Below, one piece after another: positions 1-64,000 of a stretch of DNA of 64,000 nt. Source of the stretch: Bdellovibrionales bacterium (lineage in GTDB: Bacteria; Bdellovibrionota; Bdellovibrionia; Bdellovibrionales; UBA1609); assembly GCA_041690295.1 (NCBI GenBank), contig JAWLHR010000011.1:36796-100795 (forward strand). Direction: 5' to 3'. Both the position numbers and the translations under genes were made by a program. Positions within the stretch are counted from its first letter, which is position 1; each line of letters begins with the position of its first letter. The notes beneath the pieces were generated by a model that was not told where the DNA came from, ran no database searches, and was given only the letters and a program-made list of their open reading frames with translations.

Positions 1-567
1 GAGCGCATCCAGCGCGTCGTCTTGATCGGCGATTTCCAAATCATCGATGTCTAAATTGCTGGCCGTGGTATTGGCGTCCAGACGAAACTTAATCACATTG
101 TCTTCGCCTTTATAAGCGCCGACCTGGAATTCGAAATTCTCGCCTGAACCGGTAAGCATCTGTTTATTTCCGTAGCGGGTGGTTTTGGCGATTCGGTCGA
201 ATTCCGCCACTAATTGGGTGAATTCATCGTTAAGGAACTCTCGTTCTTCTTCACCCACCGTGTCCGAGGCGGAATACACCGCCAACTCACGTAAACGCAC
301 GAGAATATTGTTTTGCTCATTAAGCCCACCCTCGGCCGTTTGAATCATGCCGATGGCCGCCTCGGCGTTAAATTTCGCTTGTTTAGTACCCGCATGTTGC
401 GCGCGCAAGGATTCGGAAATGGCGAAACCCGCGGCATCATCACCGGCCTTCACAATCCGCGAACCAGAGGCAAGGGACGATAATGATTTATCGATGGTTT
501 GTTGCGCTCGATTTAAGAACCGTCCCGCTTGCATGGGGACAATGGATGAGGCAATTCGAAAAGCCAC
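1..567 (-). CDS. fliC: Flagellin, 5' part (3' end outside the window)
   Basis: Manual translation from GTG at 567 gives MAFRIASS...SLASGSRIVKAGDDAAGFAISESLRAQ, the flagellin N-terminal motif. GGAGG RBS at 576-580. Not in the ORF track because it is truncated. Confidence 0.93.
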   Translation of the reverse strand, partial: MAFRIASSIVPMQAGRFLNRAQQTIDKSLSSLASGSRIVKAGDDAAGFAISESLRAQHAGTKQAKFNAEAAIGMIQTAEGGLNEQNNILVRLRELAVYSASDTVGEEEREFLNDEFTQLVAEFDRIAKTTRYGNKQMLTGSGENFEFQVGAYKGEDNVIKFRLDANTTASNLDIDDLEIADQDDALDAL

Positions 568-676
568 GTGGGCACCCTCCTTCTCCCTGTTCCAAAGCCA
601 TGACCCCCGCCCAGCTTTGAATCAGAAAGTTTTAGCGCCCACAGACTTAAAAGGTTCATTTCAGCAGTTATGGAGC

Positions 677-703
677 TTATCGACGCATCGAGTTATAACT
701 TTA
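677..703 (-). promoter_or_regulatory. sigma28 (FliA) promoter of flagellin
   Basis: Minus strand TAAA-N15-GTCGATAA versus consensus TAAA-N15-GCCGATAA, upstream of flagellin. Confidence 0.85.
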
Positions 704-737
704 GGATTTTTTTATGCGCCACGTTAATTTTATGGAA

Positions 738-1049
738 TTAGGCATAAATATCTAATACTTGGCCACTGTCATCGAGCCTTTTCAGGTTCTCTTGAGCCCG
801 CAGATAGGGGTGCGTGATTGGCTGGAACTTCGACACCCTCGGACGGTTTTTCTGCTCTTTTTCTTTGCTTTCTTTATGGATGAATCGTGCGAAACGAAGA
901 AGCGCGTTCTGCGTTTCTTCGTCCAATGTTAACTGAGGTTGCTGCGGTGACGCCGCCGGTTCCACCTCTTTAGGTACAACCTTTAGCTTTTCACCTCTCT
1001 CCAGCTGCTGACCCGATGTCCTTATTAGATCGGCGCCTGAGTAAAGCAT
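738..1049 (-). CDS. Hypothetical protein, possibly flagellum-associated
   Basis: 103-aa ORF co-oriented upstream of flagellin; C-terminal GQVLDIYA resembles tails of small motility-linked proteins. Confidence 0.6.
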   Translation of the reverse strand: MLYSGADLIRTSGQQLERGEKLKVVPKEVEPAASPQQPQLTLDEETQNALLRFARFIHKESKEKEQKNRPRVSKFQPITHPYLRAQENLKRLDDSGQVLDIYA

Positions 1050-1193
1050 TACTACCAGCCTAGCAGGACTTTGGGTCAGTGACCGGGAAATTTTATGGAA
1101 CGCGTTAGAGCCGTAAAATTACATCAGAAATCTGTATCAAAATAAAACATGGCCCTTCATTGCGCGCTCACTCGCCTTCGATAGAATGAGCGG

Positions 1194-2222
1194 ATGAAAA
1201 GCGCCCGCTTGCCGGTGATCGATCTGATACGGCTGTTTTCCTTTCTTGCGATCATCATCTTTCACACCAGCTTCACACTTTGGCCGGCGGCTCAATTTGA
1301 TAGGGTGCCGGAGCCGAGCCTCTGGATCACACCACTGGAAACTTACGCGCGCGCCCTGAGTTTCAGCGGATTCACGGTTATTTTTCTTTCTTTTTTTCTG
1401 TTCGGCTTCAAAGCGGAATTGAAACAAAATTGGTTTAGACTATGGCTCTTGATGCTGGCCTTTTTCGCCCTGTGGAGATTGGGCGGCGATGACTTTCCTT
1501 ATATATGGGACATTTACCCCTACTTGCTCGTGGTGGTCGCGCTCTCAGCCCTCCTTCGCAATTGGCCGGGTTGGTTGCTGGCCATCCTGGGTGGAATTTT
1601 GACCAGTATTCCGTTTTGGCATTTCGAACCGCGACTGCAGCTGGTCGACTGGTTGAGCGGCCCGATTTTCGGAAACTGTCATCTCAACGATCTTGACGGT
1701 GATGAGTGGCCGCTTTTGCCCTGGATCGGTTACCCGATTTTCGCTTTCGGGATGGGGCGCTTGGCGCGGAAATACGAAAACAAATTAAAATCCATGTCTT
1801 TTGGCGAAATCGTATTTTGGTCGGCGGCATTGGGAATAAGCCTGAATCAAATCGGAGAATATTATGCGACTCCACTGGGCTATCGGTTCGGATGTTTTAT
1901 CTTTCGCCGGCCGCCTCTAACGTTCTGGTCGCATCAAATCTGGATTATTTTTCTCGTCCGCCTGGGTTATACACGCGTGGTCAATACCTGGCTAACTCGC
2001 AACCGCTTGGTGACTTGGATCACACAGCGCCCGGTGAATCGGAAATTTTATTTGGCGTACTTTCTACATTACCCTTTTTGTCTGGTTTGGGCGGCGGGCG
2101 CATCGCATTTGAATCTGAACTTGCAACCATGGGTCTTCGCGGCCGGCGTGTTCGCTTGTGTCATCTGGGTTGAGTATTCAACGGTTGTCTTAAGTCGAAT
2201 ACTTCTAAATAATAAAAAATAG
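1194..2222 (+). CDS. DUF1624/HGSNAT-like membrane acyltransferase
   Basis: Polytopic; N-terminal RLPVIDLIRLFSFLAIIIFH and internal WPLLPWIGY motifs. Confidence 0.65.
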   Translation: MKSARLPVIDLIRLFSFLAIIIFHTSFTLWPAAQFDRVPEPSLWITPLETYARALSFSGFTVIFLSFFLFGFKAELKQNWFRLWLLMLAFFALWRLGGDDFPYIWDIYPYLLVVVALSALLRNWPGWLLAILGGILTSIPFWHFEPRLQLVDWLSGPIFGNCHLNDLDGDEWPLLPWIGYPIFAFGMGRLARKYENKLKSMSFGEIVFWSAALGISLNQIGEYYATPLGYRFGCFIFRRPPLTFWSHQIWIIFLVRLGYTRVVNTWLTRNRLVTWITQRPVNRKFYLAYFLHYPFCLVWAAGASHLNLNLQPWVFAAGVFACVIWVEYSTVVLSRILLNNKK

Positions 2223-2386
2223 CGGATATAAGAGAGTGCTCGTGAAAAAAGCCCGCGAATCACGGGCGTATTCAAGTGCACGCGACAGCTTCGATGTTCT
2301 TATTCTCATGTTCCTTCTGGCCTGCCTGGCGCTCTCGAATAGCTTGAGAACTTAAAAAATTTGCGAAACAAGGGTCAGCGTCCATC

Positions 2387-3349
2387 GTGAACTTGAGGCA
2401 TGGTCACTCCGGAATGAGCTTGGTTGAAGTCATGGTGGCAACGGGCATATTGTCAGTGGTCATCTATGCCGTGATGTCATCACTCGATCTGGCCCACAGA
2501 TTAATCAAAGGTTCCGCCGAATCTTTGGAACTTTCAGCCCTACAAAACGAAATCGCGCAAAACATGCAAAACAGTTTCGCGCTCGGCGCGGGATATAGCA
2601 GTTCCAACGCCAATGTCATTGACCCTAACTCGACGGCTCCACAGGACATCACGATTTTTGATGCCACGAGCGGAACCATCCCCGCTTACACCGCGTTCAG
2701 CGGCCCGGATCCCGCCGCCGCTCCCGAGACCGCGCGATACAACCAGTATGTGTTCCGGTCGATCCGATTGCGAAAGAAAGATAACGTACCCGGTGCCGGC
2801 GACGTTGGACCGCCACAGGTGGTTTTTGATCCAGCGGGAGTTCAACTCGAGCGGCGCGCGTTAATGATGGATTTGGAACTGGAACTGACTCGGATCGTGA
2901 AGGGTCCCTCGCAAACTCCCGGCTCGATCGTGCGTGTGATTCCGGTTTCCGTACTGGTGGAACGTCGATTTGGTTCCGGAGCCAGCTGGAAAGTCGCCAA
3001 GGTGGGTTCCACGGAAGGTCTCTCGTTCAACATCGGATGGCGTACGACCACGGAAGGCTCGGATTGCAGAGTCGTTGATTCCCGAGGACGAACGATACGA
3101 CCAACGGGGGCCGTGGGATCCGCGCGGGTGTACGGACCCGACGGACGGCGATTGTCTGATTACTGGGTCGGAGAGGATGGCGGAGCAATGACCTGCCCCG
3201 CGGGATCGTTCATGACGTCACAGGGAATTCATTATCAGGACGACGAAGAAGTGATTTGCGAGAAGTGCGGCAAACGGTGCACGAATTGTTATACCGTACC
3301 CGTTCGCCAATCGATTCCAACGATTAAATGTTGCAAGGTGCGGATGTGA
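2387..3349 (+). CDS. Type IV pilin-like protein with Cys-rich C-terminus
   Basis: Class III signal G|MSLVEVMVA followed by a hydrophobic helix; C-terminal CPAGS...IKCCK. Confidence 0.85.
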   Translation: MNLRHGHSGMSLVEVMVATGILSVVIYAVMSSLDLAHRLIKGSAESLELSALQNEIAQNMQNSFALGAGYSSSNANVIDPNSTAPQDITIFDATSGTIPAYTAFSGPDPAAAPETARYNQYVFRSIRLRKKDNVPGAGDVGPPQVVFDPAGVQLERRALMMDLELELTRIVKGPSQTPGSIVRVIPVSVLVERRFGSGASWKVAKVGSTEGLSFNIGWRTTTEGSDCRVVDSRGRTIRPTGAVGSARVYGPDGRRLSDYWVGEDGGAMTCPAGSFMTSQGIHYQDDEEVICEKCGKRCTNCYTVPVRQSIPTIKCCKVRM

Positions 3350-4299
3350 CAACGAATCAATCAAGTGGATTTTCCTTGATGGAAGTGGTCGTGGCCGTGG
3401 GAGTCGGGGTCTTGGTGTCCTTGGGCGTGGGCCAACTTCTTATCCAGATGCAAAGATCTTCGATTCGCTTCGATAAGCTGGCGGACGCCAACGAATTCTT
3501 GGCTCATCTCACCAGTCTCATCAATAATCCCCAACAATGTGAGTATGCGATCGGACATGGCTACAGTCCGTTCAAGATCACCTATGGCCCGCTGGGCAGC
3601 CAGTCTTCCATGAATCTTCAAGGTTTGACGTTCAACCCTGATCAGCGAGTGGGCTCCAATCAACCGGCGCCCCAAGATATTGTGATTCGCGATCCGAACA
3701 ATCCGACCCGCAATCTCTACGAACCCGGAGTTAACATTTCACCGAGACTCCAGCTGGGCTCAATGACGCTCACCATGACCCAAGAAATCACCACCGCCAC
3801 TTACAGTGCCGGTTTTGGAACTATACGAAAGGGCGAAAAAACACAGTACGATGCCACCCATCCGGTTGTCCGCCGCCTGATCGCCGTGGTGTTGCGGGTG
3901 ACACTCAACGATACGAGCACGGCCGAACAAGTGTCATTAAATGACCGAGTCATTCCCCTTGTCGTGGAAGTGGAAACTCCGTTTCCGGTGAACCCCGCCA
4001 GCAATCCCTGGCGGATCGCCCGCTGTGCCGCGAGCCAGTCGAGCTCTGAAAACTTCGGCTGGTCCAACGATCTGACGACGGGACCCAATCCCACATGCAT
4101 TGATGTGGTCGGCCAACCCAATTCCATCGTGGATTGTCCTGAGGGCACCTACATCGTGAAACAGAGTTTCCAGATTAACGGCCCGGTAACGACCGCCGTT
4201 TACCCGGCCTTGTGCACTAAACGTGGGTGCTCCGGCGAAGTCCAGGCTTATGTGACGACAGCCACGCCGACAATCACCTGTTGCCCGGCCGTGAGGTGA
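3346..4299 (+). CDS. Type IV pilin-like protein with Cys-rich C-terminus
   Basis: G|FSLMEVVVAV prepilin motif; GTG start overlaps the upstream TGA; C-terminal CPEGT...ITCCP. Confidence 0.85.
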   Translation: MTTNQSSGFSLMEVVVAVGVGVLVSLGVGQLLIQMQRSSIRFDKLADANEFLAHLTSLINNPQQCEYAIGHGYSPFKITYGPLGSQSSMNLQGLTFNPDQRVGSNQPAPQDIVIRDPNNPTRNLYEPGVNISPRLQLGSMTLTMTQEITTATYSAGFGTIRKGEKTQYDATHPVVRRLIAVVLRVTLNDTSTAEQVSLNDRVIPLVVEVETPFPVNPASNPWRIARCAASQSSSENFGWSNDLTTGPNPTCIDVVGQPNSIVDCPEGTYIVKQSFQINGPVTTAVYPALCTKRGCSGEVQAYVTTATPTITCCPAVR

Positions 4300-4303
4300 T
4301 GAG

Positions 4304-4999
4304 ATGATTTTTCGCTTCTTGATCGTCATGATCGCCATGGCCTGCATGATCTATGAATTGATTCTAGCGCAAATGTTCTCGGCACTATTGGGTAACACGC
4401 TTTTACGATATTCGTTGACGATCGGAATCTATTTGGCCGCTCTCGGCACGGGTTCACTTTTGGTCAAGCCGGGCCCGTCCCCAGCGATCCGCGCGCGATT
4501 GTTCAAAATTGAAACCATGCTTTTGATTTTCGGCGCGCTCAGCCCTTTGCTCGCGCTCGGTGGAGAGTGGTTCCTACGCCAGTTGATTGATCCCACCACA
4601 CCCGCGTTCCTTTATTGCGCCTATTTCTACTCGGCGCTTCTGATTTTCGTCGTGGGCGTTTTCGCCGGAATGGAACTGCCGCTGCTCATGCACTGGGGCG
4701 AATCGGAATTCAAAATTCCTTCCGGACAGGTCTTGTTTTTTGATTATTTCGGCACGCTACTGGGAGTTTTGGTTTTTATTTACCTATTGCTGCCGCACAC
4801 GGGAATCATGCTCGCGTCAGGTATCTGCGGCTTGGTCAATGGCTTGGCCGCCGTCGTGACCTTCTCCTATCCCCGACCGATCTCGTTCACTCCCAAATGG
4901 TGGGGAATCTTCACCACGACCTCTTTGATTGTCTTATTCACGGTGATCTTTCACAGCCGAACATGGACATTTTTCGAGGGTATCTATTTTGGAAGCTAA
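4304..4999 (+). CDS. Stand-alone membrane domain of the membrane-bound SpeE family
   Basis: IYELILAQ, YSLTIGIYLAALGTGS, GMELPLL and VLFFDYFG match the N-terminal TM region of membrane polyamine aminopropyltransferases; no catalytic domain. Confidence 0.75.
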   Translation: MIFRFLIVMIAMACMIYELILAQMFSALLGNTLLRYSLTIGIYLAALGTGSLLVKPGPSPAIRARLFKIETMLLIFGALSPLLALGGEWFLRQLIDPTTPAFLYCAYFYSALLIFVVGVFAGMELPLLMHWGESEFKIPSGQVLFFDYFGTLLGVLVFIYLLLPHTGIMLASGICGLVNGLAAVVTFSYPRPISFTPKWWGIFTTTSLIVLFTVIFHSRTWTFFEGIYFGS

Positions 5000-6602
5000 A
5001 CCCATCACGCTGGCCCTCGTGGCCGTCGTCAGTTCAGCTTGCGGTTTGCTGTACCAGCAGCTGATGGTGAAAAATCTCACCGGCGTGGTCAGCGACGTTT
5101 TGCTCGTCCAAACGATCAGTTTGGTGATCTATCTTGGCGCTCTCGGTGTCGGCTCCCTCATCGCCGATCACTTCAGCCATCATGCGATCCTGCGCAAAGT
5201 CGCGATCATTGAATTGATTCTCGCGTTCGTCGGCGTCTTGATTGGACCTTTGATCCATGCGGCCTATTTTATCTGCAAGTTTTTTCTGCATGAAATCGGC
5301 GGCGATATGGCCGCGGCCGCGGATCGCTCACGACTTCTATTTTTGTTCGCCAACCAATATCTAACGGTCATTCTCGGTTTCTGCACTGGATTTGAATTCT
5401 CCGCGCTGATTCATGCCGCCCGCCGGGTGAATGAAAAAGCGCAGAACTGGATCATCGCCGCCAATAACCTGGGAGCGCTTCTCGCCTGCTTGACCTTCGC
5501 CATTGTCTTCGGCGCCATCTCCCCGACACTGGCCGCTTGGGCGGTGGCGCTTGTGAATTTCTGTGTGGCCTTGCTCTTAATCCGCATGACATCGTCCAAG
5601 CTTTCTTGGCGCTGGCTGTGGCTCAGCGCCGTGGGAACGTCCGGCTTGGCGCTGATCGTGTTTTTAATTCCCAATCTCCAGCGCTTGGAACAATTTTATC
5701 TCAAAAGTCTATACTCCCCGCCGCGACGTTTGAGTTCACCGCGCGCCACCCTTGATTTCATCCGACACGAACTCCTCCCGAAACCCGATGTCATCCGCAT
5801 TTACACCTCCTATCAAACGGCTGACTTCGTGACCGACTCAACCGGCGGTTTGACCATGTTCCTCGACAATCAGGCGCAATTGAGCGCCGCCTGGAACAAA
5901 ATTTACCATGAAAGCCTGGTACATATGCCGATTCAATTCTTCGGCCAGGTGCCACGCCGAGTGCTGATCCTCGGTGGAGGCGATGGCATCGCCGCGCGCG
6001 AACTCCTGCGCTACGGTGATCGCATTGAAAATATTGATCTGGTTGAACTTGATCCAACCATCATTCAGCTGGCCAAAGAAAACCAATACTTTCTCAACCT
6101 CAATGAAGGCGCATTGACTCATCCGAAAGTCACCATTCACCTTCAAGACGCGATCGCTTTTCTGCGCTTTACGTCAGGTCGGTGGGATGCCATTTACGCG
6201 GATTTCCCGCTGCCGTTTGATTACGATCTGCTGAAACTCTTCAGCGTGGAATTTTATAAGCTGGTGGCGATGCGCCTCGCGCCGGGTGGAACGTTAACTT
6301 TGGATTCGGGTATTTTGAATCGCGTGCCCGATGAATGGAACGGAATCTTGCTTGAGACATTGAAAGCCGCCGGTTTTCAAACCCGCGCACCTTATCTGGG
6401 CAACGAAGTTTTCGTCACCGCCAGGCTCGACCTGAAACAACCCCAGACGAATTTCAAAGATTGGGGAATAAACTTTGACTATTTAAACGCGAATCGTTTG
6501 GCGAAAGCGTTGGTGGTGGACCTACATCATGAAAACCAAGCTTCCAGGGTGAACAGTATTTTTCGTCCAATGCGGAGGGCACTGCGTGATTTTGACTTCT
6601 AA
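4989..6602 (+). CDS. Membrane-anchored spermidine synthase-like (aminopropyltransferase fold) protein
   Basis: TM N-terminus followed by YHESLVH, VLILGGGDG, VELDP, QDAIAFL and LFSVEFY. Confidence 0.85.
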   Translation: MEAKPITLALVAVVSSACGLLYQQLMVKNLTGVVSDVLLVQTISLVIYLGALGVGSLIADHFSHHAILRKVAIIELILAFVGVLIGPLIHAAYFICKFFLHEIGGDMAAAADRSRLLFLFANQYLTVILGFCTGFEFSALIHAARRVNEKAQNWIIAANNLGALLACLTFAIVFGAISPTLAAWAVALVNFCVALLLIRMTSSKLSWRWLWLSAVGTSGLALIVFLIPNLQRLEQFYLKSLYSPPRRLSSPRATLDFIRHELLPKPDVIRIYTSYQTADFVTDSTGGLTMFLDNQAQLSAAWNKIYHESLVHMPIQFFGQVPRRVLILGGGDGIAARELLRYGDRIENIDLVELDPTIIQLAKENQYFLNLNEGALTHPKVTIHLQDAIAFLRFTSGRWDAIYADFPLPFDYDLLKLFSVEFYKLVAMRLAPGGTLTLDSGILNRVPDEWNGILLETLKAAGFQTRAPYLGNEVFVTARLDLKQPQTNFKDWGINFDYLNANRLAKALVVDLHHENQASRVNSIFRPMRRALRDFDF

Positions 6603-7362
6603 AAGAATTCCGTTTCACAATTTTTTAATGCACTCCATGGCGTTAAGTCTGATTTTGCTTTTAGTCATGGGGTGCGAGAAAAAAACCGTAACGCCGCCAC
6701 CTTCCAAATCGGCCTCGCGGACCACGCCGGACCAAACCCATCCGCCGCCACTGGCTTCGCGTCTTCCTCGCCAGTACGTGCCGTGGAATCCCCAACAAGT
6801 CATCAGCGCTCAGCCGGTGGCTCGTCTGTTCGTGGACAGCAGCCCAACTCAAATCAAGGTGGGATATCCGTTCACCATTAAACTCAGGGCCATCGATGCC
6901 GTGGGCAAGCCCGTAATGAAGTCTGACGTTCCGGCGGTCCTCAGTGTTGTTGAAGGTGGTTCGCGGCTCAACCAGGGACGGACCAGTGCCATGATTAAGA
7001 ATGGTGAAATTGTGTTTACCGATGTCGTCCTGGATAAGACAGGGGGCCACGTCCTGTCGGTGGCCGTCGGCGGCACGAGCGTGACGTTGCCGAAAATCTT
7101 GTCCACGGCCGACAGGAAGGCACCCGCAACCGTGCGCATCGAGGGGCGCGCTTACCAGGCCACCTACATTCCGCCCAATAAATTCGAGGTGGACGGGGAC
7201 GTTTACGAAAACGTGCCGTTCGGCGAATCCTACGCGGTGATCGAGGGCGTTTACTACAAGGTTTTCCGCGACATTAATAACAATCTGGAAGTCCGAAGAT
7301 TGAAAGCGCCGCCCGCCAAGTTTTCGAAAAAAATCAAAGAAGAACAGGAGAAGAACAAGTGA
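6586..7362 (+). CDS. Putative lipoprotein with Ig-like beta domain
   Basis: Lipobox-like LVMGC, Pro-rich linker, beta-rich PFTIKLRAIDAVGK segment; start uncertain. Confidence 0.65.
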   Translation: MILTSKRIPFHNFLMHSMALSLILLLVMGCEKKTVTPPPSKSASRTTPDQTHPPPLASRLPRQYVPWNPQQVISAQPVARLFVDSSPTQIKVGYPFTIKLRAIDAVGKPVMKSDVPAVLSVVEGGSRLNQGRTSAMIKNGEIVFTDVVLDKTGGHVLSVAVGGTSVTLPKILSTADRKAPATVRIEGRAYQATYIPPNKFEVDGDVYENVPFGESYAVIEGVYYKVFRDINNNLEVRRLKAPPAKFSKKIKEEQEKNK

Positions 7363-8216
7363 TGAATGATTCCCGCGGCTCGATCATGGGCTACGTATTG
7401 ATCGCGATCGTGGGTACGGGCCTGATGATCCTCGCCCTGATGTCACGGGCGGATTTGATCGCCAAACAACAAGGCCATCTTAACCGGATCACCGAAGCCA
7501 CCATGTTCATGCGAGGATTGGCCAATATGCTGGATTATTCCATCGGCTGCTCCAACTCGCTTGGCTATGGCTATCACACGTCGACCAGCGCTCAATACGC
7601 GAATGAATTCAATCCCGACATCCCCAATCCCCAGAATACCAATGTGACGATTTATGACCCGGCCGGGAATCACAATGTCCTCTACCGCGCCTGGAGCGGA
7701 GATCCCACGACCGAGGAACCGCCCAAAACCGCGCTGGCGACGCCGAAACTGCTGATCCGGCAAATTGTATTGCAAAAAAATATTCCCCCCGGCGGTACGC
7801 TCGCGGACGCGGACCTGGCTTCGTTTCCAGATGTGCAGATTGAAGATTCAACATTCGATCCCAACCTCAGTGTGACCGGACTGGTGGATGTCCGTGCGGT
7901 CTCGGCTGAATTGATGATGAGTTTTGAAAATATCGGAAACGCGGAGACCTTCTTCAGTCGGAGCTTTCAACGGAAAATCGAAATCATACTTTATGTGGAA
8001 CGTCCGAAAGGCTCATCTGAACCGTGGCGGGTGGTCACCTGCACCCCCAATATGGGAGCGGTCATTCTTCCCGGATGGGTCTCAACAAATGATGTCCGAA
8101 CCCAACCGCCGCGGGAAAGGCAAACGGCATGCCCTCAGGGAAGTTATGCGGTCGGGATTCAAGCCACATCGCCGGGGCCACTTCTGCGGATCAAATGCGC
8201 GAAAATGCGGAAATGA
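7359..8216 (+). CDS. Pilin-like protein lacking Glu5 (PilX/GspK-type), paralog of the upstream pilins
   Basis: RG|SIMGYVLIAIVG followed by a hydrophobic helix; shares internal motifs and the CPQGS...IKC tail. Confidence 0.7.
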   Translation: MMNDSRGSIMGYVLIAIVGTGLMILALMSRADLIAKQQGHLNRITEATMFMRGLANMLDYSIGCSNSLGYGYHTSTSAQYANEFNPDIPNPQNTNVTIYDPAGNHNVLYRAWSGDPTTEEPPKTALATPKLLIRQIVLQKNIPPGGTLADADLASFPDVQIEDSTFDPNLSVTGLVDVRAVSAELMMSFENIGNAETFFSRSFQRKIEIILYVERPKGSSEPWRVVTCTPNMGAVILPGWVSTNDVRTQPPRERQTACPQGSYAVGIQATSPGPLLRIKCAKMRK

Positions 8217-8219
8217 GAA

Positions 8220-9431
8220 TCACGAAGTTTCGGGCATCAAACCCGGCGGCCCCTTGGGCTCATCCGCCACCTGCACCTTAATGACCTCACGTTTTCCACG
8301 CCGAAGAATTTCAAGCGCCACCCGCTCGCCGGATTTCATGCGCGTGATTTTGCGAACCAGCTTATCGGGGCCCTCCGCGGGTTCGTTATCGATCTTGGTG
8401 ATGATGTCGCCTTTTTTAATTCCCGCGCGGGCCGCGGGACTGCGGGCGATGACATTGCGAACCAGAATGCCTTGGCCTTCTTCCAATCCCAACGCTTCCT
8501 GCATCTCCTGAGGCAATGGGCTCACCACCACTCCGAGCCAGCCGCGCCGGACATAGCCCTCGCGGATCAAATCACCAATGATGGCTTTAGCGGTGTTGAC
8601 GGGAATCGCGAATCCAATGCCCTGGGCCCGGGGATCGATGGCCGTGTTGATGCCGATGACTTCGCCGTAAAGATTAAACAAAGGCCCGCCGGAATTTCCC
8701 GGATTAATGCTCGCTGAAGTTTGGATGAATTCCGTTTCCACATTTTCGATGTTTCGTCCGATCGCGCTGACAATTCCCTGAGTCACCGTGTGCGCATGAC
8801 CATAAGGATTTCCAATGGCGATCACCCACTCACCCACCCGGGCCAGATCACTATTTCCAAGTGGGGCAACTGTGAGCGGCGTTTTTGGCATTTCTTTAAG
8901 CCGGAGCAGCGCCACGTCGGTGCGGTCATCCACACCGACGATTTCCGCCGTGTAACCGCGGCCGCGTTCCTGCCGCAGGAATTTCACCGAGATCTCATAA
9001 GCATCGCGACCCATCTGCCGCACGACATGGGAATTGGTCACGATGTAACCTTTGTCATTGATCACGAAACCGGATCCCAAGGCGAGAGCATCACGGTCTC
9101 TTAAGGGCGGCCGCTCACCAAAGGGATTGCCGAAGAAAAATTCAAAGAGGTCCTCAGGCAAAGGAACGCTCGGCAGATGAACCTTGGTTTTGGTGTAGAC
9201 ATTCACCACCGATGGGGACAACCGCTCGGCCAGTGACGTGAAAACGTAATTGATGGATCCGAGATCCGACTTCGCGTCCACCTCGGGATTTTCAACGGTC
9301 CGTTGTGACTCGATCCAATACGGTTCGGCCTGACTCGGTGTCGGCCACCGCACATGAATTCCGGATAAGACCAAAACAGCGGCGGCCGCCACGACTGAGG
9401 AAAATGCGAGGACTCGGCCCGACGTTTTCAT
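8220..9431 (-). CDS. DegP/HtrA serine protease with one PDZ domain
   Basis: TNSHV, DVAL, INPGNSGGPL catalytic triad motifs; WLGV PDZ. Confidence 0.93.
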   Translation of the reverse strand: MKTSGRVLAFSSVVAAAAVLVLSGIHVRWPTPSQAEPYWIESQRTVENPEVDAKSDLGSINYVFTSLAERLSPSVVNVYTKTKVHLPSVPLPEDLFEFFFGNPFGERPPLRDRDALALGSGFVINDKGYIVTNSHVVRQMGRDAYEISVKFLRQERGRGYTAEIVGVDDRTDVALLRLKEMPKTPLTVAPLGNSDLARVGEWVIAIGNPYGHAHTVTQGIVSAIGRNIENVETEFIQTSASINPGNSGGPLFNLYGEVIGINTAIDPRAQGIGFAIPVNTAKAIIGDLIREGYVRRGWLGVVVSPLPQEMQEALGLEEGQGILVRNVIARSPAARAGIKKGDIITKIDNEPAEGPDKLVRKITRMKSGERVALEILRRGKREVIKVQVADEPKGPPGLMPETS

Positions 9432-9515
9432 TCGACCTCCAGGTGAAATGAAAATGTGGGATCAAGTCCATACCGTCAAGCCGGTGGAACGCTCGCCTTG
9501 TCACAGGCAGAATTT

Positions 9516-9977
9516 TCAAGCGAGATTTTTCTCAAGAATCACTCGGGTTTGTCCCTCGCGGTCCTCACAACCCACGACGTCAAACCCATTTCGTAGATTC
9601 AGAATCATCATGTTCTTCCACTGATTCGTCGTCTTGGTGCGGATCGAACGATAGCCTTGTTTTTTCGCCCACTCGTGTTGCGCGAAAATCAATTCGCTGG
9701 CGATGCCGTAATTGCGCGCGGTGGGAATGACTCCACCCATCCAACTGTAGAATTTATCGCGCTCAAGTTCGTAGCCGAGTTTAAACCCCAGGACTTGCGG
9801 CGGATCCATGGGCGTGTGCGCGACCCACAACGCCCAATTCAGTCGTTGCGGTAACGTGCGCTCCACTTTCTGCGCGGTTTCCGCGTCGAAAATCTCGCCG
9901 ATGAGTTTATAGGTTTCCGCCAAATAAAATTCAGCGCCGGTGCTTAAACTCGTGAACAAGCTGATCTTGAATCTCAT
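9516..9977 (-). CDS. GNAT N-acetyltransferase
   Basis: GGVIPTARNYGIASEL AcCoA motif; ATG at 9977 overlaps the meaB stop. Confidence 0.85.
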   Translation of the reverse strand: MRFKISLFTSLSTGAEFYLAETYKLIGEIFDAETAQKVERTLPQRLNWALWVAHTPMDPPQVLGFKLGYELERDKFYSWMGGVIPTARNYGIASELIFAQHEWAKKQGYRSIRTKTTNQWKNMMILNLRNGFDVVGCEDREGQTRVILEKNLA

Positions 9978-10864
9978 GAAAACAAAGCCTTGAATGAATT
10001 TATATCCACCACCACGTTCAATTTGGAATCGAGATCGCGCTCCCATTCACCCCTGAGCAACGCCTTCGCCTCGTGACGGAGCCGCACGGGTGTTTCCCGT
10101 TGAATGCGAATTTGGTCTCGCAATTCGAGAATATGTCGCGCCAACTCATCGACCCCTTGGCCTTGATTGGCGATACATTTGAAAACTTTTGGCTTCTTTC
10201 CGCCGCCGTCCTGAAGCGAAGCTTCGATTTCGCGCGCCAGTCCATCCGCCCCGGGGCGATCCGCCTTGTTCACAACGAAAATGTCGGCGATCTCCATGAG
10301 GCCGGCTTTCATGGCCTGAATCGAATCCCCACTTTCCGGCACCAACACCACACAAACCTGATCCGCCACGTGCAGGATATCCAGTTCGGTTTGTCCCACG
10401 CCCACCGTTTCGATCAGAAGCAGGTCGAAGCCGCAGGCATCGAAGGCGCGCGCCATGAGATAAGCGGAATGACTGAGTCCACCCAAACTCCCGCGGGAAC
10501 CCAAGGAGCGGATGAAAACGTTGGGATCCAGGGAATGTTCGGAATAACGAATGCGATCGCCGAGAATCGCCCCCTGGCTGAAGGGGCTCGACGGATCCAC
10601 CGCGATCACTCCGACTTTCAAACTTTGCTGGCTAAACCGCTCGATCAATCGGCCCACCAAAGTGGACTTTCCAGCTCCCGGCGGACCGGTGATTCCCAAA
10701 CGAAACGCCAATTGTGGGGGTTGATAAAGTTCCGCGAGGGCAAAGACCTGATTCAAAGGCGATTGCTCCAACCAGGAGAGAAACTTAGCCAACGCCCGCC
10801 GGTCTCCGGCCCGCGCGGCTTGCAAAATTTTGGAACCTTCCTCGGCACTCGGTCTGCTCATCAA
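9974..10864 (-). CDS. meaB: MeaB/ArgK GTPase
   Basis: GPPGAGKST, VDPSSPFSQGAILGDRIR, ETVGVGQ, NKAD. Confidence 0.93.
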   Translation of the reverse strand: MMSRPSAEEGSKILQAARAGDRRALAKFLSWLEQSPLNQVFALAELYQPPQLAFRLGITGPPGAGKSTLVGRLIERFSQQSLKVGVIAVDPSSPFSQGAILGDRIRYSEHSLDPNVFIRSLGSRGSLGGLSHSAYLMARAFDACGFDLLLIETVGVGQTELDILHVADQVCVVLVPESGDSIQAMKAGLMEIADIFVVNKADRPGADGLAREIEASLQDGGGKKPKVFKCIANQGQGVDELARHILELRDQIRIQRETPVRLRHEAKALLRGEWERDLDSKLNVVVDINSFKALFS

Positions 10865-11009
10865 CCCTCATATCTAAGTAAGCAAAAAGGTTAGGTTTTT
10901 TTTGTTTCATTGTCCAGGTGTCCAAAAACCTTACAGGACGCGTTTTCACCAGGTTTGTCGAGGCCTTAGAAATCCTTAAGGGTTTCAATCGCTTATCAAA
11001 TGCCCACGG

Positions 11010-11025
11010 CGGCATGGAACATGCC
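11010..11025 (+). promoter_or_regulatory. Candidate sigma54 promoter
   Basis: CGGCATGGAACATGC, GG-N10-GC spacing upstream of ORF 11049. Confidence 0.45.
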
Positions 11026-11048
11026 CTTATAGAGGTCTGAAGGAGAGG

Positions 11049-12284
11049 GTGTGCCGCCGTTTAAGGCGTCCCCTGATGAATATGTTTTTGAATAAGGGTG
11101 AGTGGAAATTCTGGATTCTGATCGTGGTGTTCGCGATCGGCGGAAGTTTCGAACTCCTCAAAGCATTTTCAAAAGGCCGATCCGGCATCGCTCCGGTGGA
11201 AATCGCCGCCGAACGCGATGAATCGATTCGTCCGTACAGCGTGCGCGCTCTGCCCCCCGCCGTCCATCCCGCGCGGATGCCGCCTAAGATCGCGCCCGCG
11301 AGAATCGCCATGACTCAACCCCAAGTTCCCGGCGTTCTTCCTCCGGCGAAGGCCACGCAGTTCGACCATTCCGAATCCGACAAAAAAGACGCTAAAGACA
11401 AAACCGGCAAGAAAAAGAAAAAGAAGAAAAAGAAATTCAACCCTGACGAATATGAAATCGTTTTCGACCCGGTTCGCGGCAAATGGGTCAAACGCCGCAA
11501 AAAGAAGTTACCGGAACTTGATCAGAAAAATTTGGAACTCGCGCAAAAGGACGAGTCCCGCGATGACGACTGGGACCAAAACGATTCCAGCATCGACGAT
11601 GCGATCGCCACCGCCCTGATGACCGGCAATCCGCCGCAGCCATCAGCGGATCCCAATCAAAAAGGCGACGAAGCTTTCATCAGCGCTGAAGAATGGATCC
11701 GAAAACTTCTGAACCGGCCCAACAAGAATGAAACCCTGCGCTTCATCGAGCATTATAAAAAGCATCTCGTCACGGACGAAGTGTACTACCGGGTGGTCAC
11801 CATGATGATCGAAGATTCCCGTCCGGAAATGAAAAAGCTTGGCGTTTTGGCCGCGGGAAGTGTGACATCCGTTCTCAGTTTTCAACTGCTCGCTCAGGTC
11901 ACGCGTGACGAGAAAGCGGACGCCTCGGTTCGCCAGTCGGCGGAAGAATTTCTGGCCAAGTACACCGCTCTCAGCAATGTCCACATTCTCGGTCGCATCC
12001 TGCGCGCTCCCACCAGCAGCCACACGGCGCTGTTGGCCTTGCGCAAACTGCAAGAGTCCATGGAACAACACCTGGCCTCTCGTCCCCAACAAACGCCCAA
12101 CGCATCCCGACCGGTTCGTAACGTGGCCACTTATTTCGCGATCTTTCCACCGATCTTGACCAAGTTAACCGAATCGCCTGAACCGGAAATCAGCAACCAA
12201 GCCCGCCAGACATTGGCCCGACTCCAGGAACTCAGTCCGCCGCTGGCCAACCCGGCCCAGACCGCGACCGCCGCGGCACCCTAA
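11049..12284 (+). CDS. Hypothetical membrane-anchored protein (poly-Lys tract, helical-repeat C-terminus)
   Basis: N-terminal TM segment, K9 run, HEAT-like helices; start may be at 11076. Confidence 0.75.
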   Translation: MCRRLRRPLMNMFLNKGEWKFWILIVVFAIGGSFELLKAFSKGRSGIAPVEIAAERDESIRPYSVRALPPAVHPARMPPKIAPARIAMTQPQVPGVLPPAKATQFDHSESDKKDAKDKTGKKKKKKKKKFNPDEYEIVFDPVRGKWVKRRKKKLPELDQKNLELAQKDESRDDDWDQNDSSIDDAIATALMTGNPPQPSADPNQKGDEAFISAEEWIRKLLNRPNKNETLRFIEHYKKHLVTDEVYYRVVTMMIEDSRPEMKKLGVLAAGSVTSVLSFQLLAQVTRDEKADASVRQSAEEFLAKYTALSNVHILGRILRAPTSSHTALLALRKLQESMEQHLASRPQQTPNASRPVRNVATYFAIFPPILTKLTESPEPEISNQARQTLARLQELSPPLANPAQTATAAAP

Positions 12285-12321
12285 GAGTGACGGCACGCTT
12301 TGACTCCATTATCATGGCTTT

Positions 12322-13110
12322 ATGCTTTTTCTTTTTTGGCTCGCCGTCGGCGTCACCTATTCCGCCTTCGCCTTGGAAATTCCCAAAGGACTGACGGATA
12401 CCGATCGGCGGGAAATCGTTCGCACCTTGGGATTGAATTCCGCACCCAAAGCGTTGAGCAATCCTTATCCACTGGGCGGTTATTCGGGATTTGAACTGGG
12501 GATTTCGTTGGAGGTGATCAACATTCGCGACATCCGGCGTTTGGGTTGTGAACCCGGTACGGCCGGTTGCCCGAATGATAAGTACTCCGATGAAACCGAA
12601 TGGCGCGTGCCCCGGCTGACCATCGGAAAAGGATTGTATAACGACATTGATTTTTTCTTCTCGTTTGTTCCGCCGACCAGCGGAACCCGCGTGAGCGACT
12701 ACGGCGGGCAAGCGCGCTGGTCCTTTTTTCAAGCTCAATTTTTACCGGTCAATTTGTCGGCGGTGGCTTTCTTTAATCAGATGAACTTCAACGACTTGTT
12801 CATGAATCGCAACGTCGGCGCGGATCTAATCGCCGGTGTCAACGTGAATAATTTCGCGCTTTATTTCGGCGGCGGTTGGCTGGAAGGCACGGGCACCTTT
12901 ATCGCCGGAACCACCAACGGCTGCGAGGACTGCACGGTGAATCCGGCGGATCCTGACGTTCATTCCCTCACGGCCACGGTGGAACAAAGAGTTGAGACCT
13001 TTCACACCGTGGTGGGTTTTTCTTTGCACTACCAAAATCTTTTCGCCGCGGCCCAAGTGGATCGCTATCGTGATGCGGTTTACAGCATGAAAATGGGGTT
13101 GCGGTTTTAA
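12322..13110 (+). CDS. Putative outer-membrane beta-barrel protein
   Basis: Signal peptide, amphipathic strands, C-terminal YSMKMGLRF. Confidence 0.7.
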   Translation: MLFLFWLAVGVTYSAFALEIPKGLTDTDRREIVRTLGLNSAPKALSNPYPLGGYSGFELGISLEVINIRDIRRLGCEPGTAGCPNDKYSDETEWRVPRLTIGKGLYNDIDFFFSFVPPTSGTRVSDYGGQARWSFFQAQFLPVNLSAVAFFNQMNFNDLFMNRNVGADLIAGVNVNNFALYFGGGWLEGTGTFIAGTTNGCEDCTVNPADPDVHSLTATVEQRVETFHTVVGFSLHYQNLFAAAQVDRYRDAVYSMKMGLRF

Positions 13111-14087
13111 AGCCGGGTCAATTGTTTAAAAACAAGCTCCAACCAGCGCGAAGGTTTCCAACCCGATCCCGACCGGGAAAGGTAACCGACGTGCCCGCCC
13201 GTTTTGGTGATGTGCAAATCCACCGCCGAAGAAAAGCGCGCTCTTCGAAACGGTTCGACGGGAATAAAGGGATCATCTTCGGTGGTTAAAACCAGGCCGG
13301 GAACACGAATACGTGAGGCGTAGTGGATCGACGAGCACCGCGTGTAATACTCATCGCGCGAGCGAAATCCCGCCATGGGAGCGGTGACTCTTTCATCGAA
13401 ATCCACCAGCCGGCAAAACCGCGGAAGTTCCGGCATGCGGCGAAGAAGACCGGCGTCCACACGCCGGCGCATGGACGCCTTGAGTTCACGGACGAACATC
13501 TGATCATAAATGAAGTTTCGCGGATGCCTCAGGCATCGAGCGGTCAGATGTAGATCAATCGGCGGATTCACCGCGATCAAGTCGTCGGGCAAATCCCGAT
13601 CATAAAGACCCGCCAGATTCAGCAAGAGATTGGCGCTTAAAGAAAAACCAACAGCCGTGATTCGGGTTTGCGGCGACTTCTCGCGAACGTGCCGGATCAC
13701 CGCGCACACATCCGCCATGGAACCGGAATGATAAATCCCCCGCGCGTGGGGATGTCCTTCGCCCGCTCCCCGGTGATTGACCAAAACCACCGATTGGCCG
13801 TTGGCGACGGCCACGCCACCGCACACCTGAATGTAATTGGAGTCGGCGCTTCCCCCTAAACCATGAAAGAAAATGATCGTGCGCCGTTCGGATCCAGGAT
13901 AATAGCGGCACGCCAACCGGTCGCCATCTTCCAATGGGATCAAAAATGATTCATAGTCTTTTTGAATTCGCGGAAACGGCAGGAAGTAAGCACAAATGGT
14001 TTGCCAATGGCCTCCGAAGAGAAACGGCCATGATCGGAATTCAGGAAATGAGTTATGCCGTTCAACGGCGACCGTCGATGCGATCAA
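13107..14087 (-). CDS. YheT-family alpha/beta hydrolase
   Basis: GGHWQT, HGLGGS, GFSLSAN, DDPFIP, GGHVGY. Confidence 0.88.
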
Positions 14088-14532
14088 TCAATTTGGTCGT
14101 ACTGCGTCCGGGATGAAAGGGCAAGGAATGGACTTCACCGCCGTGGTCCAAAACCCATTTGGCGCCCTCGATTTTGTCCACGGGCCAGTCGCCGCCTTTT
14201 ACCAACACGTCAGGCGAAATTTTTTCGATAAGTTGGGCCGGCGTATCCTCATCGAAAATCGTCACATAAGAGACCGAGGCCAGAGCCGCCAAAATTTCCG
14301 CGCGGTCCGCTTGCGGTTGAATGGGGCGTTTGGGACCTTTTAAACGCTTAACACTGGCATCCGAATTCACACCCACAACCAATAGATCGCCGTAAGTGCG
14401 GGCCTCTTGCAGATAACGGGTGTGTCCGACGTGCAGGATATCAAAACAGCCATTGGTAAAAACCACCCGCGAAGCGGGCCGGTGGCGATCAAGTTCTTTA
14501 AGTAATTGCGGGAGCTCGAGAACCCGGCCCAC
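14062..14532 (-). CDS. rfaE2: D-glycero-beta-D-manno-heptose 1-phosphate adenylyltransferase
   Basis: [30 protein letters not shown]. Confidence 0.93.
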
Positions 14533-14533
14533 T

Positions 14534-15418
14534 TTAAACTCGTTGTTGATAAAGCTTCACGCCGGTGATCTGGCCCGCGATATCGCGACCGATAATGGCG
14601 GAAATCAACGGCAACAGGACAATTCCGGTGACCGTGACCAGAAGGCTTCGCGCCGCCACCTTGAGCGGATACGTTTCCTTCTTCTGTTCCTCGTCTTGAC
14701 CAATTTGGAGGTCAAACGTCCATTCACCGAGCGTGCGGCCAAAGAACGAACGCGAAATCACCACGTACATTTGCATCACGGCCAGGAACAGCACGCCTAA
14801 ACTGACTTGAGTCATGATGTCCGTGGTGAGATTGCGGAAGACGATCTCCAAATCCACCTTGGTGATCATCAGCAGCACCACCATGAAAATCAGCGACAAC
14901 GCCATGACGATCACCAGATCAAGCAAAGCGGATTCCAAACTCATGGTCGCGGGAATCAGTTTCGACTTGGGCGAATCGGCGGCGCCCCGGCGGGTGCCCG
15001 TTTGAACTTCGGGCGCGGGCGGAGTTTTCTTAATCGCCGGTGATTTATAAGCCTCGGGCCGCGGGAACGGGGACTCGATGCGCGAGCGCGGCACTTCCAC
15101 TTCGGTGGCCGCGCGCGGCAGCGTTTCCGTGAATTTCAAATCCGAGTTCCGTGACAGCGGTGTTTTCTCCAATGCCGACAGCACATCTTCGAAGCTGTGT
15201 TTTTTCACCGGGGCGATTGGTGCATCATCGACGATTGATTTGGGAATTGAGGCCGGAACACTCTGCAGTTCGTCGTTCAAGACTCCGGTCTCTTTCAGAC
15301 CGTTTTTAAGGTTATAGGCTTTTTTATGAAAACCTAGACCTTCGGTCAGGGGTTTGAATTCAAACTCATCAAAAGGATCCATATTCGACTGGCTCATAAC
15401 GCCCCCGCTCATTAACAA
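14534..15418 (-). CDS. RDD family membrane protein
   Basis: C-terminal TM helices with GRTLGEW. Confidence 0.7.
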
Positions 15419-16173
15419 AGCGTTCCAGTTTCATACTTTATGACGCTGACTAGAGCCAAGCAAGCCGTTTCCACCCGCAAAACTTGTGAGCCCATAGACA
15501 CGGGCGGCAGGCCGTATTCAGCAAAGAGCTTCACTTCGCGCGGCGAAAATCCACCCTCACTGCCGACAAAAACCCAAATACTTTCCGGATTGTCTTTTTT
15601 AATCTCACGAACCGCATCGGGTAAGGCGCGCTCAGCCTCTCCTTCATAAGGGAATAGACCTTTCACGCCGGGCTTCCGGTTAAATTCATCTAAGAGTTGA
15701 TTCAAAGTGACGACCGGATGAATTTTCATCAGATCGCCTCGCCCACTCTGCTGAGTCGCGCTTTTGATCAGTTTTTCCCAACGGTTCATTCGCGACGGCG
15801 AAATATCGGAAGTTTTTCTCAAGAAACTGTAATCAGAGACGAAGGGACGGATTTCATACACACCGAGTTCCACGCACTTTTCCACAATCCAATCCACTTT
15901 CGGCAGTTTGGGAATGGACAGAGCCAAGGTGATCCAGGGTTTGGCGAGCGCCGGAAGGGTTCGCGTTTCGATGGCGCGCGCACGGATCTCTTTGCCGGAA
16001 ATCTGGTCGATCTCCATTAAAATGGCGCGTTGATCGCCGGGCAGCGCTTCGAAGCGATCACCAGGTCCGAACCGACACACATCACGCATATGGTGAAAAA
16101 GATCACCCCGGATGGTGATCGTACCGGCGTCGTCAATTTCTCGATCGGAAATATAAAATCGTCTCAGCGCCAT
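15412..16173 (-). CDS. rsmE: 16S rRNA m3U1498 methyltransferase
   Basis: EKCVELGV, QQSGR, VGSEGGFS, LRVETA. Confidence 0.93.
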   Translation of the reverse strand: MALRRFYISDREIDDAGTITIRGDLFHHMRDVCRFGPGDRFEALPGDQRAILMEIDQISGKEIRARAIETRTLPALAKPWITLALSIPKLPKVDWIVEKCVELGVYEIRPFVSDYSFLRKTSDISPSRMNRWEKLIKSATQQSGRGDLMKIHPVVTLNQLLDEFNRKPGVKGLFPYEGEAERALPDAVREIKKDNPESIWVFVGSEGGFSPREVKLFAEYGLPPVSMGSQVLRVETACLALVSVIKYETGTLC

Positions 16174-16185
16174 GGCGATCTCATC

Positions 16186-17052
16186 CTATAGTTGAACCGC
16201 GAAGAGCAGCCAATCGCCCATTTCACGCCGGACACTCCAGGATTTTCCGGGGGGAAGCCGAAAGCCCGCGAGAAAATCAGGCTCCCGTTCTTTGATGATT
16301 CCTGAGACCACCAGCCACCCGCCCGGCTTCACGCGTGATTTTAATGAATCTTGTATTCGCACCAACACGCCATCGATGATGTTCGCGACCACAATGTCAT
16401 AAACCGCGTTTAAGTTTTCCACCTGGCGAACATCCAAACCCACTTGGACTTTATTGAGGGCGAAATTCTCGTGCGCCACCCGGCGCGCCTCTTGTTCAAT
16501 TTCGGTGGCGTCGACCCGGCTGTATCCCATCTTGTACGCCAGAATGGCCAAGATTCCGGTTCCGGTACCCACATCCAACAGCGAATCCATCGGGCCAAGC
16601 TTCACCAGCTCTTCCGCCACCAGGCGCGTGGTCTCGTGTGTTCCCGTGCCAAACGCCATTCCCGGATCAATCGCGATGGGTGTTCGCGCCGCTTTCGGCG
16701 TCTCACACCAGCTGGGCACCACCCAGAAGCCTCCGGCCAACGGGAACGGTTGAAAGGACTTCTTCCACTCCGCCAGCCAATCGCGCTCGGCTTCTAAACT
16801 CACACCGAGATGAATCTCGGGAAAATGGGCGCGGACTTGATCCAAAAATTCCGCGGCGGGGCGATCGGAAAAATAAATTTCCAGACACCGCTCCGATGGA
16901 ATCACCGCCTGGACGTCCTCTTCCCCCTCGGGCTGGTGAAAATCCAGTTTCTCACTCATGCCCGAGGCGCCGGCCGCGAAGGCCGCGTGGCTGAGCCATT
17001 CCTCGGCCTGATCGCTGACATTGCTTAACCGGACGACGAAGTAGTCATTCAT
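16186..17052 (-). CDS. prmA: Ribosomal protein L11 methyltransferase
   Basis: DPGMAFGTGTHETT, DVGTGTGIL, VANI. Confidence 0.95.
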   Translation of the reverse strand: MNDYFVVRLSNVSDQAEEWLSHAAFAAGASGMSEKLDFHQPEGEEDVQAVIPSERCLEIYFSDRPAAEFLDQVRAHFPEIHLGVSLEAERDWLAEWKKSFQPFPLAGGFWVVPSWCETPKAARTPIAIDPGMAFGTGTHETTRLVAEELVKLGPMDSLLDVGTGTGILAILAYKMGYSRVDATEIEQEARRVAHENFALNKVQVGLDVRQVENLNAVYDIVVANIIDGVLVRIQDSLKSRVKPGGWLVVSGIIKEREPDFLAGFRLPPGKSWSVRREMGDWLLFAVQL

Positions 17053-17055
17053 TGA

Positions 17056-17997
17056 TCACTCTTTTCTCACGGCCCCGTTCACCACATCCACTTTAACTTT
17101 CAAGGCTCCGGGAGTGCGCACGCTCGCGAAGTCGTCTTGAACCCCGTTCAAAACGTTCACGTCAAAGTCGTACTCTCTGCGCGAATCGGGACTGATTTTC
17201 ACTTTGCCGTTGGTGACATTCACTTGGATATCGCTTTGAGGCTCATCCAACTTGACCGATCCGTTAATGCCGCTCAACTCCGCCTTGGTGCCCGCGGGAA
17301 TGTTCAATTCGCACTTGGCGAATTTCAACTTGTCGAGCGCCAAGGTCATCACACCCGCTTGCATGTCCAATTGCGGGTTTTGTCCCATTCGACTTTTGCA
17401 TTCCCAGCTGAAAACTCCATCCTGGCTGGCATTCACTTCCAATTTCGCGGTGATGAAGGGGATTTTGATCAGCTGAACTTTTTGATTCTTCAGTTCGGCC
17501 CGTCCCCGGCTCATATGGTTCGAGTCATCGTCGTCGAAATCCAAACCACCGACGGTGAACGAGCCGATTTTCAAATTTCCATTGGCTTCGGACACTTGGA
17601 TGGCTTTGCCGAAAAAGCTGACTTTTCCCGCCTTTTCATCCACTTCGATGATCGGTGAAAAGTACCAAATGGCCATGAAGGTGGCGATTAAAGCCGACGC
17701 CACCACGAACGCCACCGAGCCGAAAGTGGCCAACGCGATCCATTTGATCCAATTGCGTGGAGTGGACGGCGCCCAGTATTTAACACCCTTTTGTTCGAGA
17801 TACCGCATGGCCACGGCTTTGGGTGTACCCAAGTCTTCCAAGCGTTTTTGAATATCCACGCTGGGATCCTTTTGGTCCAACTCCAGAATGTGCGATCGGA
17901 TCTCGGTGATGATCTCCGCGCGTTGTCCGACCGGGAGCGCCTGAAGCTCGCGATCCAACTGAGAAAGATAATGTTCGAGAATGAGTTCCTTGTTCAT
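17056..17997 (-). CDS. DUF1700/HAAS-domain membrane protein with beta-helical C-terminus
   Basis: YLSQLDRELQALP...EIRSHI...LGTPKAVA; typical PadR partner. Confidence 0.75.
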   Translation of the reverse strand: MNKELILEHYLSQLDRELQALPVGQRAEIITEIRSHILELDQKDPSVDIQKRLEDLGTPKAVAMRYLEQKGVKYWAPSTPRNWIKWIALATFGSVAFVVASALIATFMAIWYFSPIIEVDEKAGKVSFFGKAIQVSEANGNLKIGSFTVGGLDFDDDDSNHMSRGRAELKNQKVQLIKIPFITAKLEVNASQDGVFSWECKSRMGQNPQLDMQAGVMTLALDKLKFAKCELNIPAGTKAELSGINGSVKLDEPQSDIQVNVTNGKVKISPDSRREYDFDVNVLNGVQDDFASVRTPGALKVKVDVVNGAVRKE

Positions 17998-18359
17998 TTT
18001 TGACTCCCGTTTTTTAAGTTCGAAACAATTTCAACCATGCGAGTGAATTCGCCGCTCATTTCCGTGAGGGCCTGCTCCCCCTTTGCGGTCAGCGAATAAA
18101 ATTTCCGTGGATGCCCTTTGAGGTTTTCCGTTTCCCACGTGGCCTGCAACAAGCCATCGTCCGTGAGCCGATTCAAAAGCGGATAAAGAGTGCCTTCTTT
18201 CAGATTCAATTCCAGGGATTGAAGCTTTTCGAGAATCTCCAATCCATAAAGACGAGTGTGAGTTTGAATGATCAGAAGAAGGCAGTACTCGAGGTAGCCT
18301 TTTTTGACCTGAACTTTCCAATTTTCCAAAATAGGTTGCATAACAAGCATACCTAGCAT
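17994..18359 (-). CDS. PadR-family transcriptional regulator
   Basis: KKGYLE, YGLEI, EGTLYPLLNRL, RKFYSLT. Confidence 0.92.
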   Translation of the reverse strand: MLGMLVMQPILENWKVQVKKGYLEYCLLLIIQTHTRLYGLEILEKLQSLELNLKEGTLYPLLNRLTDDGLLQATWETENLKGHPRKFYSLTAKGEQALTEMSGEFTRMVEIVSNLKNGSQK

Positions 18360-18385
18360 TGCAAGGTATGCTGATCAAGATTGAT

Positions 18386-18943
18386 CTACTGTGAAATCGT
18401 AACGGGAACTGGGTGGGGTGAGATTTCCACCGAATTTACAATAATTTGACCTTGCGTCAAAGCGGCTGTGTCGGTGGTTGGCGGAGGGCTCGCCTCGGCT
18501 TTGGGTTCCTCAGTGGGTTGAGATTCGGACGCCTGCTTGCCACCCTTTTCCATGACGGCCGTCGCTAAATCCAATCGATCACCAAGCATGATGAAATTGT
18601 CTTCGAGAAGTGGTGAGTTTTCCCGTCCGAACTCCGTGTGCAGGCGGGCCACCGCGAGACCTTTCTGCACATGAATGATCTTTACCCGCGCCACTTTCAG
18701 TTCGAGATCACCAGCGGACCGGTTTTGATAATTATCGTAGAGCGGAAGTTTGCGCTGCACGGTGATCACCATCCCATTCGCGAGTCCCGCTTCACTTCCG
18801 GCGTTGATATAAAAATCACGATAAACTTTGTCGGTGTCGGAGAGGGGAAGATTTTTGCGCACATCGAAGATCGTGATATCCGCCAAAGCTTGGCCGCTCA
18901 CCAGCAGGATCGCTAAAAGGACATTGAATTGACCCAATGACAT
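18386..18943 (-). CDS. Secreted hypothetical protein
   Basis: Signal peptide; FYINAGSEAGL beta domain; lies at the end of the flagellar cluster. Confidence 0.75.
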   Translation of the reverse strand: MSLGQFNVLLAILLVSGQALADITIFDVRKNLPLSDTDKVYRDFYINAGSEAGLANGMVITVQRKLPLYDNYQNRSAGDLELKVARVKIIHVQKGLAVARLHTEFGRENSPLLEDNFIMLGDRLDLATAVMEKGGKQASESQPTEEPKAEASPPPTTDTAALTQGQIIVNSVEISPHPVPVTISQ

Positions 18944-19016
18944 GTAACCTTCCTTGTTACATGTCCCATATCGGGAAAATTTTGCCGCAACTAAAGCTCG
19001 GCAGTGCGATGCATCC

Positions 19017-19544
19017 TTAGGCCTCGACTTCAGGCGGGCGCTTCAGCTTGACGGCGACATCCGTGTAAACCGATTGGTTCTTGATGATGGCTCCGGGATT
19101 CTGCACCACGCGCTGCTGCAGGCGGGTGAAAATCGGTTCGCGAATGGCCAATGAATTGTCCTGGAGAACCACTTGACGGGCCACTCGACTTTGCACGTGG
19201 ATGACAATCGGAGCCTTAAGGTTCGCCGTCATTTGAGTGGGATCGGACGGAATGGTGATGATCGAGAAAAACCGGATCCCTTCCGTCGACTTAAGTCCCA
19301 TGATTTCCAGATCATGCTTGGTTAACTGCACCGTGTAGTTATTGGTGAACAGCTCCGGCTCAAGAAGCGGAAAAGCGATATTTGGGTCCTCACAACTTTG
19401 GAGCCAAGCGAAAATTTCATCGGTGGGGTCATCCAGCAGGACGAAGCGACGGAGTTCGTTGAAGCCCAATAGGCCTTCGGGAAAGTGAATAATGTCCTCT
19501 GACGTAATGGCCACCGCACCAAAACGGCTAGTTGAAATCACCAT
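19017..19544 (-). CDS. fliW: Flagellar assembly factor FliW
   Basis: TSRFG, FPEGLLGF, WLQS, TANLKAP. Confidence 0.95.
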   Translation of the reverse strand: MVISTSRFGAVAITSEDIIHFPEGLLGFNELRRFVLLDDPTDEIFAWLQSCEDPNIAFPLLEPELFTNNYTVQLTKHDLEIMGLKSTEGIRFFSIITIPSDPTQMTANLKAPIVIHVQSRVARQVVLQDNSLAIREPIFTRLQQRVVQNPGAIIKNQSVYTDVAVKLKRPPEVEA

Positions 19545-19625
19545 TTCTTTCCCCCCCGGATCCAGGATGCCCCTAAAAAGGGGGACACTTCAAGATCTAA
19601 TGAGGGTTAATAACGCGAAGCCGTG

Positions 19626-19856
19626 TTATTTGTTTTTAAGAAGCTCGGCGACCTGCTTAGCCCTGTCCGGATTGGCGGAGACGGATTCTTGGTTTTGATT
19701 CTGAATCGCCAGGTAGACTTCCTCGCGGTGAATCTTGGTATCCTTGGGGGCCTCGATACCAAGCCTGACCTGTTTACCCTTTATCTGAACGACCCGAATT
19801 TTGATATGGTCATCGATCGCGATACTTTCGCCAAGTTTCCGGGTCAGAACCAACAT
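19626..19856 (-). CDS. csrA: Carbon storage regulator CsrA
   Basis: MLVLTRKLGESI...VRLGIEAP...IHREEVY. Confidence 0.97.
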   Translation of the reverse strand: MLVLTRKLGESIAIDDHIKIRVVQIKGKQVRLGIEAPKDTKIHREEVYLAIQNQNQESVSANPDRAKQVAELLKNK

Positions 19857-20164
19857 TGGAAAGCTCCTTCAACATCCTAGTCAAAGTCACCGTTTCAGCG
19901 GATGTGCAACAAACGGCGATAACGAATCCTTTAACGGACGATCCGTAGAAAAACCTTAGCTAGTCGTAACCGGGTCCAAAGTCAAGAATGGGTCAAGGTC
20001 CACGAAGAGATCACAGACGACAAAGGGTGAGAATCCCCAGGACCATGAAAGGGCGCGGCAGTAAACTTGTTTAGAAACGGGACACTCCGGCGCCCAGGTG
20101 CTGTCGAACTTTTCGTCAAACGTCAATACCGCGATCGCCGAAACCCCGGATAAAAGTCATTCAC

Positions 20165-20180
20165 AGGCCCCGAACCTGCA
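20165..20180 (+). promoter_or_regulatory. Candidate sigma54 promoter
   Basis: AGGCCCCGAACCTGCA, GG-N10-GC, 20 bp before ORF 20200. Confidence 0.4.
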
Positions 20181-20199
20181 GTTCAATTATGTTTGAATT

Positions 20200-20493
20200 A
20201 TGAGACGATTCTTTTTCGCTCTCATTTTAATCGCGTTCAGTTCACCGGCGGCGCTGGCTGGGGAAATCTCCACTTATCTTCAAGGCACAATTATTAAACG
20301 GACGCGACACGAACTCGTCGTGCAAACGGCCCGCGGCACCTATTGGGTGCGCACCAGCCGTCGCCCGCCGAGCTACACCCGCAAAGTGTCTGAAATTGAG
20401 ACGGGCTTTTGGGTGAGACTGCGCGACATCAAGCGCTTCCGCCCCCATGTGATGGACGCGCGGAACTCGACGACCACCAACTACGCCAACTGA
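20200..20493 (+). CDS. Small secreted hypothetical protein
   Basis: Clear signal peptide MRRFFFALILIAFSSPAALA. Confidence 0.7.
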   Translation: MRRFFFALILIAFSSPAALAGEISTYLQGTIIKRTRHELVVQTARGTYWVRTSRRPPSYTRKVSEIETGFWVRLRDIKRFRPHVMDARNSTTTNYAN

Positions 20494-20495
20494 TT

Positions 20496-21578
20496 CTATC
20501 TGAGAAAATCCAATAAACTGGGTTGAATGAGCTTTCCCGACGTTTGCAACGTGGCTTGCAAGGTGCTCTCGGTTTTATTGATATCGCTCACCGTTTCGAA
20601 AATATCAGCGTCTTCCAACTGAGAAATCGAAACCTGATTTTCCACCTTGGCCTTCTCCAAGGTGTGTGTCAGATTATCGAGCCGCATCCCGCGCGCGCCG
20701 ATTTGGGCGCGAGTCAACACCACTTGTGATAAGGCATCGTCCAAGAGATCGAGCGAATCCTGAATGCCCGCTTTGTCATTAGTGCGCAACGAAATCTCGA
20801 GGCCCTTGAGAATCCGGAACAGATTCACACCCTGAAGTTCCTTTTCCGCCTCGGGTTCGCTTGAAACTTCGGGCGTTCTCGCCGACATGCTGGCCGGTCC
20901 ACGCAGGGCGGGCGCTTGAGTTTCATTGGACGGCGCGGGCTGAGACTTGGCGTTCGCCATTTGTTCCTGGAACTCTTCGATGGTTCGCGCCTGATTTTCC
21001 GTCTTCTGGACCAGCCCTTCGCGGTTCATGCCGATGCCGAGAAACACGCGCGATCCTGGCACGTTCATCGGAATGAAGGTCTCTTTTTCAATATGGATAT
21101 TCATCTCGCCCGCATCACCGGAGTAACGGCCATGCTCGTCAAACGGAGGGTTGGTGGTTTTGTAACCGGCGAAAATGAAGCGATCACCCAGTTTGCGGTT
21201 ACCGATGCTCACCGCCGCGTTATGCAGCTGTTCCACTTCGGTGGCCACCACGCGACGGCTTTCTTCGTTGGCGCTGGCATCGTTGGCCTGATTGATCGCC
21301 AGTTCTTTGGCCCGCATGAGAATTTCACTCAAATCCGACAGCGACTGGTCGGTGATCTCAAGAAACGACTTGGCGTAGTTCAAGCTCTTGCTGAATTGGC
21401 GGTTACTCTGCAAATCAATCCGGTTGGACAAAACCCTTGAAGCCGCCAGGGGATCATCGGAAGGCTTGGTCACCCGCTTTTGGGTCGCCGCCTGATTTTG
21501 CAATTCGGCCATTTGCGCGCGATTTTTCCCCACGTTGCTTTTGACTTGTTCAAATTGCATTTTATCGGCGACACGCAT
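20496..21578 (-). CDS. flgL: Hook-associated protein 3
   Basis: KPSDDP, RFIFAG, SLLDFLR; ATG at 21578 chosen for RBS spacing. Confidence 0.95.
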   Translation of the reverse strand: MRVADKMQFEQVKSNVGKNRAQMAELQNQAATQKRVTKPSDDPLAASRVLSNRIDLQSNRQFSKSLNYAKSFLEITDQSLSDLSEILMRAKELAINQANDASANEESRRVVATEVEQLHNAAVSIGNRKLGDRFIFAGYKTTNPPFDEHGRYSGDAGEMNIHIEKETFIPMNVPGSRVFLGIGMNREGLVQKTENQARTIEEFQEQMANAKSQPAPSNETQAPALRGPASMSARTPEVSSEPEAEKELQGVNLFRILKGLEISLRTNDKAGIQDSLDLLDDALSQVVLTRAQIGARGMRLDNLTHTLEKAKVENQVSISQLEDADIFETVSDINKTESTLQATLQTSGKLIQPSLLDFLR

Positions 21579-21591
21579 TTTCAATCACCTA

Positions 21592-23019
21592 TTAATAACG
21601 CCTTAAGTTCAAAACCGTATCCATCATCTCGTCCGCGGTGCGCACCAGTCGCGCGGAAGCGTCGAACGCTTTTTGGAACTCGATCATTTTCGTGGCTTCT
21701 TCGTCGAGACTCACGCCGCTGATACTCTCACGGATGTTTTTCAGCTGGCTCACGATATCTTTTTGCGATTCAGCTGAAGTCATTGATCGCTGGGCCTCAA
21801 TACCGATGGTGCCCACGATGGAGTTATAAAAATCATCAAAGGTGGCGCTTTTATCGTCCATCACCGCTTTATACTGAAGACCCGAAAGGACGTTCGCGAT
21901 CCGGTTGTCGCCCGGCGCGCCGGGTTCACCGGCGGCGGCGATGAGGCTGACGTCTTCACTGATTCTCTCGTTCAGATTAATGACTTTCGAGGCTCCGGCT
22001 TTATCGCCGAGGTGAGTGAAGAACAATTCACCCGCGCGCCCTTTGCGGTCGTAACCCTGAACATGCGCCCTGTTCACTTCTTCGGAGAGCGTGTACGCCA
22101 GTTCATCCATCTTACCGATCAATCCATTGCAAACTTCATCGCGAACCTGCAAAAGTCCGCCGATTTCGCCGCCGGTCAGCTGGCTGGTGACATTCACGGG
22201 CGTCGAGTTTTCAGTGGCGCGATAAAAAATGTCAAAACTCCCCTCGGCTTTACCGTCTCGGCCCGGTGTGGATCCCACGGTGAGTTCGGTGTGCGAATAA
22301 CCCGACACCAGAACCGCCGTGTTTCCGGCGGTGATCGTGAGGGAGCCGTCTTTGCTCTCGGCGTAGCGGATATTGATCTTCTGGCCGAGCTGTTTGATCA
22401 GTTCGTCCCGGCGGTCGCGCTCATCATTGGCCGGCACGCCGGTCACTTCCACCATCTGCACTTTTTCATTGAGACTGGCGATTTCTTTGGTGAGCTGGTT
22501 GATCTCCTCGATCTTCACCGCGATCCGAAAGTCGGCGTCTTTTTGAATCTCTTCAATCTGATGCGTGACCCGATGAAAGTCCTTGGCCAGATTTTCCGCC
22601 GTCTCTTTCACCTGAGTCCGCGTGGCGAGACTTTCCGGATTGTTGGACAATTCACGAAACGCATTAAAGAAATTGCCGAGCGAATGATTAAGACCTTTAT
22701 TCACCTGCTCGTTATAAACTTCCTCGACCCGTCTCAACATGTCGGAGCGGCCGGTGAGGTAGCCGAGCTGCGCGCCCTCGCGTTCAAGTTGTTTTTCCAG
22801 GTATTCATTGTTCGTGCGCGTGACAAGACCCGCGCGCGCGCCCATGCCGATGCGGAGCTTGCCATGGCCGATCGGCTCGTTGGTGACCATCTCAACGCGT
22901 TGACGTGAATATCCCTCGGTGGATTTATTGGCGATATTATGTGCGGTCGTCTGTAAAGCCGTCTGTGAATTCATCATAGAACGGCGACCGACGTCCATCA
23001 TGGACCAGATTCGTGACAT
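21592..23019 (-). CDS. flgK: Hook-associated protein 1
   Basis: HNIAN.STEGYSRQR, SGVSLDEE. Confidence 0.96.
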   Translation of the reverse strand: MSRIWSMMDVGRRSMMNSQTALQTTAHNIANKSTEGYSRQRVEMVTNEPIGHGKLRIGMGARAGLVTRTNNEYLEKQLEREGAQLGYLTGRSDMLRRVEEVYNEQVNKGLNHSLGNFFNAFRELSNNPESLATRTQVKETAENLAKDFHRVTHQIEEIQKDADFRIAVKIEEINQLTKEIASLNEKVQMVEVTGVPANDERDRRDELIKQLGQKINIRYAESKDGSLTITAGNTAVLVSGYSHTELTVGSTPGRDGKAEGSFDIFYRATENSTPVNVTSQLTGGEIGGLLQVRDEVCNGLIGKMDELAYTLSEEVNRAHVQGYDRKGRAGELFFTHLGDKAGASKVINLNERISEDVSLIAAAGEPGAPGDNRIANVLSGLQYKAVMDDKSATFDDFYNSIVGTIGIEAQRSMTSAESQKDIVSQLKNIRESISGVSLDEEATKMIEFQKAFDASARLVRTADEMMDTVLNLRRY

Positions 23020-23058
23020 ACTGTCCTCTCCTCTCGGCCATCCTGGCCGGAGGCGTGT

Positions 23059-23556
23059 TTATGCTTCCCGGCTCACCAGCTGGCCGGCGGGAGCGACTCC
23101 TTCAACCTCTCCTTTTTTCTGATAGGTTGGTTTTTCCTGTAACGAGTTCTTAATCGCATTCATCGCGCCCGTCACATTGGATAAAGCGGATTGCACCAAC
23201 GCTTCATTGTTGCGGTTGTACTCCTGCACCCGCCGCAACAAGAGTTCCAATACCGAATGCAAATTGCGCAGTTTTTCGGCCGTGTCTTCCGGCACGTGGC
23301 GCGCGATCTCTATGAGACGCGGTTCGGTGCCCGCGAGTCCCAGAGATTGATGAACTTGCAGCGCCGCTTTGATGCGCTCCTCTTCGAGCGTGCGGATCTT
23401 GATCAGCATGGCCTCTTTGGCGCGATTGTTTTCATTGAGGTCGTCGAGATTCGCGGAAATAAGGATTTCTTTTTCCTTACGAACGATATCCAGCAGATGG
23501 CGGTAAATTTTCACCTGCTCATCGAGAATCTGAACTAATGATTCAACTTCCCCCAC
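23059..23556 (-). CDS. flgN: Flagellar export chaperone FlgN
   Basis: Helical protein between flgM and flgK; N.rNeaL motif. Confidence 0.85.
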   Translation of the reverse strand: MGEVESLVQILDEQVKIYRHLLDIVRKEKEILISANLDDLNENNRAKEAMLIKIRTLEEERIKAALQVHQSLGLAGTEPRLIEIARHVPEDTAEKLRNLHSVLELLLRRVQEYNRNNEALVQSALSNVTGAMNAIKNSLQEKPTYQKKGEVEGVAPAGQLVSREA

Positions 23557-23578
23557 CTAACGGCCCCCTCAAACCTTC

Positions 23579-23902
23579 CTAGTCCGGTAAGCTTAAATGC
23601 TCATCGACCAAGCGATCCGCGATCGCTTCGGCGTCGACTTTGTATTTTCCTTCATCAATCAACTTCTGCAATCGGGCGACTTTCGCTTCATCCACTTCCA
23701 TCGGCTGGCTGGCGATCTCTTTCGCTTTTTGCATCAGCTGCGCCCGCTCCGAAAGATGAACGTTGGCCTTGGCGGCCCGTCCGGCTTCCGTTCCGCTGAG
23801 TTTCTCGCTCGCGGCGGAGTTTTTTCCGCTTTCCGCTTTGCCGGTTTTGACAGTGTCGAGTTTTCCCGTCATCGGTCCGATTTTATTATTCGTCACTTTC
23901 AT
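23579..23902 (-). CDS. flgM: Anti-sigma28 factor
   Basis: VHLSERA...KVARLQKLIDEGKYKVDAEAIA. Confidence 0.93.
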   Translation of the reverse strand: MKVTNNKIGPMTGKLDTVKTGKAESGKNSAASEKLSGTEAGRAAKANVHLSERAQLMQKAKEIASQPMEVDEAKVARLQKLIDEGKYKVDAEAIADRLVDEHLSLPD

Positions 23903-23961
23903 TCAAGACCACCTTATTAATACTAGCGTATCATATTGAGACGAGCGCCGCACGCTCTACC

Positions 23962-24651
23962 CTATCCCCAATCCAATTTCCAGGCCAGAACGGGACGTCC
24001 GGGATCCAATACACCCAACTTTCGTCCAGTCTCAATCACATCTCCCGCGCGCACATTGAGTTCATGGCCGGGAAATGTCAGTTCCGAGCGCAAATCTTGA
24101 CCATGGTCCAAACGCACCATGTTCCATCCTTCTCCCAAGACGCGGGCTTCGCGGACTTCACCGTCGAGCGGCGCCAGCGCGTTCATCGGGGCGCCTGAAG
24201 CGTCGGGCACCTCAAAACGATAATGCAGTTTCGCTTCCGGCGTGGAGGGAAGAGTTTTCATTTGTATCGAGTCCACGGATTTGGGCTTATGAGCGCCATT
24301 GTCCGGTCCTATGGGGATCGCGCCTTTGGGCGGCGGCGTTCGTCCGCCGTTTCCGGTGGCGAGGTAGCGCTCGCGAATTTGATTATAAATCAAATCGGCA
24401 AGTCCCACGCCGCCTTGATTCGCCCACTCCTCCACGTATTTTTGATCCAGTTGTTCGGTGAAAATTTTCTCGGCGAAATTGGGTTTGAGAAATCCATTTT
24501 CGCGATCAACCGTCTTGCGCATGGATTTCACCATTTCCTGCAGGAAATGGGATTCATACATTTTGGCCGCTTCACGTAATCGCCGGTCGTCTTCGGCGGC
24601 CTTAACCTCGGGAGATTGCGGCCTGATGGAGAAGGAACTTTGGATTTTCAT
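23962..24651 (-). CDS. flgJ: FlgJ-like rod-binding protein with degenerate M23-like C-terminal domain
   Basis: LREAAKMYESHFLQEMVKSMRKTV...GLADLIYNQ; located after flgI. Confidence 0.8.
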   Translation of the reverse strand: MKIQSSFSIRPQSPEVKAAEDDRRLREAAKMYESHFLQEMVKSMRKTVDRENGFLKPNFAEKIFTEQLDQKYVEEWANQGGVGLADLIYNQIRERYLATGNGGRTPPPKGAIPIGPDNGAHKPKSVDSIQMKTLPSTPEAKLHYRFEVPDASGAPMNALAPLDGEVREARVLGEGWNMVRLDHGQDLRSELTFPGHELNVRAGDVIETGRKLGVLDPGRPVLAWKLDWG

Positions 24652-24736
24652 CGAACACTTCCATTTGTTCGAAAGCCAAACAAAAAAAAGGGGAAAGTGA
24701 GTCAGACCATTTTTTTCGCGCATCCTGCGCTATTTC

Positions 24737-24752
24737 AGCAACTCAAGTCCCG
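24737..24752 (-). promoter_or_regulatory. Candidate sigma54 promoter for flgJ-flgM
   Basis: Minus strand CGGGACTTGAGTTGCT, GG-N10-GC. Confidence 0.5.
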
Positions 24753-24894
24753 TGAGCCATCCTTGGCCCGCGACTTAAATTCGGTTTTTCGAGTTTCCTG
24801 CGAGAGAAAAACTTAAACCATTTATTGAACCGTCCTGGTCCTTTACGACTCTAACTCACCAACCCCCCCGGACGAGACATCCTGTCCACGTCCA

Positions 24895-25890
24895 TTAAAG
24901 TATTTCCAAATCCCCGTGCAATGCTCCAGCCGCTTTGATGCTCTGGAGAATTGTTATCAAATCCCTCGGCGACACTCCCAATTTGTTCATGGCTTTGACG
25001 ATGTCGCCGACATTCGCCGACTCCTCGATCACCATGACTTTGTCGCCGTCTTTCTTCACCCCTTCGCCGGCCACTTTCACGGTGAGATCACCGTGACTGA
25101 TCGCCACCCGCGAAACTTTCACTCCGTGGCCGATCACGACCGTTCCCGTTTTCTCATTCACCACGACACGGGCCGCTTGATCGGGATTGATTTCAAGCGA
25201 CTCGATCAGCGCCAAAAGCTCCACGCCTCGGCCTTCATAGGGCGGCGGTGAAACCACGTCGACCGTACCCGCATCGAGCGCGGTCGCGAATTTTCCGGCC
25301 AGTTCCCTATTTATAATCTTGACAACGCGAGCGGCGGTTGTGAAGTCCGGGTTATGTAATGTGAGCCTAAACATCTTCCGGCTCGCGAACTCTTGGCCAA
25401 TGTCGCGTTCGATGATCGCTCCGTTCGGCAATCGCGCCGAGGTTTCGTGCACACCGGCGCCCGAATGCCCGACGATCAGCGAACCTTGAGCGACGGCGTA
25501 GACTTGCTGGTCGGCCGCCCGAAGCGGCGTCTGCACTAAAGTTCCGCCCTTTAGGCTTGTGGCATCGCCCAAGGTGCTCACGGTGACATCCAGTTTGTTA
25601 CCCGCGCGCGCGAACGGCGGCAGGTCGGCCGTGATGATCACCGCGGCCACGCTCTTACTGCTCACTTCCTTGCCTTGCACCTTCACGCCCAAGCGGTCCA
25701 ACATGCGTTCGATGCTTTTGTTGGTGAATTCGGATTTGCTGTCACCCGTGCCATTCAAACCCACGACCACGCCGTAACCCACGAGTTGGTTGCTGCGCAC
25801 GCCACGAATATTGGCGATGTCTTTAAGCCGTGCCGCTTGCACGGCGGGCGCGAACAGGAAAACTAAAAGCGCCAGGAGCAATTGCTTCAC
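24895..25890 (-). CDS. flgI: Flagellar P-ring protein
   Basis: RLKDIA...GVRSNQLVGYGVVVGLNGTGD, KAAGAL. Confidence 0.97.
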   Translation of the reverse strand: MKQLLLALLVFLFAPAVQAARLKDIANIRGVRSNQLVGYGVVVGLNGTGDSKSEFTNKSIERMLDRLGVKVQGKEVSSKSVAAVIITADLPPFARAGNKLDVTVSTLGDATSLKGGTLVQTPLRAADQQVYAVAQGSLIVGHSGAGVHETSARLPNGAIIERDIGQEFASRKMFRLTLHNPDFTTAARVVKIINRELAGKFATALDAGTVDVVSPPPYEGRGVELLALIESLEINPDQAARVVVNEKTGTVVIGHGVKVSRVAISHGDLTVKVAGEGVKKDGDKVMVIEESANVGDIVKAMNKLGVSPRDLITILQSIKAAGALHGDLEIL

Positions 25891-26672
25891 AGTCCCTCCT
25901 CCTTGCGGCGGGCGCTCACGATATCAAACTTGGGATCCAACAATTTCGAAGCGGATATCCCTTCTTCATTGAAATCCTCGGCGCGAACGATTCCGGTGAC
26001 GATCACCTTGTACTCGCGCGATCCGATCATGAACGGCTGCGATCCTTTCACCCTGTAATTGCCATCCGTGGTGCGCTCGATAATGCGCGTGGGTACGGTC
26101 TTCACGTTGAAATCCGCGAGCAGGTCTTCCTTGGATTTGTTCGGAGTTTCAACTTTGGCGGTTTCGGCCTTTTCTTTTTCTTTTTTGGTCTTATCGTCCT
26201 TGGAATCGTCGGTCTCATTTTTCGCGTCGGCCGCCGCGGCCGCGGGACCGCGCAAGCGCGCCCGTTGCCGCTCCTCGATCCGCGCCAAGAGTTTCTTGAT
26301 CACACCCACTTTGGTGGTGAGCTGCTCGCGCGGATCCCCGTCAAGAGTCACGGCGATGGGATCGCCGACCAGACGAATCACGTTTTGCGCGAACAGGTAA
26401 GCGCCTTGGCCTTCCATCACCCACAAGGATCCGGCCTTGGCGTCGAGCGCGGATTCATCACGCAGACTTTCCTTGGTGGTCCGGCGGTACTGCCGCCGCA
26501 CCCGGGGCGGCACATCCGGCGACTCGGAAAATTTCGTCAAGGTGGTTTTCGTGGTCGCTTCCGAAGTGGAGTTGCCGTTCAAAAAGGCTTTCAGCTTGCG
26601 ATTGAAGCTCGCACATCCCGTCAGCGCCGAAACCATGAAGACCAAAACGGTCGAAGTGATCAAAAGTCTCAT
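25887..26672 (-). CDS. flgH: Flagellar L-ring lipoprotein
   Basis: Lipobox LTGC, GSLW, GIVRAED; lies between flgA and flgI. Confidence 0.88.
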   Translation of the reverse strand: MRLLITSTVLVFMVSALTGCASFNRKLKAFLNGNSTSEATTKTTLTKFSESPDVPPRVRRQYRRTTKESLRDESALDAKAGSLWVMEGQGAYLFAQNVIRLVGDPIAVTLDGDPREQLTTKVGVIKKLLARIEERQRARLRGPAAAAADAKNETDDSKDDKTKKEKEKAETAKVETPNKSKEDLLADFNVKTVPTRIIERTTDGNYRVKGSQPFMIGSREYKVIVTGIVRAEDFNEEGISASKLLDPKFDIVSARRKEEGL

Positions 26673-27607
26673 TTGAGCACCACTTCTCCCGGCCTCACCA
26701 CCTGGCCGACGAGGATGTTGTTGGTTTTAGGATGTTTTAGATTAATCACGTCACCGATCATCGCGTCCTGTTGGGCCACGGCCGTCACCGAGACTTCCCA
26801 CGCGCCTTCACCGGATTTCACTTGCACCAAATCGCCCCGGCGAACGGCTTTTTCCTTTTCCATGTTCGCCGCCCAAATCACATCACCGGCGCGAAGACCC
26901 TGCCTGAGTTTTCGGCCGATCAGTTCATCTTCCGCCGGCACGCCGTCGAGGGCGAAACTTGTATCGCGATAAGTCCACTCAAAATCATTCGCTTGCACCC
27001 GATCACCCGGCGCCATCACCCGTTTCGCCACCGGCACTTTCTTGCGCACGATCAGGCGGCCGGTGATCCAAGCTTGAACCGGAGCCTGATCCATGCGGAT
27101 GATGTCCACGGGAATGGAAAAGCTTCCGCGCGGAAGTTCCGATTTCACTTTCAATGTCCAATCGCGCACGCCTTGAATGGCCGGAAGACTCAAGCCCTCG
27201 ATTTCCAGTTTGCAGTTCCGGCAAAGGGGCTTCCAAGCCTCTAGCAATTCACTGGTCACTGATTCCGTTTTGAGCTCGCGCTTCAATGTATCGATCACCA
27301 CTTGTTTGGGAAGGATCAACCGAAGAGCGGATCCGTTGCGGTCCCGCTCTTCCTGAACGATCGGCCGCAAGACTTCCATGAGCGAGGCCTGCGCGAGTTC
27401 TTGCCGGTCACCGTAAGCCGGCGCCTTGGTTAAAGTGATTTGTTTCAGCTTCTCCGCAACCGCTTCGGGCACATCCTGTTGGTCGATGAGTTGGGCGAGT
27501 TTCACCTCGGTGTTGGGCGCGACGACCACATGGGGCCGCACGCGAAGCACCGCTTGCGCGCCACTTAACTCACAGAACAGAAGAAACGGCAGCCAAAGTC
27601 CCTTCAC
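26669..27607 (-). CDS. flgA: P-ring assembly chaperone
   Basis: C-terminal SAF domain; VRRGDLV...AQQDAMIGDVI. Confidence 0.9.
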   Translation of the reverse strand: MKGLWLPFLLFCELSGAQAVLRVRPHVVVAPNTEVKLAQLIDQQDVPEAVAEKLKQITLTKAPAYGDRQELAQASLMEVLRPIVQEERDRNGSALRLILPKQVVIDTLKRELKTESVTSELLEAWKPLCRNCKLEIEGLSLPAIQGVRDWTLKVKSELPRGSFSIPVDIIRMDQAPVQAWITGRLIVRKKVPVAKRVMAPGDRVQANDFEWTYRDTSFALDGVPAEDELIGRKLRQGLRAGDVIWAANMEKEKAVRRGDLVQVKSGEGAWEVSVTAVAQQDAMIGDVINLKHPKTNNILVGQVVRPGEVVLK

Positions 27608-27610
27608 CGA

Positions 27611-28396
27611 TTACCTCAAATTATTAATCGCCTGTAGCATGGCATCCGAAGCCTGAATCACTTTGGAGTTGGTTTCATAAGCCCGCTGGGTGGTGATCAT
27701 TCCCACCATTTCATCAACAATGTTCACATTACTGGTTTCCAACTGGCCCTGAGCCAGCGTGCCCAATCCGTTTTGTCCAGGGATCGCTTGCTGAGGAAGT
27801 CCGCTGGCATTGGTGGGAACAAAAAGATTTCCACCCAGCCCTTTCAATCCCGCGGGATTGACGAAGTTCACCAATTGAATTTGCCCCACGTTTTGCGGTT
27901 GAAGATTGTTTTCAATCAGCACCATGACCTGACCGTTGGCGCCGATCTCGATGCCCGTGGCGTTCGGCGGAATCACGATTTCAGGTTGAAGGACATTTCC
28001 ATTACGATCCTGCAAGCGGCCGTCCGGACCTTTCTTGAACGATCCATCGCGGGTGTAAGCGATTTGCCCGTTGGGCATTTGTACTGGAAAAAATCCAGCA
28101 CCCTGAATTTCCAAATCATAAGCGCCGTTCGTGATCTTGGTGGATCCTTGGGTGAAGTCTTTCGACACCGCGGCGGTTTTCACGCCCAATCCGACTTGCA
28201 CGCCGGTGGGGTTGATGGAATTCAAACCCGTTGGCGCGCCCGGTTCGATTTGCGTCTGATACATCAGGTCCTCGAACTCCGCGCGCGCTTTTTTGAATCC
28301 CGTCGTGGAAACGTTGGCGATATTGTTGGCCGAGACGTCCATATTATTTTGCTGCGCCTTCATTCCCGTCGCGGCTGTATTCAGCGAACGAATCAT
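27611..28396 (-). CDS. flgG: Distal rod protein
   Basis: ANNIANVSTTGFKK, YTRDG, LETSNVN, QRAYE. Confidence 0.96.
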   Translation of the reverse strand: MIRSLNTAATGMKAQQNNMDVSANNIANVSTTGFKKARAEFEDLMYQTQIEPGAPTGLNSINPTGVQVGLGVKTAAVSKDFTQGSTKITNGAYDLEIQGAGFFPVQMPNGQIAYTRDGSFKKGPDGRLQDRNGNVLQPEIVIPPNATGIEIGANGQVMVLIENNLQPQNVGQIQLVNFVNPAGLKGLGGNLFVPTNASGLPQQAIPGQNGLGTLAQGQLETSNVNIVDEMVGMITTQRAYETNSKVIQASDAMLQAINNLR

Positions 28397-28404
28397 GCCT
28401 TACC

Positions 28405-29208
28405 TCAAACCTTTCCGACTTCGTTGATCAACTTATCATCCATTTGATCATGGGCCTTAATGGCCTGCTGAGTGGCCTCGAACACGCGATTGGCCGTGAT
28501 CATGTCGGTCATTTCCTCGACCACGTTCACATTGCTGCCCTCAAGAAAGCCCTGATGAACTTTCGCTTCCCGAGCCGGCATCGGCTCGGAAACGGCGTTG
28601 TCTTTTAACGTGTAAAGTGAACTTCCGACTTTTTGCAGGTCGTCCGGAACGGCGAAGTCGCTGACGGCTAATCGTCCAACCACATTTCCACCGTCGAAAA
28701 TGTCTCCCGATTTGGAAACGGTCACATTGCGCGAGTTCAGCCGCACGATTCTTTGCGCGGGATCGTTTTGTCCTTCCCGCAAAACCGGGAATCCGTCTCT
28801 GGTGACCAGGCGGCCGTTGCCATCAATTTGAAATCCGCCGTTGCGCGTGTAGCGCACTCCTTGCGGTGTCAGAACTTCGAAAAATCCATTACCTTCGATG
28901 GCGAAATCAAGCAGCCCGCCGGTCGAGCGCAAAGCCCCTTGCTCGAATTTCGTATAAGTTCCCGCCGGATTGACGTAGGCGTTATCCCCGCCTTGCATAT
29001 CGTAAAAGCTTTCGATCGAGGCTGGAACCCGCGGAACCTGAATCACGTGATCCAGTTTTTCGTAAGCGGTGAGATATTCGCTGAACACCTGACGGTCCTT
29101 TTTGAACGCCGTGGTGTTCACGTTGGCCAGGTTGTTCGCGATCGTGTCGAGGCGGGAACTCTGGGCCATAGCCCCGCTCACGGCTGAGAATATACCTTTC
29201 GAACTCAT
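28405..29208 (-). CDS. flgF: Proximal rod protein
   Basis: ANNLANVNT, YTRNG, LEGSNVN; precedes flgG. Confidence 0.9.
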   Translation of the reverse strand: MSSKGIFSAVSGAMAQSSRLDTIANNLANVNTTAFKKDRQVFSEYLTAYEKLDHVIQVPRVPASIESFYDMQGGDNAYVNPAGTYTKFEQGALRSTGGLLDFAIEGNGFFEVLTPQGVRYTRNGGFQIDGNGRLVTRDGFPVLREGQNDPAQRIVRLNSRNVTVSKSGDIFDGGNVVGRLAVSDFAVPDDLQKVGSSLYTLKDNAVSEPMPAREAKVHQGFLEGSNVNVVEEMTDMITANRVFEATQQAIKAHDQMDDKLINEVGKV

Positions 29209-29234
29209 GTCCTGGTCCTCCGGACACTTAGTTC

Positions 29235-29251
29235 AGCAAAGGTTATGCCTG
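29235..29251 (-). promoter_or_regulatory. sigma54 promoter of the flgF operon
   Basis: Minus strand CAGGCATAACCTTTGCT, GG-N10-GC with TTGC, 26 bp before flgF. Confidence 0.7.
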
Positions 29252-29388
29252 GAAAAATCCGGACTCGGCTTTGGTGAAGATTTCTTAAAGCGCGGGAAAT
29301 TAAACGCCGATGAGCGCGCGCACGACCCGACTTCCATCGCGCCGGTCGCGTCAGCGAATTGTCAGTGCCGAAATGAAAATGACACTGA

Positions 29389-29784
29389 CTAACGAATCAC
29401 CGGCCGGGCGAGGACTTTCAGCTGAATCTTTTCTTCCGGCGTACTTTCCTCGAGTGTCATGAAGGCGGGAACACCGGCTTTGGCGTAGATCTGCGGCGAA
29501 GTTCTGATGACACGGCCCTGGGCGTGCAATTCGAAATCGAGGTCCAGAACAAGATCATCGATTTTGTCACCCGGTTGGGCCAGAACTCCCATCTTCATCA
29601 CTTTGAAATTGCGTCCGCCCACTTCGATGTACGAGGGCTCGCCCGTCAACGTGATCACACGCGGCCGTGAAATGGATTTTCCATTGATGAGTAAATCGGC
29701 TTCCACCATGAGCTGTTGCGGTTTTGTATCCGCTCCAGCGGAATTCAAAAACAATCCGATGGCTAAGATAAAAAACATTCTCAT
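29389..29784 (-). CDS. Secreted hypothetical protein
   Basis: Signal peptide; SRPRVITLTGEPS beta motif. Confidence 0.7.
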   Translation of the reverse strand: MRMFFILAIGLFLNSAGADTKPQQLMVEADLLINGKSISRPRVITLTGEPSYIEVGGRNFKVMKMGVLAQPGDKIDDLVLDLDFELHAQGRVIRTSPQIYAKAGVPAFMTLEESTPEEKIQLKVLARPVIR

Positions 29785-29942
29785 GGTGTCCTCCCCGCCG
29801 CCTTGTCGCGGCCCGATTCCTTAATTCAAACGCCCGAATTTTTCCGAATCAAGACTTTCGGACGATAGAAGCCGGACTAAAGTCGATTTTCGCTGGCGTT
29901 AGGACTCGACCCTGGAGAACGGCGAACTGCATAATCAAAATC

Positions 29943-30902
29943 ATGAACATGGATGTTCGGGTTTTTCTTTTGATCCCGCTGACTTGCCATCTCGTGGCGG
30001 GCGCCGCCCCAAACAACCGTCAACTCACCGCGAATGAGCGCGAGCTCAAAGGCTTGGTGCAGAAAATGGTGAAGGAGCGCAGTCGTGCCGCGAATTCGTT
30101 CACGCCCGTGGACACATCACCGTATTTCGACATTCCGATCACGTACAACACCAAGGTGAAATGGTGGATCAACCACTTCCAAACAAAGGGTCGGCGTTGG
30201 TTCAAAACCTGGTTGGAGCGCAGCCACGCTTACCTGCCGACCATGCAGGCCACACTCGCTCAGCGCGGACTGCCGCAGGATCTGGCGTACGTGGCCATGA
30301 TCGAGAGCGGTTTTTCACCGAACGCCATCAGCACCGCCGAAGCCGTCGGCTACTGGCAGTTCATCACGCCGACGGCGGCTCGCTACGGTTTGAAGATCAA
30401 CTGGTGGCTGGATGAGCGCCGTGACTTCAAAAAAAGCACCACGGCGGCCGCACGTTACCTCGGTGATCTCTTTAAGCAGTTCGGATCCTGGTATCTGACG
30501 GCGGCGGCGTACAATATGGGTGAAGGGAGAACCCAACGCCTGGTCAACAAATACAAAACAAAAAACTATTGGATTCTCTCAAAGAAGCCGGATTTCCCTG
30601 ATGAGACACGGCAGTACATTCCCAAACTTCTGGCGGCCATGTTGATCGCCAAAGCCCCAAGGCTTTATGGCTTTCACTCTCTCAAACCGAAGGAGCCTTA
30701 CAGCTACGAGTATTTTCACGTGCCCGGCGGAACGGATCTGCACAGTTTGGCGGCTTACCTCGGCTTGAACGCTTCGCAACTGAAGCGGCTCAATCCCGAA
30801 CTCCTGAAGGGCTACATTCCCGCCAGCGTGCGCAGTCATAAGATTCGTATCCCCAAAGGCTTGACTCCCAAAGTTTCCCAATTTATTCGGGCCCAACTGT
30901 GA
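29943..30902 (+). CDS. MltD-like lytic transglycosylase
   Basis: [27 protein letters not shown]. Confidence 0.92.
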
Positions 30903-32083
30903 CAACGATCGTGCAAAAGTATGGCGGCGCCTGCCTGGAAACGCCGGAAAAGCTGAAGTCCGTTGCGGCGTCCGTGGCCCGCCTCCATGCGCAAGGGCAC
31001 CGAATCGTTCTGATCGTCTCCGCCATGGGACGATCCACCGACCAGTTGATCCAATTGGCCTATCAGGTAAGCCCGCATCCCAATCGCCGCGAACTGGATA
31101 TGTTACTGACCACCGGTGAACGGGTGAGCATGTCTTTGATGAGCATGGCCTTAAGCGATCTCGGTGTTCCGGCCATCAGCTTCACCGGATCCCAAGCCGG
31201 AGTCATGACCAATGATTCCCACTCGGCCGCGCGGATCGTGGATGTGCGGCCGATCCGGGTTCGCGAGGAGCTGGATCGCGGGCGTGTGGTGGTGCTGGCC
31301 GGATTCCAAGGCGTGAATCCCGTGAACAAAGAAATCACCACCCTCGGTCGCGGCGGCTCGGACACCACCGCCGTCGCCATGGCCGCGGCCTTGAAAGCTG
31401 AACGCTGCGAGATCGTCAAGGAAGTGGATGGCGTGTGCAGCGCCGATCCGCGACTGGTGACGGAGTCGCGACCGCTCGCCGAGCTGGATTTCGCCTCACT
31501 GGGCGAAATGTGTTTTTGGGGCGCCAAAGTTTTGCACTTTCGCTGCGTGGAACTGGCTTTGAGCCAGAATGTTCCCTTGGTGATCCGAAGATGGGGCCAG
31601 AACAATGACAGCACTCGAATTTTGCGTGAGGTGAAGGGCATGGAAGAAGGAAAAGTTTTATCGGTGAACTCGCTGGCTCGGGTCGAACACATCGGCGTTG
31701 AGTGCTCCGACTTGAATCAGGGTTTCGAAAAATTCGGACTTCATCTGAAACAAAAAAGTTTGGCCTGGCCGCAAATCCTGGCGTCGGCTTACGACAACGG
31801 TGTTTGTCGGATCATGCTCACCGCCGACAATGAATATCTCGACACGCTCTTACGCACACTCGAAGGCGCCCAGGGGATTTCGCGCCTTCGTGAGGCCTTA
31901 AGTTCCGTCACGCTCACCTGCTACGGCAGCGTGGCCACGGATTTGCCCTCGCGCGCGCTTCAGGTTTTGGGCGCCCAACGGATTCACCCGGATAAGTATA
32001 TTCTCACTCCGCAATCGGTGTCTTTGTTCGTTTCACCGCAAGAGCGCGAAACCGCGGTTCGTTTATTACATGGGTTGATTTAA
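30899..32083 (+). CDS. lysC: Aspartate kinase
   Basis: [27 protein letters not shown]. Confidence 0.93.
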
Positions 32084-32093
32084 AGTTGAGGGA

Positions 32094-32486
32094 TTAGCGA
32101 AGGTTATCGAGCTCCATCAGGTCGCGCTTGTACTCGATCACCCATTCTTCGACCTCAGCGGCTTCATCGACGCACGCGGCGGATTCACCGAGGGATTTCA
32201 GCTCGGGCAGGAACTGATTGTTCAGTTTGTCGATCTCCCGCTGGTAATCGGATTTGAGGCTTTCGCGTTCCTTCTTTCGCTCATTCGGTTTCTTGGCCTT
32301 GAGCAACTCCAGCTCATAGTTCAGCTGAGCGAAACAGTTTTCGGCGGCGTCTGAAAGCGCCTCGCAAAGATCATCATCGGTTTGTTTTTTAACTTCGTCC
32401 AGGCTCGGGCACTCCACCTTGGCGTGCGCGCCGAATGAAAACAGAAGTGTCAGGATCAGAATGAATTCGCGAATACGGACCATCAT
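32094..32486 (-). CDS. Secreted helical hypothetical protein
   Basis: Signal peptide ending GAHA; overlaps the upstream ORF by 4 bp. Confidence 0.7.
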   Translation of the reverse strand: MMVRIREFILILTLLFSFGAHAKVECPSLDEVKKQTDDDLCEALSDAAENCFAQLNYELELLKAKKPNERKKERESLKSDYQREIDKLNNQFLPELKSLGESAACVDEAAEVEEWVIEYKRDLMELDNLR

Positions 32487-33145
32487 CGGGCAATCTCCGA
32501 AAAGATTTTTTCATACCATGGGATCTCTGAAATCGAGCGGTAGTTGGACCTCGGTGCCGACCTTCTCGTTTTGGTGGACACTTTGGAACTCCGGCCTCTG
32601 GTGCGTCCGGAAGAAATGCGAGCGCGGCTTTGTGAACGAATGGCGGGCGCTCGCTGGTGGCGCACTCGCTCCCGCGCTCTCGATGCCGTTTGGGCATTGC
32701 CGCATCGGGTTTGCACATGACAGTGGCCATGATGGTAGTGCGGGCAAACCGGAGGAAATCCGATTCCCTGTAAATAGCGGGCGTTACAATTCTTGGGGCT
32801 GATCTTGATATCCACGGCCTGACCGGTCATATGCGCGGACCTCGAGGAAGGAAAGTAACCGCACGAACGCAACTGCGCATTGTATTGCGGCGACCGGCAG
32901 CAACTTGTCAATGTGAATCGGGACTCAATCGCCGCCCGCCAAAGTCGGGGTTCCATGGTGCAAGCCCCGTCCATCGATTGTTGGCATCCGCGACCGCATT
33001 TTCCGGCGCTCGCCGGCGCGGAATACATTATAAGCCCCGCCGCAAATAAAATGGTTATGTTGAAAAATGCAGAGTATTTTTTCGTCACGACTCTCTGATT
33101 CCACTGAAAATCCCGTTCCACTAACGGGCCCGGGACCGTGTTCAT
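32483..33145 (-). CDS. Peptidase M15 family (Zn D-Ala-D-Ala peptidase-like), Cys-rich
   Basis: TSCCRSPQYN, SAHMTGQAVD, HCH motifs; start uncertain. Confidence 0.78.
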   Translation of the reverse strand: MNTVPGPLVERDFQWNQRVVTKKYSAFFNITILFAAGLIMYSAPASAGKCGRGCQQSMDGACTMEPRLWRAAIESRFTLTSCCRSPQYNAQLRSCGYFPSSRSAHMTGQAVDIKISPKNCNARYLQGIGFPPVCPHYHHGHCHVQTRCGNAQTASRARERVRHQRAPAIRSQSRARISSGRTRGRSSKVSTKTRRSAPRSNYRSISEIPWYEKIFSEIAR

Positions 33146-33360
33146 TGAATTTTTCGAATTCGCTCGCTCTTCCGCAACCTTAGGCGCGGCAGCCGGATTC
33201 CGGTCGCAAGCTCGGATTGACTAGAACCTTTACGCCTGATCGGTTGGCTCACTCCGCCCTGTCTCAAAATGAATCACCGGCTACACGGCTCATAAAGTCT
33301 GGACCGTGGCCGAATTTTTTGATTTCTTTTGAGCCCGGGTACTTTGTAGGGGGAACCATC

Positions 33361-33498
33361 ATGAAGAAATTTTTTATTTTATTGGTCTTGCTGATTCCGT
33401 TCAGCTTTTTGCAAGCCGATATGCCGGACTATCCGGGTGATGACGATGATCCGAGCCCGTGCGAAACCTATGAGCCGGATTGCGATCGCGTTCCTTGA
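33361..33498 (+). CDS. 45-aa secreted acidic peptide
   Basis: GGGGGA RBS; MKKFFILLVLLIPFSFLQA signal peptide. Confidence 0.6.
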   Translation: MKKFFILLVLLIPFSFLQADMPDYPGDDDDPSPCETYEPDCDRVP

Positions 33499-33499
33499 T

Positions 33500-34759
33500 T
33501 TACTGAATTGAAGGAATCACGTAGTTGCGCACGACGGATTCTCCGTTGAACGTATCTTGCGAAAAGTTCCGGGTATTCGTCGTGAACACGACGACCAAAT
33601 TCAAATCGGGTACGATGTAGATCATCTGCCCGCCCCAACCCCAGGCCTGGGCCGCGTTGCGGTTGTTGATTCGGGTGATCCAGAAATCGATTCCGTAACC
33701 CGAAGTCATATTTTGCATGGATGATTGCACCCAATTGGCGTTGACCAGTTGTTGCCCGTTCCAATTTCCTTTGTTCACGTAAAGCATTCCGAATTTCGCC
33801 ATCTCCCGAGGCGTAATATAGAAATTGTAACCACCGGTGAAATAGCCTTGCGGATCGCGTCCCCATCGTTCCGCGACCACGCCCATCGGCGCGAGAAGAT
33901 TTTTATGGATGAATTCGCAGCCCGACATTTTCGTGGCTTCCGAGAGAACGGCGGCCACTAAATGCGCATCACCTGTACTGTAATTAAATCGGGTGCCGGG
34001 CGCTGACGCTTGCGGAAGCGAAAGAATGGCCGCGACCCGGTCCGCTTGCGATTCGATATTGTATTCGGTGGAGTCCTCCGTCCAACGGATTCCCGAAGTC
34101 ATCGTGACCAAATGACGAACGGTGATCGCCCGTTTGTTATTGTCCATGATGTTCACGTATCGCGCGGGAAGAATGTCCGAGATCCGCGTGTCGAGACTGG
34201 GAATCAGCCCACGTTCGATCGCGATGCCGACCGCCGCGCCCCAGATACTTTTGGAAGCGGAGTGAATGTTGTTGGCGTGATTGCGCGCGGATCCGTTATA
34301 GTAGCGTTCAAAAACCAGCGCGCCATTTCGAACGACGAGAAAACTATTGATGTAAGCCAGTCCATTTAAACTTTGCGCTCCAGCGGTGAGCATCGCCGCG
34401 TTCATGCCCTGTTCGGCCGGAGTGGTAATCTTCCATGTAGAGGTGTCGTCCACCGGATCGGTGTAAGTGGGATTGGATTCATAAAAGGTTCGCGTTTGTG
34501 GACCTTGAATCGTGCTGCAATTGTACGCCGCCATCGGCATCGGAGCCGGCGCGGGGGCCGGAGTGGGCGCGGGGGCGGGTGCTGGCGCTGGTGACGGCGA
34601 TGATCCCGGTGGAGTCACCTGACTCAAATCCGGCGGCGCTTCAGAAGATGAAGCCATCCCTTTGGTGTGAGGCTCTTCAGGTTGATTGGCTGAAAACGGA
34701 GTGCACCCGCTGAGGATAAACAGAAAAACAATGGAACTGGCGAGTCCCCAAACCCTCAA
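33500..34759 (-). CDS. Serine hydrolase (class C beta-lactamase/PBP fold) lipoprotein
   Basis: SASK, FNYST, AWGWGGQ; lipobox LSGC; TTG start inferred. Confidence 0.88.
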   Translation of the reverse strand: MRVWGLASSIVFLFILSGCTPFSANQPEEPHTKGMASSSEAPPDLSQVTPPGSSPSPAPAPAPAPTPAPAPAPMPMAAYNCSTIQGPQTRTFYESNPTYTDPVDDTSTWKITTPAEQGMNAAMLTAGAQSLNGLAYINSFLVVRNGALVFERYYNGSARNHANNIHSASKSIWGAAVGIAIERGLIPSLDTRISDILPARYVNIMDNNKRAITVRHLVTMTSGIRWTEDSTEYNIESQADRVAAILSLPQASAPGTRFNYSTGDAHLVAAVLSEATKMSGCEFIHKNLLAPMGVVAERWGRDPQGYFTGGYNFYITPREMAKFGMLYVNKGNWNGQQLVNANWVQSSMQNMTSGYGIDFWITRINNRNAAQAWGWGGQMIYIVPDLNLVVVFTTNTRNFSQDTFNGESVVRNYVIPSIQ

Positions 34760-34947
34760 AATAAACCCCCGACAATAGATCTCATAATGCAACATGAGTG
34801 CCCGGTATCCGACCAGTTTCCCCGCCTTGCGGTGAAAACGATGTTTGCAGTGATCGATCTCGAGACACTTCGGCATCGATCTTGCCAATTCCCCCCATTG
34901 TATCAACCGATCTCGCACGAGAGCGGATTTAAAGGTAAGGAGCGCGC

Positions 34948-35706
34948 ATGGACGCGACAAAGATTGTCACTACCCTTGTGTTTGTTTCAATGGCGGCATC
35001 GACCATTGGCTGTCGGGCGAAGTTCACCTCTAAGAATCGTCCCGGACCCAGTGCCTCGGCGGTCACTTCCGGTCAACCCCAAGCTCAATCTCCGGCGCCG
35101 GTGGATCCGCTGGTTCCGCCGACACCGAAGACGTCCACTGACGTGCCCGTTATTGATGAACCTGTCCTCGCTCCGATACCCGTGGTGCCCACCGGCGGCC
35201 AACCCGCCTGCCCCACGGTCGGCGACAATTCCATCGATCCGTCACGCGTGGTTCAGGAAAAAACAATTATCTTCAAACGCGGCCGCCAAATGATCTGGCG
35301 GAAAAACTGCGAAGGTAAGGTGGTTTCAAAAACTTGGGAAAACGTTCCCCATAAGACCAGCCAAATCGTTTGGATCAAACCGCAAGGTTATGGACCGACG
35401 ATGACTGTATTCAACCGATCCACCTGCGACATGCCGAACACCCCGGTTGAGTCCATGATCCTCAACGGTGCGCCGAACCAAGGGGAAGGCTTTCAGATCG
35501 CCGTTTCCACGGTTCCCACCAATCAGGCTCTTTTTGTTAAACCGGGCAAAAACTTCATCGATTATGAAATCCCCGGAGTGGAAAAGGGCACTTTGATCCT
35601 CAACGTGATCATCGATAATCGGGAAGGCGACTGCATCGTGCTTAACCCACGCAATTGCCCTCCCAAATACAAGCCGACTTTAAGCGATAAGCTTTTCGGA
35701 CGCTAG
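34948..35706 (+). CDS. Hypothetical lipoprotein
   Basis: STIGC lipobox-like motif, Pro-rich linker. Confidence 0.7.
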
Positions 35707-36884
35707 CGTTTCGCGGGTGCCGGTCGAGCGCCCGCTTTACCGGACTTCGTCTCGAATTTCGCCGCTGGTTTGACATCGGTCGGACGGGTCGCGGAGGATT
35801 TTTCTTCTTTCAAGTTTTCCGCTTTTTCAATCAAGTCCGCGACCGCCGCTGATTTCGCGCCTTTCACGCCGACACCATAAGCTTCAAGAATTTTCTGGCG
35901 CAGCTCTTTCATCAACTCAGGGTGATCTTTCAAGTAATTTTTGGCCTGATCGCGGCCTTGTCCCATGCGCTCACCCTTAATGGAGTACCAGGCGCCTGAT
36001 TTCTCAATCAGCTCCTTCTTCACGCCGAGATCGAGAATATCTCCTTCGGCCGAAATCCCTTCGCCGTACAACAGATCGAATTCCACCTTGGCGAACGGCG
36101 GAGCCATTTTGTTTTTCACCACTTTCACGGCCGTGCGGTTACCCACCACCTCATCGCCGTTCTGAATGGCACCGATCCGGCGCACGTCCAAACGGACCGA
36201 GGAGTAGAATTTCAAAGCATTACCGCCCGTGGTGGTTTCCGGGTTGCCGAACATCACGCCGATTTTCATCCGGATCTGATTGATGAAGATCACCAGAGTC
36301 TGCGAACGCGAAATCGCCGCCGTAAGTTTGCGAAGAGCTTGCGACATCAACCGCGCTTGAAGACCCATGTGGCTGTCGCCCATTTCACCTTCGATCTCCG
36401 CCCGCGGAGTCAACGCCGCCACCGAGTCCACAACCAACACATCGATCGCGCCGGAGCGAACCAGAGTTTCGACGATTTCCAACGCCTGCTCGCCGGTGTC
36501 GGGTTGCGAGATCAGCATCTCATCAACATTCACACCGAGTTTGCGCGCATAGCTCACGTCCAAAGCATGCTCGGCATCCACGAAGGCCACGCTGCCGCCG
36601 GCTTTCTGCGCTTGCGCGATGGTGCTCAAGGCCAGTGTGGTTTTACCGGAACTCTCGGGACCGTAGATTTCAACGATACGTCCTTTGGGCAAGCCACCAA
36701 TACCGAGGGCGATGTCCAAACTCAAAGCGCCGGTGGAATAAACCGGGACATTTTCGTAAAGGCTCTGTTGGCCTCCCAACTTCATGATGGAACCTTTGCC
36801 GAATTGCTTTTCAATCGAAGCAATCGCCAATTCCAAAGCTTTGCTTTTGTCGTTGTTCTTGCTGTTATCAACTTGCATGGACAT
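35703..36884 (-). CDS. recA: Recombinase A
   Basis: [36 protein letters not shown]. Confidence 0.99.
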
Positions 36885-36922
36885 TGAACTCTCCTTAACT
36901 GTGACCCTGCCCCACTTGTGCC

Positions 36923-37411
36923 TCATCTCATCGCATTTAAGAGGAAATCGAAAGCAAAAAGCGCGGCTTGGCGCTGGATGTCTTCCCGGCCGCCGAGGGT
37001 GTTAAATTGTTGGTGCACGCTCAATTCAAAGCCCGGGCCGGCCACGCCGAAGCACACAAAGCCCACCGGCTTATCCGCGGTTCCGCCGGTCGGACCCGCG
37101 ATTCCGGTGATACTGACACTCCAATCGCAACCAATCCGCTTTTTCAGACCCGACGCCATGGCTTTCGCGGTGGGAAGACTCACTTCGCCGTGCGCGCTGA
37201 GGACATGGGGCGGAACATCTAAAAGTGAAATCTTGACGTCGCGACCATAACTCACCACGCCACCAAGAAAAAATGAGGACACTCCGGGCTGGGAGCAAAT
37301 CCAGGTGGACAACAAACCGCCCGTGCAACTTTCCGCCACGCCCACGGTCCAATCGTTGGCCTGACAAATCCGCGCTAGGACCTGAACACGATCCACGACT
37401 TCAGGTGTCAT
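36923..37411 (-). CDS. cinA: CinA C-terminal domain / NMN deamidase
   Basis: [17 protein letters not shown]. Confidence 0.92.
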
Positions 37412-37866
37412 GTGATGGCTCCAAAATGAAGCAACCCTTGCATGATGATATTTGCCAGAATTCCCGCCAACAAATCATCGCCCACCGTGCCAATAGCGCC
37501 TTGCACACGGCGGTCCACGTACGAAATCGGAAATGGCTTAACGATATCCAGCAGCCGAAAAAGAACAAAGCCCGAGGCGACAGCCAAGAGAGAGGCGGGA
37601 ACGAACACCATCGTCACCAAAAATCCCGCGACTTCATCCATGACGAACTCAGGGGCATCATGGGCCGAAAACGATTCATAGGCTTGCGCCACGGCGATCG
37701 TCACCATCACGAAAAGCAGGATCAACGTGGCCTGAACCATCGGCGGGGCCAATGAGATCAGGTAAAACAGCGGTAACGCCCCCACCGTCCCGACCGTGCC
37801 GGGCGCGAAAGGCGAGCGACCGCACCCGAACCAAGTGGCGAGAACAGAAATGAACTTTTGAAACAT
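37408..37866 (-). CDS. pgpA: Phosphatidylglycerophosphatase A
   Basis: APGTVGT, MDEVAG, FRLLDIVKPFPI, DDLLAG. Confidence 0.95.
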   Translation of the reverse strand: MFQKFISVLATWFGCGRSPFAPGTVGTVGALPLFYLISLAPPMVQATLILLFVMVTIAVAQAYESFSAHDAPEFVMDEVAGFLVTMVFVPASLLAVASGFVLFRLLDIVKPFPISYVDRRVQGAIGTVGDDLLAGILANIIMQGLLHFGAIT

Positions 37867-38028
37867 GGCGGGTGAATCTATGTCAGTTCCGCCGAGGAGA
37901 TCAAGGCGCGTGTTTCAAATTGAGGCGCTCACGATGTAACGCCTTAAAATGAGGCCGATAATGATTAAACACCGACGCATCCATTGACAGCGAAATCGCG
38001 CCGATCGCGGTTTAAATTCAATTCTCAC

Positions 38029-38044
38029 GGGCACACCCCATGCA
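38029..38044 (+). promoter_or_regulatory. Candidate sigma54 promoter
   Basis: GGGCACACCCCATGCA, GG-N10-GC. Confidence 0.45.
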
Positions 38045-38070
38045 CATTGTCGAGCATCGGGGGGTCCAGC

Positions 38071-38418
38071 ATGCTTCGAATCGGAATGGGAATTTTCGCT
38101 TTTGCTTTTATGATCGCCGCTTCTTCGGCCCATGCCGAGGAAGTGGAGCTTCAAATCTGCACCAATTGGGTGAAAGATTCCAAAGATTCATCCACGTTCA
38201 CTTGCAGTAACGGAAAAACTTATTTCACGAATCTCGGCCTGTGCACCACCGAAACGCTGTCCTCAACCGCCGAGTCCATGATCGCCGGCATCCAGGTCGT
38301 CCGCTTGTTTTGCTCCGACGATAAATCCAACGACCTCTTCGCCTGCTCGCGCGACGAAGCGCCTGACACTTTGGCCTGCGCCAAGGAGTACGGCCGCTCC
38401 GTGGCCAGTCTAGAGTGA
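38071..38418 (+). CDS. Secreted Cys-rich hypothetical protein
   Basis: Signal peptide ending SAHA; six Cys. Confidence 0.7.
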   Translation: MLRIGMGIFAFAFMIAASSAHAEEVELQICTNWVKDSKDSSTFTCSNGKTYFTNLGLCTTETLSSTAESMIAGIQVVRLFCSDDKSNDLFACSRDEAPDTLACAKEYGRSVASLE

Positions 38419-38464
38419 TCTCCTGGACCTTTGGTCCTTCTGAAAATCTGCCGAAAAGTAACCC

Positions 38465-39685
38465 ATGACGTTCGAGGAACTGCTGCGCGTGGCGCTGCAA
38501 AAAGGCGCCACTGATCTACACCTCAAAGCGGGCGTGATGCCGGTGATCCGGCGAAACGGCACGCTTCGTCCGCTCTCGCGCAGTATCCCTCCCATGACCT
38601 CCGATCAAATCGAAACCATGGCCATGGGGATCATGGATTCCAAACAACGCGAGCATTTCATCAAACACCGCGAAATCGACTTGGGCTACGGCATCAGCGG
38701 ACTCGGACGATTCCGTATCAGCATTTTCCGCCAGCGCGGCACCGCCCGCATGGTGATTCGCAATATTCCCCATCAGGTGCCGAACTTTGATCAATTGAAC
38801 CTGCCGTCGATCATTTCGAAGATCGCTCAATCCGAGCGCGGATTGGTGCTGGTGACCGGCGTGGCGGGTTCCGGAAAATCATCCACCTTGGCCGCGATCA
38901 TCGACGATATCAATCAACGCGAGAACAAACACATTCTCACCATTGAAGATCCCATCGAGTTTCTGATTCGCGACCGTAAGAGTTTGATCACCCAAAGGGA
39001 AGTGGGAATCGATTCCGACAATTTCCAAAGCGCGCTTCGCGCCGGTCTTCGCCAGGATCCGGATGTGATTCTGATTGGTGAAATGCGTGATCGGGAAACC
39101 ATTGAGTCCGCGCTTCTCGCCGCCGAAACGGGTCACTTGGTTTTGTCCACGCTACACACTTTGGACGCGGTGGAAACCATCAACCGCATTCTGGCCGCCT
39201 TCGAGGGCCATCAACAAAAGCAAGTGCGCTTGCAACTCGCGGCCGTTCTCAAAGCGGTCATCTCGCAGCGTTTGGCCAAGCGGAAGGACGGCACCGGACT
39301 TGTCCCTGCCTGCGAAATTCTGATCAACACACCCCGTGTGCGTGAATTGATCGAAGATCCCGCGCTGACTCACGACATCCGCGAAGCCATCGAAGAAGGC
39401 GTGGCCGCTTACGGAATGCAATCTTTCGATCAAAGCCTGCTCGATCTGATCAACCGCGACCTCATCACTTACGAAGAAGCCCTGCTGCACTGCACCCGCC
39501 CCGAAGACTTCCGCATCCGCTACGAAGGCTTCACCGCCATGGACGGGAAAAAATGGTCGGATCAGGGAATATTTGATAAAAAGGTCGATGATAAATGGCA
39601 GAATGTGACGGAAGTGGAAATCATCGTCCCCACGGAAATCAGGAAGTTACGGAAACCGAATGGCGGAAGCGGAGACAAAAGCTGA
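38465..39685 (+). CDS. pilT: PilT/PilU pilus retraction ATPase
   Basis: GVAGSGKS, TIEDPIE, LRQDPDVILIGEMRD, AETGHLVLSTLH. Confidence 0.92.
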   Translation: MTFEELLRVALQKGATDLHLKAGVMPVIRRNGTLRPLSRSIPPMTSDQIETMAMGIMDSKQREHFIKHREIDLGYGISGLGRFRISIFRQRGTARMVIRNIPHQVPNFDQLNLPSIISKIAQSERGLVLVTGVAGSGKSSTLAAIIDDINQRENKHILTIEDPIEFLIRDRKSLITQREVGIDSDNFQSALRAGLRQDPDVILIGEMRDRETIESALLAAETGHLVLSTLHTLDAVETINRILAAFEGHQQKQVRLQLAAVLKAVISQRLAKRKDGTGLVPACEILINTPRVRELIEDPALTHDIREAIEEGVAAYGMQSFDQSLLDLINRDLITYEEALLHCTRPEDFRIRYEGFTAMDGKKWSDQGIFDKKVDDKWQNVTEVEIIVPTEIRKLRKPNGGSGDKS

Positions 39686-40100
39686 ATATCTCAAAGCCCT
39701 GGAGGCGCTCACAAGGTATTTGGCCGTCCGCGATCACTCCCCTTGGGAACTGAAATGCAAACTGGAAAGGCGCTTTGACGAACAAACCGTGAACCGTGTT
39801 TTGACCGAAGCGCGGGAAAACGGATGGCTCGCGCCCGACGAAACCCTGGCCGAGAACCTGGCCGAGTCCCTCAAACGTAAAAACAAGAGCCGCCGCTACA
39901 TCGTGGAACAATTGCGGCGCCGGCGGCTCCCCGTGATCGCCCTCTCCAGCGAGGGCGAGATCGAAAAAATAAGAACCTTGCTCAATAAGAAATTCGGTGG
40001 CACTTCATTGAATTTCGAGGATAAAACAAAAGCGATACGATTTCTGAAATATCGCGGGTTCGAAGACCGCGCGATTCGACAGGTGTTAAATGAAGAGTGA
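39660..40100 (+). CDS. recX: Regulatory protein RecX
   Basis: YLAVRDHS..EL..KL, IRFLKYRGF; precedes alaS. Confidence 0.88.
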   Translation: MAEAETKAEYLKALEALTRYLAVRDHSPWELKCKLERRFDEQTVNRVLTEARENGWLAPDETLAENLAESLKRKNKSRRYIVEQLRRRRLPVIALSSEGEIEKIRTLLNKKFGGTSLNFEDKTKAIRFLKYRGFEDRAIRQVLNEE

Positions 40101-42765
40101 TCAAATCCGCCAGACATTCATCGACTTCTTTAAAAAACATGGGCACGTGGAGGTGCCGAGTTCGCGCCTGATCCCGGAGAACGATCCCACTCTGCTGTTC
40201 ACCAACGCGGGCATGAACCAGTTCAAGAATGTCTTCCTCGGCCTGGAGCAACGCGATTACAAGCGCGCGGTATCGGCGCAGAAATGCGTGCGCGCCGGCG
40301 GTAAACACAATGACCTGGAAAACGTCGGGCACACCCGCCGCCATCACACGTTTTTCGAGATGATGGGGAATTTCTCCTTCGGCGATTACTTCAAAAAAGA
40401 AGCGATTCGCTTCGCCTGGGAACTGGTGACGAAAGAGTTCGGCATCGACAAAAACCGCCTCTACATCTCGGTCTTCCAGGATGACGACGAGACGGCCGAG
40501 ATCTGGCATAAACAAGAAGGCGTTCCCCGCGAGCGGATTTACCGTTTCGGCGAAAAAGATAACTTTTGGCGCATGGGCGACACCGGCCCCTGCGGTCCGT
40601 GCTCGGAAATCTTTTATGACCTCGGCCCTGAAGTGGGCGGCGATCCCAAACAGAATGTCATGGGCGGCGAAGGCGACCGCTACATGGAAATCTGGAACCT
40701 GGTTTTCATGCAATACTTCGAAGATGGGAAAGGCGGACGTTCGCTCCTGCCGAAACCCTCGGTCGACACCGGCATGGGCCTCGAACGCGCATCGGCGGTT
40801 TTGCAGAATAAGCTCAGCAACTATGACACTGATCTTTTCCAAGACATCATCCAAGCGGTGGCGAAGACCGCGAGACGCGAGTATGGTTCCGATCCCAAAA
40901 CCGACGTCGCCCTTCGGGTGATGGCCGATCACGCGCGCGCCGCGGGATTTTTGATCGCCGATGGCGTTTTGCCGTCCAATGAGGGCCGCGGGTATGTTCT
41001 ACGCCGGATTCTGCGACGGGCGATCCGTTACGGCCGCCAACTTTCCCACGACTCCCTCTTGCCGGTGGCCGTTCGGGAAGTCGTGCGCAAGATGGGCTCC
41101 CATTACGCGGAACTTGAACAGCGCAAGAACATCATTGATCGTACGGTTCAGGATGAAGAGCGCCGCTTTCTCGCCACCCTCGATCAGGGCACGCATGTTC
41201 TCGCCCAAGAGCTGGATCGTCTCGCCACTGGTGGCACTTTGAGCGGCGAGGTCTTGTTCAAACTTTATGACACCTATGGGTTTCCCGTGGATCTCACCCG
41301 AATCATGGCGGCCGAGCGGGGATTTAAAGTCGACGAACTGGGTTTTGAACAGCGTCTTGAAGCCGCCAAGGAAAAAGCCCGCGCGTCGTGGAAAGGGAAA
41401 ACCATTTCCGGCGATCAGGCCTTTCTCGTGACCTTCAGTCAGAACGTGCAACGCCAGTTCGGCGAAACGCCGTTCACCGGTTATGGGACAACGGTCGACA
41501 ACGCCAAGATACTGAAACTGGCCGATGGAAAAAATGAAGTTAGTGAACTGAAGGCCGAGCAAAGCGGCGTTTTGGTTTGCGATAAAACCTGTTTTTACGC
41601 CGAAGGCGGCGGCCAGGTCGGCGATCGCGGCGTGATTCGCTCACCCACTGGTGAAGCCGAGGTTCTCGACTGCACCAAAATGAACGGTGTTCATTTGCAT
41701 CACGTGCGGGTGCTCGACGGCGAACTTAAAGTCGGCGATCCGGTGCAGCTCGTGGTGGATCAGCGGGCGCGCCAAAGCACGGCCAACAATCACTCGGCCA
41801 CCCACCTTCTGCACGCGGCCCTACGCAAAGTTTTGGGCGCGCACGTGCAACAGGCGGGATCATTGGTTGAACCCGAGCGTTTGCGTTTCGACTTCACCCA
41901 TCCGCAGCCGCTGTCACGGGCGGAAATCGAAATGATCGAAAACCTCGTTAATGAGGAAATCGATAAGGGCACTGTAGTGGAAGCCGAAGTGATGCCACAT
42001 AAAGCGGCGCTCGAAAAAGGCGCCCTCGCCCTCTTCGGTGAGAAGTATGGCGAAGAAGTGCGGGTGATTAAGATGGGCGAGTTCTCGATTGAGCTTTGCG
42101 GTGGCACGCACGTCGCCCACTTGTCGCAAATTCGGTTATTCAAAATTTACAGCGAAAGCGGCGTCAGCGCGGGTGTCCGCCGGATTGAAGCCGTGACGGG
42201 AGAACGGGCGGTTCAGTACGCCCTGACGGGGTTGCGCGAAACCGAGGCCAACCGCCAAGTGATCGGCTCTTCTTCGCTTTTCGCTGAGCTTTACGGCACG
42301 GCGACCAAAGCGTTGTCGGGTCCTGAGTGGTCCGAGCAAAAAATCGAAGAGGTCAAAAAGCTTCAGCGTGAAATCCAAAACCTCAAGGGCAAGAACGTCA
42401 ACGTGGACTCGCTCGCGGAATCGGCCCGCCCGTTCCGCTCGGACGGCATCGAGGGCCGCTGGGTGTTCGCCGACATTCCGATGGATGACCGGAAAGTGCT
42501 CTCGGATCTCTCGGATCGCTTGCAGGACAAGTTAAAACCGGCGGTGGTCGTCCTGGTGGGACAAGGCCAGAACTCTCATCCGTTGATCGTGAGCGTGAGC
42601 AAATCCCTGACCCCCAAACTGAATGCGGGCAAAATTTTAGGTGAAATCGCCTCCGCATTGGGTGGAAAAGGCGGTGGACGGCCGGATTTCGCCCAAGGCG
42701 CCGTGCCTTCGCGACAGAATCTCGCGGCCGCGCAAGCCAAGGCCTCGGCGTTGCTCGAGGGTTAA
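40090..42765 (+). CDS. alaS: Alanine-tRNA ligase
   Basis: LLFTNAGM, HSATHLLH, ELCGGTH, GGKGGGR. Confidence 0.99.
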   Translation: MKSDQIRQTFIDFFKKHGHVEVPSSRLIPENDPTLLFTNAGMNQFKNVFLGLEQRDYKRAVSAQKCVRAGGKHNDLENVGHTRRHHTFFEMMGNFSFGDYFKKEAIRFAWELVTKEFGIDKNRLYISVFQDDDETAEIWHKQEGVPRERIYRFGEKDNFWRMGDTGPCGPCSEIFYDLGPEVGGDPKQNVMGGEGDRYMEIWNLVFMQYFEDGKGGRSLLPKPSVDTGMGLERASAVLQNKLSNYDTDLFQDIIQAVAKTARREYGSDPKTDVALRVMADHARAAGFLIADGVLPSNEGRGYVLRRILRRAIRYGRQLSHDSLLPVAVREVVRKMGSHYAELEQRKNIIDRTVQDEERRFLATLDQGTHVLAQELDRLATGGTLSGEVLFKLYDTYGFPVDLTRIMAAERGFKVDELGFEQRLEAAKEKARASWKGKTISGDQAFLVTFSQNVQRQFGETPFTGYGTTVDNAKILKLADGKNEVSELKAEQSGVLVCDKTCFYAEGGGQVGDRGVIRSPTGEAEVLDCTKMNGVHLHHVRVLDGELKVGDPVQLVVDQRARQSTANNHSATHLLHAALRKVLGAHVQQAGSLVEPERLRFDFTHPQPLSRAEIEMIENLVNEEIDKGTVVEAEVMPHKAALEKGALALFGEKYGEEVRVIKMGEFSIELCGGTHVAHLSQIRLFKIYSESGVSAGVRRIEAVTGERAVQYALTGLRETEANRQVIGSSSLFAELYGTATKALSGPEWSEQKIEEVKKLQREIQNLKGKNVNVDSLAESARPFRSDGIEGRWVFADIPMDDRKVLSDLSDRLQDKLKPAVVVLVGQGQNSHPLIVSVSKSLTPKLNAGKILGEIASALGGKGGGRPDFAQGAVPSRQNLAAAQAKASALLEG

Positions 42766-42956
42766 CGCTTAGAGTACCGCCCCTTAACTTTACGCTGCTC
42801 TATCAAGTAACAGACTTAGATCCACCACTAGTTGCGTCACGACTCGGTATCTATGAATAAATTCCGACATTCGACTGGAATGTTTAGCGACCAGATAGAC
42901 ATACCGAACAAGCTAAACAAATATTTTGTATAAACTCCAATCGCTGAGGTTGAATC

Positions 42957-45900
42957 GTGGCATCGGATCAAATTATCTCCCCCATATTTATTGACTTTGG
43001 AAGCCGAAATACAGGCGTCATCCTTCTTCATGGAAAAGTGAATCAGTCGATATTTGACTGGCAGAAGTCAGGTAGTCTCATCGTCGCCGATGAAAACAAG
43101 AAAACTTGGGCGCAAATTTCACGCCGGATAAAGCGACATCAAAAGAGAAATATTGAACGGCGACAAATGGCCAAACGGCTTCTCTTAATTATCCTTAAAG
43201 AAGTATTTGCGTTCACGAACAATGAACTTGAAACCACCGTCAATCAAAATCAAACAGCACTCCAATTCATGACGGGGCTGTTGAACCGCCGCGGCTACAC
43301 GCGCCTTGATGAAGGTGTGGATCGAGAGGCCATAAACAATCTAGACATTGATCTCATCAAGGAACACGATCCGTCGTTTGCCGATTATCTTTCTTCTTTT
43401 TCAACAGTCTCCGAGGCAATCGAATCAGCGGCGAACTTGAGCTTACAAGAAATTGACGATTTTTTGAACCACCCGGCTTTCGAGCAAGTGGAAATCATTA
43501 AGGGTAGGTCTGTCCGCAGGCGATTCGCTATTTTAGAAAAAGTGCCAACAGAACTCAAAAAACCTCTCGAAACAGGGCTTTCAGCAACTCTTAAAGCGCT
43601 TGAGAGTTACAAACTGGCACTCGACGAAGGACATAAGAGAAGACCGGAATACTTTAATGACATTAAAGAAGTGATCTCGGCGAATGCTCAATTCGTCGTT
43701 CTTTTAGAAAAAAAAGGCTTAGACGTCGATTCTTTTCACCGCCTAATTAGTAATATAAGCAATTTGCAGCTTAGAATGCTTAGAAAGTATTTTAATGATC
43801 CAAGCTTCAAATCAGGCGATCGATGGTATCCCGAAAAATTGAAGAACGTCTTTTCGCGATATGTTCAATCTTGGCATGCAAGAAATAAGAAGGAAAAAGC
43901 CAATAAAAAAGAAATCCTAGCAAGACTTCAAAGTACACCTGATATCATCAACCTACTTGCCTCCCTCGATCCCCAAATTACAATTCCGCCATATGAAGAT
44001 CAAAATAATCGATCTCCTCTAAAATGCCGCAGTCTTTTGCTCGACCACGAAAAACTCGATCAAACGTTCCCCAATTGGAAATTTTGGACCGAGAAAATCG
44101 TATCCAAATATCCTGAGATTACAGAAGAGTTGGAAGCCCGCCAGGTGGGCCATACACAACCCTCCCGCAATGCTCCCAAAGAGGTTCGCATTCTTCAAAG
44201 ATTCCTTGAGGCTTCGAACCATCTCCAAGAAACCTACAATTTACGTAAAGTGGCCCGTTCTGATTCTAAATCAGATTTCGATGACCAGCTTCAGGCTCTC
44301 GCAAACCTCTTGGGAGGAGATCAAATTGACTCCTTTTTAAACTTGGCCCGACGAATCTTCGATGAAGTTCATCAAGCGCGATATGGAATCTGGAATGAGC
44401 TGTCCAATACTCGGATTTTGACCAGGTGCGATATTACGACGCGAACTAAAGCCAATTCAAAAGAAATCGATCTTGCGCGGGTGTTAGGAACAAAAAAAAG
44501 AGCTGGCGTTGTCAATGAATTCGAGAATCTCCTAAGGAAAGGCGAAAAGATCAATCGAAAATCGCTTAAATCCGTTCTTCAAAGCTGCTCGGACTGGATA
44601 AAGAGAGAAGGTTCTCTATTTAAGGAAAAGGTTCAGCTAATCCAAGGTGGACAAACCAAAGACTTCGACAACAAGCTTATCGAACTTGTCAAGGTTGGGG
44701 GCGAAGTCGATAAAGCTGCCTCCCTCATTGCAGGTCATTTTGGAGTAGATGAAGACAAGATCAATAATCCCTGGTCGCTCTCCCAAATCTTCAACATCTA
44801 TTTTAGTACCCGAGCTGGGCATTCCTCCTCATGTGCAGCCTGCTCTGGAGATAACTTCTGGCGAACACGAACCAATTCGAATCACCAGGCCAATTGCTCT
44901 TCTCTTCCTACAGATGCCGTTCGCCCATTCGATGGCGTCGTCCGCCGTCTTGTCGAAGATTTTGCTCATGCAATAGCGCGAAAGAAACTTGAGCAAATTG
45001 GAACATCCTCCTCAGTGTTAGTCCCAGTTGTGATCGAAGAAAATCGATTTTCGTCCGCAGAAGATCTACTTGTGCTTAAACGTAGCCAAAACTTAGAAAT
45101 CAGGAGCGATCGAAGATCTTTTTTGAAGAAGGCGCGTGTATCTGATGAGCAGATGTTTCAGAACAAGATCGAAAGGATTCAATCTGCATCGCGGTCCATT
45201 TGTCCCTATTCCGGACAAAAACTAATTCAAGACGGTGAAATTGATCATGTCATTCCGCGCTCATACACTCTTAAACATTTCAAATCAGTTTTAAATCACG
45301 AGGCCAACCTCATCTATGCTTCAAAAACCGGTAATCAATCAAAATTGAACAGTATATTCAACCTGGAGGACCTACACCCAAAATATCTAGAAGCTCAGTT
45401 TGGCACGAACGATATTTCCAAAATCGCAAAAACGATACAGTCCACGATAGAAAGTTTATTGGAAGAAGATCGACTTCGTCTCCAATTTCTCAGACTCAAA
45501 GAACAGGAGCAGCGTGATCTTCGGCACGCACTCTTTGTCCCGGATCTTCGCAAGACGATTCTTCCCAAACTCGCGCAACAATCACGCAACTGGGCGAATG
45601 GCACACAAAGATACTTGGCGAAAGTTCTTCAAAGAGAAATTTGTAAAAGAAACCCAAATGCGGACGTACAGATCCAATTTGCCGATCCGGTCGAAACGTC
45701 AATCTTAAGGGACAATCTGGCCAAACAAGACGTTCGACTTACAAAGCAAGAAAATCAGCCCATCATCAGCCACCTTTATGATGCGATGATTGGTGGACTT
45801 TCTAATATTTGGGTTTCAGAAAACATATCGAAAGAAATCACTACGGCACTAATTGACGCCGACTCATTTTATACCTTGTTACCGAGATCTTTCGACGTTT

Positions 45901-47150
45901 TCACTTTAAGTTCACGCTCCAAAGCTAAACGAGATAATCCATTCTCGAAGTCAATGTTTAAAGATGAAATGTACGCAGAGCACTTTTTACCGGTTTGGCT
46001 GAGCCGCGATGGCAACCTTGGATTCGGTTTTAATCCAAATGAATTGATTATTTGTAATCCAAACAAGTCGGAACAAATTTGGTCTGCACTGACTCCATTT
46101 TTGATTGGACCGAAGCAAACCGAGCCAGCCGATTTCAAGAAGGAGATAAGCACACGTAAAGAAAAGTGGACCTATTATACCGTCAATAAGAATAAGGCAT
46201 TTCAGTTTTTTAACAAACATGCTCTCCAACCTGATCCAGAAACTCAAATTGTTTGGGAGACCTTGAATTCCCTACGTTTCACAACTCAGAAAATGGAATT
46301 CTTTGATATTGTTTTCAAAGAAGAAAAAAAGAAGAACTCACGTGAACTCCTGTCCGTATCGGAATTCGAGAAACAACATAAGGCGAAAAAATTCACATTA
46401 GAAAGATCGAGCCTAGGAAAAGGTATAGTTGTCATACCATCTTATCATGAGTGGACAAAAAGAATTGAAGAACTTAGACATGACAGAATTGTTTCTATTC
46501 CGTTGGATGAGTTTGAACTCACGAAGCGCGAATTAGGGAGGAACTACTTTCTTGATGGAACTAGTGCAAACAAGAGGATGCGTGCACGAAAACAGTTTTC
46601 CCTTCCGATGTTAAAAAACGCATCTGGTGGATTTCGCATTGAGCGGACTAATTTTTTGAGTGAAAGCATTTATCAACTTCAGTCAATAGACGACCTTTCG
46701 GCAGTAGGTGTACTTAAGTCAGACAAAAGAACCTATGTGCCCGTACCTGGATTATTAAGTGGTTCAATTACCCCACTCAGTGCGGAGTTTAGAATAAGCG
46801 AAGACTTTATTTCGTTTGATGAATGGTTTGACGTCAATGTTGACGCGAGAATGGAAGAGCAGGGCATAACTAAACTCCGCGTACAGTATGGAACAAAGGA
46901 TAGAAGAAACGTTGAACTTACGGTCAAACCCGAAAAGCTGTTGGAACTATTTGATTTACAAGATTCAGATATTTTCAAAATATTTCGAACAATCGACTTT
47001 CGGAAATCGAATCTTCCAAAAAAAGTTGGAAGGCCAAGAGACAAATGTACAGTTGTACGAGTCGACTTAGATGAAGGGATCACTGTTCGATACAGTGCCG
47101 AATCCGCCTCCGAGCTTACAGAGGAAATATTCAAGCTGGCGAACATATGA
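42957..47150 (+). CDS. cas9: Type II-B Cas9 (1397 aa)
   Basis: RuvC-I PIFIDFGSRNTG; bridge helix RRIKRHQKRNIERR; RuvC-II VIEENRF; HNH CPYSG...IDHVIPRS...N; RuvC-III SHLYDA; followed by cas1-cas2-cas4. Confidence 0.96.
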   Translation: MASDQIISPIFIDFGSRNTGVILLHGKVNQSIFDWQKSGSLIVADENKKTWAQISRRIKRHQKRNIERRQMAKRLLLIILKEVFAFTNNELETTVNQNQTALQFMTGLLNRRGYTRLDEGVDREAINNLDIDLIKEHDPSFADYLSSFSTVSEAIESAANLSLQEIDDFLNHPAFEQVEIIKGRSVRRRFAILEKVPTELKKPLETGLSATLKALESYKLALDEGHKRRPEYFNDIKEVISANAQFVVLLEKKGLDVDSFHRLISNISNLQLRMLRKYFNDPSFKSGDRWYPEKLKNVFSRYVQSWHARNKKEKANKKEILARLQSTPDIINLLASLDPQITIPPYEDQNNRSPLKCRSLLLDHEKLDQTFPNWKFWTEKIVSKYPEITEELEARQVGHTQPSRNAPKEVRILQRFLEASNHLQETYNLRKVARSDSKSDFDDQLQALANLLGGDQIDSFLNLARRIFDEVHQARYGIWNELSNTRILTRCDITTRTKANSKEIDLARVLGTKKRAGVVNEFENLLRKGEKINRKSLKSVLQSCSDWIKREGSLFKEKVQLIQGGQTKDFDNKLIELVKVGGEVDKAASLIAGHFGVDEDKINNPWSLSQIFNIYFSTRAGHSSSCAACSGDNFWRTRTNSNHQANCSSLPTDAVRPFDGVVRRLVEDFAHAIARKKLEQIGTSSSVLVPVVIEENRFSSAEDLLVLKRSQNLEIRSDRRSFLKKARVSDEQMFQNKIERIQSASRSICPYSGQKLIQDGEIDHVIPRSYTLKHFKSVLNHEANLIYASKTGNQSKLNSIFNLEDLHPKYLEAQFGTNDISKIAKTIQSTIESLLEEDRLRLQFLRLKEQEQRDLRHALFVPDLRKTILPKLAQQSRNWANGTQRYLAKVLQREICKRNPNADVQIQFADPVETSILRDNLAKQDVRLTKQENQPIISHLYDAMIGGLSNIWVSENISKEITTALIDADSFYTLLPRSFDVFTLSSRSKAKRDNPFSKSMFKDEMYAEHFLPVWLSRDGNLGFGFNPNELIICNPNKSEQIWSALTPFLIGPKQTEPADFKKEISTRKEKWTYYTVNKNKAFQFFNKHALQPDPETQIVWETLNSLRFTTQKMEFFDIVFKEEKKKNSRELLSVSEFEKQHKAKKFTLERSSLGKGIVVIPSYHEWTKRIEELRHDRIVSIPLDEFELTKRELGRNYFLDGTSANKRMRARKQFSLPMLKNASGGFRIERTNFLSESIYQLQSIDDLSAVGVLKSDKRTYVPVPGLLSGSITPLSAEFRISEDFISFDEWFDVNVDARMEEQGITKLRVQYGTKDRRNVELTVKPEKLLELFDLQDSDIFKIFRTIDFRKSNLPKKVGRPRDKCTVVRVDLDEGITVRYSAESASELTEEIFKLANI

Positions 47151-48130
47151 AACATTTGGTCGTTAGTGAGTATGGGACATTCTTAGGGATAAAAAGTCAA
47201 CGACTCATCGTTAAACAGAATGATCAATTAATACGTGAAATCCCCCTCAATCGATTACAAACAGTTGTGGTCACAAAGTCGGGCGTGACGTTTTCTTCAG
47301 ACCTACTTATCAATTGTGCGCAGCGAGGCATAAAATTCTTTTTGACCGATTTCAAAGGCGAACCCGTTAACGCTCTCACGGGTATCCATCAACACGGAGT
47401 CGTTGAGTTAAGAAAACAGCAATTCATGAAGTTTCCTGGCTTGCAAGGGCGTGAACTCGCGCGAGTAATTTTGCGATCGAAAGTAAAGAGTCAGCGTGCT
47501 GTATTGTCCTATTTTGCTAAGTACCTCAAAAAACACGGGGGAAACGTCGCAAACTTAGAACAGTCTCGCATATTGCTTGAAGAAATAGACAACCATCTAA
47601 TGCAGACCGACCTATCGGGCGAAACTTGGCGATATAGATTACTTGGATTGGAAGGAGCCGCGGCTAGATCTTATTTTAGCTGTTGGTCAGATCTGAGTGT
47701 ACCCTTAAAAGAGCGATCCGGAAGAGGTGCTCAAGACCTGGTTAATGCAACCTTAAATTATGGTTATGCGATTTTACAGAGTTATATTTGGAAAGCTGTC
47801 ATCAATGCGGGATTAGAGCCTTACTTTGGTTTTCTCCATACGGAAAGACCGGGAAAACCAAGTTTAGTTTTGGATTTAATGGAAGAGTACAGAGCCTGGG
47901 TGGTCGATCGGCTCACCATTAAACTTACTGCGCGAAAAGACCATCTCGCGAGCTTCGGCCAGGAAGAGCGCCGCCGAATCGCACAAGAAGTCCAAAGAAC
48001 GATGGAAGGAAAAATCTTCTATTCAAATCGTCGGCTAAGGCTCGAAACGGTTATACAACGAAGGGTTTATCAACTTTGCGGTTCGCTTTTTTTACAATCG
48101 AAGTATCGACCGCTAACGTTCAAGTGGTAG
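47147..48130 (+). CDS. cas1: Cas1
   Basis: LGLEGAAARSYF, NATLNYGY, GFLH, DLMEEYR. Confidence 0.97.
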   Translation: MKHLVVSEYGTFLGIKSQRLIVKQNDQLIREIPLNRLQTVVVTKSGVTFSSDLLINCAQRGIKFFLTDFKGEPVNALTGIHQHGVVELRKQQFMKFPGLQGRELARVILRSKVKSQRAVLSYFAKYLKKHGGNVANLEQSRILLEEIDNHLMQTDLSGETWRYRLLGLEGAAARSYFSCWSDLSVPLKERSGRGAQDLVNATLNYGYAILQSYIWKAVINAGLEPYFGFLHTERPGKPSLVLDLMEEYRAWVVDRLTIKLTARKDHLASFGQEERRRIAQEVQRTMEGKIFYSNRRLRLETVIQRRVYQLCGSLFLQSKYRPLTFKW

Positions 48131-48133
48131 TCC

Positions 48134-48421
48134 ATGGTCCGTCCCTATCTCATCGCTTACGACATCAGTGATAATAAATCGAGGACACGCATATTCGAAA
48201 ACCTGAAGGATCTCGGATTGAGTCCGGTTCAAAATTCAGTTTTTTGGGGTTATCTTACAGTCGCGGAATTTAGGGCTGCAATTCGACTGTTGGAAAAAGC
48301 TTGCAAAGATGCGGATGACCGTGGACTGGCCATCCCCATTTCAATTGCTGATATCGGTAAGGCAAAAGCCATAAATTATCCAGAAAACGTCTTTGTTAAG
48401 GTGGATTATGAAGTCCTATGA
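48134..48421 (+). CDS. cas2: Cas2
   Basis: YLIAYDISD...PVQNSVF. Confidence 0.96.
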   Translation: MVRPYLIAYDISDNKSRTRIFENLKDLGLSPVQNSVFWGYLTVAEFRAAIRLLEKACKDADDRGLAIPISIADIGKAKAINYPENVFVKVDYEVL

Positions 48422-49016
48422 AGCTCACCGAACTAACCATCCCACCTTTCCAATCAATTTGCTTAGACAAGCTCAATTCTGTCCGCGCATCCCCTATTTT
48501 TCACATTTGGTGGGACTTCGATCCAAGTCGCCTCTTTGGGTTGAACAAGGTTCCGATCATCATAATCTCGAACTCAAAAGGATAAAACGACGATCGCTAG
48601 AAAGATATGGTATCGAGAACCCAAAATTCCTGCGTAATGTCTTCTTAGAATCAAAGAGCATAGGCGTACATGGTTTGGCGGACGGGCTGATCATAGGCAC
48701 CTCAAAAGGATGCGTCGTAGAATTCAAGCTAGGGAAACAGTCAATTCACAAAGGTGCCATGATTCAACTAAATGCTTACGCCATGATCGCTGAGGAGCAA
48801 TTCGGTATCAAGTTTGAGCATAATTTCTTTGTTGTCGAAAAAATGGGTAAAATGATTCCCGTGCCGTTAACCGAGCGAAGCAGAAAGCAAGTACTGGAAG
48901 CCCGGGATTCCCTCTTACGGATATTAAATTCGCCGCTCTTACCTCAATCGCCAGCCACACCACATCAATGCGGACAATGCGAATATCTTTGGCGTTGCAA
49001 TGACCGGAATTGGTAA
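48408..49016 (+). CDS. cas4: Cas4
   Basis: FCPR, G.AD...VEFK, QLNAYA, C-terminal CGQC...C Fe-S ligands. Confidence 0.95.
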   Translation: MKSYEAHRTNHPTFPINLLRQAQFCPRIPYFSHLVGLRSKSPLWVEQGSDHHNLELKRIKRRSLERYGIENPKFLRNVFLESKSIGVHGLADGLIIGTSKGCVVEFKLGKQSIHKGAMIQLNAYAMIAEEQFGIKFEHNFFVVEKMGKMIPVPLTERSRKQVLEARDSLLRILNSPLLPQSPATPHQCGQCEYLWRCNDRNW

Positions 49017-49018
49017 AT

Positions 49019-49059
49019 AAAAAACTGGGTATGTGGGCCTGGCGTTTGCCAGACCCACA
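49019..49059 (-). terminator. 3' hairpin / terminator of tracrRNA
   Basis: UGUGGGUCUGGC-AAAC-GCCAGGCCCACA then UACCCAG-U6; the one non-WC pair is G-U only on the minus strand. Confidence 0.7.
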
Positions 49060-49120
49060 GAGTCCCCATTCACAACTTTCTTTTGATGATTTCAGTGCAT
49101 CGGAATTGAAGGATTTACAA
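49019..49120 (-). ncRNA. tracrRNA
   Basis: Anti-repeat at 49089-49113 (minus strand UCCUUCAAUUCC-GAUGC-ACUGAAAU) pairs with the crRNA repeat GUUUCAGU-UGCUG-GGAAUUGAAGGA; followed by a 12-bp hairpin and a U6 tract; 5' end approximate. Confidence 0.88.
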
Positions 49121-49236
49121 TGCTTTTTTCGTCGTTTCTTCGAAAAACTTGAGGTTTTTTTAACAACTTTTGTTTTTCGAAAAAATTAACCATTCAAGCT
49201 CCCAAGAAGCCAAGCAAGTCAATAACTTAGCTTGGG
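49121..49236. promoter_or_regulatory. CRISPR leader (acquisition end) with IHF-like site
   Basis: AT-rich; AGTCAATAACTTA at 49217-49229 is one mismatch from WATCAANNNNTTR; adjacent repeats are perfect. Confidence 0.6.
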
Positions 49237-51487
49237 CTTCCAATTCCTCCTTCAATTCCCAGCAACTGAAACTCCTAACGTTGCGGGCACACCATAAGTC
49301 ATCATGCTTCCAATTCCTCCTTCAATTCCCAGCAACTGAAACATCGAAGCGCGGGATTTCCTGGGCAATGAATAAGCCTTCCAATTCCTCCTTCAATTCC
49401 CAGCAACTGAAACTGATTGCCAAATTATCACATAGGCATTTCAAATCACTTCCAATTCCTCCTTCAATTCCCAGCAACTGAAACCTTAAGGGCGGAGGAC
49501 TCCCAAACTGGACTTGCTGCTTCCAATTCCTCCTTCAATTCCCAGCAACTGAAACACTGTTTAAGTGTATACAGTTTCGCTTATAAAATGCCTTCCAATT
49601 CCTCCTTCAATTCCCAGCAACTGAAACGCATTGCCTTTCTGTTGTCCTTCCAATGTATCCACTTCCAATTCCTCCTTCAATTCCCAGCAACTGAAACGGC
49701 CGCGCCGGTGGAAACTCCCTGTTGTTCAAGAATCTTCCAATTCCTCCTTCAATTCCCAGCAACTGAAACTTTTAAGCGCTTCCGCCATCTGTTTCACGAC
49801 ATTCGCTTCCAATTCCTCCTTCAATTCCCAGCAACTGAAACTTAATTGATAAACACTGAAATACGTTTGAAACTGACTTCCAATTCCTCCTTCAATTCCC
49901 AGCAACTGAAACAACGATTCGCGGGTTCTGCTGCCGCATCTATCAATACTTCCAATTCCTCCTTCAATTCCCAGCAACTGAAACAAAAGCGGGAGTAACG
50001 GTCGAAACACGGCCCCCTGTGACTTCCAATTCCTCCTTCAATTCCCAGCAACTGAAACTTAAAATGTCGGCCACATTTTCGGGCGTTAATACTTCCAATT
50101 CCTCCTTCAATTCCCAGCAACTGAAACCTAAGAACAAATACACTCAACAAAATTATAATCCGCTTCCAATTCCTCCTTCAATTCCCAGCAACTGAAACAA
50201 GCTGAGCGCGATGCAATCAACTCGCCCGCTCAGGCTTCCAATTCCTCCTTCAATTCCCAGCAACTGAAACCAAAAAACCTGACAAGCTTTGATTTTTATG
50301 TTTTGCTTCCAATTCCTCCTTCAATTCCCAGCAACTGAAACCGAAACCTCCGCCAATTCGGTCTGGCTCATTTTAACTTCCAATTCCTCCTTCAATTCCC
50401 AGCAACTGAAACCGGTTGCCCACGCGTGGACTCGTACGGGAAAATTTCTTCCAATTCCTCCTTCAATTCCCAGCAACTGAAACCTTGCATTTCATAAAGA
50501 AATAACTGAAGTGTTTGCTTCCAATTCCTCCTTCAATTCCCAGCAACTGAAACGTGATAACCGCCCCCGCCCGCGCCGCCGAATGGACTCTTCCAATTCC
50601 TCCTTCAATTCCCAGCAACTGAAACGAGGATGTCCACAATGACCCCAAGCCTTTCGACTTTCACTTCCAATTCCTCCTTCAATTCCCAGCAACTGAAACC
50701 TGCGCTTGCTGCGTGCGCTTTTTTAGCGCTTAAACTTCCAATTCCTCCTTCAATTCCCAGCAACTGAAACTTCAAGTGTGTGCACGTGCCAATCCGTCGT
50801 ATGCGCCTTCCAATTCCTCCTTCAATTCCCAGCAACTGAAACTGATTGAGCGGCCAAGGCGCCTCAAAGCTTCGGTCTTCCAATTCCTCCTTCAATTCCC
50901 AGCAACTGAAACCTACTCGCCACTAACAAGCTCCGCGGTCTTACCTGCTTCCAATTCCTCCTTCAATTCCCAGCAACTGAAACTAAGTAGCTTTTGAATT
51001 GACTCAACCGGGCGATTACTTCCAATTCCTCCTTCAATTCCCAGCAACTGAAACTTCAGCCGTTCGTGGCGCGAGCCCTTCCATCAAAACTTCCAATTCC
51101 TCCTTCAATTCCCAGCAACTGAAACACAGGAATATTGTTTCATGATCCGGTAAAAATCTCTTCCAATTCCTCCTTCAATTCCCAGCAACTGAAACAAAAG
51201 CGGGAGTAACGGTCGAAACACGGCCCCCTGTGACTTCCAATTCCTCCTTCAATTCCCAGCAACTGAAACCCGAGAGATCCGCGAACGGAGGTCTCGCATT
51301 TAGGGCTTCCAATTCCTCCTTCAAATTCCCAGCAACTGAAACTGTCGATACGCCACGTCTTTTCGTGATCTGGGTCACTTCCAATTCCTCCTTCAAATTC
51401 CCAGCAACTGAAACTTGATTCGGCCCAAGGAGTACACGTTACGGCTTGAACTTCCAACAATCGACCACCCCGGTTCGGAACCGAAGA
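49237..51487 (-). CRISPR. Type II-B CRISPR array: 31 full repeats, 1 degenerate repeat, 31 spacers of 33-38 bp
   Basis: 36-bp repeat, plus strand CTTCCAATTCCTCCTTCAATTCCCAGCAACTGAAAC (minus strand begins GTTTCAGTTGCTG, as in the Francisella II-B repeat). Last two full repeats carry an extra A; remnant CTTCCAA at 51451. Confidence 0.99.
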
Positions 51488-51655
51488 GAAGTCCTCTCAT
51501 CACTCATACTGATCGGGATTTATATGGATATGTTTTAGTTTAAGGATTGTTAAATACGAACCAAAGTCCAAGCCGAATGGGCTATCCCAGACTGCGAAAA
51601 CCGATTATCACGCCTTTATCGCGTTTCAAACAAGGTCAGTGGGCAATTTAGTTTT

Positions 51656-53215
51656 TTATCTTCCGTTCACCCGATAGAGAGTGGCCAAATAAACCGAGTC
51701 GTCATCGCCGTTGGTGGCCAACCCCACGCGATAGGTTTGCCCGTCGATCACAACGTCCCCTTTATATCGATTCGGCAGCTTGGTGACGGGAACCACCTGA
51801 CGAAGAGCACTTAACGCGCGATTGATTTCCTGGTCGGTCAAATCATGCTTGGCCATCAGTTTCGCCCGAACCTGTTTGGCAATGAAAATCTCGTTGATGT
51901 AACGGCCTTTGATCAACACGCGATGGCCGTTGGGAAAGGTGAAGGTGAAATCCAAAATGTTGTAGCGATCCGCCACGTCCCGCCAGAACGCGCGCTGTTC
52001 GACTTCCGAATAGGGCTCAAGACTTAAGACTTCGAACTCCATATCCCCATTCGGCAACTTCGCCAGCTGATAACGGACCAGATAATTATCCCTGGTTTGC
52101 GGATTGCCATAGACCTGCAGGTAAATCGATTCATCTTCATCTTCAGGCAGATGATAAGGCAGGCCCGTGATCAAATGGCTGAGTAATCCCGACCTCATCA
52201 AACCGAAAAGAATCGGGTTCACGTTGGACGCAAAGTTCAGATGATACCTGGGTTTGCGAGGGGGCGTGGGCGCAACTCTGGCTTCCCCCGACTCCATTTG
52301 GCCACCCGCCGTCCGCGTGGGTTTCACTTGGGCGATGGGAATAACGACCAAGCGATGCTGCTCCGAAGCCATTTTACCGATCTCTTCCCGGGGAACGGCC
52401 AAATAAGGTTCATCCCGTTCCATCAACTCATAAAGCAGATTGAATCCCTGACTTCCGGTGAAGTTGCTGAAAGAGTTCGGCTCGGCATCGGTCGATCGAA
52501 GCTCAGCGAGAGCGGTGATCATTTTTTCCGAAATGTGCGCGCCGAACTTTTCACCCAGCTGACCGATTAAATCCTCTAGATCAGTCTTAAGAAAATATTC
52601 GCCGTGGACCACCACCCAACCCACTTTCTTGCGTTGGGCGATCAGCGCGAAGGGCCTTTGTAAAGTGAGCGCGTTACTGGCGGGTGGAATCAGGTCGAGG
52701 TAATGCCGTTTGAGGGCCCAGTTCGACATGGTGATGATTTGTGACGGAGCTATCGGTTCATTTACCAGCTCGACGGGCGCCGGTGGCTCGGGTGGGGCCT
52801 CATTGGTTTCGCTTGTTCTTTCCGCCTCCACGACCCGCGGGCGAATCCATTTTAAACCTTGTTCAGAATACTGGGACTCAAGTGCCACGATCATCGTCAA
52901 GAGCTGGCGGCCGGTCCCGCTGATCTTGAAGTTCAGCAGAGCTTGTCCCCCATCCGCGGTGACCGAAACCAATCGCGTGTCCACGGAGTGAAGTTTCGCG
53001 AGAGCCTCGAACTCCTTCATACGAAACGTCCCGGACTCCACCACCTGAATCGCCCGCTCCATCGGCCGATCCAGATCCGATTGCGCCAAATCGACGATCA
53101 AAGCTTTAACTGGATCGCGATCTAAAATCGCCTCACATAAAATCTCTTCGAGACCAGGCACGTGAGCTTGGAGGGACGATGAAAACAAAACAAACAAAAG
53201 CAGAATTCGTTTCAT
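51656..53215 (-). CDS. Secreted hypothetical protein, possible C-terminal BrnT-like domain
   Basis: Signal peptide MKRILLLFVLFSSSLQA; 519 aa. Confidence 0.75.
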   Translation of the reverse strand: MKRILLLFVLFSSSLQAHVPGLEEILCEAILDRDPVKALIVDLAQSDLDRPMERAIQVVESGTFRMKEFEALAKLHSVDTRLVSVTADGGQALLNFKISGTGRQLLTMIVALESQYSEQGLKWIRPRVVEAERTSETNEAPPEPPAPVELVNEPIAPSQIITMSNWALKRHYLDLIPPASNALTLQRPFALIAQRKKVGWVVVHGEYFLKTDLEDLIGQLGEKFGAHISEKMITALAELRSTDAEPNSFSNFTGSQGFNLLYELMERDEPYLAVPREEIGKMASEQHRLVVIPIAQVKPTRTAGGQMESGEARVAPTPPRKPRYHLNFASNVNPILFGLMRSGLLSHLITGLPYHLPEDEDESIYLQVYGNPQTRDNYLVRYQLAKLPNGDMEFEVLSLEPYSEVEQRAFWRDVADRYNILDFTFTFPNGHRVLIKGRYINEIFIAKQVRAKLMAKHDLTDQEINRALSALRQVVPVTKLPNRYKGDVVIDGQTYRVGLATNGDDDSVYLATLYRVNGR

Positions 53216-53261
53216 TAAAGAACTGTTCCTGATGGTTAAAAATGATTTTTAAGAGTGAGGT

Positions 53262-53277
53262 AGCAAGGGACGGGCCA
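53262..53277 (-). promoter_or_regulatory. sigma54 promoter
   Basis: Minus strand TGGCCCGTCCCTTGCT, TGGC-N7-TTGC. Confidence 0.65.
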
Positions 53278-53318
53278 GTCCCCGCGGGGATTTCGTACCA
53301 GATTCACGCGGGGACTGG
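53275..53318. other. Intergenic inverted repeat (12-bp stem)
   Basis: CCAGTCCCCGCG ... CGCGGGGACTGG downstream of the DUF2723 gene; no U-tract. Confidence 0.6.
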
Positions 53319-53344
53319 GGAAAAATTGCCACGTTACATCGGGC

Positions 53345-55138
53345 TTAAGGGCGCATGGTCTCCATGAAACCGAGGCAGCGCTCGCGCCACACCGACGGCG
53401 GGACCCCGGGGCGAAGGGCCTCGGCGATCGCGCGGGCCCCGTGACTGCCGTCGGAATTCCCAAGCTCCGAAAGATAATCGGCCGCCCCGTTAAAGGCATG
53501 GTGGAAACTGGTCAGAATCTCTCGCATGAAGTAATGACCTTCGGCGGGAAGTCCCCGGCGCGCGTTCGCGAACAGCGAGCAAAGATGAATGGTGTTGGCG
53601 AGAATCCGCCGGGAATATAGGCCCGAGTTTTCCGGACTGAAGGTCCAAAGCACACCTGTTTGTTCCGCCATCGCCATCAGATCCGCCTGATCAAGAACAC
53701 GCGTGGGTTCGGTCGCGACAATGCGGTAGCCCTCAAGCAAAACCCGGCGGAACATTCCCGATAACGATTCAACGGCCGGTGGTGTCGCCAGCACCCGGGC
53801 GAGAGCCGGTGAGAGTTTTGGCAACGTATGTTCGCGGTACCAATCCATACCCAGCAAGTTTTTAACCGGATACAAAATGCCCGTTGAAACAGGAATGCCA
53901 TAAAAGGCGATGAAGTCACTGCTCGTCCAGAAAACACCGAAGGAGTTATCGAGCTCGAAGCGGGCCTGTTCACGATGGATTTCCGGCAAGTTGTTGTCCG
54001 CATAGGTTTGAATCCGCCACGCCGAAAACGCCCCCCAAAGAACCGGAACCGAAACCGCCAAAGCCAAAATCACGATCCCGGATTTCTTGCCGATCAGGTT
54101 CACCTGGTTCCAGGCCCACTGAAAGCCGAGTCCCCAGAGCACGAACAAAAGCGGCAAAACCAACATGGGATAGCGCTCTTGATAACCCAGGGCGGTTATT
54201 GGATCGAACGCCGGCATATCACTTAAATGCAACAAGGCCAGGGCCGGTAAAACCATCAACCCCCAATAGCCGATCAAAATTCTGTCACGTTGGGATTGAA
54301 CCAAAGCGAAAACCCCGAGGGGAATCAGCAAAAATCCCAGATTCCAACTCAAAAGATTTTGACCAAGGAGTTGCAAAGCGGAGATTTTCTCACCGTTTGT
54401 CATGGGCGAATGGTGGAGTTTCCAAATTCCGTAATCCTGGCGCACCACATGGTTCCAAACATCAGACAAACCGGAAAGATGGCCCCAGTCCGGCCAAACC
54501 GACTCCGTTCGAAGACCAAGCAAACTGGCGTAGGCCAAGGCCGTGAGAACGGCCGGCACCATGAGCCAAAGCCCGGTGAGAAGAAATGACTGTCGCGACA
54601 GTCGCGATTGCGAACGAAACTGATGATATAAAAACGGGAACAAAAGAATCACATTGGCGGAATGTTGAGCCAAAGCCAACGCGAAAGCGATTCCCAGCAG
54701 AACTCTCCGAAGGATTGAGACTTCCGCATTCACGGAAATGACCAAGAGATAAACAAACCCCATTTGAGTCAGGGTGAGCCAGGTGTATTTCTCCGGAATC
54801 AAACTCATGAAAGCCACGACGGGCACATAAGCATAGGCGATCAATGCGAGAACCCGGATGATGAACCCCACCTTGAGGTGGCGAAGGATCAAATCCAGGA
54901 AGATCAAAGTTCCCCAACTTCCCAACCACGAAATCCAACTTAGAACGTAAGCCGGTTCCAACGATGTCAACTGAACGGCCAAACGATTGATCCACGCCTG
55001 CAGGGGAATGCCCGAGGGATGAAGAACCCCGCCGTGAACCGCCGTGGCCACCATTTCAGCGCCATCGGGCGACTGGGGAACGCTCGCCAGCCACGGAACC
55101 AGAGGCAGCAGTACGAGGAAAGAAATCAGAAATGGCAC
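53345..55138 (-). CDS. DUF2723/TMEM260-like GT-C glycosyltransferase
   Basis: DGAEMVATAVHGGVLHPSGIPL motif; many TM helices. Confidence 0.8.
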   Translation of the reverse strand: MPFLISFLVLLPLVPWLASVPQSPDGAEMVATAVHGGVLHPSGIPLQAWINRLAVQLTSLEPAYVLSWISWLGSWGTLIFLDLILRHLKVGFIIRVLALIAYAYVPVVAFMSLIPEKYTWLTLTQMGFVYLLVISVNAEVSILRRVLLGIAFALALAQHSANVILLFPFLYHQFRSQSRLSRQSFLLTGLWLMVPAVLTALAYASLLGLRTESVWPDWGHLSGLSDVWNHVVRQDYGIWKLHHSPMTNGEKISALQLLGQNLLSWNLGFLLIPLGVFALVQSQRDRILIGYWGLMVLPALALLHLSDMPAFDPITALGYQERYPMLVLPLLFVLWGLGFQWAWNQVNLIGKKSGIVILALAVSVPVLWGAFSAWRIQTYADNNLPEIHREQARFELDNSFGVFWTSSDFIAFYGIPVSTGILYPVKNLLGMDWYREHTLPKLSPALARVLATPPAVESLSGMFRRVLLEGYRIVATEPTRVLDQADLMAMAEQTGVLWTFSPENSGLYSRRILANTIHLCSLFANARRGLPAEGHYFMREILTSFHHAFNGAADYLSELGNSDGSHGARAIAEALRPGVPPSVWRERCLGFMETMRP

Positions 55139-56046
55139 AAGATCTCAAACATCGCATCGAGCGCCGCGAGAGCGCTGATGTCGGACTGATCAAAGGGCGG
55201 CGAAAGTTCAACCACATCACCGCCGATCAAACGTTCAATCTTCAGCGCGCGGATCAACCTCTGGGTTTCGTAGGTCGTCAGTCCGCCCGGAACCGGTGTG
55301 CCGGTGCCGGGAGCGAAGGCGGGATCCAGACAGTCGATATCATACGTGATGTAAGTGGGGCCTTCGAATCTCGGCAGACCGGCCGCCACCGCCATCACTC
55401 CCTTTTCGCGAATATCATCAATGGTCACCGAACGAAGCTGGTGTCGTTGGACGAAAGCTAAATCATCACCGCTCGCCAACGGTCCGCGCAGTCCGATCTG
55501 CACGCTGGTTTTCGGATTCACCAATCCTTCCTCGACCGCATGGCGGAGAAAGGAACCATGATGATATTCACAGCCCCACGCCGGCGCGTAGGTATCGAGA
55601 TGGGCATCGAAATGAACCAGCGAAACCGGCGCGCCGACATGGCGGCGAACCGCGCGCAGGATGGGCAAAGTGATGGAATGATCGCCACCCACTGCGATGA
55701 ATCGTTTGTTCGCGGCCAGAATCGCGGAGAAATGCTCCTCGACTTTCTTGAAAGTTTGGTTCAAGTCGATGGGTACCGTCGGGCAATCGCCGATATCCGC
55801 CACCCGTAAACGTTCAAAAACATTCATTTGGTGAGTCCAATGATACGCCCGACCCAGCGAACTGATTTCACGCACCTTGGTGGGGCCGAACCGCGCGCCC
55901 GGCCGATAGGAAAGACCGCCGTCAAAGGGAACTCCGGTCAGCGCGACGTCAAATTCCTGGGAGAGATCCGCCTGCGGCAGACGAAAGAACGTTTTAATCG
56001 CCGAAAATCGCGGAAACTCACGCCCGCTTAAAGGTTTAAATTCCAT
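55126..56046 (-). CDS. speB: Agmatinase (ureohydrolase family)
   Basis: GARFGP, GGDHS, DAHLD, DIDCLDPAFAPGTGTP. Confidence 0.9.
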   Translation of the reverse strand: MEFKPLSGREFPRFSAIKTFFRLPQADLSQEFDVALTGVPFDGGLSYRPGARFGPTKVREISSLGRAYHWTHQMNVFERLRVADIGDCPTVPIDLNQTFKKVEEHFSAILAANKRFIAVGGDHSITLPILRAVRRHVGAPVSLVHFDAHLDTYAPAWGCEYHHGSFLRHAVEEGLVNPKTSVQIGLRGPLASGDDLAFVQRHQLRSVTIDDIREKGVMAVAAGLPRFEGPTYITYDIDCLDPAFAPGTGTPVPGGLTTYETQRLIRALKIERLIGGDVVELSPPFDQSDISALAALDAMFEILCHF

Positions 56047-56557
56047 CGCCGCTCTCCATCCGCTTTGTTTCGTTGCGCAGTTTCCATTCCAAGGCGCCCT
56101 TCACCGCTTTCAAACTATGAGGCTCCATCGCATCATAAATGAACTGGTGCTTGTCGCTGTCCTCGTTCACCACTTTTTGTCTTCGCTTGCGCACCACACC
56201 TTCCGCCAAAATCCGCAATTTCCGATCCCGTGCCGTGGTCACATACCAGTGCAGACTTTGCACTTTTGTTTCGCCTTGGCCCGGATCCCAAAGCCAAAGT
56301 TGGAGTATGGGTGCGCCGTTTAAAATTTCGAAGCGGGCTTTTTGCCATTCCACACCTTCACCTTTGAGCGGCAGATCATCCACCGTCCGCCAGGTGCCAT
56401 CAAACCAGGTGATGGTGTCTTGGGTCATGCGGATTTCATATGGACGCAAGACAAGCCGGCAATCTTTTCGCGCCAATTCCCGATCGCCGCAAACGGATTT
56501 CGTCTTCGGTGCCGCATCGGCGAAGTTCAACAGCATGACCAATCCCAACCAGATCAT
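56036..56557 (-). CDS. Secreted hypothetical protein
   Basis: Short signal peptide; overlaps the speB start. Confidence 0.65.
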   Translation of the reverse strand: MIWLGLVMLLNFADAAPKTKSVCGDRELARKDCRLVLRPYEIRMTQDTITWFDGTWRTVDDLPLKGEGVEWQKARFEILNGAPILQLWLWDPGQGETKVQSLHWYVTTARDRKLRILAEGVVRKRRQKVVNEDSDKHQFIYDAMEPHSLKAVKGALEWKLRNETKRMESGDGI

Positions 56558-56614
56558 TCCCGGATTCTATTCTCATTTGCGAGGGCAAACAAGCCATGCT
56601 AGCGTCAACCATCA

Positions 56615-57679
56615 ATGAAACAACTCCTGGTGGATTGGTATCGCGAGAACAAACGGGATCTCCCTTGGCGCGCCGATCGGGATCCTTATCGCATTTGGAT
56701 TTCCGAGACCATGCTGCAACAAACCACCACCACCGCCGTTATTCCGTATTTTCAAAAATTTCTGGAGCGATTTCCCACGATCATGGATCTGGCGCGGGCC
56801 AAAGAAACCGACGTGCTCGCCGCGTGGGCGGGGCTTGGCTATTACTCACGGGCGCGCAACCTCCATAAAGCCGCGCGGATTTTGGCGGACCTTAAGGAGT
56901 TCCCCCGTGAACATCGGGAGCTGTTAAAGCTGCCCGGTTTCGGACCTTACACCGCACGCTCCGTGGCGAGCTTGGCCTTTGGTGAACCGGTGGGCGTGGT
57001 GGACGGCAATGTGATTCGCGTTCTCTCGCGAGTTTATAACCGGCGATGGGAATGGTGGAAGTCCGCCGCCCGCGAGGAGATCCAGAAAACCGCGGATGAG
57101 TGGTGTCGCGAGCTTCCCAGTTCCGAAGTCAATCAAGGTTTAATGGAACTCGGGCGAACGATCTGCACACCGCGTTCGCCTTCTTGCCTGCTTTGTCCGC
57201 TCCAACCGCACTGTGGTGCGTTCAAGGCCAATACGGTCCAATCGCTCCCCCTGTCCAGGCCCAAAAGGTCACAGGAAATTTGGGAGTGGCGGGCGATCGT
57301 GCCTTTGCATGGCGATCACATCGGTTTTGTTCGCAATGAGACGCTTCCATTCCTGAAAGGCCAATGGCTTTTGCCCGGCCAAGGTCGAAAACTTCGCCGT
57401 CCGCCGCGCTGGTTTGATTTTCGTCACACCATCACACATCATGATATTTACGTGACCGCCACGTTTAGGACTTCTAGGATTAAAAGTGCAGATTGCCGGT
57501 GGTTTCATGATGCTGAGATTGACCAATTCGTTCCCACTTCTCTCGTCCGCAAAGTTCTGGCTCTTCGGAGTCATTCCGGTTCTCCTCGTGGCCTGCGCCC
57601 ATCGTTCAAAGCCGGTCTCCGCGCTGGCGTCACTCGCCAAAACCCAGGACGAGGAAACAGTCGTCAAAAAGGGCGATAG
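56615..57679 (+). CDS. mutY: A/G-specific adenine glycosylase
   Basis: RDLPWR, SETMLQQT, GLGYYSRARNL, VDGNV, C-x6-C-x2-C-x5-C. Confidence 0.95.
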   Translation: MKQLLVDWYRENKRDLPWRADRDPYRIWISETMLQQTTTTAVIPYFQKFLERFPTIMDLARAKETDVLAAWAGLGYYSRARNLHKAARILADLKEFPREHRELLKLPGFGPYTARSVASLAFGEPVGVVDGNVIRVLSRVYNRRWEWWKSAAREEIQKTADEWCRELPSSEVNQGLMELGRTICTPRSPSCLLCPLQPHCGAFKANTVQSLPLSRPKRSQEIWEWRAIVPLHGDHIGFVRNETLPFLKGQWLLPGQGRKLRRPPRWFDFRHTITHHDIYVTATFRTSRIKSADCRWFHDAEIDQFVPTSLVRKVLALRSHSGSPRGLRPSFKAGLRAGVTRQNPGRGNSRQKGR

Positions 57680-58556
57680 CGCTCAAGCCGTTTATTCTCC
57701 GAGCGGCGATCGCCTTCTTTACATTTCCTGGAATCGCAACAGTCATAGCGGCCCGGAAGTGTACGAAAAAGATCTCACCACCGGAGTGGAACGACGGCTG
57801 ACCTATCAGAACGGCCAAGTGTTTTCGCCCCGCTATCATCCGTTTGAACCGTGGATCGTTTACGCCAGCACGACCGATGAAACGAAGGAATATCCGCCAC
57901 TCTTGAATCCCGCGGCGCCGTCAAGTCCACTCCCCGAGAGATATAATCGCCCGACGGAAATTTATATCCATTCATTAACGGGACTCGAGATTACCCGAGT
58001 CACCAACCGCCGCGGCTTTGATGGGGAGCCGCGCTTCAGTTACGACGGCAAGCAGTTGATTTGGACCCGCGCTTACAAAGACCGGATCGCCGTGGCGGTC
58101 ATGAATCGAGCCACCAATCAAACCGTGAATCTCTCCGGACTGGGACTGAACCCGACCAACTACGTTTCCTCGCAGGATCGAAATCTGCGCGCGTGGATTC
58201 AATGGGATAAGAAATTTAAAAATTCAAAACTGAAATTGCGCTTGAATCAGCGGAAGACATTTGAAGTGAATCCGGAACACCAGGTGATCAAAACGGATTT
58301 AGCCCTTTCCACCAACAATCAATTTCTAACTTGGGCGCAGATGAACGCATTATCGCAAAAATACGAGATTTGGGTTTATGATTTGGCCCGCTCCTGCGCT
58401 TACATGGTGATCGGTCGTGATGACGCCGACAGACGCCACCCGACATTTTCTCCGGATGGACGCTTTCTCACCTACACCGTGATCCGCGGAGAAAGGTCCA
58501 GAATTGAAAATGTTCCCTTTGCCGCGCCAGATGAACCTTGTCCCACGGAGAGGTAA
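57507..58556 (+). CDS. TolB-like PD40 beta-propeller lipoprotein
   Basis: LVAC lipobox; YSPSGD, FSYDGK, FSPDGR repeats. Confidence 0.8.
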   Translation: MMLRLTNSFPLLSSAKFWLFGVIPVLLVACAHRSKPVSALASLAKTQDEETVVKKGDSAQAVYSPSGDRLLYISWNRNSHSGPEVYEKDLTTGVERRLTYQNGQVFSPRYHPFEPWIVYASTTDETKEYPPLLNPAAPSSPLPERYNRPTEIYIHSLTGLEITRVTNRRGFDGEPRFSYDGKQLIWTRAYKDRIAVAVMNRATNQTVNLSGLGLNPTNYVSSQDRNLRAWIQWDKKFKNSKLKLRLNQRKTFEVNPEHQVIKTDLALSTNNQFLTWAQMNALSQKYEIWVYDLARSCAYMVIGRDDADRRHPTFSPDGRFLTYTVIRGERSRIENVPFAAPDEPCPTER

Positions 58557-58572
58557 GGTCTATCCTTTAGTC

Positions 58573-59124
58573 ATGAAATGGACATGGATCTTGTTCTTTT
58601 CTCTGGCGGCCCAAGCCGCGCCGATGCCGGGCCCTACATCTTCAACGTCCAATTTTTTCTATTCACCCAAAGGCTTCCGCATCGATCCCAGCAAGACCGC
58701 ATGGGTGCAAACCGAAGCGCCGAAAAACATCCCTTCTCTTGTGACCATTTTCAAGTCGCCGGTTCCGGTTGATGGCCAGCAACCCGCGCTCACCGTCCGG
58801 GTGGATGAACTTCAGCGAAAACAAGGTTTGAAAACCTACATCAAACGCTGGATGCAGGACTACAGCCGTTTTGGTTTTGATGTGCTAACCGCCAAAAATG
58901 TGGTTATTAACAATCAGTCCGCGTTCCTGCTCGACATCATTAGCCGCGAGACCAAAAAGCAGCTTCGCCAGGTGGTTTTTCTCAAAGACAAAATCGCGGT
59001 GATACTCACCTGCCGTGATGGCCGCGAATCCTTTTCCAAGACGGTTCAAGATTGCAATCAGATCATCAAAACATTTCGTTGGACCGACGCGGCCGAACCC
59101 AACCGCGACTCACTTACCGAATAA
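58573..59124 (+). CDS. Secreted hypothetical protein
   Basis: Signal peptide MKWTWILFFSLAAQA. Confidence 0.7.
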   Translation: MKWTWILFFSLAAQAAPMPGPTSSTSNFFYSPKGFRIDPSKTAWVQTEAPKNIPSLVTIFKSPVPVDGQQPALTVRVDELQRKQGLKTYIKRWMQDYSRFGFDVLTAKNVVINNQSAFLLDIISRETKKQLRQVVFLKDKIAVILTCRDGRESFSKTVQDCNQIIKTFRWTDAAEPNRDSLTE

Positions 59125-60723
59125 TTTTTTAAAGAAGCCGCTCACTTTTGAACCGATTCCCGAAGGCGCGGCCGCCACGGGTTGGGCGCTGGGACGATGA
59201 GTTTGACCGCCACCGCGTTTCGCGCCATTGGCTTGATTCTGAAACCGCCGGCGATGGCGGCGGTGTTTGCCTTGGCCTTGCTGCTGTGGACGTTGCCCGT
59301 CGTGACCTTCCGAACGATGCCGTCCGCGGTAACGATCGCGATGCGCCTCGCGGGCGACCTGATCCGTCTGTTGTTTTTCACCACCACGGTCAGGGCGCCG
59401 CTTTTGATCACGGCCACGCTGATCACGACCGCGACGGCCACCGCGATCTCGCCCGCCGCCGCCCCGGGCGTCGCGAGAACTTTCGCGGAAGCGGAACGAC
59501 GGTCCTTTGCGACGATCTTCCACCTCGGGAAACGGAGCCATGTCTTTGATGAGGTCCTCGTCTTCCAACCACGAAGACTCCACTTTGTGTTTCAAGTAAT
59601 CTTCAATTCTTTGAAGGGCGTCGATATCCCGGTCGCTCACCAGACTCAAAGCCGTTCCCGTGGCGCCCGCCCGTCCTGTACGACCGATGCGGTGAACGTA
59701 ATTTTCCGGATCATCGGGCAATTCGAAATTGATCACCAGATCCACGCCCAAAATATCCAATCCGCGCGCGGCCAAATCCGTCGCCACCAGAATATTGCGG
59801 TCACTGTCGCCTTTGAACTGGGCCATGACCCGATTGCGCTGACCTTGAGTCAGAAGCGATGAAATCCCCACCGCCGGAATGCCGTTGGCGTTCAAAAAGC
59901 GAGTGATGCGTTCCACATTATGTTTGAAATTGCTGAAGATGATGGCTTGGCGCGGTTCATGTTTCTTGAGCAATGAGAGCAAATAGGCCGGTTTCTCATC
60001 CTGGCCGATATGAAAGATGTAGTCTTTCACGTTTTCCGCTTTGGCCTGATCACGTGAAATATTGATTTCCACCGGATCGGCGCCGAACTCATAAGCCGTG
60101 TTCAAGACGTCGAAATTGAGTGTGGCGCTGAAAACCAAAAACTGACGGTCTTTGGGCGCGCGTCTGAGGATGAACTTCATGTCATCTTTGAAGCCCATGT
60201 CGAACATCCGATCGGCCTCATCGAAAACGATCGCACGGATCAATCCCAGATCCACGACGTGTTCTTTATACAAATCAATCAGCCGGCCGGGTGTGGCGAT
60301 CACAAATTCAACACCGCTTTTCATGCCCGCGATTTGCTTCTCATACCCCGTGCCGCCGTAGACGGCGATGGACGACAATCCCGTATTGGCCAAAAACTTT
60401 TTGGCGTTCTCCTCGACTTGTTCAGCGAGCTCCCGCGTGGGAACGAGAATCAAAATGTACTGACGCCGTTTCCATTCCGGAAAAGGCTCGGTCTCGGAGT
60501 CTTGTGGAACTTGCTCGGGTTTTGTCGAGCGCAGGATACGATCGATCAGCGGAATCAAAAACGCGCCAGTTTTGCCAGTGCCGGTTTGCGCGAGTCCGGC
60601 CACATCCTTGCCCTTACGAATCCAAGGAATGGCTTGTTCTTGGATCTGAGTGCACTCAACAAATTGAATCTGGTCGAGATTAGCCTGCAACTCAGGGTGC
60701 AGGTGGATTTCAGAAAACTTCAC
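59110..60723 (-). CDS. DEAD-box RNA helicase
   Basis: AQTGTGKT, PTRELA, DEAD, SAT, HRIGRTGR; basic C-terminal tail. Confidence 0.96.
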   Translation of the reverse strand: MKFSEIHLHPELQANLDQIQFVECTQIQEQAIPWIRKGKDVAGLAQTGTGKTGAFLIPLIDRILRSTKPEQVPQDSETEPFPEWKRRQYILILVPTRELAEQVEENAKKFLANTGLSSIAVYGGTGYEKQIAGMKSGVEFVIATPGRLIDLYKEHVVDLGLIRAIVFDEADRMFDMGFKDDMKFILRRAPKDRQFLVFSATLNFDVLNTAYEFGADPVEINISRDQAKAENVKDYIFHIGQDEKPAYLLSLLKKHEPRQAIIFSNFKHNVERITRFLNANGIPAVGISSLLTQGQRNRVMAQFKGDSDRNILVATDLAARGLDILGVDLVINFELPDDPENYVHRIGRTGRAGATGTALSLVSDRDIDALQRIEDYLKHKVESSWLEDEDLIKDMAPFPEVEDRRKGPSFRFRESSRDARGGGGRDRGGRRGRDQRGRDQKRRPDRGGEKQQTDQVAREAHRDRYRGRHRSEGHDGQRPQQQGQGKHRRHRRRFQNQANGAKRGGGQTHRPSAQPVAAAPSGIGSKVSGFFKKLFGK

Positions 60724-60756
60724 GATAACTCACAATGTCATAACACTTTTTGGAAC

Positions 60757-61590
60757 CTAGTATACGGAGTCACGGCGGCAAGTCAAAAAAAACTCCCGAA
60801 GGGCCTGGATAAACGCTTCAGGCTGATCAAAGTGAACCCAGTGCCCGGCCGAAGGAATCTCCACGGCTTTGGCGGAAGGCAAACTGGCTTGCATGCGGGC
60901 GAACACCTCTCGGGAAAGGTCACGGGAATGCTCGCCACGGACAATTAAAACCGGCATTTGCAAGTTGACGAAAGCATCCCAACGGTCCTCGTTTCGTCCC
61001 ACCCGCAAACTTTCCAGAATCGCCCCTTTATCAAAACGCCAATCCCATTGGCCGTTTTCCTTCTGCTCAATATTCGAAAGGAGAAATTTCGCCACCACAT
61101 GGGCCTGCGGATAAAAAGAGATCATCTCGGGATATTCACCTTCAAAAAACCGACGGGCGGATTCGCGGTTCGGAAATGGGGTGGGAACCAGCTCCAAGAG
61201 CTTTTCGATTTTGTGAATGGAATCGGAGCTGGCTTCCGGTCCGATGTCCTCAATGACCAGACCTTCAACGCGTTGCGGCGATCGGGCGGCGAATTCGATG
61301 GCATTTCGACCCCCCATGGAGTGACCCACTAAGAAAATTTTCTCCCATCCGAGGTCGTCGAGAATCAATTTCAGATCCTGGGCGTAATCACTGGGCCGAT
61401 ATCCATGAGGCGGCTTAAAGCTTCGGCCATGGCCGCGTTGATCGTAGGTCAGGACCTGGTACTCGTCTTCAAACGCCTTCGCGATGCGCCTCCAATTCGC
61501 GGCCGATCCCATAATACCATGAAGAAACACGAGTTTGTGTCCGGATGGATTCCCTGTTATCTGATAAAAGAAGTTGTCAATATATCTCAT
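60757..61590 (-). CDS. Alpha/beta hydrolase (YbfF-like)
   Basis: HGIMGS, GHSMGG, AGHWVH. Confidence 0.9.
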   Translation of the reverse strand: MRYIDNFFYQITGNPSGHKLVFLHGIMGSAANWRRIAKAFEDEYQVLTYDQRGHGRSFKPPHGYRPSDYAQDLKLILDDLGWEKIFLVGHSMGGRNAIEFAARSPQRVEGLVIEDIGPEASSDSIHKIEKLLELVPTPFPNRESARRFFEGEYPEMISFYPQAHVVAKFLLSNIEQKENGQWDWRFDKGAILESLRVGRNEDRWDAFVNLQMPVLIVRGEHSRDLSREVFARMQASLPSAKAVEIPSAGHWVHFDQPEAFIQALREFFLTCRRDSVY

Positions 61591-61608
61591 TCACCCGACC
61601 GTGGACGC

Positions 61609-62850
61609 ATGAACGTTACCCAAAAGCCGCATCTGCATCAAGATTGGATTGATCCCCACGCCGTCGGTATCGTTCGCGCGCTCCAACGCGCGGGGCACAC
61701 CACGTATCTCGTCGGCGGCTGCGTGCGCGACCTCCTGCTGGGCATGCAACCCAAGGATTTCGATATCGCCACCACCGCGCGCCCCGAGGAGGTGAAACGC
61801 CTCATTCACCGGTCTTACATCATCGGTAAACGCTTTCGCCTGGTGCTGGTCCGTCGCGACGAAGTTCATTTCGAGGTGGCCACGTTCCGCCGTGATTTGC
61901 GCGAGGATGAAGTTCCGCCCGAGGACGCTCCCGTCGGCGACAATATTTTCGGTTCGCCCGAAGAGGACGCCCGACGACGGGATTTCACCATCAATGCTTT
62001 GTTTTATGACCCCATTAATGATCAGCTGATCGACTTCGCCGAGGGTTTACCGGATCTTCAGCAGGGCGTGATCCGTATGATCGGTGATCCCGTGAAAAGA
62101 TTGATTGAAGATCCCATTCGCATCCTGCGAGCGCTGCGCTTGAAACACATGATCGGATTCGTTCTTGATCCGGAACTTCGCCAGGCGATGCAAACCACGG
62201 CGTACACACTGCCGGGAACGGTTCTTCCCCGCCGGCGTGAGGAGATCCTCAAACTCCTTCGCTTGAGATCACCTGAGTTGGCGTTTCGCGAAGCCTTTGA
62301 TTTGGGTTTGTTGCAATACATTTCACCCACTCTGCATGCCGTGATCGGCGGGGAGTTGGGCGAGGATTTCTTATTGCGGCTTCGGCAGGTGGCGGAACAC
62401 CGTCGCGCGACGGTGGCCGACAACCCCAGCGAACTTTTCGGACTCCTGGTCCACGCCTATGTGCGCACGGTCCTGCAGGCGGAACCGGGCCGCGCCCGCG
62501 AGGCTCTGGAAGACGAAACATTTCAGCGTTGGATGCGCGATGAACTGGGAATGTTCAAATATGAGCAGGCTCTCGCGACCAAAGCCCTGCAGGTTGAACC
62601 GCTCTTAAGTCGGCGCAAAGAGTTCCAAAAGCGCGGCGAGCGCCGCCAGCGCGCGCTCATTACCAATGATGCCTTTCCGCTGGCCCTCCGGTTCGCGGAG
62701 ATCGATTACGCTTTGTCACCAAATGATTTATTCTATTGGAATGAACGGTACCGGTCTTTGCAAGACGAAAACCCGATGGAGCGTGTTCGTCACAAACGGC
62801 GTCGCCCGCGGCGGCGGAAATCCGCCAAAACGCAGGAAGTGAGGTCATAA
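61609..62850 (+). CDS. pcnB: Poly(A) polymerase
   Basis: VGGCVRD, DFD, signature IIGKRFRL, RRDFTIN, EDPIRILR. Confidence 0.9.
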   Translation: MNVTQKPHLHQDWIDPHAVGIVRALQRAGHTTYLVGGCVRDLLLGMQPKDFDIATTARPEEVKRLIHRSYIIGKRFRLVLVRRDEVHFEVATFRRDLREDEVPPEDAPVGDNIFGSPEEDARRRDFTINALFYDPINDQLIDFAEGLPDLQQGVIRMIGDPVKRLIEDPIRILRALRLKHMIGFVLDPELRQAMQTTAYTLPGTVLPRRREEILKLLRLRSPELAFREAFDLGLLQYISPTLHAVIGGELGEDFLLRLRQVAEHRRATVADNPSELFGLLVHAYVRTVLQAEPGRAREALEDETFQRWMRDELGMFKYEQALATKALQVEPLLSRRKEFQKRGERRQRALITNDAFPLALRFAEIDYALSPNDLFYWNERYRSLQDENPMERVRHKRRRPRRRKSAKTQEVRS

Positions 62851-63036
62851 ATGTTGGGCTTCTGGCAACTTCTTTTGCTGTTCGCGATTGTTTTATTGAT
62901 CTTCGGCCCCAGCCGCCTGCCCGGCCTTTCGAAAAGCATCGGCGAAAGCATTCGTAATTTCAAAAAGGGAATCCGCGGTGAAGGCGATATTGATGTCACG
63001 GATTCCGTAAAGCGAATCGACGACGAAAAAAACTAG
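62851..63036 (+). CDS. tatA: Tat translocase TatA
   Basis: LLIFGPSRLP...GESIRNFKKG. Confidence 0.93.
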   Translation: MLGFWQLLLLFAIVLLIFGPSRLPGLSKSIGESIRNFKKGIRGEGDIDVTDSVKRIDDEKN

Positions 63037-63056
63037 AACTGCCCCACTACCTGCAG
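63037..63056 (+). repeat. Left terminal inverted repeat
   Basis: AACTGCCCCACTACCTGCAG. Confidence 0.8.
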
Positions 63057-63093
63057 AAAATCCTGGCGAGAATTTTGCCCTTAACCACAGGGC

Positions 63094-63990
63094 ATGCGAC
63101 CAAACTGCCCCTATTGTCATTCATCACAAGAATTGTCCGATCGCCGGATGCGTATTCTAAAAGCCGGATTCTTCCGTCGAACCTCCGACGGTAAAAGAGT
63201 GCGAAGATTTTATTGCGTTAGCTGCTCTAGATACTTTTCTTATGCCACCTTTCACCCCTGCTTTAGGCAAAAAAAGCGCCACCTCAATCACCGCATCAAC
63301 AAACTTTTAGCTTCAAGCGTATCCCAGCGCCGAATCGCAAAACTGCTTCACATTTCCCGAACCACGGTTGAACGAAAATTTCTTTTCCTTGGCCAAAAAG
63401 CAGTGCATGAGCTTGAACGTCAAAATCATAGTTGTCCGCCGGCTACCGTCGTTGAATTCGACGAACTAGAGACATTTGAACATACGAAATGTAAACCGCT
63501 CTCCGTTCCACTAGCCGTTGAATCAAAGACCAGAAGGATTTTAAGTTTTCAAGTGGCCCAGATGCCGGCCAAAGGAAAGCTGGCGCGTATCTCACGAAAA
63601 AAGTATGGAAGGAAACCAGACTTCAGGCCAAAAGCATTGAGTGATCTTTGTGAGAGTTTAAAACCACTCACCACACCTGATGTACATTTCAAATCCGATC
63701 AAAATCCAATGTATCCGGTAATTCTAAGGCGTCACTTTCCTGAAAATCTACATGAGCGGTTTAAAGGGCAAAGAGGTTCGATTGTCGGACAGGGGGAATT
63801 GAAGAAGATCCGATTTGATCCGCTTTTTAGTTTGAATCACACGTGTGCGATGCTTCGAGCCAATATCAATAGGCTAGTGCGGAAGACTTGGTGCACAACG
63901 AAAATTCCTAATAGATTGCGCCTTCATCTCGCCATCTATGCGGTTTATCACAATAATATGATTCGGGCTGGGCCCTTAGCTGCAGGCTAG
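63094..63990 (+). CDS. IS1-like transposase
   Basis: Zn ribbon CPYC...CVSC; HTH SQRRIAKLLHISRTTV; FDELET, KSDQ, RLVRKTWCTTK. Confidence 0.8.
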   Translation: MRPNCPYCHSSQELSDRRMRILKAGFFRRTSDGKRVRRFYCVSCSRYFSYATFHPCFRQKKRHLNHRINKLLASSVSQRRIAKLLHISRTTVERKFLFLGQKAVHELERQNHSCPPATVVEFDELETFEHTKCKPLSVPLAVESKTRRILSFQVAQMPAKGKLARISRKKYGRKPDFRPKALSDLCESLKPLTTPDVHFKSDQNPMYPVILRRHFPENLHERFKGQRGSIVGQGELKKIRFDPLFSLNHTCAMLRANINRLVRKTWCTTKIPNRLRLHLAIYAVYHNNMIRAGPLAAG

Positions 63991-64000
63991 TGGGGCAGTT
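63980..64000 (-). repeat. Right terminal inverted repeat (may extend past the window)
   Basis: Reverse complement AACTGCCCCACTAGCCTGCAG equals the left repeat plus one G. Confidence 0.8.

Follow-up and report, generated by a model that had tools for sequence, protein, structure and literature searches.

The 64,000-nt stretch of DNA from a Bdellovibrionales bacterium analyzed here (the window) almost certainly carries a type II-B CRISPR-Cas9 locus that is complete and has all its catalytic residues intact. The locus likely provides working adaptive immunity, with predicted cleavage beside an NGG PAM guided by a predicted minus-strand crRNA:tracrRNA. The encoded Cas9 is a new ortholog within the known, rare subtype II-B and not new biology, because it most likely reads the same NGG as the II-B enzymes that have been studied.

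The locus consists of cas9 (Csx12, type II-B; 42957..47150, plus strand; 1397 aa, GTG start), cas1 (47147..48130, plus strand; 327 aa), cas2 (48134..48421, plus strand; 95 aa) and cas4 (48408..49016, plus strand; 202 aa), followed by the tracrRNA anti-repeat, the leader and 31 repeats. Cas9 scores 419.6 bits against TIGR03031 (cut-off 399.4), is also matched by PF21069 and has Cas9b as its best PADLOC model; the other three proteins pass the general cut-offs of their families and are assigned by PADLOC to Cas1_II, Cas2_II and Cas4_II, respectively. The cas1 gene is the only one found in the genome, and cas4 is the signature accessory gene of II-B. This gene set, which lacks csn2, is the one by which the II-B operon has been defined (PMC3737331). 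A complete II-B locus located directly after alaS, as originally predicted, is thus confirmed on both counts, given the Cas9 score above the II-B family cut-off, the presence of all the components and the end of alaS at 42765. The description of II-B as the rarest of the classical subtypes also agrees with a published tally of 80 II-B loci vs 1013 II-A and 1167 II-C (PMC10120712, Table 1).

The Cas9 protein and its predicted PAM

The catalytic residues of the RuvC (D13, E694, H939, D942) and HNH (D763, H764, N784, N793) domains are all present and invariant in 20 of the 20 aligned rows, so that both motifs are indeed intact. The closest Cas9 relatives found share 36-37% identity with this protein and none exceeds 37%, in line with its original designation as divergent; no characterised ortholog close to it was found, and the suggestion that the ortholog may be new therefore stands. 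The size is ordinary for II-B, as illustrated by LpCas9 (1372 aa) and many matches of about 1400 aa.

Among solved structures, the best match is PsCas9 of Parasutterella secunda (PDB 8UMF, 9KO9; E 1e-109 over residues 8-1328), which is of similar size and comes from a cas4-containing locus. However, the Parasutterella relatives are just 28-29% identical to the 1397-aa Cas9, and the PsCas9 system has other repeat and tracrRNA sequences. Residue equivalences, here and below, are based on sequence and profile alignment. Cysteines 357, 626 and 629 align with C460, C814 and C817 of FnCas9 (Francisella novicida; PDB 5B2O, 9EHF), which, together with C657, we take to be zinc-binding, with C491 as the presumed counterpart of C657. 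The originally proposed likeness to the FnCas9 zinc site accordingly holds for three cysteines by alignment and for the fourth by this assumption. The four cysteines (357/491/626/629) are jointly present in 10 of the 20 aligned rows and are missing from PsCas9. FnCas9 is 232 aa longer. A motif resembling its REC3 clamp is present at residues 601-610, where K601, N603 and Q610 correspond to K789, N791 and Q798, whereas S792 and Y794 are replaced by N604 and W606.

The PAM, unknown according to the original prediction, is very probably NGG, judging from the predicted PAM-interacting residues (S1223, R1316 and R1361, in columns conserved with PsCas9) and from protospacer flanks. PsCas9 reads NGG via its R1316 and R1369 (PMC11544209), which fall in the same profile columns as R1316 and R1361 of the 1397-aa Cas9; the PsCas9 numbering takes into account a tag offset of 22 that was derived in this analysis from S1223 and T1247. 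R1556 of FnCas9 shares the column of R1316. The two distant PAM-reading arginines that are a II-B trait of FnCas9 and PsCas9, for both of which an NGG PAM has been reported, thus appear to have counterparts here, and the same PAM is predicted.

The mapping of spacers, recommended originally as the route to the PAM, failed in part. Searches with the whole array yielded single chance-level matches to phages (E 0.7) and plasmids (E 0.6), and those against 384 genomes of the same order gave matches that were weak (E 0.0016-0.009) and in part to related repeats, and no credible protospacer. Nor was any credible protospacer detected by exact scans of viral contigs with the cores of 3 of the 30 spacers or of metagenome contigs with the core of one spacer; an exact repeat scan of metagenome contigs likewise gave nothing credible. 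The part that succeeded involves metagenome contigs that match spacers 4, 10, 13, 15, 20 and 23 with 0-2 differences and continue into non-repeat DNA (spacers 4 and 15 match the same 5343-nt contig). Four of the five PAM-side flanks among those listed, each from a single contig, are in-register NGG (TGG, CGG, GGG, AGG), with a chance probability of 7e-5 to 6e-4; the fifth, that of spacer 23, is GTGG, one base out of register. This one flank and the low identity of the last 218 Cas9 residues to relatives (15-32%) would fit a diverged PAM-interacting domain whose PAM is longer than plain NGG or differs from it, but this is improbable given the conservation of S1223, R1316 and R1361 with PsCas9 and the occurrence of all four bases at the N position of the in-register flanks.

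The tracrRNA, the array and its polarity

The tracrRNA is predicted on the minus strand at 49017..49130 (both ends approximate), where an anti-repeat (49089-49113), located between cas4 and the array, is followed by a 12-bp hairpin and a U-run. The claim of a tracrRNA is borne out, at the level of a predicted RNA, by a 25-nt duplex of the anti-repeat with the repeat at -31.0 kcal/mol, a value that slightly favours the minus strand (-27.8 for the alternative), and the region has a z of -3.54. The Rfam scan of 42700-51700 gave no match and did not call the tracrRNA, the hairpin was not called by the terminator scan, and promoter scans yielded nothing above shuffled sequences.

The array (49237..51414; crRNA probably on the minus strand) includes 31 repeats and 30 spacers of 33-38 nt, 29 of them distinct (spacer 11 is identical to spacer 28). 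The homogeneity attributed to it applies to the 29 leader-side repeats, which are 36 nt long and identical, but not to the two cas-distal repeats of 37 nt or to the duplicated spacer. In II-B, a 37-nt repeat is typical although not strict: this length is found in 36 of 39 arrays, and one other array besides this one has 36 nt. The GTTTCAG repeat end is common to the II-B arrays and this locus. Beyond the last repeat, a terminal spacer-like stretch of 36 nt and a 7-nt repeat remnant (51415..51457, minus strand) likely represent the array's oldest end.

The leader (49131..49236), the likely integration end, contains TTCG-centred motifs at 49139 and 49176, at conserved distances, and an IHF-like site at 49217-49229. 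Across II-B loci, this motif pair is found on the cas-proximal side in 34 of 38 cases and on the distal side in none of 30. Of 29 arrays, 11 have variant repeats at the cas-distal end and none has them at the proximal end. As far as can be judged from sequence comparison, these polarity data support the reversed polarity already proposed in print, namely that II-B integrates spacers at the leader in the style of type I while transcribing the array toward the leader (bioRxiv 10.1101/2025.06.12.659244), and provide genomic support for that proposal. In F. novicida, the array has been measured to run opposite to the cas operon (PMC3737331), and the same direction is predicted here. In II-B loci related to this one, the inferred crRNA transcript has both the leader and the uniform repeats at its 3' end.

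Under the mechanism that we propose, pre-crRNA and tracrRNA would be transcribed opposite to the cas operon, pair over 25 nt and be trimmed by RNase III, as is general in this family. The resulting complex with Cas9 would cut invading DNA beside NGG, the two guanines probably being read by R1316 and R1361, and the clamp-like element would gate HNH, so that cleavage would be sensitive to mismatches and, as in PsCas9, probably staggered. New spacers would be added by Cas1-Cas2-Cas4 at the cas-proximal leader, where the crRNA transcript has its 3' end.

Origin of the locus

The locus is indeed AT-richer than its surroundings: the GC content of the cas operon is 42.8% vs 52.5% for the genome, a value as low being found in 2 of 1364 genome segments of 6.1 kb, and the cas genes have a GC3 of 0.41-0.45, compared with 0.58-0.68 for the flanking genes. 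Together with the absence of II-B Cas9 from 17 of 17 genomes of the same genus, this base composition supports horizontal acquisition, as originally suggested; cas genes are also absent downstream of alaS in 15 of 15 stretches. The island ends share no attachment-like repeat of more than 10 nt, and no integrase or flanking repeat marks an insertion at the locus. A 519-aa ORF behind the array was considered as part of the island and rejected, because its GC resembles that of the host and 5 of the 17 same-genus genomes have homologs.

In the phylogenetic tree (FastTree, with long-branch warnings), the 1397-aa Cas9 forms a clade with the proteins of an uncharacterised Bdellovibrionales II-B locus (L007/P0003) and P0004, with a support of 100; all four cysteines are shared within this clade. 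Among 60 loci, L007 is the best match for all four cas genes, but the identity is 36-37% in Cas9 and 47-53% in Cas1, Cas2 and Cas4, and the L007 genome yielded no array resembling this one. The Legionella-type II-B Cas9 (locus L029) aligns full-length and resembles the present one in gene order, leader motif and size class, but differs in its 28% identity, 37-nt repeat and placement in a separate clade.

A horizontal gain, with another Bdellovibrionales-associated lineage as the probable source, likely placed the locus at a variable site behind alaS. Vertical inheritance of an old Bdellovibrionales feature lost in most relatives would account for the II-B Cas9 matches in 13 of 384 same-order genomes, for the nearest named relative being a Bdellovibrionales genome and for the grouping of same-order proteins near the clade (the joining branch has a support of 89, unstarred, in the same tree), yet it appears unlikely given the GC and GC3 far below those of the host, the lack of the locus in the genus, and the Cas9s of the same family, which are of a long form (1706-1882 aa) and belong to a separate clade.

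Activity, host genes and potential use

It is quite unlikely that, besides its role in defence, this Cas9 represses host genes in the manner known from F. novicida, with a guide that resembles scaRNA or matches only in part. The clamp-like motif, the terminal spacer with its mere 7-nt repeat remnant and four spacers with PAM-adjacent matches of 11-13 nt in the host genome are compatible with such a role, and short guide targets easily escape computational detection (PMC10120712). However, these seed matches do not exceed the chance level (4 of 31 vs 24 of 310 for shuffled spacers, p 0.30) and all lie inside ORFs, the best host match of the terminal spacer is 9 nt, and the only repeat-like sequences besides the anti-repeat are two 13-of-18 matches inside coding regions. 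No repeat resembling the stand-alone, degenerate one of the scaRNA system, with a PAM-adjacent host target of 11-15 nt, was found; F. novicida, by contrast, has a scaRNA and a 37-nt repeat. No full spacer match was found in the genome outside the array. Least probable of all is a relic that looks intact but is silent or was inactivated recently. This reading is hinted at by a single contig from a wastewater run (depth 2.6) in which cas9 position 44354 runs straight into an array with other spacers, as in a deletion variant, and is opposed by four open cas frames, the retained catalytic residues, the 29 identical repeats, the spacing of the leader motifs and the near-exact spacer matches.

Characterised II-B Cas9s are few and are prized for intrinsic fidelity; this ortholog of 1397 aa, whose tracrRNA is predicted and whose PAM is supported by data, is therefore ready for testing. 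This Cas9, as a representative of an unstudied Bdellovibrionales-linked clade that would combine the FnCas9-like four-cysteine site and fidelity clamp with a shorter protein, and with its own 36-nt repeat and tracrRNA, might conceivably yield a compact, naturally high-fidelity, staggered-cutting NGG editor, although the odds are against it. Such an editor could be orthogonal to SpCas9 and PsCas9 but, with NGG as the most likely PAM once more, would leave the targeting range as it is. With the PAM no longer open and the size ordinary for II-B, the interest of this candidate compact high-fidelity editor is modest, lower than originally assigned. If the proposed mechanism is correct, the leader would offer a clean system to test Cas4-dependent, 3'-end spacer acquisition in II-B. 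The spacers suggest that this bacterium, which belongs to a predatory order, keeps a record of attacks by putative elements of wastewater and compost communities, known from the matching contigs.

Architecture and origin of the locus

Four consecutive plus-strand cas ORFs, cas9 (42957-47150), cas1 (47147-48130), cas2 (48134-48421) and cas4 (48408-49016), follow alaS, which ends at position 42765. Cas1, Cas2 and Cas4 pass their family cut-offs, Cas9 scores 419.6 bits against the curated cut-off of 399.4 for the II-B model TIGR03031, and type II models are the best PADLOC matches for the locus proteins. An anti-repeat (49089-49113), which pairs with the repeat on the minus strand, and a CRISPR array (49237-51414) of 31 repeats and 30 spacers of 33-38 nt complete the locus; no second cas1 and no second array of this kind were found in the 2.88-Mb assembly. 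The type II-B locus is genuine and complete and lies right after alaS, as the original prediction had it, and is probably functional. Contigs from two public sequencing runs, ~85% (48540-48748, run X1) and ~92% (49027-49175, run X3) alike to the window, reveal relatives of its cas4 and its tracrRNA in these runs.

The cas operon is AT-richer than its surroundings, as had been noticed (GC 42.8%, GC3 0.41-0.45, vs. 52.5% GC for the genome), and only 2 of 1364 genome windows are equally low in GC. The window Cas9 and TIGR03031 have no match in 17 same-genus genomes (77-100% complete, partly fragmented), and none of the 15 same-genus stretches downstream of alaS contains cas genes, which agrees with the proposed horizontal acquisition. 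Among the matches listed, 11 of these 15 stretches share one block behind alaS, 35 bp to ~4 kb away and often with differing intervening genes; in two the contig ends first, and the last two show other neighbours. A search for an integrase or terminal repeats at the island was negative. Across the genus, the site behind alaS (42766-53344 in the window; loci L067-L081 in the other genomes) carries variable cargo with no integrase seen. A 519-aa ORF (51656-53215) of host-like GC has homologs in 5 of the 17 same-genus genomes, none in the family's other genera searched, and no Pfam, NCBIfam or PADLOC match.

Relationships and anatomy of Cas9

The homology search and phylogeny called for by the original prediction yield, among 8000 scored candidates from a 5.8-billion-protein set, closest proteins only 37% and 36% identical to the window Cas9; the remaining candidates aligned over most of the length reach at most 31%. 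In the FastTree phylogeny (53 rows, with long-branch warnings), the window Cas9, its two nearest proteins and the Cas9 of L007, a Bdellovibrionales II-B locus, form a clade with support 100, which is linked to longer same-order Cas9s with support 89. II-B Cas9 matches are found in 13 of 384 same-order genomes, including the window genome; the II-B Cas9s of loci L100-L110, from other genomes of the order, are long (1477-1882 aa as open frames) and mostly fall into one clade, and in one same-order family 3 of 5 genomes have a long II-B Cas9. The best solved relative is PsCas9 of Parasutterella secunda (E 1e-109), followed by FnCas9 of Francisella novicida (E 5e-59); a Legionella-type Cas9 is 28% identical. 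No study of this clade was found in the literature on II-B orthologs, metagenomic II-B Cas9s since 2023 and Bdellovibrio CRISPR/Cas9. In the accessible main text of a 79-ortholog catalogue, Bdellovibrio does not appear and the II-B enzyme is Lpn (PMC7606464), and the accessible part of a preprint leaves II-B unmentioned (bioRxiv 10.1101/2023.05.26.542337). Apparently, within the papers and catalogue main text covered, the window Cas9 is a divergent, uncharacterised and, as had been surmised, new ortholog, though a similar protein may have been listed before; the subtype is known, and a specialist would find nothing surprising here.

In an alignment of the window Cas9 with 19 homologs (20 rows), the catalytic residues of RuvC (D13, E694, H939, D942) and HNH (D763, H764, N784, N793), predicted to be intact, are unchanged in all 20 rows. 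The FnCas9-like cysteine placement also holds: C460, C814 and C817 of FnCas9, zinc ligands together with C657, align with Cys 357, 626 and 629 (tag offset 3), and C491 of the window protein is the putative counterpart of C657. All four cysteines are present in 10 of 20 rows and mostly jointly absent in the remainder; being mostly lost together, they fit a shared site. The counterparts of the FnCas9 REC3 clamp, given as K789, N791, S792, Y794 and Q798 (PMC12231574, available text), are K601, N603, N604, W606 and Q610 in the sequence alignment, a putative clamp similar but not identical to that of FnCas9, and the window Cas9 may be a compact high-fidelity candidate worth a bench test.

Protospacers and the predicted PAM

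According to the available texts, PsCas9 has an NGG PAM and leaves 3-nt overhangs (PMC10482872), with R1316 and R1369 reading NGG and S1223 contacting the PAM (PMC11544209), and the PAM residues of FnCas9 are R1556 and R1585 (PMC12231574). In a profile of 28 C-terminal Cas9 segments, the invariant column of window R1316 also holds PsCas9 R1316 and FnCas9 R1556, and the column of window R1361 holds PsCas9 R1369 (8UMF numbering, the offset of 22 being our own count from S1223 and T1247; FnCas9 R1585 lies beyond the aligned stretch). S1223 is conserved between the two proteins too.

Spacers were mapped, as had been suggested, by aligning contigs from four public runs to the locus and seeking non-array contigs. 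Among the matches listed, such contigs match spacers 4, 10, 13, 15, 20 and 23, with 0 differences for spacer 20, 1 for spacer 10 and 2 for spacer 15, and one 5343-nt contig is matched by both spacers 4 and 15. The plus-strand flank ends in CCA, CCG, CCC and CCT immediately before spacers 10, 13, 15 and 20, that is, TGG, CGG, GGG and AGG 3' of the protospacer on the crRNA strand, and the flank of spacer 23, GTGG, is out of register by one base. NGG is in register in 4 of the 5 PAM-side flanks among the matches listed (one contig per flank; chance probability 7e-5 to 6e-4). The matched contigs may be viral; searches of phages, plasmids, same-order genomes and viral or metagenome contigs were blank or at chance level, with no credible protospacers. 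The PAM, originally listed as unknown, is on the residue alignment and flanks most likely NGG. For Legionella II-B, interference has been demonstrated, with the PAM given as CCN on the 5' side (PMC5071653, in part). In run X4, ~5 spacers (49485-50876) seem to match contigs of similar depth, 11-12 (depth per bin, among the matches listed), perhaps one element targeted repeatedly.

Array, probable polarity and the question of a regulatory role

Over the initial 25 nt of the minus-strand repeat, the anti-repeat forms a predicted duplex of -31.0 kcal/mol (-27.8 in the other orientation); it is followed 3' on that strand by a 12-bp hairpin and U-run (z -3.54), a predicted tracrRNA in line with the original one, called by neither Rfam nor a terminator scan. 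A minus-strand crRNA is consistent with the PAM side of the protospacers; array transcription opposite to the cas operon is described for F. novicida (PMC3737331, available text).

From 60 related loci and the window, 39 usable arrays were obtained, 36 with 37-nt repeats. Of the 29 arrays with at least six repeats and sequence past the far end (in a few loci the chain starts inside the array), 11 have variant repeats within their final three units and none within the initial three. A TTCG-type motif pair, a pattern picked after viewing the sequences of these mutually related loci, occurs on the cas side, ~98 and 61 nt before the first repeat, in 34/38 loci, against 0/30 for the far side. II-B leaders with IHF and upstream motifs are reportedly described in a 2021 Current Biology paper. 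The distal variant repeats and cas-side motifs make the end next to the cas genes, where the crRNA transcript has its 3' end, the most likely entry point of new spacers. In the parts available, the same polarity is proposed for II-B (bioRxiv 10.1101/2025.06.12.659244) and established for II-C (PMC12638026).

An FnCas9-like repression role is unsupported because no stand-alone repeat-like sequence for such a guide was found and PAM-adjacent seed matches of at least 11 nt in the host stay at the shuffled level (4/31 vs. 24/310 shuffled spacers, p 0.30), all four within ORFs; short targets are described as hard to detect computationally (PMC10120712, in part).

The homogeneity claimed for the array holds for 29 of 31 repeats, which are identical 36-mers, and fails for the two cas-distal ones (51306-51414), which with one extra base have the usual II-B length of 37 nt; this base would bulge on the anti-repeat, which suits the 36-nt form. 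The repeat (49237-49272, minus strand) includes AAGGAGG, a perfect Shine-Dalgarno-like word, in a half probably trimmed away in processing. An identical 38-nt spacer occurs twice, as spacers 11 (49985-50022) and 28 (51196-51233), 17 units apart. In run X4, a 375-nt contig (record 25, depth 2.6; window positions 44354 / 50735) joins 268 identical nt from the 5' part of cas9 to an array that shares the repeat and differs in its spacers, a possible deletion variant or misassembly.
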